Origin: Paragordius varius
Taxonomy: Eukaryota; Animalia; Nematomorpha
Direction of reading: 5' to 3'
Assembly: GCA_964247055.1 (NCBI GenBank)
Contig: OZ176055.1
Span: forward strand, 10,049,836 to 10,113,835
Length of the DNA: 64,000 bases
This document shows, piece by piece, positions 1 to 64,000 of this stretch (position 1 is the stretch's first letter; every line of letters begins with the position of its first letter). The notes below the pieces were generated by a model. That model had not been told where the DNA came from. It ran no database searches and was given only the letters and a program-made list of their open reading frames with translations. The position numbers and the translations under genes are program-made.

Positions 1-198
1 AAGAATTAATTAAATTAGTCCGTTTTTATATTTATAACATTATTGTTGAGCTCATGGTGTGACATTAAATTTGTTGTCCATTTTTTATATGTAGAAATTG
101 AGTAGATGTATTTAATTTTTAACAAGATCTGGGAACATTTTATATAGAAAAAGGTTAAGATCTCCATTAAATGCCAGAATACATTATAAATGACTATA

Positions 199-1668
199 TT
201 ATAAAGATTTATTATTGGACAAATTGGTTTTAGTTTTGTCATTAACATTTTTACATGTTACGACATTCCACCAACTTGTGATGGCGTGTAAAACGTGAGC
301 CCTATAAGCCTTGTTGAATAAAACATTCAAGTAAAAAGTTATACAAATATACACATATTCAAGCATGTAAGAGATGAGCCAAGCGCTGTGTAAATAAGCT
401 ACGGACAGCTTATCGTGTAGTATGGCGGCCACAATGTGGAAAATACCGCTAGGTAAAAGGAATAATAGGAATTGCACCATAAAAATTAGCATTGAAATGC
501 GATTCTTCTTTATGTCTGAACGACGCTTTTCCATTAACGTATTACTGACACTAAAGCCCGAAGTGTTTATGCGTGAGCCCTCTTCACCTTCTGTTTTAGA
601 GCGTTCGTTTGCATTACTAATCTCTGGTGGTGGTTTAGTTTGAAACAATTCGCTACGTTCTTGAGTTTTAGTAGAGGGTTGTACTTTAGTTTTTATCGCT
701 GTATTTATGGTTGGTAATGTGTTGTTAATGTTATTCATGTTTGCACCAGTCGAAAATATTTGATGACGGCGTCTGAGAACCATAAATTGCATAACTATAA
801 GCGTAAAAAATGGAATAAATTTGGCACAAAACTCACGGACGATTTGATAACTGATCCACATGTTAGTTTGCCGAACGGTATCAAATGTACGCGGTAATCT
901 TTCATACCTAACGTATGAATTATTATGCGTGGCTGGATTCAATCTTTTCCTTAGGCACTCTACACCAACTAGCTTATACCACAGTGTCATAGGGATGCTC
1001 CAAGCACAAGCATACACGAAACAAGCTAGTAGAGCGTATCGAGCGGTCCGTACATTACTAAACTTTTTATACTTGTAGGGCGTTATGACGGCCAAAAAGG
1101 TATCAACCGAAAATAGGAATGTTATGAGAAAACTGTACACCAAGAAAACTTTGAATATGGGCACATGGTAATGAACAATATAAATGTTCCATCGTTTGTT
1201 GTAGGCCAAATTAAGCTTGGCATCAAATGTGGTGTCAAGCAGGGGCCAAACTATCATAAGTAGCGAATTGATAAGATTTATAGTGTACAGAGCTCTCATA
1301 AGTACATAATCAGCTCTTTGGGTTAACATATGCATCGTTTTTTTCCGATTTGTATCGGATGATGTATTCTTAGAGCTGTTTTTATTCTTTGGGTCACTAA
1401 AATTTTTAGTTTTTCCTGTGAGTTGTCGATACAAAATCCGATATTTTGGCAGAAATCTACGTTTTCCCCAGCTAAGATTAACGCAAAGGCCCAAAAAATT
1501 ACCCAATAAGCCCAAAACGATGATAAAAGGTATCAGATAAAAATAGGTTAGATTCGTCAACTTTGTCCGAAATTCTAGTTCACGACAAAATGGTAAACCT
1601 GAATTTGAGTTGGAATTATTGTGAGACCAGACCAGTTTTTTAACTGTAATATATTCGCCCATATGCAA
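199..1668 (-). CDS. Intronless class A (rhodopsin-like) 7TM GPCR, FMRFamide/peptide-receptor-like, 489 aa
   Basis: Seven hydrophobic segments: TM1 ending GLLGN, TM3 ending SVDTFLAVITPYKY (DRY position = DTF, followed by the usual LAV..P..Y), TM4 AWSIP, TM5 KFIPFFTL, long ICL3, TM6 FLLFLLP, TM7 followed by FNKAYR helix 8. Subfamily is inferred from motif style only. Confidence 0.85.
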   Translation of the reverse strand: MHMGEYITVKKLVWSHNNSNSNSGLPFCRELEFRTKLTNLTYFYLIPFIIVLGLLGNFLGLCVNLSWGKRRFLPKYRILYRQLTGKTKNFSDPKNKNSSKNTSSDTNRKKTMHMLTQRADYVLMRALYTINLINSLLMIVWPLLDTTFDAKLNLAYNKRWNIYIVHYHVPIFKVFLVYSFLITFLFSVDTFLAVITPYKYKKFSNVRTARYALLACFVYACAWSIPMTLWYKLVGVECLRKRLNPATHNNSYVRYERLPRTFDTVRQTNMWISYQIVREFCAKFIPFFTLIVMQFMVLRRRHQIFSTGANMNNINNTLPTINTAIKTKVQPSTKTQERSELFQTKPPPEISNANERSKTEGEEGSRINTSGFSVSNTLMEKRRSDIKKNRISMLIFMVQFLLFLLPSGIFHIVAAILHDKLSVAYLHSAWLISYMLEYVYICITFYLNVLFNKAYRAHVLHAITSWWNVVTCKNVNDKTKTNLSNNKSL

Positions 1669-2634
1669 TGATATTGGGGAGAAAGAATGATAATAACTTT
1701 AAAAAATTATTTATTTCCTACTAAAATAAAAAAGATGGGTAGTTTAGCCAAAAATTATCCAATTATGTTAAGATACACATTAATTATAATGATGTAAATG
1801 ATTTATTTAATAAAATAATAATATAATTAGCTATAATTGCATGTTTTATAATGATAATTTTAATTCAAAATAATTGTATACGAGATATTGATTTTGGATT
1901 TTCACCTGTGTAAGTACCGCGTATGTATTTTTACATTTTTAATTTTGAAAGGGATTAATTGTTATTTTTTGGCTTCTCTCTTTCAAGCAGTTAATTTGGG
2001 AATTCGTTAATAAGGTTTAATAGCAAATACATTTAAAGTTTTTATCCATAAAAAAATTATTTTCTATCAAAAAACTACATCTAATTAAAGTCTATTAACA
2101 ACAGAATAACTTATAAATTTGGATATTGCGTGTAATATATAAATAAAGTATTTTGCCAAATATTGTTCAAAAGGCATATATGCCGCTGCATTTTAAAACA
2201 AATTTATCTCATTTGGATAAATATTATGTAATTGTTTAATTATTTTAATATCATCAATAATATTATCCCTTTTCTGTAATATGAGAATCTCTTCACTATG
2301 TAACAAAAGGTAAATTTATTTATATGAAAGCAGAAACCATAATCCTAATAATGACTAATAATATGATAACATTTCTATCAAAAAATATACCGTGTAAAAT
2401 GAAATTATACGGAGAAAGCGTAAAATATACAGAAAAATATTTTTTTTTCAAATAAAAACCATAGTTGTTAGTGTTAATTTTCAGTTTATTTTCAAATTTT
2501 AAGTTGGAATTTCATGAATGTCAATTAACTTTAATTTAAATTCGTATAAACAACTGCATTTATACCAAAATTGCAAAGGTGGATATATATATACGAAATT
2601 AAAATGTGAAAACCCCAAGTAGTCAAATGGTTGT

Positions 2635-2677
2635 GTCGTACTAATGAGTACTAACAAGCACGAAACTAGTTTATGAT
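2635..2677 (+). ncRNA. Degenerate minimal type I hammerhead ribozyme
   Basis: GTCGTA-CTAATGA-GTACTAACAAGCAC-GAAA-CTAG-TT-TATGAT. Helix I GUCGUA/UAUGAU (two G.U), core CUAAUGA (one change from CUGAUGA), partly broken helix II, GAAAC, palindromic helix III (AACTAGTT), GUU cleavage triplet. Confidence 0.55.
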
Positions 2678-3973
2678 TACTATTGACGAAACGGTTTTAC
2701 ATAATATTTATAATTTCTGTTAATAAATATAATTTTTAATTTTCTAATTAATATTCGTTTGTCATTTTTTTACGGATTTAACAAACGTTATTACAAAACA
2801 TAATCAATCAGTCATTTACCATTTCAAATTTATTAAATTTAAATGATTGTTTAACATTATATTCAATAGAGGTGTCTATTGTACATTCAATTACACTAGA
2901 CAACAAATTTTATTTTTCTTAAACTGCCATTCTTATAAATTTAAAATTTATTTCATAAAATTCACAAATACCATATCTGAAAATAAAATTGGTCCAACTA
3001 GCCATGTATTATATATCGATCGAAAGAGGGCGAAAAACTGTATCTGTCGAATGGTAGTTTGTCATATCTGATATAAAAGTTTTTGGATTTATATGGTGAA
3101 AATTTTCAACCCTTAAATAAGTCAAATTTGACAGACAAACTAATTTAAAAATAATATAAGTTAATTGGATAATTTATTGGGGTATTATTATAAAATTAAT
3201 AAAAAAAATCTTTAAAAAAACTTTTGGTTTTTTAATTAAAATTATTATTAGAATTATGCATAGTGAATTTAATGGTTATAACAGATCAAGAATATCTTAA
3301 CCTATATTTTTATTCTTTAAAATTTTAAAATTATAAGCTTTTTAAAAAATTAAATTAATATTGATGAGATGGTAATTTTTAAAAATCGAAAAACTTAAAA
3401 ATGGCTGTTTTTAATGACATAAAAGCAATAAATAAATGTTTTAATCAACTTCTTTGATCTTTTTTGGACATTCATTGCCATCTAGACAAAGTTTGAGCTA
3501 TTTTTATCCATTAGTATAATAATATATTAACTAATAAAAAAGCTCTCACTTCGCGCGTTTGTCGCTTATTATTATATTCAATATTAACTATTGATGTAAA
3601 ACATATTAGTATGCATTTTATAGAGATTTTTAATACTCTTTTAAATTATATATTTGGGCATTTGTTGTATATTTATAAAGGAAAACATTTTTTAGTAAAA
3701 TTAATGAGGGCGCATAATCAAAAAATCAAATTATACTCTTAAAATGATAGTTAATATCAGAAAATGCAAAAATTGTAATAGTTAAAAACAAAACAAAAAA
3801 GTTTAAGGGACTTGATATCTTCAAGCACCAACTTGAAGTGTTAAACGACACATTAGAAATGCTATTGGACATCCAAATATTATTAAATTTAAAAAATATA
3901 ATCATAAATGTACCCCTATTTTGCGTTTTCGCAATTACAATGACATAACTACCGCACAAATATATTTATTATA

Positions 3974-4258
3974 CAGTAAAAACTCAAATTATAGGGACAA
4001 AACGTAAAAATATAAAGACAATTATTTTCTACTAAAAGACAACCACCATACTTTTTAAATATAAATTTTTTTCTATATATATTTCGTTACAATTATTATA
4101 AATATATACAGGAACGTGTTACCAATTTATATATATACATATATCTATATATAAATAAATTATAATTTTAATTCGAGATAAAAAGGTTTTCTGTTTTTTA
4201 GAAAAAAATATTTGTCTTTATATTTTAACGTTTTGTCCGTATAATTTTAATTTTTACT
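3974..4258. mobile_element. Tc1/mariner-type MITE (family A), ~290 bp
   Basis: TA-CAGTAAAAA...GGACAAAACGTAAAAATATAAAGACAA at the left end, with its inverse ...TTGTCTTTATATTTTAACGTTTTGTCCGTATAATTTTAATTTTTACTA-TA at the right; ~55-bp TIRs flanked by TA. Confidence 0.75.
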
Positions 4259-4941
4259 ATATATATATATATATATATATTAGCATATCAATTCAAAATA
4301 AAGCTTTATTACAGGGGCGTCCAACACAAATATCTTCGCGGCTGCTTTACACAACAATTTTTGTTCTATTTTAAGCTCAATTTCGGATAATATATCATCT
4401 AAATAATCTTAATTTTTGATTGAAATTTAATTTAATATATTTAACATTTTTTGGGGCATTTTGAATACCGAAAAAAGTGGACACTGGTTTAAAAAATATG
4501 GATATCCTTATATAAAAATATTTGCCATAAGTTTTTACGTTTTTTCTATAATTTTAATTTTTAAGAAAGGTGCAATCAACACAAGATAGTTTTGGTTTTA
4601 ATTTATAAATCTTGCCAATAACTTTGATATCAATTGCAAAAAATATTAGTGTTCTAAAAAATAAAGGGTATCGGAATCGCTATCTGCTCTAATTAATCTT
4701 TGACAAGACACGAAAAATAGATTGTAAAACATAACATCATCATATCTCAATATATTATATATGATTAAATTATTTATTTTTTTGTATGATATAGTGACCC
4801 CATTTTTGGGGGTTAATGATGGATAATAAAACATTAATTAAATAATGGTTATAACAAAATTATTTTAAAAATAAGAATTTTTAGTGAGAGAGCTCTATTG
4901 GAATTATAGGAAAAGGATAAAATGTGTTTTATTATTAGATG

Positions 4942-7900
4942 TTTTGATGTAACTGGCTTTATGGATTATCATAGATAGAGTTTACATCCATCCGTCACCG
5001 AAACCACCCCTTTTCAGTATTAGGATAGATGGAGTTAGGAATGTTGGAGAACTGATTTTGATATAACTGTGTTAATGGATTATCGTATTTGAGTTTACAT
5101 CCATCCGTGACCGAAACCACCCCTTTTCAGTATTAGGATAGATGGAGTTAGTGTTGGACAACTGATTTTCATGTAACTGTGTTAATGGATTATCGTATTA
5201 GAGTTTACATCCATCCGTCACCGAAACCACCCCTTTTCAGTATTAGGATAGATGGAGTTAGGAATGTTGGAGAACTGATTTTGATGTAACTGTGTTAATG
5301 GATTATCGTATTAGAGTTTACATCCATCCGTCACCGAAACCACCCCTTTTCAGTATTAGGATAGATGGAGTTGGGAATGTTGGAGAACAGATTTTGATGT
5401 AACTGTGTTAATGGATTATCATATTAGAGTTTACATCCATCCGTCACCGAAACCACCCCTTTTCAGTATTAGGATAGATGGAGTTAGGAATGTTGGAGAA
5501 CTGATTTTGATGTAACTGTGTTAATGGATTATCGTATTAGAGTTTACATCCATCCGTCACCGAAACCACCCCTTTTCAGTATTAGGATAGATGGAGTTAG
5601 GAATGTTGGACAACTGATTTTGATGTAACTGTGCTATTGGATTATCGTATATTAAGTTTACATCCATCCGTCACCGAAACCACCCCTTTTCAATATTAGG
5701 ATAGATGGAGTTAAGAATGTTGGACAACTGATTTTGATGTAACTGTGCTATTGGATTATCGTATATAGAGTTTACATCCATCCGTCACCGAAACCACCCC
5801 TTTTCAGTATTAGGATAGATGGAGTTAGTAATGTTGGACAACTGATTGATGTAACTGTGCTATTGGATTATCGTATATAGAGTTTACATCCATCCGTCAC
5901 CGAAACCACCCCTTTTCAGTATTAGGATAGATGGAGTTAGTAATGTTGGACAACTGATTTTGATGTAACTGTGCTATTGGATTATCGTATATAGAGTTTA
6001 CATCCATCCGTCACCGAAACCACCCCTTTTCAGTATTAGGATAGATGGAGTTAGGAATGTTGGAGAACTGATTTTGAAGTAACTGTGTTAATGGATTATC
6101 GTATTTGAGTTTACATCCATCCGTGACCGAAACCACCCCTTTTCAGTATTAGGATAGATGGAGTTAGGAATGTTGGACAACTGATTTTCATGTAACTGTG
6201 TTAATGGATTATCGTATTAGAGTTTACATCCATCCGTCACCGAAACCACCCCTTTTCAGTATTAGGATAGATGGAGTTAGGCATGTTGGACAACTGATTT
6301 TGATGTAACTGTGTTAATGGATTATCGTATTAGAGTTTACATCCATCCGTAACCGAAACCACCCCTTTTCAGTATTAGGATAGATGGAGTTAGGAATGTT
6401 GGACAACTGATTTTCATGTAACTGTGTTAATGGATTATCGTATTAGAGTTTACATCCATCCGTCACCGAAACCACCCCTTTTCAGTATTAGGATAGATGG
6501 AGTTAGGACAACTGATTTTGGAACTGTGTTAATGGATTATCGTATTTGAGTTTACATCCATCCGTAACCGAAGCCACACCTTTTCAGTATTAGGATAGAT
6601 GGAGTTAGGCATGTTGGACAACTGATTTTGATGTAACTGTGTTAATGGATTATCGTATTAGAGTTTACATCCATCCGTAACCGAAACCACCCCTTTTCAG
6701 TATTAGGATAGATGGAGTTAGGAATGTTGGACAACTGATTTTCATGTAACTGTGTTAATGGATTATCGTATTAGAGTTTACATCCATCCGTCACCGAAAC
6801 CACCCCTTTTCAGTATTAGGATAGATGGAGTTAGGACAACTGATTTTGGAACTGTGTTAATGGATTATCGTATTTGAGTTTACATCCATCCGTCACCGAA
6901 ACCACCCCTTTTCAGTTTTAGGATAGATGGAGTTCGGAATGTTGGACAACTGATTTCGATGTAACTGTGTTATTGGATTATCGTATATTAAGTTTACATC
7001 CATCCGTCACCGAAACCACCCCTTTTCAGTATTAGGATAGATGGAGTTAGATGTTGGACAACTGATTTTGATGTAACTGTGCTATTGGATTATCGTATAT
7101 AGAGTTTACATCCATCCGTCACCGAAACCACCCCTTTTCAGTATTAGGATAGATGGAGTTAGTAATGTTGGACAACTGATTTTGATGTAACTGTGTTATT
7201 GGATTATCGTATATAGAGTTTACATCCATCCGTCACCGAAATCACCCCTTTTCAGTATTAGGATAGATGGAGTTAGGAATGTTGGACAACTGATTTTCAT
7301 GTAACTGTGTTAATGGATTATCGTATTAGAGTTTACATCCATCCGTCACCGAAACCACCCCTTTTCAGTATTAGGATAGATGGAGTTAGGAATGTTGGAG
7401 AACTGATTTTGATGTAACTGTGTTAATGAATTATCGTATTTGAGTTTACATCCATCCGTCACCGAAACCACCCCTTTTCAGTATTAGGATAGATGAAGTT
7501 AGGAATGTTGGACAACTGATTTTCATGTAACTGTGTTAATGGATTATCGTATTAGAGTTTACATCCATCCGTCACCGAAACCACCCCTTTTCAGTATTAG
7601 GACAGATGGAGTTAGGAATGTTGGACAACTGATTTTGATGTAGTGTTAATGGATTATCGTATTAGAGTTTACATCCATCCGTAACCGAAACCACCCCTTT
7701 TCAGTATTAGGATAGATGGAGTTAGGAATGTTGGACAACTGATTTTCATGTAACTGTGTTAATGGATTATCGTATTAGAGTTTACATCCATCCGTCACCG
7801 AAACCACCCCTTTTCAGTATTAGGATAGATGGAGTTAGGCATGTTGGACAACTGATTTTGATGTAACTGTGTTAATGGATTATCGTATTAGAGTTTACAT

Positions 7901-10900
7901 CCATCCGTAACCGAAACCACCCCTTTTCAGTATTAGGATAGATGGAGTTAGGAATGTTGGACAACTGATTTTCATGTAACTGTGTTAATGGATTATCGTA
8001 TTAGAGTTTACATCCATCCGTCACCGAAACCACCCCTTTTCAGTATTAGGATAGATGGAGTTAGGAATGGACAACTGATTTTGGAACTGTGTTAATGGAT
8101 TATCGTATTTGAGTTTACATCCATCCGTAACCGAAGCCACACCTTTTCAGTATTAGGATAGATGGAGTTAGGAATGTTGGACAACTGATTTTGATGTAAC
8201 TGTGTTAGATTATCGTATTTGAGTTTACATCCATCCGTCACCGAAACCACCCCTTTTCAGTTTTAGGATAGATGGAGTTAGGAATGTTGGACAACTGATT
8301 TTGATGTAACTGTGTTAATGGATTATCGTATATAGAGTTTACATCCATCCGTCACCGAAATCACCCCTTTTCAGTATTAGGATAGATGGAGTTAGGAATG
8401 TTGGACAACTGATTTTGATGTAACTGTGTTAGATTATCGTATTTGAGTTTACATCCATCCGTCACCGAAACCACCCCTTTTCAGTTTTAGGATAGATGGA
8501 GTTCGGAATGTTGGACAACTGATTTCGATGTAACTGTGTTATTGGATTATCGTATATTAAGTTTACATCCATCCGTCACCGAAACCACCCCTTTTCAGTA
8601 TTAGGATAGATGGAGTTAGATGTTGGACAACTGATTTTGATGTAACTGTGCTATTGGATTATCGTATATAGAGTTTACATCCATCCGTCACCGAAACCAC
8701 CCCTTTTCAGTATTAGGATAGATGGAGTTAGTAATGTTGGACAACTGATTTTGATGTAACTGTGTTATTGGATTATCGTATATAGAGTTTACATCCATCC
8801 GTCACCGAAATCACCCCTTTTCAGTATTAGGATAGATGGAGTTAGGAATGTTGGACAACTGATTTTGATGTAACTGCGTTAGATTATCGTATTTGAGTTT
8901 ACATCCATCCGTCACCGAAACCACCCCTTTTCAGTTTTAGGATAGATGGAGTTCGGAATGTTGGACAACTGATTTCGATGTAACTGTGTTATTGGATTAT
9001 CGTATATTAAGTTTACATCCATCCGTCACCGAAACCACCCCTTTTCAGTATTAGGATAGATGGAGTTAGGAATGTTGGACAACTGATTTTGATGTAACTG
9101 TGCTATTGGATTATCGTATATAGAGTTTACATCCATCCGTCACCGAAACCACCCCTTTTCAGTATTAGGATAGATGGAGTTAGGAATGTTGGACAACTGA
9201 TTTTGATGTAACTGTGTTATTGGATTATCGTATATAGAGTTTACATCCATCCGTCACCGAAACCACCCCTTATCAGTATTAGGATAGATGGAGTTAGGAA
9301 TGTTGGACAACTGATTTTGATGTAACTGTGCTATTGGATTATCGTATATTAAGTTTACATCCATCCGTCACCGAAACCACCCCTTTTCAGTTTTAGGATA
9401 GATGGAGTTAGTAATGTTGGACAACTGATTTTGATGTAACTGTGCTATTGGATTATCGTATATTAAGTTTACATCCATACGTCACTGAAACCACCCCTTT
9501 TCAGTATTAGGATAGATGGAGTTAGGAATGTTGGACAACTGATTTCGATGTAACTGTGTTAATAGATTATCGTATATTAAGTTTACATCCATCTGTCACC
9601 GAAACCACCCCTTTTCAGTATTAGGATAGATGGAGTTAGGAATGTTGGACAACTGATTTCGATGTAACTGTGTTAATAGATTATCGTATATTAAGTTTAC
9701 ATCCATCTGTCACCGAAACCACCCCTTTTCAGTATTAGGATAGATGGAGTTAAGAATGTTGGACAACTGATTTTGATGTAACTGTGCTATTGGATTATCG
9801 TATATTAAGTTTACATCCATACGTCACTGAAACCACCCCTTTTCAGTATTAGGATAGATGGAGTTAGGAATGTTGGACAACTGATTTTGATGTAACTGTG
9901 CTATTGGATTATCGTATATAGAGTTTACATCCATCCGTCACCGAAACCACCCCTTTTCAGTATTAGGATAGATGGAGTTAGGAATGTTGGACAACTGATT
10001 TTGATGTAACTGTGCTATTGGATTATCGTATATAGAGTTTACATCCATCCGTCACCGAAACCACCCCTTTTCAGTATTAGGATAGATGGAGTTAGTAATG
10101 TTGGACAACTGATTTTGATGTAACTGTGTTAATGGATTATCGTATATAGAGTTTACATCCATCCGTCACCGAAACCACCCCTTTTCAGTATTAGGATAGA
10201 TGGAGTTAAGAATGTTGGACAACTGATTTTGATGTAACTGTGCTATTGGATTATCGTATATTAAGTTTACATCCATACGTCACTGAAACCACCCCTTTTC
10301 AATATTAGGATAGATGGAGTTAGGAATGTTGGACAACTGATTTTGATGTAACTGTGTTAATGGATTATCGTATATTAAGTTTACATCCATCCGTCACCGA
10401 AACCACCCCTTTTCAATATTAGGATAGATGGAGTTAGGAATGTTGGACAACTGATTTTGATGTAACTGTGCTATTGGATTATCGTATATTAAGTTTACAT
10501 CCATCCGTCACCGAAACCACCCCTTTTCAGTATTAGGATAGATGGAGTTAGGAATGTTGGACAACTGATTTTGATGTAACTGTGCTATTGGATTATCGTA
10601 TATTAAGTTTACATCCATCCGTCACCGAAACCACCCCTTTTCAATATTAGGATAGATGGAGTTAGGAATGTTGGACAACTGATTTTGATGTAACTGTGCT
10701 ATTGGATTATCGTATATTAAGTTTACATCCATCCGTCACCGAAACCACCCCTTTTCAGTATTAGGATAGATGGAGTTAGGAATGTTGGACAACTGATTTT
10801 GATGTAACTGTGCTATTGGATTATCGTATATTAAGTTTACATCCATACGTCACTGAAACCACCCCTTTTCAATATTAGGATAGATGGAGTTAGGAATGTT

Positions 10901-13900
10901 GGACAACTGATTTTGATGTAACTGTGCTATTGGATTATCGTATATTAAGTTTACATCCATCCGTCACCGAAACCACCCCTTTTCAGTATTAGGATAGATG
11001 GAGTTAGTAATGTTGGACAACTGATTTTGATGTAACTGTGTTAATGGATTATCGTATATAGAGTTTACATCCATCCGTCACCGAAACCACCCCTTTTCAG
11101 TATTAGGATAGATGGAGTTAAGAATGTTGGACAACTGATTTTGATGTAACTGTGCTATTGGATTATCGTATATTAAGTTTACATCCATACGTCACTGAAA
11201 CCACCCCTTTTCAATATTAGGATAGATGGAGTTAGGAATGTTGGACAACTGATTTTGATGTAACTGTGTTAATGGATTATCGTATATTAAGTTTACATCC
11301 ATCCGTCACCGAAACCACCCCTTTTCAGTATTAGGATAGATGGAGTTAAGAATGTTGGACAACTGATTTTGATGTAACTGTGCTATTGGATTATCGTATA
11401 TTAAGTTTACATCCATCCGTCACCGAAACCCCCCTTTTCAATATTAGGATAGATGGAGTTAGGAATGTTGGACAACTGATTTTGATGTAACTGTGCTATT
11501 GGATTATCGTATATTAAGTTTACATCCATCCGTCACCGAAACCACCCCTTTTCAGTATTAGGATAGATGGAGTTAGGAATGTTGGACAACTGATTTTGAT
11601 GTAACTGTGTTAATGGATTATCGTATATTAAGTTTACATCCATTCGTCACCGAAACCACCCCTTTTCAGTATTAGGATAGATGGAGTTAAGAATGTTGGA
11701 CAACTGATTTTGATGTAACTGTGCTATTGGATTATCGTATATAGAGTTTACATCCATCCGTCACCGAAACCACCCCTTTTCAGTATTAGGATAGATGGAG
11801 TTAGGAATGTTGGACAACTGATTTTGATGTAACTGTGTTAATGGATTATCGTATATTAAGTTTACATCCATCCGTCACCGAAACCACCCCTTTTCAGTAT
11901 TAGGATAGATGGAGTTAAGAATGTTGGACAACTGATTTTGATGTAACTGTGCTATTGGATTATCGTATATTAAGTTTACATCCATCCGTCACCGAAACCC
12001 CCCTTTTCAATATTAGGATAGATGGAGTTAGGAATGTTGGACAACTGATTTTGATGTAACTGTGCTATTGGATTATCGTATATTAAGTTTACATCCATCC
12101 GTCACCGAAACCACCCCTTTTCAGTATTAGGATAGATGGAGTTAGGAATGTTGGACAACTGATTTTGATGTAACTGTGTTAATGGATTATCGTATATTAA
12201 GTTTACATCCATTCGTCACCGAAACCACCCCTTTTCAGTATTAGGATAGATGGAGTTAAAAATGTTGGACAACTGATTTTGATGTAACTGTGCTATTGGA
12301 TTATCGTATATTAAGTTTACATCCATCCGTCACCGAAACCCCCCTTTTCAATATTAGGATAGATGGAGTTAGGAATGTTGGACAACTGATTTTGATGTAA
12401 CTGTGCTATTGGATTATCGTATATTAAGTTTACATCCATCCGTCACCGAAACCACCCCTTTTCAGTATTAGGATAGATGGAGTTAGTAATGTTGGACAAC
12501 TGATTTTGATGTAACTGTGCTATTGGATTATCGTATATAGAGTTTACATCCATCCGTCACCGAAACCACCCCTTTTCAGTATTAGGATAGATGGAGTTAA
12601 GAATGTTGGACAACTGATTTTGATGTAACTGTGTTAATGGATTATCGTATATTAAGTTTACATCCATCCGTCACCGAAACCACCCCTTTTCAGTATTAGG
12701 ATAGATGGAGTTAAGAATGTTGGACAACTGATTTTGATGTAACTGTGCTATTGGATTATCGTATATTAAGTTTACATCCATCCGTCACCGAAACCACCCC
12801 TTTTCAATATTAGGATAGATGGAGTTAGGAATGTTGGACAACTGATTTTGATGTAACTGTGCTATTGGATTATCGTATATTAAGTTTACATCCATCCGTC
12901 ACCGAAACCACCCCTTTTCAATATTAGGATAGATGGAGTTAGGAATGTTGGACAACTGATTTTGATGTAACTGTGCTATTGGATTATCGTATATTAAGTT
13001 TACATCCATCCGTCACCGAAACCACCCCTTTTCAATATTAGGATAGATGGAGTTAAGAATGTTGGACAACTGATTTTGATGTAACTGTGCTATTGGATTA
13101 TCGTATATAGAGTTTACATCCATCCGTCACCGAAACCACCCCTTTTCAGTATTAGGATAGATGGAGTTAAGAATGTTGGACAACTGATTTTGATGTAACT
13201 GTGCTATTGGATTATCGTATATTAAGTTTACATCCATCCGTCACCGAAACCACCCCTTTTCAATATTAGGATAGATGGAGTTAGGAATGTTGGACAACTG
13301 ATTTTGATGTAACTGTGCTATTGGATTATCGTATATTAAGTTTACATCCATCCGTCACCGAAACCACCCCTTTTCAATATTAGGATAGATGGAGTTAGGA
13401 ATGTTGGACAACTGATTTTGATGTAACTGTGCTATTGGATTATCGTATATTAAGTTTACATCCATCCGTCACCGAAATCACCCCTTTTCAATATTAGGAT
13501 AGATGGAGTTAGGAATGTTGGACAACTGATTTTGATGTAACTGTGTTAATGGATTATCGTATATTAAGTTTACATCCATCCGTCACCGAAACCACCCCTT
13601 TTCAATATTAGGATAGATGGAGTTAGGAATGTTGGACAACTGATTTTGATGTAACTGTGTTAATGGATTATCGTATATTAAGTTTACATCCATCCGTCAC
13701 CGAAACCACCCCTTTTCAGTATTAGGATAGATGGAGTTAGGAATGTTGGACAACTGATTTTGATGCAACTGTGTTAATAGATTATCGTATATTAAGTTTA
13801 CATCCATCCGTCACCGAAACCACCCCTTTTCAGTATTAGGATAGATGGAGTTAGTAATGTTGGACAACTGATTTTGATGTAACTGTGCTATTGGATTATC

Positions 13901-16470
13901 GTATATTAAGTTTACATCCATCCGTCACCGAAACCACCCCTTTTCAATATTAGGATAGATGGAGTTAGGAATGTTGGACAACTGATTTTGATGTAACTGT
14001 GCTATTGGATTATCGTATATTAAGTTTACATCCATCCGTCACCGAAACCACCCCTTTTCAATATTAGGATAGATGGAGTTAAGAATGTTGGACAACTGAT
14101 TTTGATGTAACTGTGCTATTGGATTATCGTATATAGAGTTTACATCCATCCGTCACCGAAACCACCCCTTTTCAATATTAGGATAGATGGAGTTAGGAAT
14201 GTTGGACAACTGATTTTGATGTAACTGTGCTATTGGATTATCGTATATTAAGTTTACATCCATCCGTCACCGAAACCACCCCTTTTCAATATTAGGATAG
14301 ATGGAGTTAGGAATGTTGGACAACTGATTTTGATGTAACTGTGCTATTGGATTATCGTATATTAAGTTTACATCCATCCGTCACCGAAACCACCCCTTTT
14401 CAGTATTAGGATAGATGGAGTTAAGAATGTTGGACAACTGATTTTGATGTAACTGTGCTATTGGATTATCGTATATTAAGTTTACATCCATCCGTCACCG
14501 AAACCACCCCTTTTCAATATTAGGATAGATGGAGTTAGGAATGTTGGACAACTGATTTTGATGTAACTGTGCTATTGGATTATCGTATATTAAGTTTACA
14601 TCCATCCGTCACCGAAACCACCCCTTTTCAATATTAGGATAGATGGAGTTAGGAATGTTGGACAACTGATTTTGATGTAACTGTGCTATTGGATTATCGT
14701 ATATTAAGTTTACATCCATCCGTCACCGAAACCACCCCTTTTCAATATTAGGATAGATGGAGTTAGGAATGTTGGACAACTGATTTTGATGTAACTGTGT
14801 TAATGGATTATCGTATATTAAGTTTACATCCATCCGTCACCGAAACCACCCCTTTTCAATATTAGGATAGATGGAGTTAGGAATGTTGGACAACTGATTT
14901 TGATGTAACTGTGCTATTGGATTATCGTATATTAAGTTTACATCCATCCGTCACCGAAACCACCCCTTTTCAATATTAGGATAGATGGAGTTAAGAATGT
15001 TGGACAACTGATTTTGATGTAACTGTGCTATTGGATTATCGTATATAGAGTTTACATCCATCCGTCACCGAAACCACCCCTTTTCAGTATTAGGATAGAT
15101 GGAGTTAGTAATGTTGGACAACTGATTGATGTAACTGTGCTATTGGATTATCGTATATTAAGTTTACATCCATCCGTCACCGAAACCACCCCTTTTCAAT
15201 ATTAGGATAGATGGAGTTAGGAATGTTGGACAACTGATTTTGATGTAACTGTGCAATTGGATTATCGTATATTAAGTTTACATCCATCCGTCACCGAAAC
15301 CACCCCTTTTCAGTATTAGGATAGATGGAGTTAGGAATGTTGGACAACTGATTTTGATGTAACTGTGTTAATGGATTATCGTATATTAAGTTTACATCCA
15401 TCCGTCACCGAAACCACCCCTTTTCAGTATTAGGATAGATGGAGTTAAGAATGTTGGACAACTGATTTTGATGTAACTGTGCTATTGGATTATCGTATAT
15501 TAAGTTTACATCCATCCGTCACCGAAACCACCCCTTTTCAATATTAGGATAGATGGAGTTAGGAATGTTGGACAACTGATTTTGATGTAACTGTGCAATT
15601 GGATTATCGTATATTAAGTTTACATCCATCCGTCACCGAAACCACCCCTTTTCAGTATTAGGATAGATGGAGTTAGGAATGTTGGACAACTGATTTTGAT
15701 GTAACTGTGTTAATGGATTATCGTATATTAAGTTTACATCCATCCGTCACCGAAACCACCCCTTTTCAGTATTAGGATAGATGGAGTTAAGAATGTTGGA
15801 CAACTGATTTTGATGTAACTGTGCTATTGGATTATCGTATATTAAGTTTACATCCATCCGTCACCGAAACCACCCCTTTTCAATATTAGGATAGATGGAG
15901 TTAGGAATGTTGGACAACTGATTTTGATGTAACTGTGCAATTGGATTATCGTATATTAAGTTTACATCCATCCGTCACCGAAACCACCCCTTTTCAGTAT
16001 TAGGATAGATGGAGTTAGGAATGTTGGACAACTGATTTTGATGTAACTGTGTTAATGGATTATCGTATATTAAGTTTACATCCATCTGTCACCGAAACCA
16101 CCCCTTTTCAGTATTAGGATAGATGGAGTTAGTAATGTTGGACAACTGATTTTGATGTAACTGTGCTATTGGATTATCGTATATTAAGTTTACATCCATC
16201 CGTCACCGAAACCACCCCTTTTCAGTATTAGGATAGATGGAGTTAGGAATGTTGGACAACTGATTTTGATGTAACTGTGCTATTGGATTATCGTATATTA
16301 AGTTTACATCCATCCGTCACCGAAACCACCCCTTTTCAGTATTAGGATAGATGGAGTTAGGAATGTTGGACAACTGATTTTGATGTAACTGTGCTATTGG
16401 ATTATCGTATATTAAGTTTACATCCATCCGTCACCGAAACCGCGACGTTTCAGTATGAGGATGGATGAAG
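4942..16470. repeat. Tandem satellite, 113-114-bp unit, about 100 copies
   Basis: Consensus GAGTTTACATCCATCCGTCACCGAAACCACCCCTTTTCAGTATTAGGATAGATGGAGTTAGGAATGTTGGACAACTGATTTTGATGTAACTGTGCTATTGGATTATCGTATATA. Measured periods are 113 (4981 to 5094) and 114 (9921 to 10035). Confidence 0.97.
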
Positions 16471-17078
16471 GTGAATTATTGTTAAAATTAAAAAAACATT
16501 AAATTTAATAAAATGATTGTTGCTCAAATTATAGGAGTTCATGCTTATAACAATTATTTAAATAGATTAAAAATCCTATTATACCAAATATTTGACGTTC
16601 AAGACATTAAAATAAAAGACAAATTTTTATATTAAAAACAACCATACATATAACCTAGATATCGTTGTTTTAGCTATTTCGTATGTATAGTTACGCCATA
16701 TTGCAAGATATTTCCTACATAAATTATATAATTGCAAAAGTTATATAATTGAGATAAATCCCTGTTTCACATAAAGAGATGATAAATTTAAAGGGAATTA
16801 AGAGAAGATATGGTTAATTTTTTGTAAAAAATTATTTAATTTTAACACGTTGTCTTTGCAGTGCAAATTACTCTAAATTTCCCTCAATAATGAATAAAAA
16901 ATGCTATAAATTCATTTCAAAGTATTACCCTATATCCAAGATGATAACTTATAATAGCCTAATTTTTGGGAAATATTTTTGAAACTTTTTGCTTGATATC
17001 AACCTACTTTAGGGCTCTCATATTTACATGACAATCAAATATTCTATTTCTTTAAATTGGCTTTAATGCTATATAACA

Positions 17079-18749
17079 CAGGGCTTCTTAAACTATGGGT
17101 CCCGACCCCATTTAAGGTCGCCTAGCAAAATTATGGGGTCGCGAGCGATGAAAATACAATTTAACAAAAAATGTTTTTTAACTTGTAAAATTTTTTATAA
17201 ATTCATCGTAGATAAATATATCATAAAATCTTCTGGTTCGGAAAAACTGTTTATACCAGCATTTAAATGATCATTATATTCCATATATTATAAAAATAAA
17301 AAATTCTGGCTTTGTGATCTGTTTCCGGAAAACCGGAAGACCTATTCAAATCCAAATGTCAAAAAAATTAATCATTAATGAATGCCCCGACAATACCATA
17401 ACCCATTTTTTGAATTAAGCCCCCATCGGGCCCCCGTGTAAAAAACGTTTTTTTTAAAATCAGAAGCCCACAAAAATCGTGTCTTTGAAACAATTTTCCG
17501 GAAAACGTGTAGGACCATTCGATTTCAAATATGATTTTTTTACTTTTTTTTCGATTGCGCGAACATAGTCGGCTTACTTTAAATTTAGGCTCTATTTTTA
17601 CCCGCTCCCTCCGTAAAATGCCATTTTTTTCATAAAAAACAAAATATTTTTTGCCCAGGGTATGAGACCGTTAAAATTTAGTGAGGATTCCAGGTATTCC
17701 CTATTAAAAGGCAAAAATTTTAGTCCTGCGTTTTATTAATATTGGCTGCTGGGTAAACGATAGCCGCTAAAACTGCGCCACTATATAGAAATTGCGTTGT
17801 TTTGGAGCTAATTTCCAGAAAATTTATGAGGCCATATGAGATAATTAAAAGCTTGAAATAATCGGGCTTTTATTATTAGCCGTTAATTGGGACCTTTATG
17901 CCCTAAAAATACGCCATCATGTAACGATTATTTAGTGTTGAAGTATTTTTTTGAAGAACCCATGCGATGGTATCAAAGATGATTCCAAATATTTTCCCTA
18001 TAAAGGCAAAAAATTTAACTCAGCGCTTTTCCCATATAAGTCTATGGGTAGGGATCTGGTTTAGACGCCATACAAAAATGGCGTAGTTTTGGAGCTGATT
18101 TTTAAAAAACTTAAGAAGCCATGCGAGATCAGTTAAACACATTTTTGGGGAATTTGTATAATATCATTCTTTCTTTTAAAAAGGGACCACAAACGATTTA
18201 CTTTTTATATCCCTTGGTCTCAGCTGTTGGAACACTTTTCAAAATAGACTTTTTAAACATGATTTTGTAAAACGAAAATCTTAAAATAAATCTAATGATA
18301 GTTGAATATTAACTTTAATAAGGGACAGTTGAAATATGGTCCATTTCGAGTAACAATATTTGAGCCTATGCAAAAACCCGTAAAAGAATAATTAAAGACA
18401 TTCTTTTTATTACATATGTTTTTTATTATTTTTTTATCTCCATTAACTCTATTTATTGCAAATTATTAAGAATGATTATCGGTGAGACTACGTCACAGCG
18501 AAGCGTGACAGGGCCCGCTAGTATCTTGTATAAATTTACTATTAATCAGAAAATATTCTAGAAATTTATAAAAAAATTTAGATTTTTTGTCAATCTCTTT
18601 AAACCAAAACAATCCTGATAAATATTATCAACAAAATTTCTAAGTGTTATTTTGAAGAAACTATTATTTTTCTTTTATATTTGTTGGGGTCGTGAAGAAA
18701 CTCGCAATCATAAATGGGGTGGGAAACTACAAAAGTTTAAGAAGCCCGG
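17079..18749. mobile_element. Non-autonomous hAT (Charlie-like) DNA transposon, 1671 bp
   Basis: TIRs CAGGGCTTCTTAAACT / AGTTTAAGAAGCCCGG; perfect 8-bp TSD ATATAACA at 17071-17078 and 18750-18757; GGGGTC subterminal motifs at both ends; no transposase ORF. Confidence 0.88.
18490..18521 (+). mobile_element. Helitron 3' terminus nested in the hAT element
   Basis: Hairpin GTCAC-AGCGAAGC-GTGAC, then AGGGCCCG, then CTAG followed by T: the canonical Helitron 3' architecture. The 5' TC end was not located. Confidence 0.7.
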
Positions 18750-19144
18750 ATATAACATATAATATTCAGAATAATAAATTAGATTTGGCAGAAATATGAA
18801 TTTTTAAAATATTAATAAATGAAATTTTTTTACTGATTATACATGTCTTTATAAATAATTATTATAGGCCTAAAAGTGAATCACACAACAATATAAGGGC
18901 TGTCTGTGAACGATAAATGTTTCATTAGTTTTTGTAAACATCACAAGGATTAATTTTTTTAATTTAACAAAATAGATTCCCACATCAAGTGGAATTATTT
19001 AAATTTCGCTAACAACGTATACTTTGTAATTAAATAATTAAAAAGGACATTCATCATCACGTTTTTTATCTAACAAAATTAACTGATAAATATCTTCATG
19101 TGTTATATATAATAAAATTTATTAAATAAAACATGATCAATTAA

Positions 19145-22100
19145 TTAATTCCCTTTAAAAATTGGTTTCCTTTTTTCGGTAAATGCTTTTAAGCCTTCCA
19201 ATCTGTCGTTTGAATAAATTACCTAAATATTATAAAATTTATTATAGACAAATTGTTCAATGGCATAATTGATTATTGGAATATTACGTACAGTTTCATA
19301 ACAAGTTCTTTCGATTTCTAAACCATTTTCTATTGTTGTGTCCATCCCTTCATCTATGGCTTTTTTAGCACAACGAATACTCAAAGGACTCTACAAAAAT
19401 AAAGCACAAAAAAGTTTTAAAAGTTATAATTTAGAAGAAGGTTGCTAATAATTTGTCCTAAATCAATAGAAAAAAAATCGATTAACACTAGCTTAATTAA
19501 TTATCTCATACAAAAACCTATTTTAAATTTTACATTAAGTTAAATAATATATTTGGATATAATTTTAGCTGAATTATTTACACAATTTTGCAAAATTTGA
19601 GTTGCTAATTCCAGGGATCTCTCGTAAGCTGGGAAAATGACATTCTCATTTTCGTTTGAATTCTCTATTATAATAAATGAGCTATAATTATAAAAAATGA
19701 TTAAAAATTTGTAATCTAATCGGATATAGACATATTTAATATTTTTCACCGGTTCAAAGTAATATTTAGACCTAAAAATAAGGTTCCATTTGTTTTACAC
19801 ATTCCAAAAAATGTCAAGAAAGTCCAATTATGGATAAACAAGCAAAACGTAAAAAAAGATAAATATTTGTCTCAAAAGACAACCATACTTTTTAAATCTA
19901 AAATTTTCCTTATAATTATTTAGTCAAAATCGTTATATATTTAATTAATTATGTTAGCATATACATCTCTGTTTCCTACTTTTCAAATTTAAACAATGAG
20001 TTAAAATTTAAAAAATCGAGGTTTAAAAAGTATGGATGTCCTTTAAAAAAACATATTTGTCTTTAATTTTTTTCGTTTTGCCCGTATAAATTCTACTTTT
20101 ACTTCATATACCAAAACAAAGGAATTCTATTAATAAAGATTCAGGTAAAAAATTGGAAAAAGTAACTTTTAAAAAAACATTTTTTCCTTGAATCGTTAAT
20201 CGGGTTATTAACCGCCTCTAAAATAAGCATAATAATTTTGGTCAAAAATAATTGGTGGTTCCAAAAAGGGTTTTTAAGTTTAGTGTTTGAATTAAAAACC
20301 TGTCTGTATGTGGTCAATTTTGATAGATTGATTGACTAAACCAAGTTGTTCGGCTAATTTTCCATCGATAATAGAACCGGAGAAAATGAGTTCTTTAGCT
20401 TTAAGAGTGCCAATCAGTCTTGCTAATCTTTGGGTTCCACCTTCAATTTTTAAAAAGGAAAATAATTCTTAAAAATTGCGTAGTTTTTCTTAAAGGAAAA
20501 GCTCTATAAACATAAAATATATTTAGATTTATGCGTTCCGTCTTACAACATTATAAAGCAGTGCTTTCAAACCTTTTTTTGTTCACGCACATTAAAAATA
20601 AAAAAAAATATTTTATATTATAATCCCAATCAATAAGATCCCTACATCTGCATTTTTCATTCATTTTTTCCATATCGCTTACAAATTATGATAATTCGCG
20701 CCTGAAATTCTTCGATTTGTTTAAAGTTTTTTATTTTAAATTGTCCAAATTATTCGCGTTGAAAAGCACTGTGCTAAAGCCTTCACTAAGCGCAAAAATT
20801 TAGTAAAATTTGAACAAAATGAACCCAAATGAAAAGGTTATTAGAATTTATATATAAAATAAATTATTAAATTCACCGTTAACATATATTCAAAAATCTA
20901 TACCAGCTCCGGGAATAATGCCTAATTTTGTTTCAACTAAACCAAGCTTAGAAGTGTCAGCTAAAGTGATATATATTGATACATATATATACAGTAAAAA
21001 TTAAAAGTGCTAAAATTAAGATATTAGAGATAACCCCTATGATTTATGTTAAAATATGCGATAGAGTTTTTCTTTTTTTGAAAAAACTATAAACAAAGGA
21101 TAAAAATGGTCATTATATTAAAATAAATATTTACCTATTTATTTAACGTTTGGTCTTTTCAATAATTATATTCACATATCAAAAGTATAATCAAATACTG
21201 GTTATTCTCATATCAGCTGATAAGGCCAATTCTAAACCTCCACCAAAAGCTGAACCATCTAAAGCCGCAATCGTTAATTGAGGAAGTCGATAGAAACGTT
21301 GGAAAAGATTGCGCATTTTTTGAACATGATCTCCGACCCGTTCTATTGGCATACATATTCTTTCTTTAAGATCTGCCCCTAAAAAATGATAAAAACTGAT
21401 AGCTGAATAACACTCATATAGAAATAACCACATAAAAAAATATCAAAAATAAATCCTTTACTTAAATGTGTAAAATACTGTCATTTTATTAAGAAAAGCA
21501 TTATCTTTGTTTTATGTGTATACCCTAACGTGTGATTAAATTGTAAAGTAAATTTTAGATATCTAACAACTTTAGGTTCTTCCATATCAATAAAATCACG
21601 GATAGGGAAGGGATAATTTAGATGATAAAATTAATAAAAATTGTTTTTTGGAGCATTAAGTTTTGAATTTTTAATGATGGCTTTTGACAAACATTCTCAT
21701 TCTGGTTTCTATTAAGACAAAAATATCGTTTTAGAAATATCTTTCTAACAATAAAAGTAAATGAACTTCTTATTAAATGTGGAGATTGCAAATCTCACAC
21801 AGTATCTGCTTATTTTCCACTCATAGTTAGGATAATTCCCTAATGAAAATGGAAACATTTTAAAAGAATTAGTATGAAACTTTCAACAGGTGTTTCCAAC
21901 AAGGCCAACCAGCACCTTGGACTTAAAAAACGATTTCCTCTCTACAACTAATCCAAAAAATAATTCTCATAGTAATATTCGAATAAAACAAATTAAAATA
22001 AAAAATAAGGTTAATACTCGTCCACAGCTATCATTAAAATAGTCAAAACAAATTTTATTCATCATTTAAATTATTTTTTGTTCGTGATTTACTGATCTGA

Positions 22101-22580
22101 ATTAAATCTGGGAAAACTTAAAAAGAAGACTATGGACGAAACTCGTTACAGAGCTCGGATCTAGGTCGAAAAAGTGGAGCCAATATTTAATGGGTTCTTT
22201 TTTCTTAAAAATTAAATATTTTTAATTAATGGAAAAAAGACCTGAGCAAAAAACACCGGGAACAAGGCTACGTAAGATGATTGCATGACAATTAGTTTCT
22301 TTTGAAGCGGTTTTAACGTGATTCGACAGCTATATTATGTAAAATATATTTTCAAACTAAATAAAATTACATATTAAAAGTTTAGTTTTATTTGAGATAA
22401 AATGGATTAAATTAGCATTACTAAATCGAGCATTTCTAAATTTAAGGCATTTTTTACAGTTGGTCTGTTTAACTCAATAACATAAATTCCTACAATAATT
22501 TTAGATATACCCAATTTTTTATCGATTATTTTGAAAGTGCAGATATTCTTCACACCTGCAATGTCAAATTTTTGAGACAT
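19145..22580 (-). CDS. AUH: Methylglutaconyl-CoA hydratase / AU-binding enoyl-CoA hydratase (crotonase family), about 9 exons
   Basis: Exons join with GT-AG and matching phase: [17 protein letters not shown] (~22421-22489), [12 protein letters not shown] (22242-22329), GADLKER...[17 protein letters not shown] (~21205-21379), [26 protein letters not shown]...[31 protein letters not shown] (19292-19390), [20 protein letters not shown]-stop (19145-19222). The start codon is uncertain (MSQKFD taken). Confidence 0.88.
20559..20771. mobile_element. Short hAT-type MITE in an AUH intron
   Basis: TIRs CAGTGCTTTCAAAC / GTTGAAAAGCACTG; flanks TTATAAAG and TGCTAAAG match 6/8 as a decayed 8-bp TSD. Confidence 0.65.
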
Positions 22581-23574
22581 GCAGTAAAATAATTTTAAAC
22601 GCAGTTAAATTAACCCATGCGAGACGATTTTTTTATAGTAAATCATATGCTAAACCTAAAAAACTATATTAGTTTAGTTTTTAAAGCGAAAAGGAGTTTT
22701 TCGAACAATATAAAACTCTATTTGTTGTCATATTTTTATAAATATATTAAATATCCAGATGTATAAGGACTATGAGGTAGTATCGTCCGTTAAGTAACAG
22801 TAATTATGGCAAATACAAATAGATTTAATATAAGGCTGCTCTATTCTTTAAAACTCTTTATAAAATATATTTAAAAGTGTTGTAAAATATTTTACGATTT
22901 TAATAACCTACAAAAAATAGGTAGCAAATGTATCATAATTATGATGATGCTTTCGGTTTTAAACCTTATGAATGATATATGAAAGTTATTTATACTTTTG
23001 TGGTGGAAAATGGCAAAATTTGAGCAAATCATTTGTAATAAAAGTTTTAATGAAAGCTGATTTCCAAATTCCAAAAAACACTAAATATATCATAAACTAC
23101 CTATAAAGGCAAACCTATATTTTTACAATAATTTAATTTTTGGATGTTGGCTGCGTCACATTTTTTCCCTCTTCTAAAATGAGCTAGTGCTTCTAGAATG
23201 AACACAAAAATGCCGTTCCGCCATAAAATATTTAAATAAAATTTTTTTATGTAAAAAAAATTATTCAAAAAAACACATACTTTTAGGAAAATTGTATTTA
23301 GAAAAAAATATTTGCCTTTATATTTTTACGTTTTGTTCGTATTTAAGTTTTTACTATATATTGTCAATATTGTTTAAATTTTTAACATTCTTATGGTGCT
23401 ATTCGGCTTTTTTTGGCTTCAAATAAATTATCCCAATTTAGAAGGGTCCTATTACATTTTCAGAATCCAAGTTTATATGAAATGTATTTTAAAATTAAGA
23501 CTTAATTATATTAAAAAAAATTGAATATACCACATATTTCTAAAACCGACCCCCTTATTAACACCATTCCTTAA

Positions 23575-24143
23575 CACTTCGATTCATATTGGGGTATCTA
23601 AATGCCCCAGATTAAATTTGAGCTAAGCTTTTTATAAAACTACTGAAGGAAACGGTCCCAATTTAAATTTATGCGTCTATCCTAATAAAAATTATATAAA
23701 TATGCCAAAATATCTAAATAAAATTTTGTTTTAAAAAAAAGTTTCATGTCAAACTACTTCGAGACCATTTTTATTTTACAAAATTTTTGCAAAATATCGT
23801 TTTCATTTAATTTAAATGGTAAAATTAAAGCTAATTTTTTATTTAAATTACATCTAACTTTAATATATATAGAAAAAGCTGTTTATTTAATTATTTTTCA
23901 ATCTTATAATTGCACGCACGCGTTGAGTAAATTTTTACCTTTCGATTTTAGCTTAAAATAAAATATCAAGTATTTTTGAATAAACTTTTTTATATATTTC
24001 GGTTTAATAACGTTATATAAGTGCAAGATTTTGCCATGGTTTTGATTCCTTACATTTTTAAAGAATTTAATTTTAAACAGGCCGCGGGTATTTAACACCC
24101 CCAATTAATCGAAGGACTAAAATGAATGATTTTTACCCAAGTG
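23575..24143 (-). mobile_element. piggyBac-type MITE (family B)
   Basis: TTAA-CACTTCGATTC...CCAAGTG-TTAA. The paralogous site at 37537-37540 has a single TTAA (CATTCC-TTAA-TATCGAC). Confidence 0.85.
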
Positions 24144-24619
24144 TTAATATCGACAACCATACTTTGAAAAGTATCTTTCTAATGATTATACATTTCATAC
24201 TTAAACCTACTTTGTGCATTTATATCATAAATATTCATTAGTATTTACACGCTCAAATATTTTGGACAAAAAATACCTCACCGTTAGTAATATCTCGTTT
24301 TGTGTAGTAAAATAATTTATAATTGTCATTTATGCAGGTGCTGTTATCTCTTTTTAAATAGTTGGTTTTTCACAAATCATTCTTAATAAAAAATCTGTGA
24401 TAATCTATCTTATCAGAATTTTTTTCTTTATCACTAATTTTGTGGATGGTGAGCAGGAATGATTTAATAGTTTTATTTTCCAAAAATACTGAAAAATTTA
24501 ACATCAGAATATAAGTTCGAATCAATACTTTTAATAAATAATATTTCTTACAATAAAGAAAAATATATTTGTTAATGGTATGGCAGAATATAAGTGTGCA
24601 TATATTTTTATATAGCTTT

Positions 24620-25520
24620 TTAATTCCGTGAACACATCAAATTCGGCAACATCTTCATCGTTTGTAGTTAGATCTATTCTAATTTCCTGTCCTCATCAGA
24701 ATTTCTATTATCATGACGGTTGTATTCCTCATCTAAATAAGATAAAAATAATAATAAAACTCACCAATAACTGTAACTTCACTGACCGCTTTTGTGGGCA
24801 ACATCCGCTTTAAAAAAAATTAAGGTCGTTTTTAAAAACTTGGTTCTTATAACGGGCTTATCTCACATCAATAATATTATTTGTTCTTATTATAAAAAAT
24901 TATGTTAATAAACTAATATATTCTTATTTGAAATCGTAAATAAGAAATTAACACATTTTCTAATCAACTCGGTTTCATTTTTGAATTATGAGTAATCATA
25001 ATTGAAAACGGTGTCGTGTATGGCTAAAACAAAATCGAAACTTTCTAATTTGCAAATAACTAGATTACCCCTTCTATCTGCCTCTTTATTATCATATTTA
25101 TGGCGATCCCTCGGATTTTTACTGGAATCAGAATTATTGTCCTGAGATTTATCGAATGAGTGGTCATTTTTTTCTTTGCTTGAATCTTTCAAATCTCTAT
25201 CACGTTATCTTTTAATAATATCATTCTTGCAATCCATATCTATATATTTTTGCCAAAATGGCGGTGGATTCTCTTCTCTGTCACTACTATTTCTGGTGGC
25301 ACCATTTTTTCTTTATTATCTGATGAAAACATTTACGTATTTCATGGACCAATAAACAAGTTTCAGTCCTTTTTAGTGGTTTGAATTACATTGACGATTC
25401 CATGTTTTAATGTGCTTTACTTTAAGTGGGCTATGATATCTGTATTCTTCTTTTGTTTTTAATACGATTATTTAACTGGCTAAGAACGGTAAGTAGGCGT
25501 TGAGCAAACCCTTCTTTGAA
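24620..25520 (-). other. Possible small multi-exon gene or pseudogene for a charged low-complexity (D/K/N/S/R-rich) protein; paralog at ~37990-38890
   Basis: Coding-like blocks are conserved between the duplicates (FAQRLL.VLS.LNNR; KDSSKEKNDHSFDKSQDNNSDSSKNPRD; NRNSDEDRK), with a GTAAAG donor after one block. The copies differ by frame-shifting indels, so no clean model could be built. Confidence 0.35.
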
Positions 25521-26303
25521 TTAAATTGATAATAAGTAAGCATAGGTATGGTATTTAGGAAAAATCTATAAATTTTTTATATAAATTAACGCATTTTCTT
25601 ACATTGTTTTTTTTAAAAATTTATAAAAAAACCATGGTAAGGTGTCCATTATAAAATTAAATAAGAAAAGTGTTTCAATAATTGTAATATATTAATTTGA
25701 AGCCACAGTTTACCAAAATTAATCGGATTGTTTTCATAAAATCCGATTTTCTGAACTATATCGTATATATAGCTAATATATCAATCGAAATTGTCATATA
25801 TTTGCCTTAATTTTGAATATAAAATATATATATAAATTGCCCAAGAAAACTATATCGCATACCGCTCGACAGGGATTACAAGCATTAAAAGAAATAAATA
25901 AAATAAATAAAAGACAATTATATCAATTTAGGTTAAAAATGAACGATATAAATGCTTTAGCTCCCAGCAAGATTTGATCATATTATAATTATAAAGTAAA
26001 CATATTAATATTATCATGACTCCTAAACGTATCAATCGATTCGAAGTTAATTTGTTTTTTAGGTAAAATTTTTATTTAATTGATACATAGATTATTATAA
26101 ATAATTCACTTTTAAAAATTGTATTTCAAAAAAATGTGCTATCAATGGGCGTTAAAAAATGAAAATTTTAACCAATTGTAAACGAAAAAAATGTTTTTTT
26201 AACCTAAAATTAAATAAAAATATTACACATAATGTTCATTGTGTGTTCAAGGCTATTTTACAATTCTTTGCGACAAAAAGCCAATTTCTTTAAATTAAAA
26301 AAA

Positions 26304-29300
26304 ATGTATAAAAATTTATATTTTCTGCCTTATTTTTTCGGTCTTTTCTTGCGACCTCAGTATGCATTCGTGTTTGTTTCCAAAGCACCAACTTACTTTC
26401 AATATCAAAATGCTTCCGATTCAGAATTAACCGATAACTTTAACAAAATCGATGATATATCTGGTAATGTTGAGTTTTCCAACAATTTCAGTTTTGTGTA
26501 TGCCGAAAAAATACCGGATAATTATTTAAGTTCACAAATGCAAACCGAATTCCAAAGGCCAATAAGTCTCAAAGATAATCGCGAAATGTTAAAGGGCCGA
26601 ACATGGGAAGAATACGAATTAGTTCAAAGATATATGACATATCTTGATAATAATCAAACTACTGAATATAATAAAAGTTCTACCAAAAAAGTTTTTACTC
26701 CCTCAACCAAAAGCAATGGCCTATTTGAAACGGATATTGTTTTGACACCTCAAACCGCCCAATATTATTTCGGACGCAATTTTCCCCAAACAACGGAAGA
26801 GAATTTGAATTCAATATTACCCAAAAAAGTATCCAGAGTTTATAAAACATGGAAAGATACGATGCCAATCCGATATAAATTGGAAGACCTAGAAGGTAGA
26901 ATACATTAAATAATTGTTTCATTTTGATTAATATGAAATGTAAATAATCTTGATTAACTTAGTCCTAACTTTGTATAAGTACCTAATATTTTATAAAGCC
27001 TGAACAGTATATCATTTTTAGACATAGGGATTTATTGAAATAAAGTTAAACAGCAAAGACATGGAGATGATTGAATTTTAATCTATAGTAGCATTACCAT
27101 TAGGTGGATTTCAATTTTCTTCCCTATATTTAGTGTTTGATGGAATACAATATACCTTAGGTAAAAAGGACGTTTTAGATCTTACCTACTCCCCTTTTTT
27201 TAAAAACTCTATGATAATTCTTATGAATATTAAATCACCACATAAAATTATTTTTTTTAGATCCGTTGCTATATGACCAAATTATTGAAGCAATAAATCT
27301 TTGGCAAAATTTAACTTGCGTACGATTCCAAGCCATACCTGACAACTCAAATGAAACTGTCCAAGGAGATCATTTAGTATTTTTTTCTGGGGCTGGGTAA
27401 TTCATAATACCTCTTTCTTTCAAAAACAAAAGTTTACATTTACTATTGTTAGCTGTTGGTCGTACATTGGTAAAACAGGAGGAGAACAAACCATTTCAAT
27501 AACAACGAAATGTGCGAAAGTTAGTAATTATTATATTTATATCATTTTTAAGTCAAAAGCAACATTTTTTCAACCAAAGACAACATTTTTAGTTCCGTAG
27601 GTATGGAAAATGTTGCGGTTGGTTGAAAGACGTTGCTTTTGAAATGGTATTAAAGCAATTTGAAACAATCTTTTGCCGTAGATATATGGAATTTGTTTAA
27701 TATTAAAATTAATATTTTTTGTCATACCTTTTATGTATCGCACCTTGGCGGTAAATACATTATTTTTATGCCTTTGTTTTTTAAATATATCAATTTGTTG
27801 GGCCAAATAAAGCATGAAACTCAATAGATATTATCAAGTAAAAGTATTTATTACAGTAAATATTGTAATTGTACAGACACATATAATAAAAAGAGAAAAG
27901 ACATACTTTTTTAATCCTGAGTTATAGTATTAACTCAAACTGCATAGTATGAAATAGAGATGTAAATTGGTAATACAATTAATTATACATTTTGTATTTA
28001 AATAGTTGATATAGGAAAATGAAAGTTTACAAAAGTATGATAGTTTTTTATTTTTACGTTTTGTCCCTTTTTATAGTTTCGATTATTTTTACTGTAAAAC
28101 TAACGGCAGGTGGGTGAAATAGCTCATGAAATTGGTCACGCTTTAGGTCTTTGGCACGAACAAAGTCGACCAGATCGAGATTTTTATGTTGAAGTTCAAT
28201 ACCAAAATTTGGAGAATGATGCTTATCGTAATTTTGCCAAAGTTGCCAAAAATAATACCAAAATCCTAACTATCCCATACGATCTCAGTTCCATAATGCA
28301 CTATGATCCGCATGTATTGATTTTATACACAATTTACACTTAAATATACCCTTGAAGAATATTTCACCCTCGAACAATTCAAATTCACCCAAAAATAAAA
28401 AATGTGTTTATTATGATTAAAAATTACTTATATTTTTTAAAATCTTGATAAAATGTTGTTTAAAATTAAAATAATACTGAAAAAATAATAAACTATGCGC
28501 CATAAAGATATATTTCATATTAACACTTGGATACAACAAACTCATTTTAGTCCTTCGATTCAAATTGGGGTAGTTGGATACCCCAGGCCAGTTTGAAATC
28601 AAATACTTCAAAATGTATGGAAGGAATCGAAACCATGGCAAAATTTTGCATTTATATAACATTAATAAACCGAAATATATAAAAAAAATTATTTAAAAAT
28701 ACTTGATATTACTTATTTTAAGTTAAAACCGAAAGGTAAAAATTTCGTCAAGGTGACATCTGTCAAATAATAAAATTAAAAAATAATACAAAATAACCGC
28801 TTTTTCTATTTCTATCAATGTTAGATGTAATTTATATTAAAAATTAGCTTTAGTTTTACCCTTAAAATTAAATGAAGACGATATTTTGCAAAAATTTTGT
28901 AAAATAAAAATGGCGTCGAAGTAGTTTGAGATGGAACTTTTTTTTCAAAACAAAATTTTATCAAGATATTTTGGCATATTTATATAATTTTTATAAGGAT
29001 AGAAGCATAAATTTAAATTGGGACCGTTTACTTCAGTAGTTTTTTAAAAAGCTTAACTCAAATTTAGTCTGGGGTATTTAGAGACCCCAATTTGAATCGA
29101 AGTGTTAATGATGAGTTATGTTATGCCCAAACACACATAATTTATTTTTAGGGTGAATATTGCTCAGGGGTAAATTTGAATTGTTTAAGGGTGAATTTAA
29201 ATTGTTCAAGGGTGAGTTTGAGATGATTAAGGGTGAATTTGAATCGTTCAAGGGTGAATTGAATTGTAAATAGTATATTTATATTTTTATGTTTAAAAAA

Positions 29301-32300
29301 TTAGTTGTGTCCTGACACGCTTATGTAAGTATTATTTAAAAGCTTGTTTTAGGATATAAAGGTATCCGTTTATATATTCAAACAAGGTTTTGCATTTATA
29401 TTGAAAAAAGTTATGTTATAATTGAAAAAATTAAAATATATTAATAAAACTTGTTTTAATACTGTTAATAATACAATGATCAGCATTTCATTTTATTAAT
29501 TCTCGTGCTATTATCTACGGTAACTAATCGTGAATAATTAATTATTTTTACCAAAAAAATTTGCCTAAGACATATCCCTCTATTAAGGAATGAGAGGTAA
29601 TTCATGTTGCCATGAATATTGTCGATCAACATTCGGGAAATTTTTTGCGATTTTCGCAATATTTGTCAACAAATTAAATTACATAAATGAGGTTAAACCA
29701 CAAGGCAATACCCAATAAAACGCTTGACCGTGTCGCATTTAAAGGATATCCGTATATTTTAAGGCATGACAAATAAATATATTATTATTATAAAATATTT
29801 TTGTTTGTTATATTAGGCATTGTCCAAAAATGAGGAACCGACTTTGAAAACGTTAAAACCACGATTGCAACCTAGTATGGGCAACAGGGAATATCTAACA
29901 TTCTCTGACGCTAAGGCTATTAATGAAGAATATTGTCCAGGTACTATTGCATATATCAGAGAGTGATAATCATAATAGAAAATGCTTAAGAGAATAATCT
30001 TAATTTTAAATGAAAACATTAATATGCTATATACTGGGTTATTTTTTATTTTTGAAAAATTATTATAAATTCTGTCAAATTTTTGAAATCTGACTGATCA
30101 AGGACGGGTTGGGTGACCCATATTATAGAAAAAAGATGTGTATTATTAGGTCCAAAATACTTGATAACCTGATTTCAATTATACAGAGATATGTCAGATT
30201 TTTAGTTTTACATTTCATATATTAACGCTTTTCAAATTTGATGCCACATATAAAATTTAAATTATACGGACAAAACGTAAAATACAAAAATAATATTTAT
30301 TCTAAAATACAACCATACTTTTTTAAAGCATGATTTGATAAATCAAACTCATTGTTTAAAACTCCAAAGTACAGAATAGAGGGCATTTTGGTAACACAAT
30401 CAATTACATAATATACGATCGTTATTAAATGATTTCAATAGGAAAAATTAAGGTTTAAAAATAAAGCAGTTGTCTTTTGATAAAAAATATTTTTCTTTAA
30501 ATTTTTGCGTTTTGTCCGTATAATTTTATTTTTACTGTAATTATGAATTTTAGAAACTTGCGATTATGTTTATCGCGCAAGCAAATGTTATAGAAACGGA
30601 TATCCGAACCCTAATAATTGTACCCAATGCCTTTGTCCGGATGGCTTTAACGGTGGCCCTTACTGTGATCATTTAACACCGCATTCTCATCAACAAAGTT
30701 TCTTTTAATTTAAACTAAAATTATAAAAATTAATCATTTACAGTGTTGCAGTGAATATTGATATTATACAGAAATATTGTGAAAAATTTCAAGAGGCTGC
30801 CATATTTTCAAAACTTGAAATAGTATGTAAATTGGTAACATACCCAATTATATAAATACAAAGATGTTTTTAAATAGTTTATGTGGAAACAAAAAACAAA
30901 TGTTAAGAAGTATGGGGTTGTCTTTTAAAAAAGTAATAGTTGTCTTTATGTTTTTACGTTTTGCCTTAGAATTTATTTTTACTAAATATTCTTGGTTACA
31001 GGTTGTGGAAAAATTCAGATTTTTAGTAAGGAAACGCCAGAAAACCATATATACGTTAACCATAAAATAGAGCTAACTAATTTCACATCCACAAACGTTA
31101 TCAGTGATAATAATGAAAATGTCACTTTGATAGAATACGTTCAAATAAATGGCACTCGATTATTTGAATTCCAATGCACCTACCTTATAAAAGTAACGCA
31201 TAAATAAATGTATTTCCAAACATTAAACTGAAAGATTGGTAACTATATTATTGAATTATTTTTGGACAATACTATAGCGATATGCCTAAAATAAGCTTGG
31301 TAACTAATCTTAAATAAAAACCAGCCCAAGTTTGGGATCTAACACGGGTCCTAATTTACTTATTAAAAATTTTGATTCGGTGATTACCTCTACAGAAAAT
31401 TATTTGTAAAAATCTTTTAAATAACCAGTATTTTATAATCATTACCAACGTTAGATAACCTATTACATAAATGATATGATTAATAAAATTTTGTATATAA
31501 ATAATATAACGGAATCAAAAATAATTGGATGGTGACTTAAATTATTTTATATATTTTAATCATACAGTATAAGTATACTATAATTCAATTCACATATTTT
31601 TATAGGCAGGTTTATGCGAGGATATCACATTAGAAGTGACAAAACTCAATGTTCCTGGCCGCGCACCTGATAATGTTAGATGTTTGAATTGGGTCGAGAT
31701 ACGCACTTTGCAAGATTTGTCTCAAACTGGTGAAAGGTATATCAGCTATTACAGTAAAAATTGAATTTATACGGAAAAAACCTAATATTATAAAAACAAA
31801 TATATTCAAAAGACAACCACCATACTTTTTAACCTTAGTTTTTGCAATTAAAACTATTTTTAAAAATATGTATTTAAATGTGTTACCATAAAACTATATC
31901 TCTCAAATAGTATTTTTTTTAAATAAATCAAGACTCAAATTTAATCATTGTGTTTTAGAATAAAAATTTGCCTTTATAATTTTACGTTTTCCGTTAATTT
32001 TAATTTTACTACTGTACCTTTTGGTGTAGTTTAATATCCCACAGATTTGGTATTTGAATATCTTAAAAAATATTTAAGGTAAGGCCAAAATATTTGTTTT
32101 TAAGGCTTTTAGGCGCATTATATGTTTTAAGAAATGTAAAATTGTAAAAAAATATTCATCCAAAAAATATTTTCCGCCATTTTTTACTATAAATTTTTTT
32201 GAATCGCTAATGCAAAAGGCAAATAAATGCGTATCATGGTTAGAAAATGTAAATACTTAACTTAAAGCTTTTAAGCTACATTAACCAGCAAAAACTGATA

Positions 32301-33598
32301 TTTTATGATTTTAATATCAGCAGTTCGTTTCAATCGTGTTATGGAGCTCTCCCAATTACAGACGTTAAAGGTCACAAAACTGTAAATATAAGCTTTTTAT
32401 CTAATAAATAAAAACACTCGCATAGCCGATTATTAACCTTCAGCTGTTTTTATAAATTTTTTATGATATTACTAAATTAGTGTTACTATTATATTACCAT
32501 GCTTTATTTAAGGTTTTTAGATACGTTTTATTAGGTTAAATTTGTATTCGCAGATTTTTTTCGTACTAAGCTTTTCGGAGTTTTGAATCCCCAAGATCGT
32601 AAGATAAAAATTTGGTTTAAAATATTATTTGTGAAATTTACAACTATCCTAATGCCTTTATATAACCATTATCTCTTTGTCTATTAAATTTAAGGTTGTG
32701 CGGAACTAACTTTCCAAAAGATGCGATATTTTCAGCCATTGGACAAGAAATACTAATTCTCATACGATTTCACCGCATATCAGGATTAAATGAAACAAGC
32801 ATAACTTCGGAAAAAAATTCCATACAATTAGAATTTGAAGCCAAATACAAAATAAGTGATCAACTAATAATTTTACAAATATACATTACAAATATGCGGA
32901 CAAAACGGAAAATATAAAAACAAAATTAAGTATTTTGCAATTGTTTAAAATGATTTTTAGGATAAATTAAGGATTAAAAAAGTATGGTTGTTTTTTGAAA
33001 AATTGTGTCTTTATATTTTTGATTTTGTCGGTATAATTTTATACTGCTGTATATTCCATTATGGGGCGCAGAAAGATTATTTATATAAAACAAACATTAT
33101 TCAAATGTACAGTAAAAATTTAATTTTTTAAAGGGTAAACCATACTTTATAAAACCTAACATTTTCAAAATTATTTAAGTTTTTACCAATTTCCATCTAG
33201 CAACCAGTAAAAATTGAAATTGTACGGACAATGTAAAAATATAAAGACAAATATTTTTTTAAAAAAAATAACCATACTTTTTTGAATCTAAATTTTCCCA
33301 TTTAAATTATTTATACAATTATATTATATATAATGGGTGTTACCATTTAACATCCCTTTCTATACATGCAATTTTTAACAATCAAATTTTGATATTTTAA
33401 AATTTAAAAAGTGTGGCTGTCTTTTAAAAAAAATATTGTCTTACTTTGTGTCCGTATAATTCCATTTTTACTGCTGTATGTACATATAATATTTATCAAC
33501 ATATTTGATCGAAATAATTTATATTAAAAACATATACAGGTAAAAAAGAAGACTGTCAAAATCCGTATATTCAATTCGCAAAGAAACTTACCAACTAA
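26304..33598 (+). CDS. Secreted astacin (M12A) metalloprotease, signal-pro-astacin-EGF-CUB, 10 exons, copy 1
   Basis: Exons 26304-26895 (signal peptide, prodomain with LFETDIVL aspartate-switch-like motif), 27261-27396, ~27454-27519 (CWSYIG), ~28111-28313 (HEIGHALGLWHEQSRPDRD zinc motif, SIMHY Met-turn), ~29817-29940, ~30554-30689 (EGF-like CYRNGYPNPNNCTQCLCPDGFNGGPYC), three CUB-like exons (~31002, ~31606, ~32696), last exon ~33540 to TAA at 33596-33598. All introns are GT-AG. Confidence 0.9.
27854..28094. mobile_element. Family A Tc1/mariner-type MITE in an astacin intron (paralog ~41156-41396)
   Basis: TA-CAGTAAA...TTTTACGTTTTGTCC...TTTTTACTG-TA. Confidence 0.6.
28524..29104 (+). mobile_element. 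piggyBac-type MITE (family B), 581 bp, in an astacin intron
   Basis: TTAA at 28520-28523 and 29105-29108; ends CACTT...AAGTG; internal inverted repeat TTCGATTCAAATTGGGGT. The paralogous site 41822-41825 is an empty single TTAA. Confidence 0.9.
29148..29270 (+). repeat. ~21-bp minisatellite (AAGGGTGAATTTGAATTGTTC-like) with inverted copies at ~28349-28392
   Basis: About six tandem units here and about five in copy 2 (~41868-41960). Reverse-complement units upstream suggest subterminal repeats of an older foldback-like element. Confidence 0.6.
31752..32013. mobile_element. Family A Tc1/mariner-type MITE (paralog ~44452-44713)
   Basis: TA-CAGTAAAAATTGAATTTATACGG ... TTTACGTTTTCCG...ACTG-TA. 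Confidence 0.7.
33205..33473. mobile_element. Family A Tc1/mariner-type MITE (paralog ~45900-46168)
   Basis: CAGTAAAAATTGAAATTGTACGGAC ... GTCCGTATAATTCCATTTTTACTG. Confidence 0.7.
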
Positions 33599-34753
33599 AA
33601 TAATATTATTTTGACTCAATAAATATAGTATACTTGTCTTATTTTAAAACACTTTATTACCCTTTTAAGTATTTTTTACCTTAGAACGATTTAAAATTCG
33701 AATATCTTTAAAGCAATTCAAGATAATGGGCCAAATTAAAAATAAATTTTTAGCATTGAGCGCATGCTGTAAATTTTTGTTTAAAAAAATTATTGTAAAA
33801 TTTATTCATCTTAAAGCTTTCTCTCGGCTATTTGTTTGGAATTTATCGCTAATAAAACAGGCAAATATTACAAATAATTGTGAGAAAATGTAACCACAGA
33901 ATCGGGTTGGTTCCTTAACAATTTTAACATTTCCGGAACTGCGGATTTACATTTGGAACCGGTTTCATTTTGGTACCCGTATTTTAATTAAATGAATTTT
34001 CATACAACTTTATTATAATAATTATAGAGCTTTGTATTCTGGCAAATATGCAAAGTATATACATACGTTAGTAATGTTATGTATGTGAATTATAAACTGT
34101 AAACATGAAATTAATGTTTGAAATTATAGTGTGTTCAATATGAAACTTATTTTTAATTATAAAAATATAAAGCTAACTATTCCAAATCGTAAATTAAAAC
34201 AGAGTTTAAAAACTCACCAAATCTAAAAAACTGATCGATAGAGCTTTTTCTCACTTGAATCGTATGGGGAAAGGTATTTATAAGATGTATGAAATGTTTT
34301 GAAAAATTATACGCTAATTCAGCTTTGCATGTCAATTTTTTTATTTAAGCCTTTAATCATTTTTTAATTCAATATAATGGGTAAATTCCAAATATATAGT
34401 AGATAATGTTATTTAAAAAATCAAAATCTTTTACCGCATAATAACTATTGAATTCGAATCGCCACATTCCAATTTTTCCACATTATTATTGTAAGTGTTC
34501 TTTAATGACCCACTGAGATTTTTTAATTATAGTATTTAGCGTTAAGAAATATTCTTATGGTACATAGTATCAAAGACGCGTTTTTATCCGTTGTATTTAA
34601 TTTTATTCTTGTGCGATACCAATGCGAATTTTTTTGGTTGATAATATCAGAAAAATTATAATAACTTTTATGTTTTAACCACATTTATCCCTTCGCTAAT
34701 TATTATAATGAGGCTTATTATAGATATGGAATGATATATGATTCATATACGTA

Positions 34754-35043
34754 CAGTAAAAATTGAAATTATACGGACACAAAGTAAAAATATAAAGACA
34801 AATATTTTTTTCTAAAAGACTACCATACTTTTTATCACCTTTATGTTTCTCTTATAAGCTACTTAGTCACAATTGTAAAATTTAGAATTGGTTGTCTTAG
34901 TAATATATATATATATATATATATATATCTCTATTTCGCACTTGCCATTCCAAACAATGAGTGTAATTGAAAAAAATCATGATTAAAAAGTATATTTGTC
35001 TTTATATTTTTACGTTTTGTTTGTATAATTTTAGTTTTTACTG
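34754..35043. mobile_element. Family A Tc1/mariner-type MITE, clearest copy (paralog ~47447-47733)
   Basis: TA | CAGTAAAAATTGAAATTATACGGACACAAAGTAAAAATATAAAGACAAATA ... TATTTGTCTTTATATTTTTACGTTTTGTTTGTATAATTTTAGTTTTTACTG | TA. Further partial copies at ~16580, ~19820-20103, ~23330, ~30250-30537, ~32890-33050, ~37064-37304 and ~60770-60840. Confidence 0.8.
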
Positions 35044-35921
35044 TATATTTAAATAAAATAATGATTATTTACTGTTATAAATTTGCCAATAATGGTCAAT
35101 GACCTTTGCATCGCCACAATAACCCCGGTATTATATAGATTTTTTTTGATAATACATCCTAAAATCATGTTTTTGCATTATTTTACTTAAAATGTAATTT
35201 ATTAAACATGGCTGTAAAAATATAATATTGAGGTATAAAAATATTTGGTTTATCTAACAACTTTCATGTTCTTCTATATCAATAAAATCACGGATAGAAA
35301 AGAAGGGATAATTTAAATGATGAAATTGGTAGAAATTGTTTTTAGGAGCATTAAGTTTTGAATTTTTAATGATGGCTTTTGACGAATAGCATCATTCTGG
35401 TTTCTATTAAGACAAAAATATCGTTTAAGAATTAACTTTGTAGCAATAAAATTAAATGAACATCTTATAAGATGTGAAGATTGCAAATCTCACACAGTAT
35501 CTGCTAATGTTCCACTCATATTTAGGTTAAAATTCTTAAATAAAAATGGAAACATTTTAAAATTCGTAAAAACTTCGACATGTGTTTCCAACAAGGCCAG
35601 CCAGCACCTTGGACTTAAAAAACAATTCCCTCTTTTTAATTAATCCAAAAAATAATTGTCATTGTAATATTCGGATAAAGCAAATTATAATAAAAAAATA
35701 AGAATACTCGTCTAGACCTATCATGAAAATAGTCACAACAAATTTTAACAAATTCATCATTTAAATTATTCCTTGTTCGTGGTTTATTGATCCAAAAAAA
35801 ATCTGGAAAAACTTAAAATAAGACTATGGACGAAATACGTTACACGGATCTAAGTAGTAAAATAGAGCCAATATTAAATGGGTTATTTTTTCTTATTATT
35901 TTTAATTAATGGGAAAAAGAC

Positions 35922-36286
35922 CTGAGCAAAAAACACCGGGAACAAGGCTACGTAAAATGAATGCATGACAATTAGTTTCTTTTGAAGCGGTTTCAACGTG
36001 ATTCGACAGCTATATTATATAAAATATATTATCAAACTAAATAAAACTACATATTAAAAGTTATTAGCTTTATTTGAGATAAAATGGATCAAATTAGGAA
36101 TACTAAATCGAGCATTTCTAAGTTTAAGGCATTTTTTACAGTTGGCCTGTTTAACTCAATAGCATAAATTCCTACAATAATTTTTAATATACCTAAATTT
36201 TCATCGATTATTTTGAAAGTGCAGATATTCTTCACACCTCCCGTGTCAAATTTTTGAGACATGCAGTAAAATAATTTTAAACGCAT
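35922..36286 (-). pseudogene. AUH: 5'-only duplicate of the AUH-like gene (exons 1-3)
   Basis: MSQKFD..., [23 protein letters not shown] and [29 protein letters not shown] exons retain open frames and splice sites. The duplication breakpoint at 35251 lies in the following intron, so the catalytic exons are absent. Confidence 0.8.
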
Positions 36287-39200
36287 TTAAATTATCTCAT
36301 GCGAGACGATTTTTTTATAGTAAATCATATGCTAAACCTAATAAACAATATTAGTCTAGTTTTCAAAGCGAAAAGGAGTTTTTCGAACAAAATAATACAT
36401 TTGTTGTCGTTTTTGTAAAAAAAATAAATATCCATATGTATAAAAACTATGATAGTATTGTCCGTTAACTAAGAGTAATCATGGCAAATACAAATAAATT
36501 TAATATAAGGCTGCTCTACTCTTTAAAACTCTTTATAAAATATATTTAAGTGTTGTAAAATATTTTGCGATTCTAATAAACTACAAAAAATAAACCTGAC
36601 GAAATATATATTCTGATAGCAAATGTATTATAATCTTTTGGTTTTAAACCTTATGAATGATATAAAAAAGTTATTAACTTTTATGGTGGAAAATGGCAAA
36701 ATTTGAGCAAATTATTTGTAATAAAACTTTTAATGAAAGTTGATTTCCTAATTCCAAGAAACACTAAAATATATCATAAACTACCTATAAAGGCAAACCT
36801 ATATTTTTACAATAATTTAATTTTTGGATGTTGGCTGCGTCACATTTTTTCCCTTTTCTAAAATGAGCTAGTGCTTCCAAAATCAACGCAAAAATTTCGG
36901 GATTGCGTTATTTATGTAATATTTTATATAAAAAATTATTTTTAAAAAATACATTCATTATTTAGGCATGATGGAAACGGTATAAAAACGCTTTAATTAG
37001 TGAAAATACTTTTCTAATATAATAGACTTTCCTTTGGTAAATTTTCATAAAAAACACAATTCAGAGTAAAAATTGAAATTATGCGGACAAAACGTAAAAT
37101 TATAAAGACAAATATTTTTATATAAAAGACAACCATACTTTTTACAACCTTAAACCCATATAAGCTATTTAGATACAAATGTAATTGAATTAATTGTGTT
37201 AGTATGTATATTTACACACTTTGTCATTTAAAACAATGAGTTATATTGAAATAAGTCAAGATTTAAAAATTTTACGTTTCGTCCATATAATTTAAGTTTT
37301 TCTGTATGTTTTTAATATTGTTATAATTTTGTATAAACAATCTTATCATGCTATTTGGCTTTTTTTCCTTGTAAATAAATTAATTTAGAAGGGTCCAATT
37401 ACATTTACAGAACCCAAGTTTAAATAAATTTATGATTTCTGTTTTAATTATTCAATATATTTTATTAAAACTTAATTATATCAAAAAAATTATTAATCCA
37501 TTTTCCTAAAACCGACCCCCTTAATAACACCATTCCTTAATATCGACACCCATACTTTGAAAAGTATCTTTACAATGATTATACATTTCATAATTAAACC
37601 TACTTTGTGCATACATATACACATAAATATTCATTACTTTTTACGCGCCTTATTCGAATATTTTGGACAAAAAAACCCTACCGTTAGTAATATCTCGTTC
37701 GGTGCAGTAAAAATTGTCATTTATGCAGATGTTGTTATAATACTCTCTTTCTAAATATTGGTTTTTTACGAATCATTCTTAATCAAAAATCTGTGATAAT
37801 GTATGTTTTTTCAGAATTTCTTTATCACTAATTTTGTGGATAGTATAAGTGGGAATATGAAGAGCAGGATTCATTAGTTTTATTTATCAAAAATACTGAA
37901 ATTAACATCAGGATCCAAGTTCGAATCTATACTTTTATTTAATATTATTTACAATCAAGTAAATTAAAATATTTTTTAATGGTATGACAGAATATAGGTA
38001 TGCATATATTTTTAAATAGCTTTTTAATTGCGTGAACACATCAAATTCGGCAACATCTTCATCTTTTGCTGTTCGATCTGATTTAGATTTCCTGTCTTCA
38101 TCCGAATTTCTGTTATCATGACGGTTGTATTCCTCGTCATCTAAATAAGAAAAGAAAGATAATAAAAAACTTACCGGTAACTGTAACTGCACGTTAACTT
38201 GGGCAACATCCGCTCAAAAAATTTTAGAAAATTGGTTCTTAGGACGGGGTTATCTCACATCATTAATATTATTTGTTTTAATTATGAAATGTCAAGAAGC
38301 CAATATATTCCTATTTGAAATCGTAAATAAGATATCAACAAATCTTCCAATCAAATACTCGGTTTCATTTTTGTATTATGAGTAATCTTAGTCTTTATAA
38401 TTGAAAACGGTGTCGTGAATGGCTAAAACGAAATGGATAAACTCTCCAAATTTGGAAATAACCACTGATAAAATTAATTAATACCCCCTCTATCTGCCTC
38501 CATCATATTCATGACGATCCCTCGGATTTTTACTGGAATCAGAATATTGTCCTGAGATTTATCGGATGAGTGGTCATTTTTTTGCTTGAATCTTTTGAAT
38601 CTCTATCACGTTAACGGTGGGTTTTTTTCTCTGACCCTATTATTTCTAATGGCACCATCAATTTTTTTATTGTCTCATGATAACAATTTACGCATCTCAT
38701 GGACCAATAAACTAGAATTTCTATCATTTTTAGTGGATTGAATTTCATTGACAGGATTAGGAGTATAACCATGTATTAATGTGCTTTACTTTAAGTTGGC
38801 TATGATATCTGTATCCTTTCTTAGCTTTACGATTATTTAACTCGCTAAGAACAGCAAGTAGGCGTTGAGCAAACCCCTCTATGATTTAAATTGATAATAA
38901 GTAAGTATAGGTATAGTATTTAGGAATCTACAAATTATTTATATAAATTAACGAATTTTCTTACATTGATTTAAAATTTATATTTAAAAAAACCATAGTA
39001 AGGTGTCTATAAAATTAAATAAGAAAAGTGTTTCAATTGTAATATTGGTTTGAAGCCACAGTTTACCAAAATTAATCGGATTATTTTTATCAGCGATTTT
39101 CTCAACTATATTGTAAATACTAATGGACGAAATTGTCATATATTTACCTTATATTTGATAAAATATATATATAAATTGCCCAAGAAAACTATATCACATA

Positions 39201-39610
39201 CCGCTCGACAGTGATTACAAGCATTAAAAGAAAGAATTAAAATAAATAAAAGATAATTATATTTAGCTCCCAGCAAGATTTGATCATATTATAAATTATA
39301 AAGTAAACATATTAATATTATCATGACTCCTAAACCTATCAATCGATTTGAAGTTAATTTGTTTTTCAGGTAAAATTTTTATTTAATTGACACATAGATG
39401 ATTATAAATAATTCACTTATATTAAAAATTGTATTTTAAAAAATGTGCTATCAATGGGCGTTAAAAATTAAAAATTTTAACCAATTGTGGCGAAAAAAAT
39501 GTTTTTTTAACCTAAAATATTATTAAAAATATATTACACAGGATGATATTGTGTGTTCAAGGCTTTTTAACAATTTTTTGTGAAAAAGCAAATTTTTTTT
39601 TAAATTAATA

Positions 39611-42600
39611 ATGTATAAAAATTTATATTTTCTGCCTTATTTTTTGGGTCTTTTCTTGCGACGTCAGTATGCGTTCGTGTTTGTATCCAAAGCACCAACA
39701 TACTTTCAATATCAAAATGCTTCCGATTCACAATTAACCGATAACTTTAACAAAATCGATGATATATCTGGTAATGTTGAGTTTTCCAACAATTTCAGTT
39801 TTGTGTATGCCGAAAAAATACCGGATAATTATTTAAGTTCACAAATGCAAACCGAATTCCAAAGGCCAATAAGTCTCAAGGATGATCGCGAGATATTAAA
39901 GGGTCGAACATGGGAAGAATACGAATTAGTCCAAAGATATATGACATATCTTGATAATAATCAAACTATTATAGATAAAAGTACTAGCAAAAAAGTTTTT
40001 GCACCCTCAACCAAATGCAATGGCCTATTTGAGACGGATATTGTATTGACACCTCAAACCGCCCAATATTATTTCGGACGCAATTTTCCCCAAACAACGG
40101 AACAAAATCCGAATTCTATATTACCCAAAAAAGTATCCAGAGTTTATAAAACATGGAAAGATACGATCCCAATCCGATATAAATTGGAAGACCTGGAAGG
40201 TTGAACACATTAAATAATTGTTTATTTTGATATATATGAAATGTAAATAATCTTGGATTAATTTAGTCATAACTTGGTATAAGTATCCAATATTTTATAA
40301 AACCCAGACAGCTAATCATTTAGCCATAGTCAAATTAAAGTTAAGCAAACAGAAATAAGGAAATGATTAAATGTAAATTTATAGTGGGATTAACCATTAG
40401 CCAGATTTCCATTTTATTCCCTATATTGAATGTTTGTAGTAAAACAATATACTTTTAATGATGTATATTAAGGGCGTTTTATATCTCATTTGCCCCCTTT
40501 TTTTCAAAAAATTTTAGCGGTTTTTATGAATTTTAAAGCAACAGATAAAATTATCTTATTAGATCCGTTGCTATATGATCAAATTATTGCAGCAATTTAT
40601 CTTTGGCAAAATCTGACTTGCGTGCGCTTCCAAGCCATACCTGACAACTCAAATGAAACTGTCCAAGGAGATCATTTAGTATTTTTTTCGGGGGCTGGGT
40701 AATTCATAATACCTATTTCTTTCAAAAACAAAAGTTTACATTTACTATTGTTAGCTGTTGGTCGTACATTGGTAAGACAGGCGGAGAACAAACCATTTCA
40801 ATAACAACGAAATGTGCGAAAGTTAGTATTTGTATTTATATCGATTTTCGGACAAAAGCAGCACTTTTTTAACCAAAGACAACATTTTTAGTTCCGTTAC
40901 TATGGAAAATGTTGCGTTTGGTTAAAAAAGTGTTGCTTTTGACTGAAAAAATGGTATTAAAGTAATTTGAAACAATCTTTTTCCGTAGATATAATGATTT
41001 TGTTTAATACTAAATATTTTTTGTCATACCTTTTATGTATCGCACCTTGACGGTAAATACATTATTGTTATGCCTATGTTTTTTAAATATATCAATTTGT
41101 TGGGCCAAATAAAGCATGAAACTCAATAGATATTATCAAGTAAAAGTATTTATTACAGTAAATATTGTAATTGTACAGACACATATAATAAAAAGAGAAA
41201 AGACATACTTTTTTAATCCTGAGTTATAGTATTAACTCAAACTGCATAGTATGAAATAGAGATGTAAATTGGTAATACAATTAATTATACATTTTGTATT
41301 TAAATAGTTGATATAGGAAAATTAAAGTTTACAAAAGTATGATAGTTTTTTATTTTTACGTTTTGTCCCTTTTTATAGTTTCGATTATTTTTACTGTAAA
41401 ACTAACGGCAGGTGGGTGAAATAGCTCATGAAATTGGTCACGCTTTAGGTCTTTGGCACGAACAAAGTCGACCAGATCGAGATTTTTATGTTGAAGTTCA
41501 ATACCAAAATTTGGAGAATGATGCTTATCGTAATTTTGCCAAAGTTGCCAAAAATAATACCAAAATCCTAACTATCCCATACGATCTCAGTTCCATAATG
41601 CACTATGATCCGCATGTATTGATTTTATACACAATTTACACTTAAATATACCCTTGAAGAATATTTCACCCTCGAACAATTCAAATTCACCCAAAAATAA
41701 AAAATGTGTTTATTATGATTAAAAATTACTTATATTTTTTAAAATCTTGATAAAATGTTGTTTAAAATTAAAATAATACTGAAAAAATAATAAACTATGC
41801 GCCATAAAGATATATTTCATATTAATGATGAGTTATGTTATGCCCAAACACACATATTTTATTTTTAGGGTGAATATTGCTCAGGGGTAAATTTAAATTG
41901 TTCAAGGGTGAGTTTGAGATGATTAAGGGTGAATTTGAATCGTTCAAGGGTGAATTGAATTGTAAATAGTATATTTATATTTTTATGTTTAAAAAATTAG
42001 TTGTGTCCTGACACGCTTATGTAAGTATTATTTAAAAGCTTGTTTTAGGATATAAAGGTATCCGTTTATATATTCAAACAAGGTTTTGCATTTATATTGA
42101 AAAAAGTTATGTTATAATTGAAAAAATTAAAATATATTAATAAAACTTGTTTTAATACTGTTAATAATACAATGATCAGCATTTCATTTTATTAATTCTC
42201 GTGCTATTATCTACGGTAACTAATCGTGAATAATTAATTATTTTTACCAAAAAAATTTGCCTAAGACATATCCCTCTATTAAGGAATGAGAGGTAATTCA
42301 TGTTGCCATGAATATTGTCGATCAACATTCGGGAAATTTTTTGCGATTTTCGCAATATTTGTCAACAAATTAAATTACATAAATGAGGTTAAACCACAAG
42401 GCAATACCCAATAAAACGCTTGACCGTGTCGCATTTAAAGGATATCCGTATATTTTAAGGCATGACAAATAAAAAATATATTATTATTATAAAATATTTT
42501 TATTTGATATATTAGGCATTGTCCAAAAATAAGGAACCGACTTTGAAAACGTTAAAACCACGATTGCAACCTAGTATGGGAAACAGAGAATATCTAACGT

Positions 42601-45600
42601 TCTCTGACGCTAAGGCCATTAATGAAGAATATTGTCCAGGTACTTATACATATATCAGAGAGTGATAATCATAATAGAAAATGCTTAAGAGAATAATCTT
42701 AATTTTAAATGAAAACATTAATATGCTATATACTGGGTTATTTTTTATTTTTGAAAAATTATTATAAATTCTGTCAAATTTTTGAAATCTGACTGATCAA
42801 GGACGGGTTGGGTGACCCATATTATAGAAAAAAGATGTGTATTATTAGGTCCAAAATACTTGATAACCTGATTTCAATTATACAGAGATATGTCAGATTT
42901 TTAGTTTTACATTTCATATATTAACGCTTTTCAAATTTGATGCCACATATAAAATTTAAATTATACGGACAAAACGTAAAATATAAAAATAATATTTATT
43001 CTAAAATACAACCATACTTTTTTAAAGCATGATTTGATAAATCAAACTCATTGTTTAAAACTCCAAAGTACAGAATAGAGGGCATTTTGGTAACACAATC
43101 AATTATATAATATACGATCGTTATTAAATGATTTCAATAGGATAAATTAAGGTTTAAAAATAAAGCAGTTGTCTTTTGATAAAAAATATTTTTCTTTAAA
43201 TTTTTGCGTTTTGTCCGTATAATTTTATTTTTACTGTAATTATGAATTTTAGAAACTTGCGATTATGTTTATCGCGCAAGCAAATGTTATAGAAACGGAT
43301 ATCCGAACCCTAATAATTGTACCCAATGCCTTTGTCCGGATGGCTTTAACGGTGGCCCTTACTGTGATCATTTAACACCGCATTCTCATCAACAAAGTTT
43401 CTTTTAATTTAAACTAAAATTATAAAAATTAATCATTTACAGTGTTGCAGTGAATATTGATATTATACAGAAATATTGTGAAAAATTTCAAGAGGCTGCC
43501 ATATTTTCAAAACTTGAAATAGTATGTAAATTGGTAACATACCCAATTATATAAATACAAAGATGTTTTTAAATAGTTTATGTGGAAACAAAAAACAAAT
43601 GTTAAGAAGTATGGGGTTGTCTTTTAAAAAAGTAATAGTTGTCTTTATGTTTTTACGTTTTGCCTTAGAATTTATTTTTACTAAATATTCTTGGTTACAG
43701 GTTGTGGAAAAATTCAGATTTTTAGTAAGGAAACGCCAGAAAACCATATATACGTTAACCATAAAATAGAGCTAACTAATTTCACATCCACAAACGTTAT
43801 CAGTGATAATAATGAAAATGTCACTTTGATAGAATACGTTCAAATAAATGGCACTCGATTATTTGAATTCCAATGCACCTACCTTATAAAAGTAACGCAT
43901 AAATAAATGTATTTCCAAACATTAAACTGAAAGATTGGTAACTATATTATTGAATTATTTTTGGACAATACTATAGCGATATGCCTAAAATAAGCTTGGT
44001 AACTAATCTTAAATAAAAACCAGCCCAAGTTTGGGATCTAACACGGGTCCTAATTTACTTATTAAAAATTTTGATTCGGTGATTACCTCTACAGAAAATT
44101 ATTTGTAAAAATCTTTTAAATAACCAGTATTTTATAATCATTACCAACGTTAGATAACCTATTACATAAATGATATGATTAATAAAATTTTGTATATAAA
44201 TAATATAACGGAATCAAAAATAATTGGATGGTGACTTAAATTATTTTATATATTTTAATCATACAGTATAAGTATACTATAATTCAATTCACATATTTTT
44301 ATAGGCAGGTTTATGCGAGGATATCACATTAGAAGTGACAAAACTCAATGTTCCTGGCCGCGCACCTGATAATGTTAGATGTTTGAATTGGGTCGAGATA
44401 CGCACTTTGCAAGATTTGTCTCAAACTGGTGAAAGGTATATCAGCTATTACAGTAAAAATTGAATTTATACGGAAAAAACCTAATATTATAAAAACAAAT
44501 ATATTCAAAAGACAACCACCATACTTTTTAACCTTAGTTTTTGCAATTAAAACTATTTTTAAAAATATGTATTTAAATGTGTTACCATAAAACTATATCT
44601 CTCAAATAGTATTTTTTTTAAATAAATCAAGACTCAAATTTAATCATTGTGTTTTAGAATAAAAATTTGCCTTTATAATTTTACGTTTTCCGTTAATTTT
44701 AATTTTACTACTGTACCTTTTGGTGTAGTTTAATATCCCACAGATTTGGTATTTGAATATCTTAAAAAATATTTAAGGTAAGGCCAAAATATTTGTTTTT
44801 AAGGCTTTTAGGCGCATTATATGTTTTAAGAAATGTAAAATTGTAAAAAAATATTCATCCAAAAAATATTTTCCGCCATTTTTTACTATAAATTTTTTTG
44901 AATCGCTAATGCAAAAGGCAAATAAATGCGTATTATGTTAGATGTAAATACTTAACTTAAAGCTTTTAAGCTACATTAACCAGCAAAAACTGATATTTTA
45001 TGATTTTAATATCAGCAGTTCGTTTCAATCGTGTTATGGAGCTCTCCCAATTACAGACGTTAAAGGTCACAAAACTGTAAATATAAGCTTTTTATCTAAT
45101 AAATAGAAACACTCGCACAGCCGATTATTAACCTTCAGCTGTTTTTATAAATTTTTTATGATATTACTAAATTAGTGTTACTATTATATTACCATGCTTT
45201 ATTTAAGGTTTTTAGATACGTTTTATTAGGTTAAATTTGTATTCGCAGATTTTTTTCGTACTAAGCTTTTCGGAGTTTTGAATCCCCAAGATCGTAAGAT
45301 AAAAATTTGGTTTAAAATATTATTTGTGAAATTTACAACTATCCTAATGCCTTTATATAACCATTATCTCTTTGTCTATTAAATTTAAGATTGTGCGGAA
45401 CTAACTTTCCAAAAGATGCGATATATTCAGCCATTGGACAAGAAATGCTAATTCTCATACGATTTCACCGCATATCAGGATTAAATGAAACAAGCATAAC
45501 TTCGGAAAAAAATTCCATACAATTAGAATTTGAAGCCAAATACAAAATAAGTGATCAACTAATAATTTTACAAATATACATTACAAATATGCGGACAAAA

Positions 45601-46293
45601 CGGAAAATATAAAAACAAAATTAAGTATTTTGCGATTGTTTAAAATGATTTTTAGGATAAATTAAGGATTAAAAAAGTATGGTTGTTTTTTGAAAAATTG
45701 TATCTTTATATTTTTGATTTTGTCGGTATAATTTTATACTGCTGTATATTCCATTATGGGGCGCAGAAAGATTATTTATATAAAACAAACATTATTCAAA
45801 TGTACAGTAAAAATTTAATTTTTTAAAGGGTAAACCATACTTTATAAAACCTAACATTTTCAAAATTATTTAAGTTTTTACCAATTTCCATCTAGCAACC
45901 AGTAAAAATTGAAATTGTACGGACAATGTAAAAATATAAAGACAAATATTTTTTTAAAAAAAATAACCATACTTTTTTGAATCTAAATTTTCCCATTTAA
46001 ATTATTTATACAATTATATTATATATAATGGGTGTTACCATTTAACATCCCTTTCTATACATGCAATTTTTAACAATCAAATTTTGATATTTTAAAATTT
46101 AAAAAGTGTGGCTGTCTTTTAAAAAAAATATTGTCTTACTTTGTGTCCGTATAATTCCATTTTTACTGCTGTATGTACATATAATATTTATCAACATATT
46201 TGATCGAAATAATTTATATTAAAAACATATACAGGTAAAAAAGAAGACTGTCAAAATCCGTATATTCGATTCGCAAAGAAACTTACCAACTAA
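39611..46293 (+). CDS. Secreted astacin-EGF-CUB metalloprotease, copy 2
   Basis: Same 10-exon structure (exon 1 39611-40199; catalytic exon ~41413-41615 identical to copy 1; TAA at 46291-46293). No stop or frameshift was seen in the exons read. Confidence 0.88.
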
Positions 46294-49200
46294 AATAATA
46301 TTATTTTGACTCAATAAATATAGTATACTTGTCTTATTTTAAAACACTTTATTACCCTTTTAAGTATTTTTTACCTTAGAACGATTTAAAAGTCGAATAT
46401 CTTTAAAGCAATTCAAGATAATGGGCCAAATTAAAAATAAATTTTTAGCATTGAGCGCATGCTGTAAATTTTTGTTTAAAAAAATTATTGTAAAATTTAT
46501 TCATCTTAAAGCTTTCTCTCGGCTATTTGTTTGGAATTTATCGCTAATAAAACAGGCAAATATTACAAATAATTGTGAGAAAATGTAACCGGAATCGGGT
46601 TGGTTCCTTAACAATTTTAACATTTCCGGAACTGCGGATTTACATTTGGAACCGGTTTCATTTTGGTACCCGTATTTTAATTAAATGAATTTTCATACAA
46701 CTTTATTATAATAATGATAGAGCTTTGTATTCTGGCAAATATGCAAAGTATATACATACGTTAGTAATGTTATGTATGTGAATTATAAACTTTAAACATG
46801 AAATTAATGTTTGAAATTATAGTGTGTTCAATATGAAACTTATTTTTAATTATAAAAATATAAAGCTAACTATTCCAAATCGTAAATTAAAACAGAGTTT
46901 AAAAACTCACCAAATCTAAAAAACTGATCGATAGAGCTTTTTCTCACTTGAATCGTATGGGGAAAGGTATTTATAAGATGTATGAAATGTTTTGAAAAAT
47001 TATACGCTAATTCAGCTTTGCATGTCAATTTTTTTATTTAAGCCTTTAATCATTTTTTAATTCAATATAATGGGTAAATTCCAAATATATAGTAGATAAT
47101 GTTATTTAAAAAATCAAAATCTTTTACCGCATAATAACTATTGAATTCGAATCGCCACATTCCAATTTTTCCACATTATTATTGTAAGTGTTCTTTAATG
47201 ACCCACTGAGATTTTTTAATTATAGTATTTAGCGTTAAGAAATATTCTTATGGTACATAGTATCAAAGACGCGTTTTTATCCGTTGTATTTAATTTTATT
47301 CTTGTGCGATACCAATGCGAATTTTTTTGGTTGATAATATCAGAAAAATTATAATAACTTTTATGTTTTAACCACATTTATCCCTTCGCTAATTATTATA
47401 ATGAGGCTTATTATAGATATGGAATGATATATGATTCATATACGTACAGTAAAAATTGAAATTATACGGACACAAAGTAAAAATATAAAGACAAATATTT
47501 TTTTCTAAAAGACTACCATACTTTTTATCACCTTTATGTTTCCCTTATAAGCTACTTAGTCACAATTGTAAAATTTAGAATTGGTTGTCTTAGTAATATA
47601 TATATATATATATATATCTCTATTTCGCACCTGCCATTCCAAACAATGAGTGTAATTGAAAAAAAATCATGATTAAAAAGTATATTTGTCTTTATATTTT
47701 TACGTTTTGTTTGTATAATTTTAGTTTTTACTGTATATTTAAATAAAATAATGATTATTTACTGTTATAAATTTGCCAATAATGGTCAATGACCTTTGCA
47801 TCGCCACAATAACCCCGGTATTATATAGATTTTTTTTGATAATACATCCTAAAATCATGTTTTTGCATTATTTTACTTAAAATGTAATTTATTAAACATG
47901 GCTGTAAAAATATAATATTGAGGTATAAAAATATTTGGTTAATAAATTATAAACATTTTTAATTTAAACATTATAACGAATCAGTCCTATTTAATACGTC
48001 GTTCATATGAGCCTATAAGCGATTCCTATATATATTATTTATAAATATGCTGGCATTCTTAATTAAAAGAACATAAATTTAACATGTAGTATATTTATTT
48101 AACTTTTGTCCCAATATACCTTTCTTTGAGATGTTTGAATATTGCTTCTTAACTGAAATCCTTATTCAATGCGATAATTATATAACAAAATACGCAGGTG
48201 AGGAAAATTACCAAATTAAAGTAATAAAAGGAGAATATTAAATTAAAAAAATATCAAAACAGTTAAAATTTATCATTTATATTATGTTTAGAAGAATTTG
48301 TATGACTTTAACGTGAACAAAATCTAATAAATTGCTCTTTGATATCAGTTACTATCTTAAAATTATTCATATAGCTGGGCCTAACTGTTCTTTCAATTAT
48401 TATCATAATACCACTAACAATAAATAAATCGATATATTGATTTTAAAATAGTCATAAACTATATATTTCCCAGCAACGCGAAATTCGGTACATAATGCCG
48501 GGAGTAAATTAAGGGGTATATTCTCCCACTAATTTTATTTAAGTCGATATCGTGAAAATGTCTGACTCCTCATGTAAAAAATAACCATTTGAACCTAATT
48601 TTGAAATCAACACCTTTTTAATTTTTAATTTGGAAATCGTTTTCCTATATTCTTTTCTATAAATATTGTTTTTATATTTTAAAGTTTCTATGCACGCTTA
48701 TAATTTACTTCCGTTATGATACAAAAAATTCTTGTTTTTTTTTAATTTATAATTTAAACTATATTAAAACTTAAAAATCGGTTTTATGGTTAATATTACC
48801 TGTGGAATGAAAAATTTATTGTATGTAAAATTATGTTAATTATCAATCTTTTTGTTAAAAATATCTCTAAATGCAGTTTTAAATATTGCCCTTATAGTCC
48901 TTTGCAAAACATTATAGACATAAAATTAAAATTGTTTTGAAACAAATACTCTTTATAATAACATGTACAAAACTAACCGTTTTTGTATATGTAAATATTT
49001 TTATGCCATCTAATGTAGCAAGAAACCACCATTTTCTCATTCTAACCAAAAAGAAAATATGGCGATATCTTTTTTAGGCGGAACAGAAAAATCGATTATT
49101 TATTCCATTAGTAATATTTTAACTTTAAGCAAATTAAACTTAAGTTGTCTTTCTAAATACTTCTATATTAAAGTAATAATTTAAATTCTCGTAAAATTTA

Positions 49201-49437
49201 TTAAATTAAACTATATCCAAAAATTTCGATTCATGGTAGTATCTTTTTGAATGGATTAACTAAAACAAAAGAAAATAATGACATATAATTAAAACAAAAT
49301 TTGAAAAAATATAATTATAAATGCATAATTTATTTTAAATGCTCCTTTATACTGGTGGTAGGGTCTGATGGTTGATTGAGTGGGCCTTTTACATGATAAA
49401 AAAGCGCAAAATGTAGGCATTTATTGTATAAATTTAA

Positions 49438-50016
49438 CACTTGGATACAACACATTCATTTTAGTCCTTCGATTCAAATTGGGGTAGTTGGATACCCCAG
49501 ACCTGTTTAAAATCAAATACTTTAAAAAGTATGGAAGGAATCGAAACCATGGCAAAATTTTGCACTTATATAACATTAATAAAACGAAATATATCAAAAA
49601 ATTTATTCAAAATTGATATTACTAATTTTAAGCCAAAACCGAAAGGTTAAAATTTCGTCAACGTGACATGTGTCAAATGGTAAAATTAAAAAATAATACA
49701 AAATAAACCGCTTTTCCTTTTTCAATCAATGTTAGATGTAATTTAAATAAAAAATTACCTTTAAATTTACCCTTAAAATTATTATAAAACGATATTTTGC
49801 AAAAATTTTATAAAATAAAAATGGCGTCGAAGTAGTTTGACATGGAACTTTTTTTCCAAAACAAAATTTTATCAAGATATTTTGGCATATTTATATAATT
49901 TTTATTAGGATAGAAGCATAAATTTAAATTGAAACCGTTTCCTTCAGTAGTTTTTTTAAAAATATTAATTAAAGTTTAGCCTGGGGTATTTAGATGCCCC
50001 AATTCGAATCGAAGTG
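49438..50016 (+). mobile_element. piggyBac-type MITE (family B)
   Basis: TTAA-CACTTGGATAC...TTCGATTCAAATTGGGGTAGTTGGATACCCCAG ... CTGGGGTATTTAGATGCCCCAATTCGAATCGAAGTG-TTAA; collinear with 28524-29104. Confidence 0.88.
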
Positions 50017-52788
50017 TTAAGCAAAAAACTATATTCTCTTACACATAATAACAGATTTGCATGTATAGGTTCTAATAATTGTGTCGAACTGATGATGGGT
50101 TAGCATGATTGAAACTGTATAGATAGTCCAAAAACAAGAGCTATCATAGGAAATTTCGGTATTATAAATGGCTAATTGGCGATTTAAATTACATGTCTGT
50201 TTATCTATAACACTATTTTTCACTATAATTATAAAAAATCATTAAAAACAAAAAAATTCAACATATCAATAGACATGAAAAATTACCCTTTTACCCATTT
50301 AAAACACCAAAGAATAACTCGTGAATGTAAACGATTATTACTGTTAATGAAAGTTTCACATGTCATCTGCGTTTTTTGGTTTTAAATATACTTATTATGT
50401 TAATTTAGAATATTTGTAATATCTTAGTATCGATTAATGTATTTTATTTTAATTTGTTTATTTGTTTTTTAGTATGATAGTTTGCACAAAAAAATATTTA
50501 TAGGTAATACCTTTACGTTTAATTAGATGGTCCAATGTTTTAAAATATTTTAAATAAAATAAAAGATATTTGCAAATGAGTCCAATATGACTATGGGTGA
50601 TTACCTTTTAAGGCTTCAAAAAATGTGGGGGCTAACAAAGATCCAATTACTTAACTTACCAAAATAGTCAAGGGGATTAAGGATTTATGAATAAATTGCA
50701 TTGAATGTTTTAAAAAACTATCAAAGTAATAATTTAGATCCTTAAAAAGTTCACTATAATGGTTATGAACGTTGTATTTAAGATTGGTCAGCAGATATGT
50801 AAATGGACAAGTTTTAAAATCGTATTCTATAAAATTCACTAAAAGTAAAATTAATTTTACTCAAAATATTTAGAAATTTATTTTTGCTTGAAATGTTATT
50901 TCATTTCTGTTTTATGAAAATAATCTCTGTGCTTCGCAAAAAAGACTCGCCTTGGTTACCACTGATTTACATCATGATTGGAAACTTGAAAATACACCAA
51001 GTGATATTAAATTCATTCACAATATCAATATTTACTGTAATAATTTTTAGACGGTACACGATTAGTTTAAACAACTTTGCACGATATTGACATTTGCTTA
51101 GCAAATTTTGAAAGATATTTAATTATAGTACTAACATAAATTCAAATTAATTATTTAATTATGTTATAGTAAACACCTATATAGTGTATGGGTTGTTAAA
51201 CTTGTTAAAAATATAAATACTTGCACGAGAGAAGTTTTATTTTTTCTGGCTTTAAAGAGTACACAAGCCATATAACCGTTAATAGGCTGTTTTCTAAAGA
51301 TATAATTTGTTACACATGGAATAAAAAAACGTTAAAGTTGCTTCGATCGACTATATAATTGATTAACAACTTTTTAATTACGCAAAACATATTTTAATTC
51401 CATATATGATTCATTGCTTTTTTTATATTTCGCATTTATGTATGCCTAACTTGCCCATCATTATATAATTAAATAATCAAAACATTCACACATGGAAAAG
51501 CTTAACTTTTTGATGAAATGTTACAAAATTTGAAACACATATGTATCCATCAAACTACAATCTATATTTCAGATCTTGTTATGTTAAAAGAACAGAATAG
51601 AATAAACAAAATATACCGTCCTTTCTTTTATATTATTCTGTAACGTTCATCTTACATTTGCACATAATTATAAAATTTCTTTTATGTATGCATTATTAAT
51701 TTTTTACAATATCCCTATTTTTTAATGCAATAAAATTATATCCATATTTTAGGGACATCAAAAGTTTTTTTACAGATACATGTGTTAGAATTTTTATGAT
51801 TTTTAAAAATAAATTTTAATTTACAACCATCAAACTTAAATTTATTATACCTTATGCAAAATTTTGTTATTTCGCTACCAAGATATATAAAGACATCTTA
51901 CATATAAGTAAGCAATTATCACAGCGCCTTATTTTTCGATATGGTAAAATCTTTTTTTTACTCGTTTAAAATTTATACAAGAAGGAAATTGCACTTAAAA
52001 AACATTATAAAACAATTCATAATTTGAATACGCGAATAAAAAAGAAAAATTTTATTTTTCCATATTACGATTAAAATTTTTGCTTTTTCTTTCTCATTAG
52101 CAACAATTTTTTTGTATTCCTTTTGACTTTTTACATTTCGTTACAAATTACATTTTGATTTAAAACATCTATTGAAATCTGCGATCATTCCTTTTATAGA
52201 TTTTCCAACTTTTTATTGTTTTAAATAAATTAGTTTCTTTTCAATTTTGATAATTAAATTATTAATCCAATATGTTATCATCTGTTACTATAAATTCTTA
52301 AACTCCTTACAAAAAATATTTTGATTTATAACTTTAAATCCATTTATTTTATTAGATTTTTCAATAATTATATTATCTAATTATTCTTTTTAAAAATCTG
52401 CTATATTTACATCCAAAAGACAACTATATAAAATTCAGTAGTACTATTTATTAAATTCTGTATTATAGCATAATAAAAATATGGATATTGGTATTCGAAT
52501 GATATAACATGGGGGAAAGATAATACATACTAAATGAAGATGAGCAATTAAACAAATGGATAAAATTATAATAGAAAGCATATATTTTAAATAAATTATA
52601 AAAATTGGCAAAATTACAAAATAATAGATATGCAAATCGATATATAGAGTATTTGGTATCACTCGATAGCTAAAAAAATGCTTGTTTCAACCAGAGGAGT
52701 TGCAAATCAAGAATTTTTTAAATGGGCAATAGCCAAAATTAGCGGAATAAATAAATTTATATTGAGAGGCGCAAATTTGTATGTGGTT

Positions 52789-52825
52789 ATCGCTTCTCGG
52801 CCTCTTGGCTAAGATCAAAGTGTAG
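52789..52825 (+). ncRNA. RNU2: U2 snRNA gene, 5' part (nt 1-37), interrupted
   Basis: ATCGCTTCTCGGCCTCTTGGCTAAGATCAAAGTGTAG matches the conserved U2 5' end (stem I, U6-pairing region, start of the branch-point recognition sequence). Confidence 0.96.
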
Positions 52826-55800
52826 GAGCTTCCTTTTATATTATTCCACTTCATATTTAAAAAATATAAATAATTATCCCTACTATATCCTTTCTATCCT
52901 ATCAGTTTATTCATCCCATTATCCCTTGATAATTATATCATTTTTTTGGCCTATTCTTCCAATTTATATCATATATCCGTTATCCTTATCCCATTTATAA
53001 CCGTTATCCTATTTATATCCGTTATCATATTTATATCCTCTATCCATATCCCAGTATATCCCATACGCTATTCATATCAATTATCCTTATCACATTTATA
53101 TCCATCTTTACCATGTATCCCATATCCTATTTATCTCAATTATCCCTATCCCAGTATTATCCCTTATGCTATTCATATCACTTATCCTTATTATATATCC
53201 ATCTTTACCATATATCCGTTATCCTTATCCCGCTAATAACCTTTATCTTATTTATATTGTTATTCAAATTATACCCGGTTTCCTTATCCCACTCATATTC
53301 ATAATCGCTATCCTTATTCTAATGTATCTTTTATCCTTATCCCTCTTACTTTTCGTAGATACACTATATTTATATTCCTGGCATTTACAATTTTTTTTTT
53401 TTTTTTTTTTTGATTTTCTGGCAATTAATTTTTTTTCCGGCATTTACACTATTTTTCTCGCCTTTTACCATCCATATAATATATTACATTCGTTTTATAT
53501 CCGTCCATCTTATTTTCTCTCCACTCCCTGCATTTATAACTATCTTATAACTCCAAATTTTTTTTTTAAACAAGCGAACATCCAAATATCCTGACCATTA
53601 TCATGAAACTTACAAGAGACAATGACACACTATTTATATCATTCCCATTATCACAAACATTCCACTGTCCCGAGCCTGATTGTCATTCCTCCTTTGCTGG
53701 GCATGAATGGTACCTCTCTAGAATATCTCTCCAAAGGCATATCCAAAACATACACAATATAACAATCAAACATATCATTAAATTTTGTGCAATATGTAAA
53801 CAATATATTCAAAGTAAACCCTCGCGACACCCTTGTCTTAAAAATAAAATGATATTACCAGAAACCAATCCTATAAAATGTACTCTATGTAATCAAACAT
53901 TTACAACAAAACAAGGGCTTAACAATCACACTTTTACTCACAAAAAGCATACTCTTGGATTTAAGACTTACCTCTCTAATAATAATAAATTTAATAAACC
54001 CCCAAATTGGAAGTTAACAACCATTTCTCCAAGAATCCACAGAGCCCCCAGAGTACATCGATCCCCATTATTACGACAAACTCCCCAAATAATCCCTTGG
54101 TCACCCATTATCCAAAAAGAAGAAACTCATAATCAAAAACGGCGAAAAATATCCAATAATAACAGTCCACTCCCTACCACTTCTAGAGGCTGGATTGATC
54201 TAAGCGAACCATCAGAAACGGAAAATGAATCCCCCTACACCATTAATGAATCAAACTCTATCATCACCCCAAATCAAAATACAACTACCATAAACGAACC
54301 AAATATCGATTTACTTCCTACTACATCCAAAGACTGGACTGAACCAGGTGAACATTCCGAAACTGAAATAGTTACAACCGACATGAACAATAATACACCA
54401 GATAACATTGAGCCTGTAAATACCTCTACCACATCGAAAACAAATACCGATCCATTCTCTGACGCACTCATACATATCAAACAGGACATAGAGACTTGTA
54501 ACAACTCTACTGAATTTAATGCTATATATAACAAATTAATAATTCTGATTCAAACACACTACAAAATTCAACCACTTAAAACACCATCTACCACACCTCA
54601 TAACATACAAAATAATCCATCTAAGATTCAAAGACTATATAAATTGAATCCAAAGCGAGCAACACGTCTCATTATAGACGGCGATCCTACTTATTGTCCG
54701 ATCGATAAAGATATTATTTTTCCCTACTTTCAAAATTTATTCACAGATACCTCTATACCAACCGATCTACCTCAACCACAACCTTTACCATTTCCCCCAT
54801 TTTCAATATCATATAATGAAGTGACCAAACAGCTCCTAAGGTCTAAATCAACCTCACCAGGCCCAAACGGTATTACACCTACCACCTGGCTAAAAATAGA
54901 GACACATTCACCAATCATAAAAACAATATTTGATAAAATAATTCAGCTAGGGACATTACCTGATGACTGGCTCTCTTCCAAAACAATCCTAATACACAAA
55001 TCCGGTAACATTAATGAAATAAAAAATTTTAGACCAATAACTATTTCCAACACACTATATAGAATCTTTTTTAAATATGTTAACCAAACTCTATTAAAAT
55101 CCATAATTGACAAATCTCTAATTCACCCTAATCAAAAAGGCTTTATGCCCTTTGATGGGGTATTAGAGCATAACTATGTCATTGAACAAACAATTAAGAG
55201 AGCCAAACAAGATAAGCAGAAACTTTTTATAGCCTTTCTCGATATAAATAAGGCGTTTGATTCAATTCCGCATAACCTACTTATTAATACAGTTTGTCAT
55301 CTTCCAATAAATACAACACTAAAAAAGATCATCATCCAAAATATATCCAGTTCTAAAACACAAATCTATACACAAGGCGGACTGACAGACCCGATTGCAT
55401 TTCAAAAGGGCATTAAACAGGGCTGCCCAGTCTCCGGAACTTTATTTAACCTGTCCATCAATCCACTCCTGGAGTTACTAAACACATCTTCAACATCCCT
55501 TGCATATGCCGATGATTTGGTAATCATCGCGCACCAAGCCGATGCTCTCCAAAAAACCATCCTCACTGCAGAGCATTGGCTTCAAGCACATAACATCACA
55601 ATAAATGTCAGCAAATCAGCCCTTCTTACTATTAACTCGCCAAATCCATCAATCACTATACACAATCAACTCCTCGAGCAAATCTGTGAAGGTAAATCCA
55701 TATCATACCTGGGCAAACCTATTTCGCCCTTAGCACCCCCCAAAAATACACAAGAACTGGATAATCTGGTCGACAACATAATACAATCCAATCTCGCACC

Positions 55801-57225
55801 ATGGCAGAAATTAGACTGTCTCAAAACATTCATTTTTCCCACCATCATCCATTCTCTCAGAATGGGAGCCTTGAAAAAAACCGATCTAAATAAATCTGAT
55901 AATAAAGTGCGATCCCTGATCAAAAAAATTACAGCCTTACCCGCCAGTGCCAATACCAATTATTTCTACGCACCCACAAAAGCAGGCGGTCTCGGGTTAC
56001 CCCAGCTTGGCATTCTACACGATGCATATTTGATTGACTCTACATACAAACTACTCACCTCTCCCGATGAAAAATTAGCAGACCAAGCCAAAATCCATCT
56101 TAAACATACAATATCAAAACATACCAACTCACCCTCCACAAATGATACTGACTTAAATCAATACTTCAATAATCAAATACAGATCAAAACCACTGGATGT
56201 TCATCTTTATACACCAAAGCCAGGCAAGCTTCTAAAAGGCTTGACCTGGCATGGGAATTTCAAAATTCGATACCTTTCATAAAAGGGCAATCGGTAAACA
56301 TTGACCCCAATGCCAGAAAAATTATTGTATCCTCAATATGCAAAAGAAATGCGAAAAACCACCTAAAATCCCTAATTGATTGCCCCAATCAAGGTAAAGT
56401 GATTGAAGCCATACAACAACATCCAGCCTCATCCCACTTTACCCTTTCGGGCACATATACATCTTTTAAATGCTGGCGCTTTATTCATAAGGCACGCCTT
56501 AATCTGCTCCCTGTCAATAGTCGTCCAGGATCAGCTAAAAATCCACTGTGCAGGAGATGTGGGAAGGCTAATGAAACTCTCCCCCATGTATTAAATCATT
56601 GCCTTCGATACTCTCCACACTGGATTAGGCGACACAACGCTTGTTTGGACATATTGAAAAATCATTTAACAAGCGACACCATAATACAACATGAAAACAC
56701 TTACATAACACACTTACCATTAAAACCAGACTTAATCCTAATTAACAAAGGCAACTGCTACATAGTAGATGCTGTCTGTCCCTTCGAAAACAGATATCAG
56801 TCCCTGACAGATGCTTATAACAAAAAAATTGATAAATATGAAGCTCTCATTCCTCAATTAGAATTCCAATATAAAACGGTCCAAATTCTCCCACTAGTCG
56901 TCGGAGCTTTAGGTGCATGGTACTCCAAAAATGATATCATACTTAATAAACTTTGCTCATCCATAGATGCACAGAGAATTCGCAAGCAAATGGTGAGCAC
57001 TACTATATTCTATAGTTCTGAAATATGGAGTTCCTTTATCTCAAATGACTATGTAGGTAATACACCACCCCCTTTTATCAAAAAATCTTAAAATTATATA
57101 AAGAATTTATTTTCAGTATTATAAGATACACTCAATTTGCAGTATTTTTGTGTTTGCATTCTTCTTTCTCTATAATTATATAATATAATGTGATATCACA
57201 CAAATATATATTTAAATAAATTCAA
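52826..57225 (+). mobile_element. Full-length U2-specific RLE non-LTR retrotransposon (Utopia-type, R2 superfamily), ~4.4 kb
   Basis: Lies exactly between U2 GTGTAG and TCTGTTCTTATCAG; ~780-nt 5' UTR, single ORF, ~134-nt 3' UTR with AATAAA (57215-57220); no poly(A) tail and no TSD. Confidence 0.93.
53603..57091 (+). CDS. Retrotransposon protein, 1162 aa: three N-terminal zinc fingers, reverse transcriptase, CCHC knuckle, PD-(D/E)xK restriction-like endonuclease
   Basis: ZF1 CPEPDC..HIQNIH, ZF2 CAIC..H.C, ZF3 CTLC..HTFTH; RT motifs PGPNGI, NFRPIT, QKGF, FLDINKAFDSI, GIKQGCPVSGTLF, YADD (55505-55516), YLG; CRRC..HVLNHC; RHN; KPDL..D..CPFE..KIDKY. Confidence 0.96.
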   Translation: MKLTRDNDTLFISFPLSQTFHCPEPDCHSSFAGHEWYLSRISLQRHIQNIHNITIKHIIKFCAICKQYIQSKPSRHPCLKNKMILPETNPIKCTLCNQTFTTKQGLNNHTFTHKKHTLGFKTYLSNNNKFNKPPNWKLTTISPRIHRAPRVHRSPLLRQTPQIIPWSPIIQKEETHNQKRRKISNNNSPLPTTSRGWIDLSEPSETENESPYTINESNSIITPNQNTTTINEPNIDLLPTTSKDWTEPGEHSETEIVTTDMNNNTPDNIEPVNTSTTSKTNTDPFSDALIHIKQDIETCNNSTEFNAIYNKLIILIQTHYKIQPLKTPSTTPHNIQNNPSKIQRLYKLNPKRATRLIIDGDPTYCPIDKDIIFPYFQNLFTDTSIPTDLPQPQPLPFPPFSISYNEVTKQLLRSKSTSPGPNGITPTTWLKIETHSPIIKTIFDKIIQLGTLPDDWLSSKTILIHKSGNINEIKNFRPITISNTLYRIFFKYVNQTLLKSIIDKSLIHPNQKGFMPFDGVLEHNYVIEQTIKRAKQDKQKLFIAFLDINKAFDSIPHNLLINTVCHLPINTTLKKIIIQNISSSKTQIYTQGGLTDPIAFQKGIKQGCPVSGTLFNLSINPLLELLNTSSTSLAYADDLVIIAHQADALQKTILTAEHWLQAHNITINVSKSALLTINSPNPSITIHNQLLEQICEGKSISYLGKPISPLAPPKNTQELDNLVDNIIQSNLAPWQKLDCLKTFIFPTIIHSLRMGALKKTDLNKSDNKVRSLIKKITALPASANTNYFYAPTKAGGLGLPQLGILHDAYLIDSTYKLLTSPDEKLADQAKIHLKHTISKHTNSPSTNDTDLNQYFNNQIQIKTTGCSSLYTKARQASKRLDLAWEFQNSIPFIKGQSVNIDPNARKIIVSSICKRNAKNHLKSLIDCPNQGKVIEAIQQHPASSHFTLSGTYTSFKCWRFIHKARLNLLPVNSRPGSAKNPLCRRCGKANETLPHVLNHCLRYSPHWIRRHNACLDILKNHLTSDTIIQHENTYITHLPLKPDLILINKGNCYIVDAVCPFENRYQSLTDAYNKKIDKYEALIPQLEFQYKTVQILPLVVGALGAWYSKNDIILNKLCSSIDAQRIRKQMVSTTIFYSSEIWSSFISNDYVGNTPPPFIKKS

Positions 57226-57378
57226 TCTGTTCTTATCAGCTTAATATCTGATACGACCTCTAAAGAGGTCCATGATATTAAATTTATTTTTGGAGATTTT
57301 GGGGAGGCGCTCTGGGCTTGCCTATCCCTCCCCATCGGGTCAACCTGGTATTGCAGTACCTCCAGGAGTGGCCCAAAC
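57226..57378 (+). ncRNA. RNU2: U2 snRNA gene, 3' part
   Basis: TCTGTTCTTATCAGCTTAATATCTGATA (stem IIa), GACCTC-TAAA-GAGGTC (stem IIb), Sm site ATTTTTGG, stem III GGGGAGG/CCCTCCCC, stem IV CCTGG..TATTGCAGTAC..CCAGG, ending GGCCCAAAC. Confidence 0.96.
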
Positions 57379-57509
57379 ACAATCATAAAAATCAATTTAG
57401 AAACTATTTAAAACTTTGGAAAAAGTTTATAAAATGATAAGGATTTTCTTATAAAGAACTCGAAAACTTAAGAAAAAATTATAAAATGTTTCAAGTGTAT
57501 TTCATTATC

Positions 57510-57576
57510 AGGCCACTTCTGTGTAGACGCCAGGGAAAGACCAAATCTCCAAAAATAAAAATAACATTATGGACCT
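57510..57576 (-). pseudogene. Decayed antisense fragment of the U2 3' half
   Basis: AGGCCACTTCTG matches the reverse complement of U2 CAGGAGTGGCCC, and CCAAATCTCCAAAAATAAAAATAACATTATGGACCT matches the reverse complement of U2 AGGTCCATGATATTAAATTTATTTTTGGAGATTTTGG; the middle is deleted or replaced. Confidence 0.65.
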
Positions 57577-58849
57577 GTGGAATATAACATATGTAATCAG
57601 AAATATTTAGAAATTATCACATACTTTGGCAAATATGAATATTTAAAGTACAAAAATGGTACCCAAAGTTATTCGTAGAGAAAAAAATTACTAATAATTG
57701 TTCCATATTATAAAAAATTTAATTTTAAAGCAAAAGCAAAATTAAGCGAAAATAGCGATTAAAAATGGTACTATAAAAAAACCGAAGACTACATAAAAAT
57801 AATTAACAAGGTATTAAAGAAATCCAAGAGAAAAAATAAATTAAACTGAGTATATTCAAATACAGATAATAATGATAGTCGATTTGAATAAGTGCTAAAA
57901 TAAATGCGCGATTATGAAAAATAAATGGTGGTAAAAATAGAATGGTGAATATATGTAGCGTTTGTAAAATTCAATTTAAAAATATAAAAAAGCAGACATA
58001 AAAACTAGTTATACAAGGATTAATATTATTTTGAGATTAGATATTATATATTATTATTGCGATTAAAGAATTATAATTTATGTAAATACAAGATATCACT
58101 TATCATTGTGGCTTTTCTTATGGCTTATTTTTATATCATAAATCTTATAAATATATAAACATAATTTTTGATTAACAAAGCGATACTTAGTAACTTACAT
58201 CCTATATGTAAAATTAAATGCATGATATTTTATATTTAATATGCATATAGGCATTGATTTATCAATGACATAGCAATAATATAGAAGCATTGGGCAATAA
58301 TTTATGAATACTTTGCAAATATATATTCACAATAATTTGCAAATGAATTTATAGATATGATGTTTTTATAAAATTTAGCTCGCTAATACTTTCAATACTT
58401 GCCAGTATCTATAATGATTACGGATAAAAAAGAAAAATACTGGGCATGTTTTAATTTTATCGGTTATCACAAATATATTCTGATAGATAAAAAATGTGAA
58501 AATTTACATGGCATTTTATAAGTTTCTTTGCGTTTTCAAGATTGAAAACTCAATTCAGCGGACAAAAGACAAATTTTCTGTTTTTTAAGCTATATTATTT
58601 TTTTTAAATGATGAAATTTTGTTAAAAATGAGTATAATACTGAAAATAAACTATTCAATAAGAATATATTTTATATTAATGATATAGCCGGAAAACTGAT
58701 AATTATTTTTTCTTGAATTGTTCAAGAGTTTATTTTAATTGCTCGAGAGTGAATAAGAATCGTAAATATTCTGAGAAAAATCAATTCTCATAGTTTACAG
58801 CTATATGGTAACTGCACCATATATAGACTATCATGCACATTTAATTTAA

Positions 58850-59360
58850 CATTTCGATTCAAATTGGGATGTATAACCCGAAAAAATATTGTAGTTGATA
58901 TTTTTTATAAATTAACTGGAGAAACCGTTTAAATTAATGCTTTTATCCTGATAGAAATTGTATGAATAACAAAATATTTATATTAAATTTAGTTTTGAAA
59001 AAGGGTTTTTACCAAACTACATCGACGCCATTTCTATTTTGCAACAATCATGTTTTTTGAATTGTAAGGTTAAAAGTGAGTTATTTTTTATTAAAATCAC
59101 ATTTAACATTATTATATACAGAAAAAGTGGAATATTTTGCATTATTTTTATATTATTCTTATGCACAATGTCATGCCTAAATTTGAACCTTGGGTTTTAC
59201 CTTAATAAAATATCTTTAAAAATTTTTTTATATTTTGGTTCATAAATATTATAAATTTTTGTTTTGGTGTCATTTCTTTGATATTTTTTAATATTGATTT
59301 CCTAGGTATCCAACGACCCCAATCTAAATCGAAGAACTGATCTGAATGTGTATCCAAGTG
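58850..59360 (-). mobile_element. Older, degenerate piggyBac-type MITE (family B)
   Basis: TTAA-CATTTCGATTCAAATTGGGA ... CCCCAATCTAAATCGAAG...GTATCCAAGTG-TTAA. Confidence 0.65.
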
Positions 59361-60914
59361 TTAATATATTTATCTGGGTAAATCCTATAATCCTAAAAAA
59401 ATTACTAAATCTTAAACTACATTTAAAGCAAAACAATAAACTGTTCGCCAAAAATAACAAATTTTCAAAATTTAAATTTGACGCCAAGGTGTGAATTTTA
59501 GCTTATATTTTAAAAAATCTTTCTGGCACCCTCCGTATTGTAAAATCTTTGCTAAAATGCTATATTAACACAAATTAAATTGTGTTGACACGTTTCCATC
59601 TAATGTTTTAATTTTATTTGATCTAATATGCGATAAAAATGTGATTTGATTTTGGCTAATAACAGAAAAATTAAATAACTATTTTTAGTATTTTAAAGGA
59701 TCAATCATTTCAATGTTCATTATCCTGATGCTTTTAGCTATCGAATGATATATGATACATTTATCCATATTTTTGACCCCCATTTTTGCTGCAGAGTGTC
59801 ACCTAAACGAGACGGCATATTAAAATTCACTACGTTAAAAATATATATCAATGCTTGCAGAAGCCTACATCGATAACCTATTAAGATTGGCTTAGGATGC
59901 TTTACCATAAAAATTGTTGGTTATTAATATAATAGATCCACATATGCAATTATCTAGAGATGATCAAAATATATTTTTTTGGGTAGAAATTGGAATTATA
60001 CTGATAAAACGTAAATTCAAAAGACAATTATTTAAGGACAATTATACTTTTTAAATTTAAACATCTTTTTAGTTTGCGAAATAGCAATAGATTTATATTT
60101 TGGTGTACTGTTATAGAGTATAAATATCTGCATGGCAGCATATAATAACCATTATAAAATATTATCTTATATAAATAACGGCCCTTGAGCGAAAATATCA
60201 TTCTCTCGACAGATTTTTTTAATAAGCACCACTGATCAAACTCTATAAAAACCTCCATCTGTTTCCTTTCAATGGTTAAAATATCGATTGTATATATGCA
60301 ATCACTATTGTTATCTTTACAATATAAAAACATGTTATGATTTTCGCTTTTTTAATGTTCCATGTTCAGATTAAAGTTATTAATCAATCAGGGTGAAGAA
60401 AAAATGAAAATAACAAATTTTCCCTTTAAAAACAAACCCATATTTTTAATCCGAAATCATTGGAAATCATAGATATAAATTCCAATATACATGTTGAACC
60501 ATTGGTAATACAGCAGCATGTGTTATGAAACAAACTTTGTCCATAATAATTATATAAACAATGTAATGTATATTCAAAAAACTTTTTTATCACCCCACAA
60601 TTATTGGCTAATAATATTAAAAGTGAAAAAAATAACTATAAGCCAATAATACAGCCCCCTTTGTTTTCTTTAATTTTTGGCAATAATAACTTTTTAGCAA
60701 TATATAATTTACTCATACTGTAAATGGATAAATTTTATCCATTTTACAATTCAATAAAGTCAGGCTTTATAAAAAGTATGGATGGCTTTTTAAAAAAATA
60801 TATCTATTAATTTTACGTTTTGTGCGTATTTTAAAGTGTAAAAATATATTATAAAGAAATATTAAATCAACATAGAGTAATTCATAAAAATAATTACTGT
60901 TATTTTTTTTTAAT

Positions 60915-60966
60915 TTAGGGTTAGGGTTAGGTTTAGAGAGTGCTTGGGTTAGGGTTAGGGTTAGGG
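60915..60966 (+). repeat. Proximal, partly degenerate TTAGGG tract
   Basis: TTAGGGTTAGGGTTAGGTTTAGAGAGTGCTTGGGTTAGGGTTAGGGTTAGGG. Confidence 0.9.
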
Positions 60967-62032
60967 TAATGTGACCAGATATTTTGAACTTTGACGCAGT
61001 AAATTAAAACATACTTTGCCTGTTTTTACTCCATCGGTGTGGTATATTACACAGTTTCCACAAAAAAATATCCTGATGAAATATAAATGCATATATATAT
61101 ATATATATATTCTGATGGGAAAATATCAGGATTATCGTGGTGCTTTTGGTATTAACCTTTACGAGTTATTAAAGAAAGTTATTTACACTTTTGTGGTAAA
61201 TGCTCCGCATAAAATTGCAAAAGATGCGCAATTTTTTGAAATATTTTTTTTTGGTTAAAGCTAAATGCTTTACAAAAAATATCACTAAAATATATAACTT
61301 ACATATAAAAAGTAAAAGAATATTTTTTAAAAATTTTAAATTTTTAGATGTGGTATCTGAAGGTACTAAATTTTTTGGATCTTTTAAAAAGGACTGTTCT
61401 TTCAAATAAAGGCAAAATTCCGACATTGTGCATTAATTTTAAAAATTAAGTATCATACTTCCCAGCTAATGAGTATGTAAAACTTGAAAACTCTTAAATA
61501 TACTATTTAGAAATCATACGCCATATATAATAAATTTTATATAATAGTTACAAGCATAACAATTTTCCGTTTGTTAATTATAACAAAACATGAACTTTCT
61601 AAACCTAATCAAACATTTACTAAAATATTATAAATTAATTTTGTTAGTTTTAAATTTTGAGGCACCTCTTTTTGCGGAAGCCCTAAGTGAAAGAGCCATT
61701 AGCCTGATCTTACGGTGTGGAGTCGAAGATTAATAGTTTCTCCAGTGCGGGAAAGGGTGCAATCGTAAGTTTTATGTATCATTCGAGAGAAAATAAAATA
61801 TTATCCAATTAAAAATAAGCCAATCTCAGTTTTTTACCGCAAAATGAACAATTTCTTTGATTATGGGGTTATTTTTACATAGGGTGCTATATTAAAGTTA
61901 ACTAATATATATTTATAAAAAATTATTTTTTTTAATTTTAAAAAGCAGCACAAAAGTGCACGCAGTACAAGCGCGGTTTTTTCCCGAAAACCCAGTACTG
62001 TACTGCGAAAAACAGCCTATCTGGTCACATTA
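60967..62032. mobile_element. Non-autonomous hAT-like element (1066 bp) inserted within telomeric repeats
   Basis: Perfect 15-bp TIR TAATGTGACCAGATA / TATCTGGTCACATTA; flanks GGTTAGGG and GGGAAGGG match 6/8 as a TSD; TTAGGG repeats on both sides. Confidence 0.72.
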
Positions 62033-64000
62033 GGGAAGGGTTGGTTTAGGGTTAGGGTTAGGGTTAGGGTTAGGGCTTGGTTTAGGGTTAGGGTTAGGGT
62101 TAGGGCTAGGGTTAGGGTTAGGGTTAGGGTTAGGGTTAGGGTTAGGGTTAGGGTTAGGGTTAGGGTTAGGGTTAGGGTTAGGGTTAGGGTTAGGGTTAGG
62201 GTTAGGGTTAGGGTTAGGGTTAGGGTTAGGGTTAGGGTTAGGGTTAGGGTTAGGGTTAGGGTTAGGGTTAGGGTTAGGGTTAGGGTTAGGGTTAGGGTTA
62301 GGGTTAGGGTTAGGGTTAGGGTTAGGGTTAGGGTTAGGGTTAGGGTTAGGGTTAGGGTTAGGGTTAGGGTTAGGGTTAGGGTTAGGGTTAGGGTTAGGGT
62401 TAGGGTTAGGGTTAGGGTTAGGGTTAGGGTTAGGGTTAGGGTTAGGGTTAGGGTTAGGGTTAGGGTTAGGGTTAGGGTTAGGGTTAGGGTTAGGGTTAGG
62501 GTTAGGGTTAGGGTTAGGGTTAGGGTTAGGGTTAGGGTTAGGGTTAGGGTTAGGGTTAGGGTTAGGGTTAGGGTTAGGGTTAGGGTTAGGGTTAGGGTTA
62601 GGGTTAGGGTTAGGGTTAGGGTTAGGGTTAGGGTTAGGGTTAGGGTTAGGGTTAGGGTTAGGGTTAGGGTTAGGGTTAGGGTTAGGGTTAGGGTTAGGGT
62701 TAGGGTTAGGGTTAGGGTTAGGGTTAGGGTTAGGGTTAGGGTTAGGGTTAGGGTTAGGGTTAGGGTTAGGGTTAGGGTTAGGGTTAGGGTTAGGGTTAGG
62801 GTTAGGGTTAGGGTTAGGGTTAGGGTTAGGGTTAGGGTTAGGGTTAGGGTTAGGGTTAGGGTTAGGGTTAGGGTTAGGGTTAGGGTTAGGGTTAGGGTTA
62901 GGGTTAGGGTTAGGGTTAGGGTTAGGGTTAGGGTTAGGGTTAGGGTTAGGGTTAGGGTTAGGGTTAGGGTTAGGGTTAGGGTTAGGGTTAGGGTTAGGGT
63001 TAGGGTTAGGGTTAGGGTTAGGGTTAGGGTTAGGGTTAGGGTTAGGGTTAGGGTTAGGGTTAGGGTTAGGGTTAGGGTTAGGGTTAGGGTTAGGGTTAGG
63101 GTTAGGGTTAGGGTTAGGGTTAGGGTTAGGGTTAGGGTTAGGGTTAGGGTTAGGGTTAGGGTTAGGGTTAGGGTTAGGGTTAGGGTTAGGGTTAGGGTTA
63201 GGGTTAGGGTTAGGGTTAGGGTTAGGGTTAGGGTTAGGGTTAGGGTTAGGGTTAGGGTTAGGGTTAGGGTTAGGGTTAGGGTTAGGGTTAGGGTTAGGGT
63301 TAGGGTTAGGGTTAGGGTTAGGGTTAGGGTTAGGGTTAGGGTTAGGGTTAGGGTTAGGGTTAGGGTTAGGGTTAGGGTTAGGGTTAGGGTTAGGGTTAGG
63401 GTTAGGGTTAGGGTTAGGGTTAGGGTTAGGGTTAGGGTTAGGGTTAGGGTTAGGGTTAGGGTTAGGGTTAGGGTTAGGGTTAGGGTTAGGGTTAGGGTTA
63501 GGGTTAGGGTTAGGGTTAGGGTTAGGGTTAGGGTTAGGGTTAGGGTTAGGGTTAGGGTTAGGGTTAGGGTTAGGGTTAGGGTTAGGGTTAGGGTTAGGGT
63601 TAGGGTTAGGGTTAGGGTTAGGGTTAGGGTTAGGGTTAGGGTTAGGGTTAGGGTTAGGGTTAGGGTTAGGGTTAGGGTTAGGGTTAGGGTTAGGGTTAGG
63701 GTTAGGGTTAGGGTTAGGGTTAGGGTTAGGGTTAGGGTTAGGGTTAGGGTTAGGGTTAGGGTTAGGGTTAGGGTTAGGGTTAGGGTTAGGGTTAGGGTTA
63801 GGGTTAGGGTTAGGGTTAGGGTTAGGGTTAGGGTTAGGGTTAGGGTTAGGGTTAGGGTTAGGGTTAGGGTTAGGGTTAGGGTTAGGGTTAGGGTTAGGGT
63901 TAGGGTTAGGGTTAGGGTTAGGGTTAGGGTTAGGGTTAGGGTTAGGGTTAGGGTTAGGGTTAGGGTTAGGGTTAGGGTTAGGGTTAGGGTTAGGGTTAGG
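62033..64000 (+). repeat. Telomere (TTAGGG)n, right chromosome end
   Basis: Variant repeats (GGGAAGGG, CTTGGTTTAGGG, CTAGGG) up to ~62110, then pure TTAGGG to the window end. Confidence 0.99.

What the first reader, a model, noticed from the sequence alone, without database searches (positions are those of the whole stretch)
52789..57378. Intact site-specific retrotransposon inserted into the branch-point recognition sequence of a U2 snRNA gene
Seen: U2 nt 1-37 (ending GTGTAG), then 4.4 kb encoding an uninterrupted 1162-aa ZF3-RT-CCHC-RLE protein in the same orientation, then the rest of U2 starting TCTGTTCTTATCAG with all stems and the Sm site intact. Established: RLE-clade non-LTR elements (R2, NeSL, Utopia) use target-primed reverse transcription at fixed sites in multicopy RNA genes, and Utopia is the U2-targeting family. 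Inference: this is a full-length, probably young or active Utopia-type element, possibly from a lineage where none has been described. Its target is almost identical to U2 of other animals, so it is a candidate natural sequence-specific gene-insertion enzyme.
Basis: partly seen in the sequence, partly recalled or inferred. Interest (0 to 1): 0.88.

Follow-up and report, generated by a model that had tools for sequence, protein, structure and literature searches.

The report
Utopia retrotransposon splitting a U2 gene
A complete jumping gene of the known 'Utopia' kind sits at the standard Utopia site inside a U2 splicing-RNA gene near a chromosome end of what is probably a horsehair worm; it is a new host and a new family, not a new mechanism.

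Summary
A U2 snRNA gene (52789-57381) is split after nt 37 by a 4400-bp insert (52826-57225) in the same orientation. The insert carries one uninterrupted 1162-aa ORF with three N-terminal zinc fingers, RT (YADD), a CCHC finger and a PD-D-K restriction-like endonuclease.

It is a Utopia-type (NeSL-clade) non-LTR retrotransposon:
- The 3' junction lies directly before TCTGTTCTTATCAG, the published Utopia site.
- All 25 truncated U2 pieces examined in this genome start at that site, and only 5 U2 genes are uninterrupted.
- At least four protein families 32-46% identical to each other occupy U2 genes here.
- The closest outside relatives (spider, springtail, tick, turtle) are also flanked by U2.

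"Young or active" is only partly supported. The ORF is intact and shows past purifying selection (dN/dS 0.29 against its one 97% copy). That other copy is frame-broken, and no RNA evidence was obtained.

The host is probably a hairworm (Nematomorpha), which is not on the published Utopia host list.

Extras: the locus lies 4.7 kb from the telomere in a subtelomeric block shared by five chromosome ends. A sister family in this genome targets U1 snRNA genes.

The scan's first readers had already flagged Utopia-in-U2 copies and the U1 family on other pieces of this genome.

The parts
52690..52788 (+). U2 upstream (promoter-like) region, conserved with the uninterrupted U2 genes
   Evidence: Alignment of the upstream 110 nt of 12 canonical-type U2 loci. 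The blocks AAATAAATTTATATTGA and AAATTTGTATGTGGTT are shared with the intact genes at C1 and C3.
52789..52825 (+). U2 snRNA 5' fragment, nt 1-37, ending GTGTAG
   Evidence: RF00004, 42.3 bits. Identical to nt 1-37 of the intact U2.
52826..57225 (+). Utopia-type non-LTR retrotransposon, family 'A', full length, 4400 bp (the final A could equally be U2 A39)
   Evidence: A second copy with the same two junctions lies at C3:359372-363703.
52826..53602 (+). 5' UTR, including 101-bp tandem repeats (52973-53217) and a spurious 142-aa ORF
   Evidence: 95% identical to copy A2 with many indels. No ribozyme found by Rfam and no significant fold.
53603..57091 (+). Single ORF of 1162 aa (stop codon included)
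53666..53941 (+). Three N-terminal zinc fingers (residues 22-51, 62-78, 93-113); presumed target-DNA binding
   Evidence: (zf-C2H2_4). The same three-finger layout occurs in families B, C, the U1 family and the springtail and tick relatives.
54992..55714 (+). Reverse transcriptase domain (residues 464-704, YADD at 641-644)
   Evidence: Pfam RVT_1 E 3e-33. Aligns to R2 RT structures.
56549..56602 (+). CCHC zinc finger (CRRCGKANETLPHVLNHC, residues 983-1000)
   Evidence: Aligned with the R2 CCHC.
56723..56839 (+). Restriction-like endonuclease core (K1041-P-D ... D1056 ... K1074/K1078)
57092..57225 (+). 3' UTR, with AATAAATT at 57215-57222 just before the junction
   Evidence: An AATAAA(TT)-type motif lies within about 12 nt of the junction in every family here and in 4 of 5 outside relatives.
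57226..57381 (+). U2 snRNA 3' fragment (nt 40-195 of this species' U2; stems and Sm site intact)
   Evidence: RF00004 118.3 bits. 100% identical to the intact U2.
57382..57404 (+). Conserved downstream box (ATCATAAAAATCAATTTAGAAAC), a candidate snRNA 3' box
   Evidence: Conserved in intact and inserted U2 loci. The function is inferred.
62037..64000 (+). Telomere repeat array at the contig end, 4.7 kb beyond the U2 3' end
   Evidence: The window is the last 64 kb of contig C6.

Best explanation
This is a full-length member of a new family of Utopia, the U2-snRNA-gene-specific lineage of restriction-like-endonuclease (RLE) non-LTR retrotransposons in the NeSL clade.

Shown:
- It sits in a U2 gene, in the U2 orientation.
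- Its 3' end abuts U2 at the canonical Utopia site.
- Two target bases (TA) are lost at the 5' junction and there is no target-site duplication.
- It has one intact ORF with ZF x3, RT, CCHC and RLE.
- The same junctions recur in an independent copy with different flanks.
- Several divergent sister families use the same site.

Inferred from the homology to R2:
- The N-terminal zinc fingers bind the conserved U2 sequence.
- The RLE nicks the bottom strand opposite U2 nt 38/39.
- The RT primes on that 3'-OH and copies the element RNA from its 3' end (target-primed reverse transcription).
- A second cut 2-4 bp upstream on the top strand gives the small deletion.

Transcription is most likely read-through from the retained U2 promoter, which is conserved upstream of the inserted copy. 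That would give a capped Pol II transcript with a 37-nt U2 leader. The AATAAATT motif at the 3' end is either a processing signal or part of what the RT recognises.

The copy is coding-competent. Whether it still moves is open.
For: Site:
- The 3' junction is |TCTGTTCTTATCAG here and in all 25 truncated U2 pieces of the genome.
- This is the site published for Utopia (U2 resumes at nt 39).

Independent insertions:
- A1 lies in subtelomere-type flanks and A2 in C3-array-type flanks. They share both junctions.
- Families B and C show the same pattern.

Protein:
-.

Relatives:
- The best outside hits are 32-36% identical.
- 5 of 6 relatives examined are flanked by U2 pieces on both sides and on the same strand. 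All have the same 3' junction.

Tree:
- The window's protein falls in a 100/100 clade with those U2-flanked arthropod elements.
- A 98/97 split separates it from Ulp1-bearing NeSL-like proteins.

Selection:
- A1-A2 dN/dS is 0.29 (21 synonymous against 22 non-synonymous changes, where sites would predict about 1:3.5).
- The ORF is 98.7% identical against 95-96% in the UTRs.

Independent samples:
- Contigs of 4 public runs under 3 organism labels hold the element. One starts 14 nt inside the U2 5' part and runs 2 kb into the element.
Against: - No Repbase Utopia, NeSL or R2 reference proteins were available. The tree is unrooted, and Utopia identity of the reference rows rests on their U2 flanks.
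- This genome's proteins have a deviant amino-acid make-up (tree warnings).
- Only Logan contigs could be laid. None bridges a junction by 31 letters or more (15 nt and 9 nt at best).
- No RNA run held the element.
- Family A has only this one intact copy.
- No ribozyme or significant UTR structure was found, so the transcription and processing route is inference only.
Confidence: 0.9

Rival explanations
1. It is an intact-looking but no longer mobile relic. Family A has stopped moving and this copy merely has not yet decayed.
For: - There is only one other near-full copy, 97% identical, with its frame shifted near residue 993.
- All other family-A matches are 5'-truncated, 69-88% identical and full of stops.
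- No RNA run held the element.
- Families B and C each have two to four intact copies.
Against: - All 1162 codons are open in an AT-rich genome where stops arise easily.
- All catalytic motifs are present.
- dN/dS of 0.29 shows that the lineages leading to A1 and A2 were under selection until after they split.
- The U2 halves around it are still 100% identical to the functional gene, while the subtelomeric flanks differ by 12-28% between chromosome ends.
Confidence: 0.4
2. The U2-linked copies arose by segmental duplication or gene conversion of U2-bearing blocks (subtelomeres, the C3 array), not by site-specific insertion.
For: - Five chromosome ends share 72-88% identical blocks on both sides of U2.
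- The C3 array holds repeated inverted pairs of truncated family-A copies.
Against: - Each homologous subtelomeric U2 holds a different family (A, B, C, a truncated D), and one is empty (C1 right end).
- A1/A2 and B1/B2 sit in non-homologous flank types.
- Proteins only 32-46% identical share the same junction base.
- Outside relatives in four other animal groups use the same site.
Confidence: 0.04
3. It is a different RLE clade (R2, or NeSL in the strict sense) that converged on the U2 site, as the APE-type element Keno did.
For: - R2 structures are the only solved homologues.
- Automatic database names call the relatives 'R2'.
- No curated Utopia references could be included.
Against: - Similarity to U2-flanked relatives is 500-640 bits, against 197 bits to R2.
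- No Ulp1 protease and no APE domain were found.
- It is nested with U2-flanked elements at 100/100 support.
Confidence: 0.04
4. It is an assembly artefact that joins a U2 gene and a retrotransposon.
For: No read or contig bridges either junction by 31 letters or more.
Against: - The same two junctions occur in a second copy on another contig.
- Contigs from independent samples run from inside the U2 5' part into the element, and from the element to the 3' junction.
- 25 of 25 truncated U2 pieces start at the same base.
Confidence: 0.02

Closest known systems
Utopia (Kojima & Jurka 2015, PMC4640811): U2 snRNA gene-specific RLE non-LTR retrotransposons of the NeSL clade
   Same: - Same target gene, same 3' junction (U2 resumes at TCTGTTC) and same orientation.
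- A single ORF with 1-3 N-terminal zinc fingers, RT, CCHC and RLE.
- No TSD, as in the arthropod families.
- Several families coexist in U2 genes.
- Disrupted U2 genes outnumber intact ones, as in Phytophthora and Nasonia.
   Different: - New families, at most 36% identical to any outside protein found.
- The host is probably Nematomorpha, which is not in the published host table.
- Many target genes sit in a shared subtelomeric block.
- A sister family here has switched to U1.
R2 (28S rDNA-specific RLE element; solved structures 9nl2, 9dou, 8gh6)
   Same: - The RT, linker, CCHC and RLE architecture aligns (E 2.8e-57).
- The presumed TPRT mechanism is the same.
- Both insert in the orientation of a multicopy RNA gene and are presumably co-transcribed with it.
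   Different: - The target is U2, not 28S.
- No Myb domain was detected by Pfam.
- No HDV-like ribozyme was detected.
- The host gene is Pol II-transcribed rather than Pol I.
NeSL-1 (nematode spliced-leader gene-specific element)
   Same: Same broad clade, and it also targets a small RNA gene.
   Different: - No Ulp1-like protease domain.
- A different target.
- Ulp1-bearing relatives fall on the other side of a 98/97 split in the tree.
Keno (Tx1 group, U2-specific)
   Same: The same U2 insertion site, according to Kojima & Jurka 2015.
   Different: Keno has an APE endonuclease. This element has a C-terminal RLE and no APE domain.

Membership tests
Utopia | Inserted in a U2 snRNA gene with the U2 sequence resuming at TCTGTTC (canonical nt 39) at the 3' junction | tested here: met
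   The published site is given.
Utopia | Target specificity of the family, not just of one copy | tested here: met
   The second family-A copy has different flanks and the same junctions. 25 of 25 truncated U2 pieces start at the site.
Utopia | One ORF with N-terminal zinc finger(s), RT, and a C-terminal zinc finger plus PD-(D/E)xK endonuclease | tested here: met
Utopia | RT groups with other Utopia families within the NeSL clade | tested here: met
   A 100/100 clade with spider, springtail, tick and crayfish-type elements that I verified as U2-flanked. Caveats: the tree is unrooted, no Repbase references were available, and there is a composition-bias warning.
Utopia (arthropod type) | No target-site duplication | tested here: met
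   The 5' part ends GTGTAG and the 3' part starts TCTG. The TA of the intact gene is missing.
NeSL sensu stricto | Ulp1-like cysteine protease domain and a spliced-leader gene target | tested here: not met
   No PF02902 in the ORF. The target is U2.
R2 | Insertion at the 28S rDNA R2 site; a Myb domain N-terminal to the RT | tested here: not met
   The target is U2. Pfam finds no Myb. The Myb test was by Pfam only.
Keno | Apurinic/apyrimidinic-like endonuclease N-terminal to the RT | tested here: not met
   No Exo_endo_phos match. An RLE is present instead.

The most novel reading that the evidence does not exclude
This genome may be a natural experiment in retargeting. At least four Utopia families compete for a U2 gene set of which only two canonical copies remain uninterrupted. 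The U2 genes in a shared subtelomeric block on five or more chromosome ends act as landing pads. A recently active sister of U2-specific family C (43% identical, 100/100 support) has switched to a fixed site in U1 snRNA genes. I found no non-LTR retrotransposon with that target in the literature searched. If so, the family C / U1-family pair, with family A as an outlier using the same U2 site, would let the zinc-finger code for RLE target choice be read from natural proteins.
Probability: 0.5. Interest if true: 0.7.

Novelty: new member of a known kind. Interest (0 to 1): 0.5.

Why it matters
Utopia is one of the few retrotransposon lineages that has kept one target site across eukaryotic supergroups.

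This locus adds a probable new host phylum and a complete, coding-competent family. It does not change the picture of how such elements work.

The wider context in this genome is more useful:
- Four or more divergent proteins recognise the same 28-nt, nearly universal U2 sequence.
- A sister family recognises U1.
- The host tolerates loss of most U2 copies.

These give comparative material for how RLE elements choose targets. That question is being pursued for R2-based gene insertion, where NeSL/Utopia elements are already in candidate inventories (PMC13580325).

Tried and rejected
- Rfam at E<=5 over 52600-57500 found no HDV-like or other ribozyme and no other RNA family beyond the two U2 pieces.
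- Thermodynamic folds of the 3' UTR, the first 150 nt of the 5' UTR and family C's 3' UTR do not differ from shuffles (z -0.8, +0.7, -1.5).
- The 142-aa upstream ORF is spurious. It is low-complexity, 60% identical with frame-breaking indels in copy A2, and absent from the other families.
- The mixture-model tree on 59 rows did not finish, so LG+G4 was used.
- Identifying the host from HSP70, tubulin and mitochondrial COX1 failed. The genes are split by introns or TGA codons, and the tools take no read-through. A single-exon GPCR gave the one hairworm hit.
- The Gordionus RT fragment P0100 groups with this genome's families in the trees, but by BLAST it is closest to arthropod elements. I do not use it to identify the host.
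- The Daphnia relative P0106 has no U2 flank.
- The look-up of encoding contigs had no record for P0100.
- Read laying gave contigs only, so there is no bridging of 31 letters or more and no RNA. The 'skips 4399' joint in run X5 is just an uninterrupted U2 gene with short sides and says nothing about this locus.
I sent no telomere letters to any search tool.
Full report
**1. The observation**

The sequence is as described. U2 nt 1-37 occupy 52789-52825 and end ...GATCAAAGTGTAG. A 4400-bp insert follows (52826-57225). U2 then resumes at 57226 with TCTGTTCTTATCAG and runs to 57381.

Rfam's U2 model scores the 3' piece at 118.3 bits and the 5' piece at 42.3 bits. The genome's uninterrupted U2 is 195 nt, with two identical copies at C1:15223126 and C3:526786. 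It reads ...GTGTAGTA|TCTGTTC.... The split copy therefore lacks only TA, or only T, because the element's last A could be U2's. Its 156-nt 3' part is 100% identical to the functional gene.

The insert has one ORF, 53603-57091, open for 1162 codons. A 142-aa ORF in the 5' UTR is spurious.

**2. What the protein is**

- Pfam finds RVT_1 at residues 464-704 (E 3e-33) and a C2H2 finger.
- By eye and regular expression there are three N-terminal fingers (residues 22-51, 62-78, 93-113), YADD, a CCHC finger (983-1000) and KPD...D...K (1041-1078).
- phmmer against PDB sequences aligns RT, linker, CCHC and endonuclease to solved R2 proteins (9nl2, E 2.8e-57).
- There is no APE, Ulp1 or RNase H domain.

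**3. Site specificity inside this genome**

Rfam on the whole 110.6-Mb assembly gives 46 U2 matches. Among the 30 best:
- 5 are uninterrupted: two canonical, two variants on C2, and one on C4 with an altered site.
- 25 are truncated, and every one of those begins at U2 nt 38-40, preceded by an AT-rich element end.
- An exact-pattern search finds only 4 uninterrupted copies of the site, against 24 copies of the 3' part.

A protein search of the genome with BLAST and trees shows at least four U2-resident families:

| Family | Copies and state | Identity to A |
|---|---|---|
| A | This copy, plus C3:359372-363703 (97% DNA identity, frame shifted near residue 993), plus degraded truncated copies in a C3 array | - |
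| B | 1410-1411 aa, two intact copies | 42% |
| D | 972-aa open frame | 40% |
| C | 1278-1293 aa, four intact copies | 32% |

Two further 3'-end types occur on C2.

The 5' junctions are constant within a family: GTGTAG| in A and B, and GTGT| in four of the five C copies (the C6-left copy reads GATCAAAA|). They give 2-4-bp deletions and no duplication.

A1 and A2, and likewise B1 and B2, lie in non-homologous flank types. They are therefore separate insertions at the same base, not duplicated segments.

**4. Relatives elsewhere**

The best outside proteins are only 32-36% identical. They come from spiders, ticks, a springtail, crayfish, turtles, Plectus and a Gordionus fragment.

I fetched the contigs of six of them. 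Five carry a U2 5' piece upstream and a U2 3' piece downstream on the same strand: Orchesella, Trichonephila, Ornithodoros, Lepidochelys and an ENA contig. Their 3' junction is again |TCTGTTCTTATCAG. The turtle and ENA copies show the roughly 20-bp duplication that Kojima & Jurka describe for reptiles. The arthropod copies show none.

In an IQ-TREE analysis (26 rows, 807 columns, LG+G4, UFBoot/SH-aLRT):
- Family A groups with B+D (100/100).
- C groups with a U1-associated family (100/100).
- All of this genome's families plus the Gordionus fragment group at 94/99.
- That group sits in a 100/100 clade with the U2-flanked arthropod elements.
- Ulp1-bearing NeSL-like proteins lie across a 98/97 split.

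The tree is unrooted, lacks curated references, and carries a composition warning for this genome's rows.

**5. Comparison with the literature**

Kojima & Jurka 2015 (PMC4640811) define Utopia by exactly these features:
- U2 resumes at nt 39.
- The protein is ZF-RT-ZF-RLE.
- Several families coexist in U2.
- Disrupted genes outnumber intact ones (for example 41 to 7 in P. infestans).
- Arthropod families make no TSD.

All features I could test are met. Their host table lists arthropods, nematodes, chordates, echinoderms, oomycetes and Acanthamoeba, but not Nematomorpha.

A 2026 review notes that NeSL/Utopia elements are already in inventories of candidate insertion enzymes, and it reports sponge Utopias.

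**6. Host**

A single-exon GPCR ORF in the window has exactly one hit below 1e-5 among 5.8 billion proteins. That hit is a Gordionus sp. (hairworm) protein, 28% identical, E 6e-34. This agrees with earlier notes of the scan. The host is probably a nematomorph, though not close to Gordionus. Run and organism names were coded, so I cannot name it.

**7. Is it young or active?**

For:
- The ORF is intact and the motifs are complete.
- A1-A2 dN/dS is 0.29, and the ORF is 98.7% identical against 95-96% in the UTRs.
- The U2 halves are identical to the functional gene, although the subtelomeric flanks differ by 12-28% between ends.

Against:
- This is the only intact copy of its family.
- It is 3% diverged from its nearest copy.
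- No RNA run held the element.

The element is present in contigs of four runs under three organism labels. One contig covers 52812-54852 and another 56620-57225. No piece bridges a junction by 31 letters or more. I rate current activity as open, at about 50-60%.

**8. Mechanism**

Shown:
- The site, the orientation and the junction structure.
- The domain set.
- A retained U2 upstream region and downstream box, identical in layout to the intact genes.
- An AATAAA(TT)-type motif within about 12 nt of the 3' junction in every family here, in the U1 family, and in 4 of 5 outside relatives.

Inferred:
- Zinc-finger recognition of the U2 sequence.
- A bottom-strand nick opposite nt 38/39, followed by TPRT.
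- A top-strand cut 2-4 bp upstream.
- Expression by read-through from the U2 Pol II promoter.

No ribozyme or significant UTR structure was found.

One off-target copy of the U1 family carries 9 nt of U1 after the element end. This suggests that template RNAs extend a few bases into the downstream target gene.

**9. Context worth recording**

Subtelomeric position:
- The window is the right end of contig C6. The telomere array starts at 62037, 4.7 kb beyond U2.
- C6-left, C8-left, C4-left and C1-right have the same layout: a U2 gene pointing at the telomere, 3.5-6.4 kb away. The blocks on both sides of U2 are 72-88% identical for the four ends compared by BLAST. For C1-right the homology rests on the flank alignment.
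- Their U2 genes hold family C, family B, a roughly 870-bp truncated insert, and nothing, respectively.

A U1-targeting sister family:
- The sister of family C (43% identical) is inserted in U1 snRNA genes.
- A full-length 4.1-kb copy at C6:3725124-3729224 has a 1289-aa ORF. Its flanks are ATACTTACCTGGCGCGG| and |CAATCGTGATCATGAAGG.
- At least seven further U1 genes are truncated at the same position, against four intact ones.
- Two 99.7% identical 5'-truncated copies lie outside U1 on other contigs, a sign of recent activity.
- I found only DNA transposons (Dada) reported for U1.
- First readers of the scan had flagged this family on other windows.

**10. Verdict**

The element is a new family and a probable new host phylum of a well-described kind. 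Its activity is unproven. The interest lies mainly in the genome-wide context rather than in this copy.

Noticed in passing
G000:C6:3725124-3729390 (L068+L043); also C6:565000-634000 (L055-L067): A family sister to U2-specific family C (43% identical, 100/100 support) is inserted at one fixed position (about nt 20) of U1 snRNA genes. There is one full-length copy with a 1289-aa ORF and U1 pieces on both sides. At least 7 further U1 genes are truncated at the same point, against 4 intact. No non-LTR element with this target was found in the papers searched.
   Followed up: partly
G000:C8:180105-182609 (L042) and G000:C4:7793983-7796394 (L044): Two 5'-truncated copies of the U1 family, 99.7% identical to the full-length copy, lie outside U1 genes. 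One carries 9 nt of U1 after the element end. This points to recent activity with off-target insertion, and to template RNA that extends into the downstream target.
   Followed up: partly
window 57382-62036 and 51500-52788; L076, L037+L048, L032+L047, L039: Five chromosome ends (C6 right and left, C8 left, C4 left, C1 right) share a subtelomeric block with a U2 gene pointing at the telomere, 3.5-6.4 kb away. Four of these U2 genes are occupied by different Utopia families. The C1 copy is one of only two canonical intact U2 genes.
   Followed up: partly
whole genome: Only two identical canonical U2 genes are uninterrupted. Two variant copies on C2 are 84% identical to them. One on C4 (L005) has the site changed to GTAGAACTCG, which would alter both the branch-point pairing sequence and the Utopia target.
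   Followed up: no
G000:C3:257000-530000: A large U2 gene array holds degraded Utopia copies. These include five head-to-head inverted pairs of 5'-truncated family-A copies (for example 311822-313919 minus strand with 313920-315071 plus strand), so the pair itself has been duplicated as part of a larger repeat.
   Followed up: no
window 57215-57222 and the 3' ends of all families: An AATAAA(TT)-type motif lies 3-6 nt before the 3' junction in families whose proteins are only 32-46% identical. The same holds for the U1 family and most outside Utopias. It may be a poly(A)-type signal or an RT recognition element.
   Followed up: partly
window 199-1668 (- strand): A single-exon rhodopsin-family GPCR ORF (489 aa) has one detectable homologue in 5.8 billion proteins, a Gordionus hairworm protein at 28% identity.
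   Followed up: partly
L054 (ENA metagenome contig): An outside Utopia copy in a U2 gene lies next to an intact U1 gene on the opposite strand, so it is an snRNA gene cluster.
   Followed up: no
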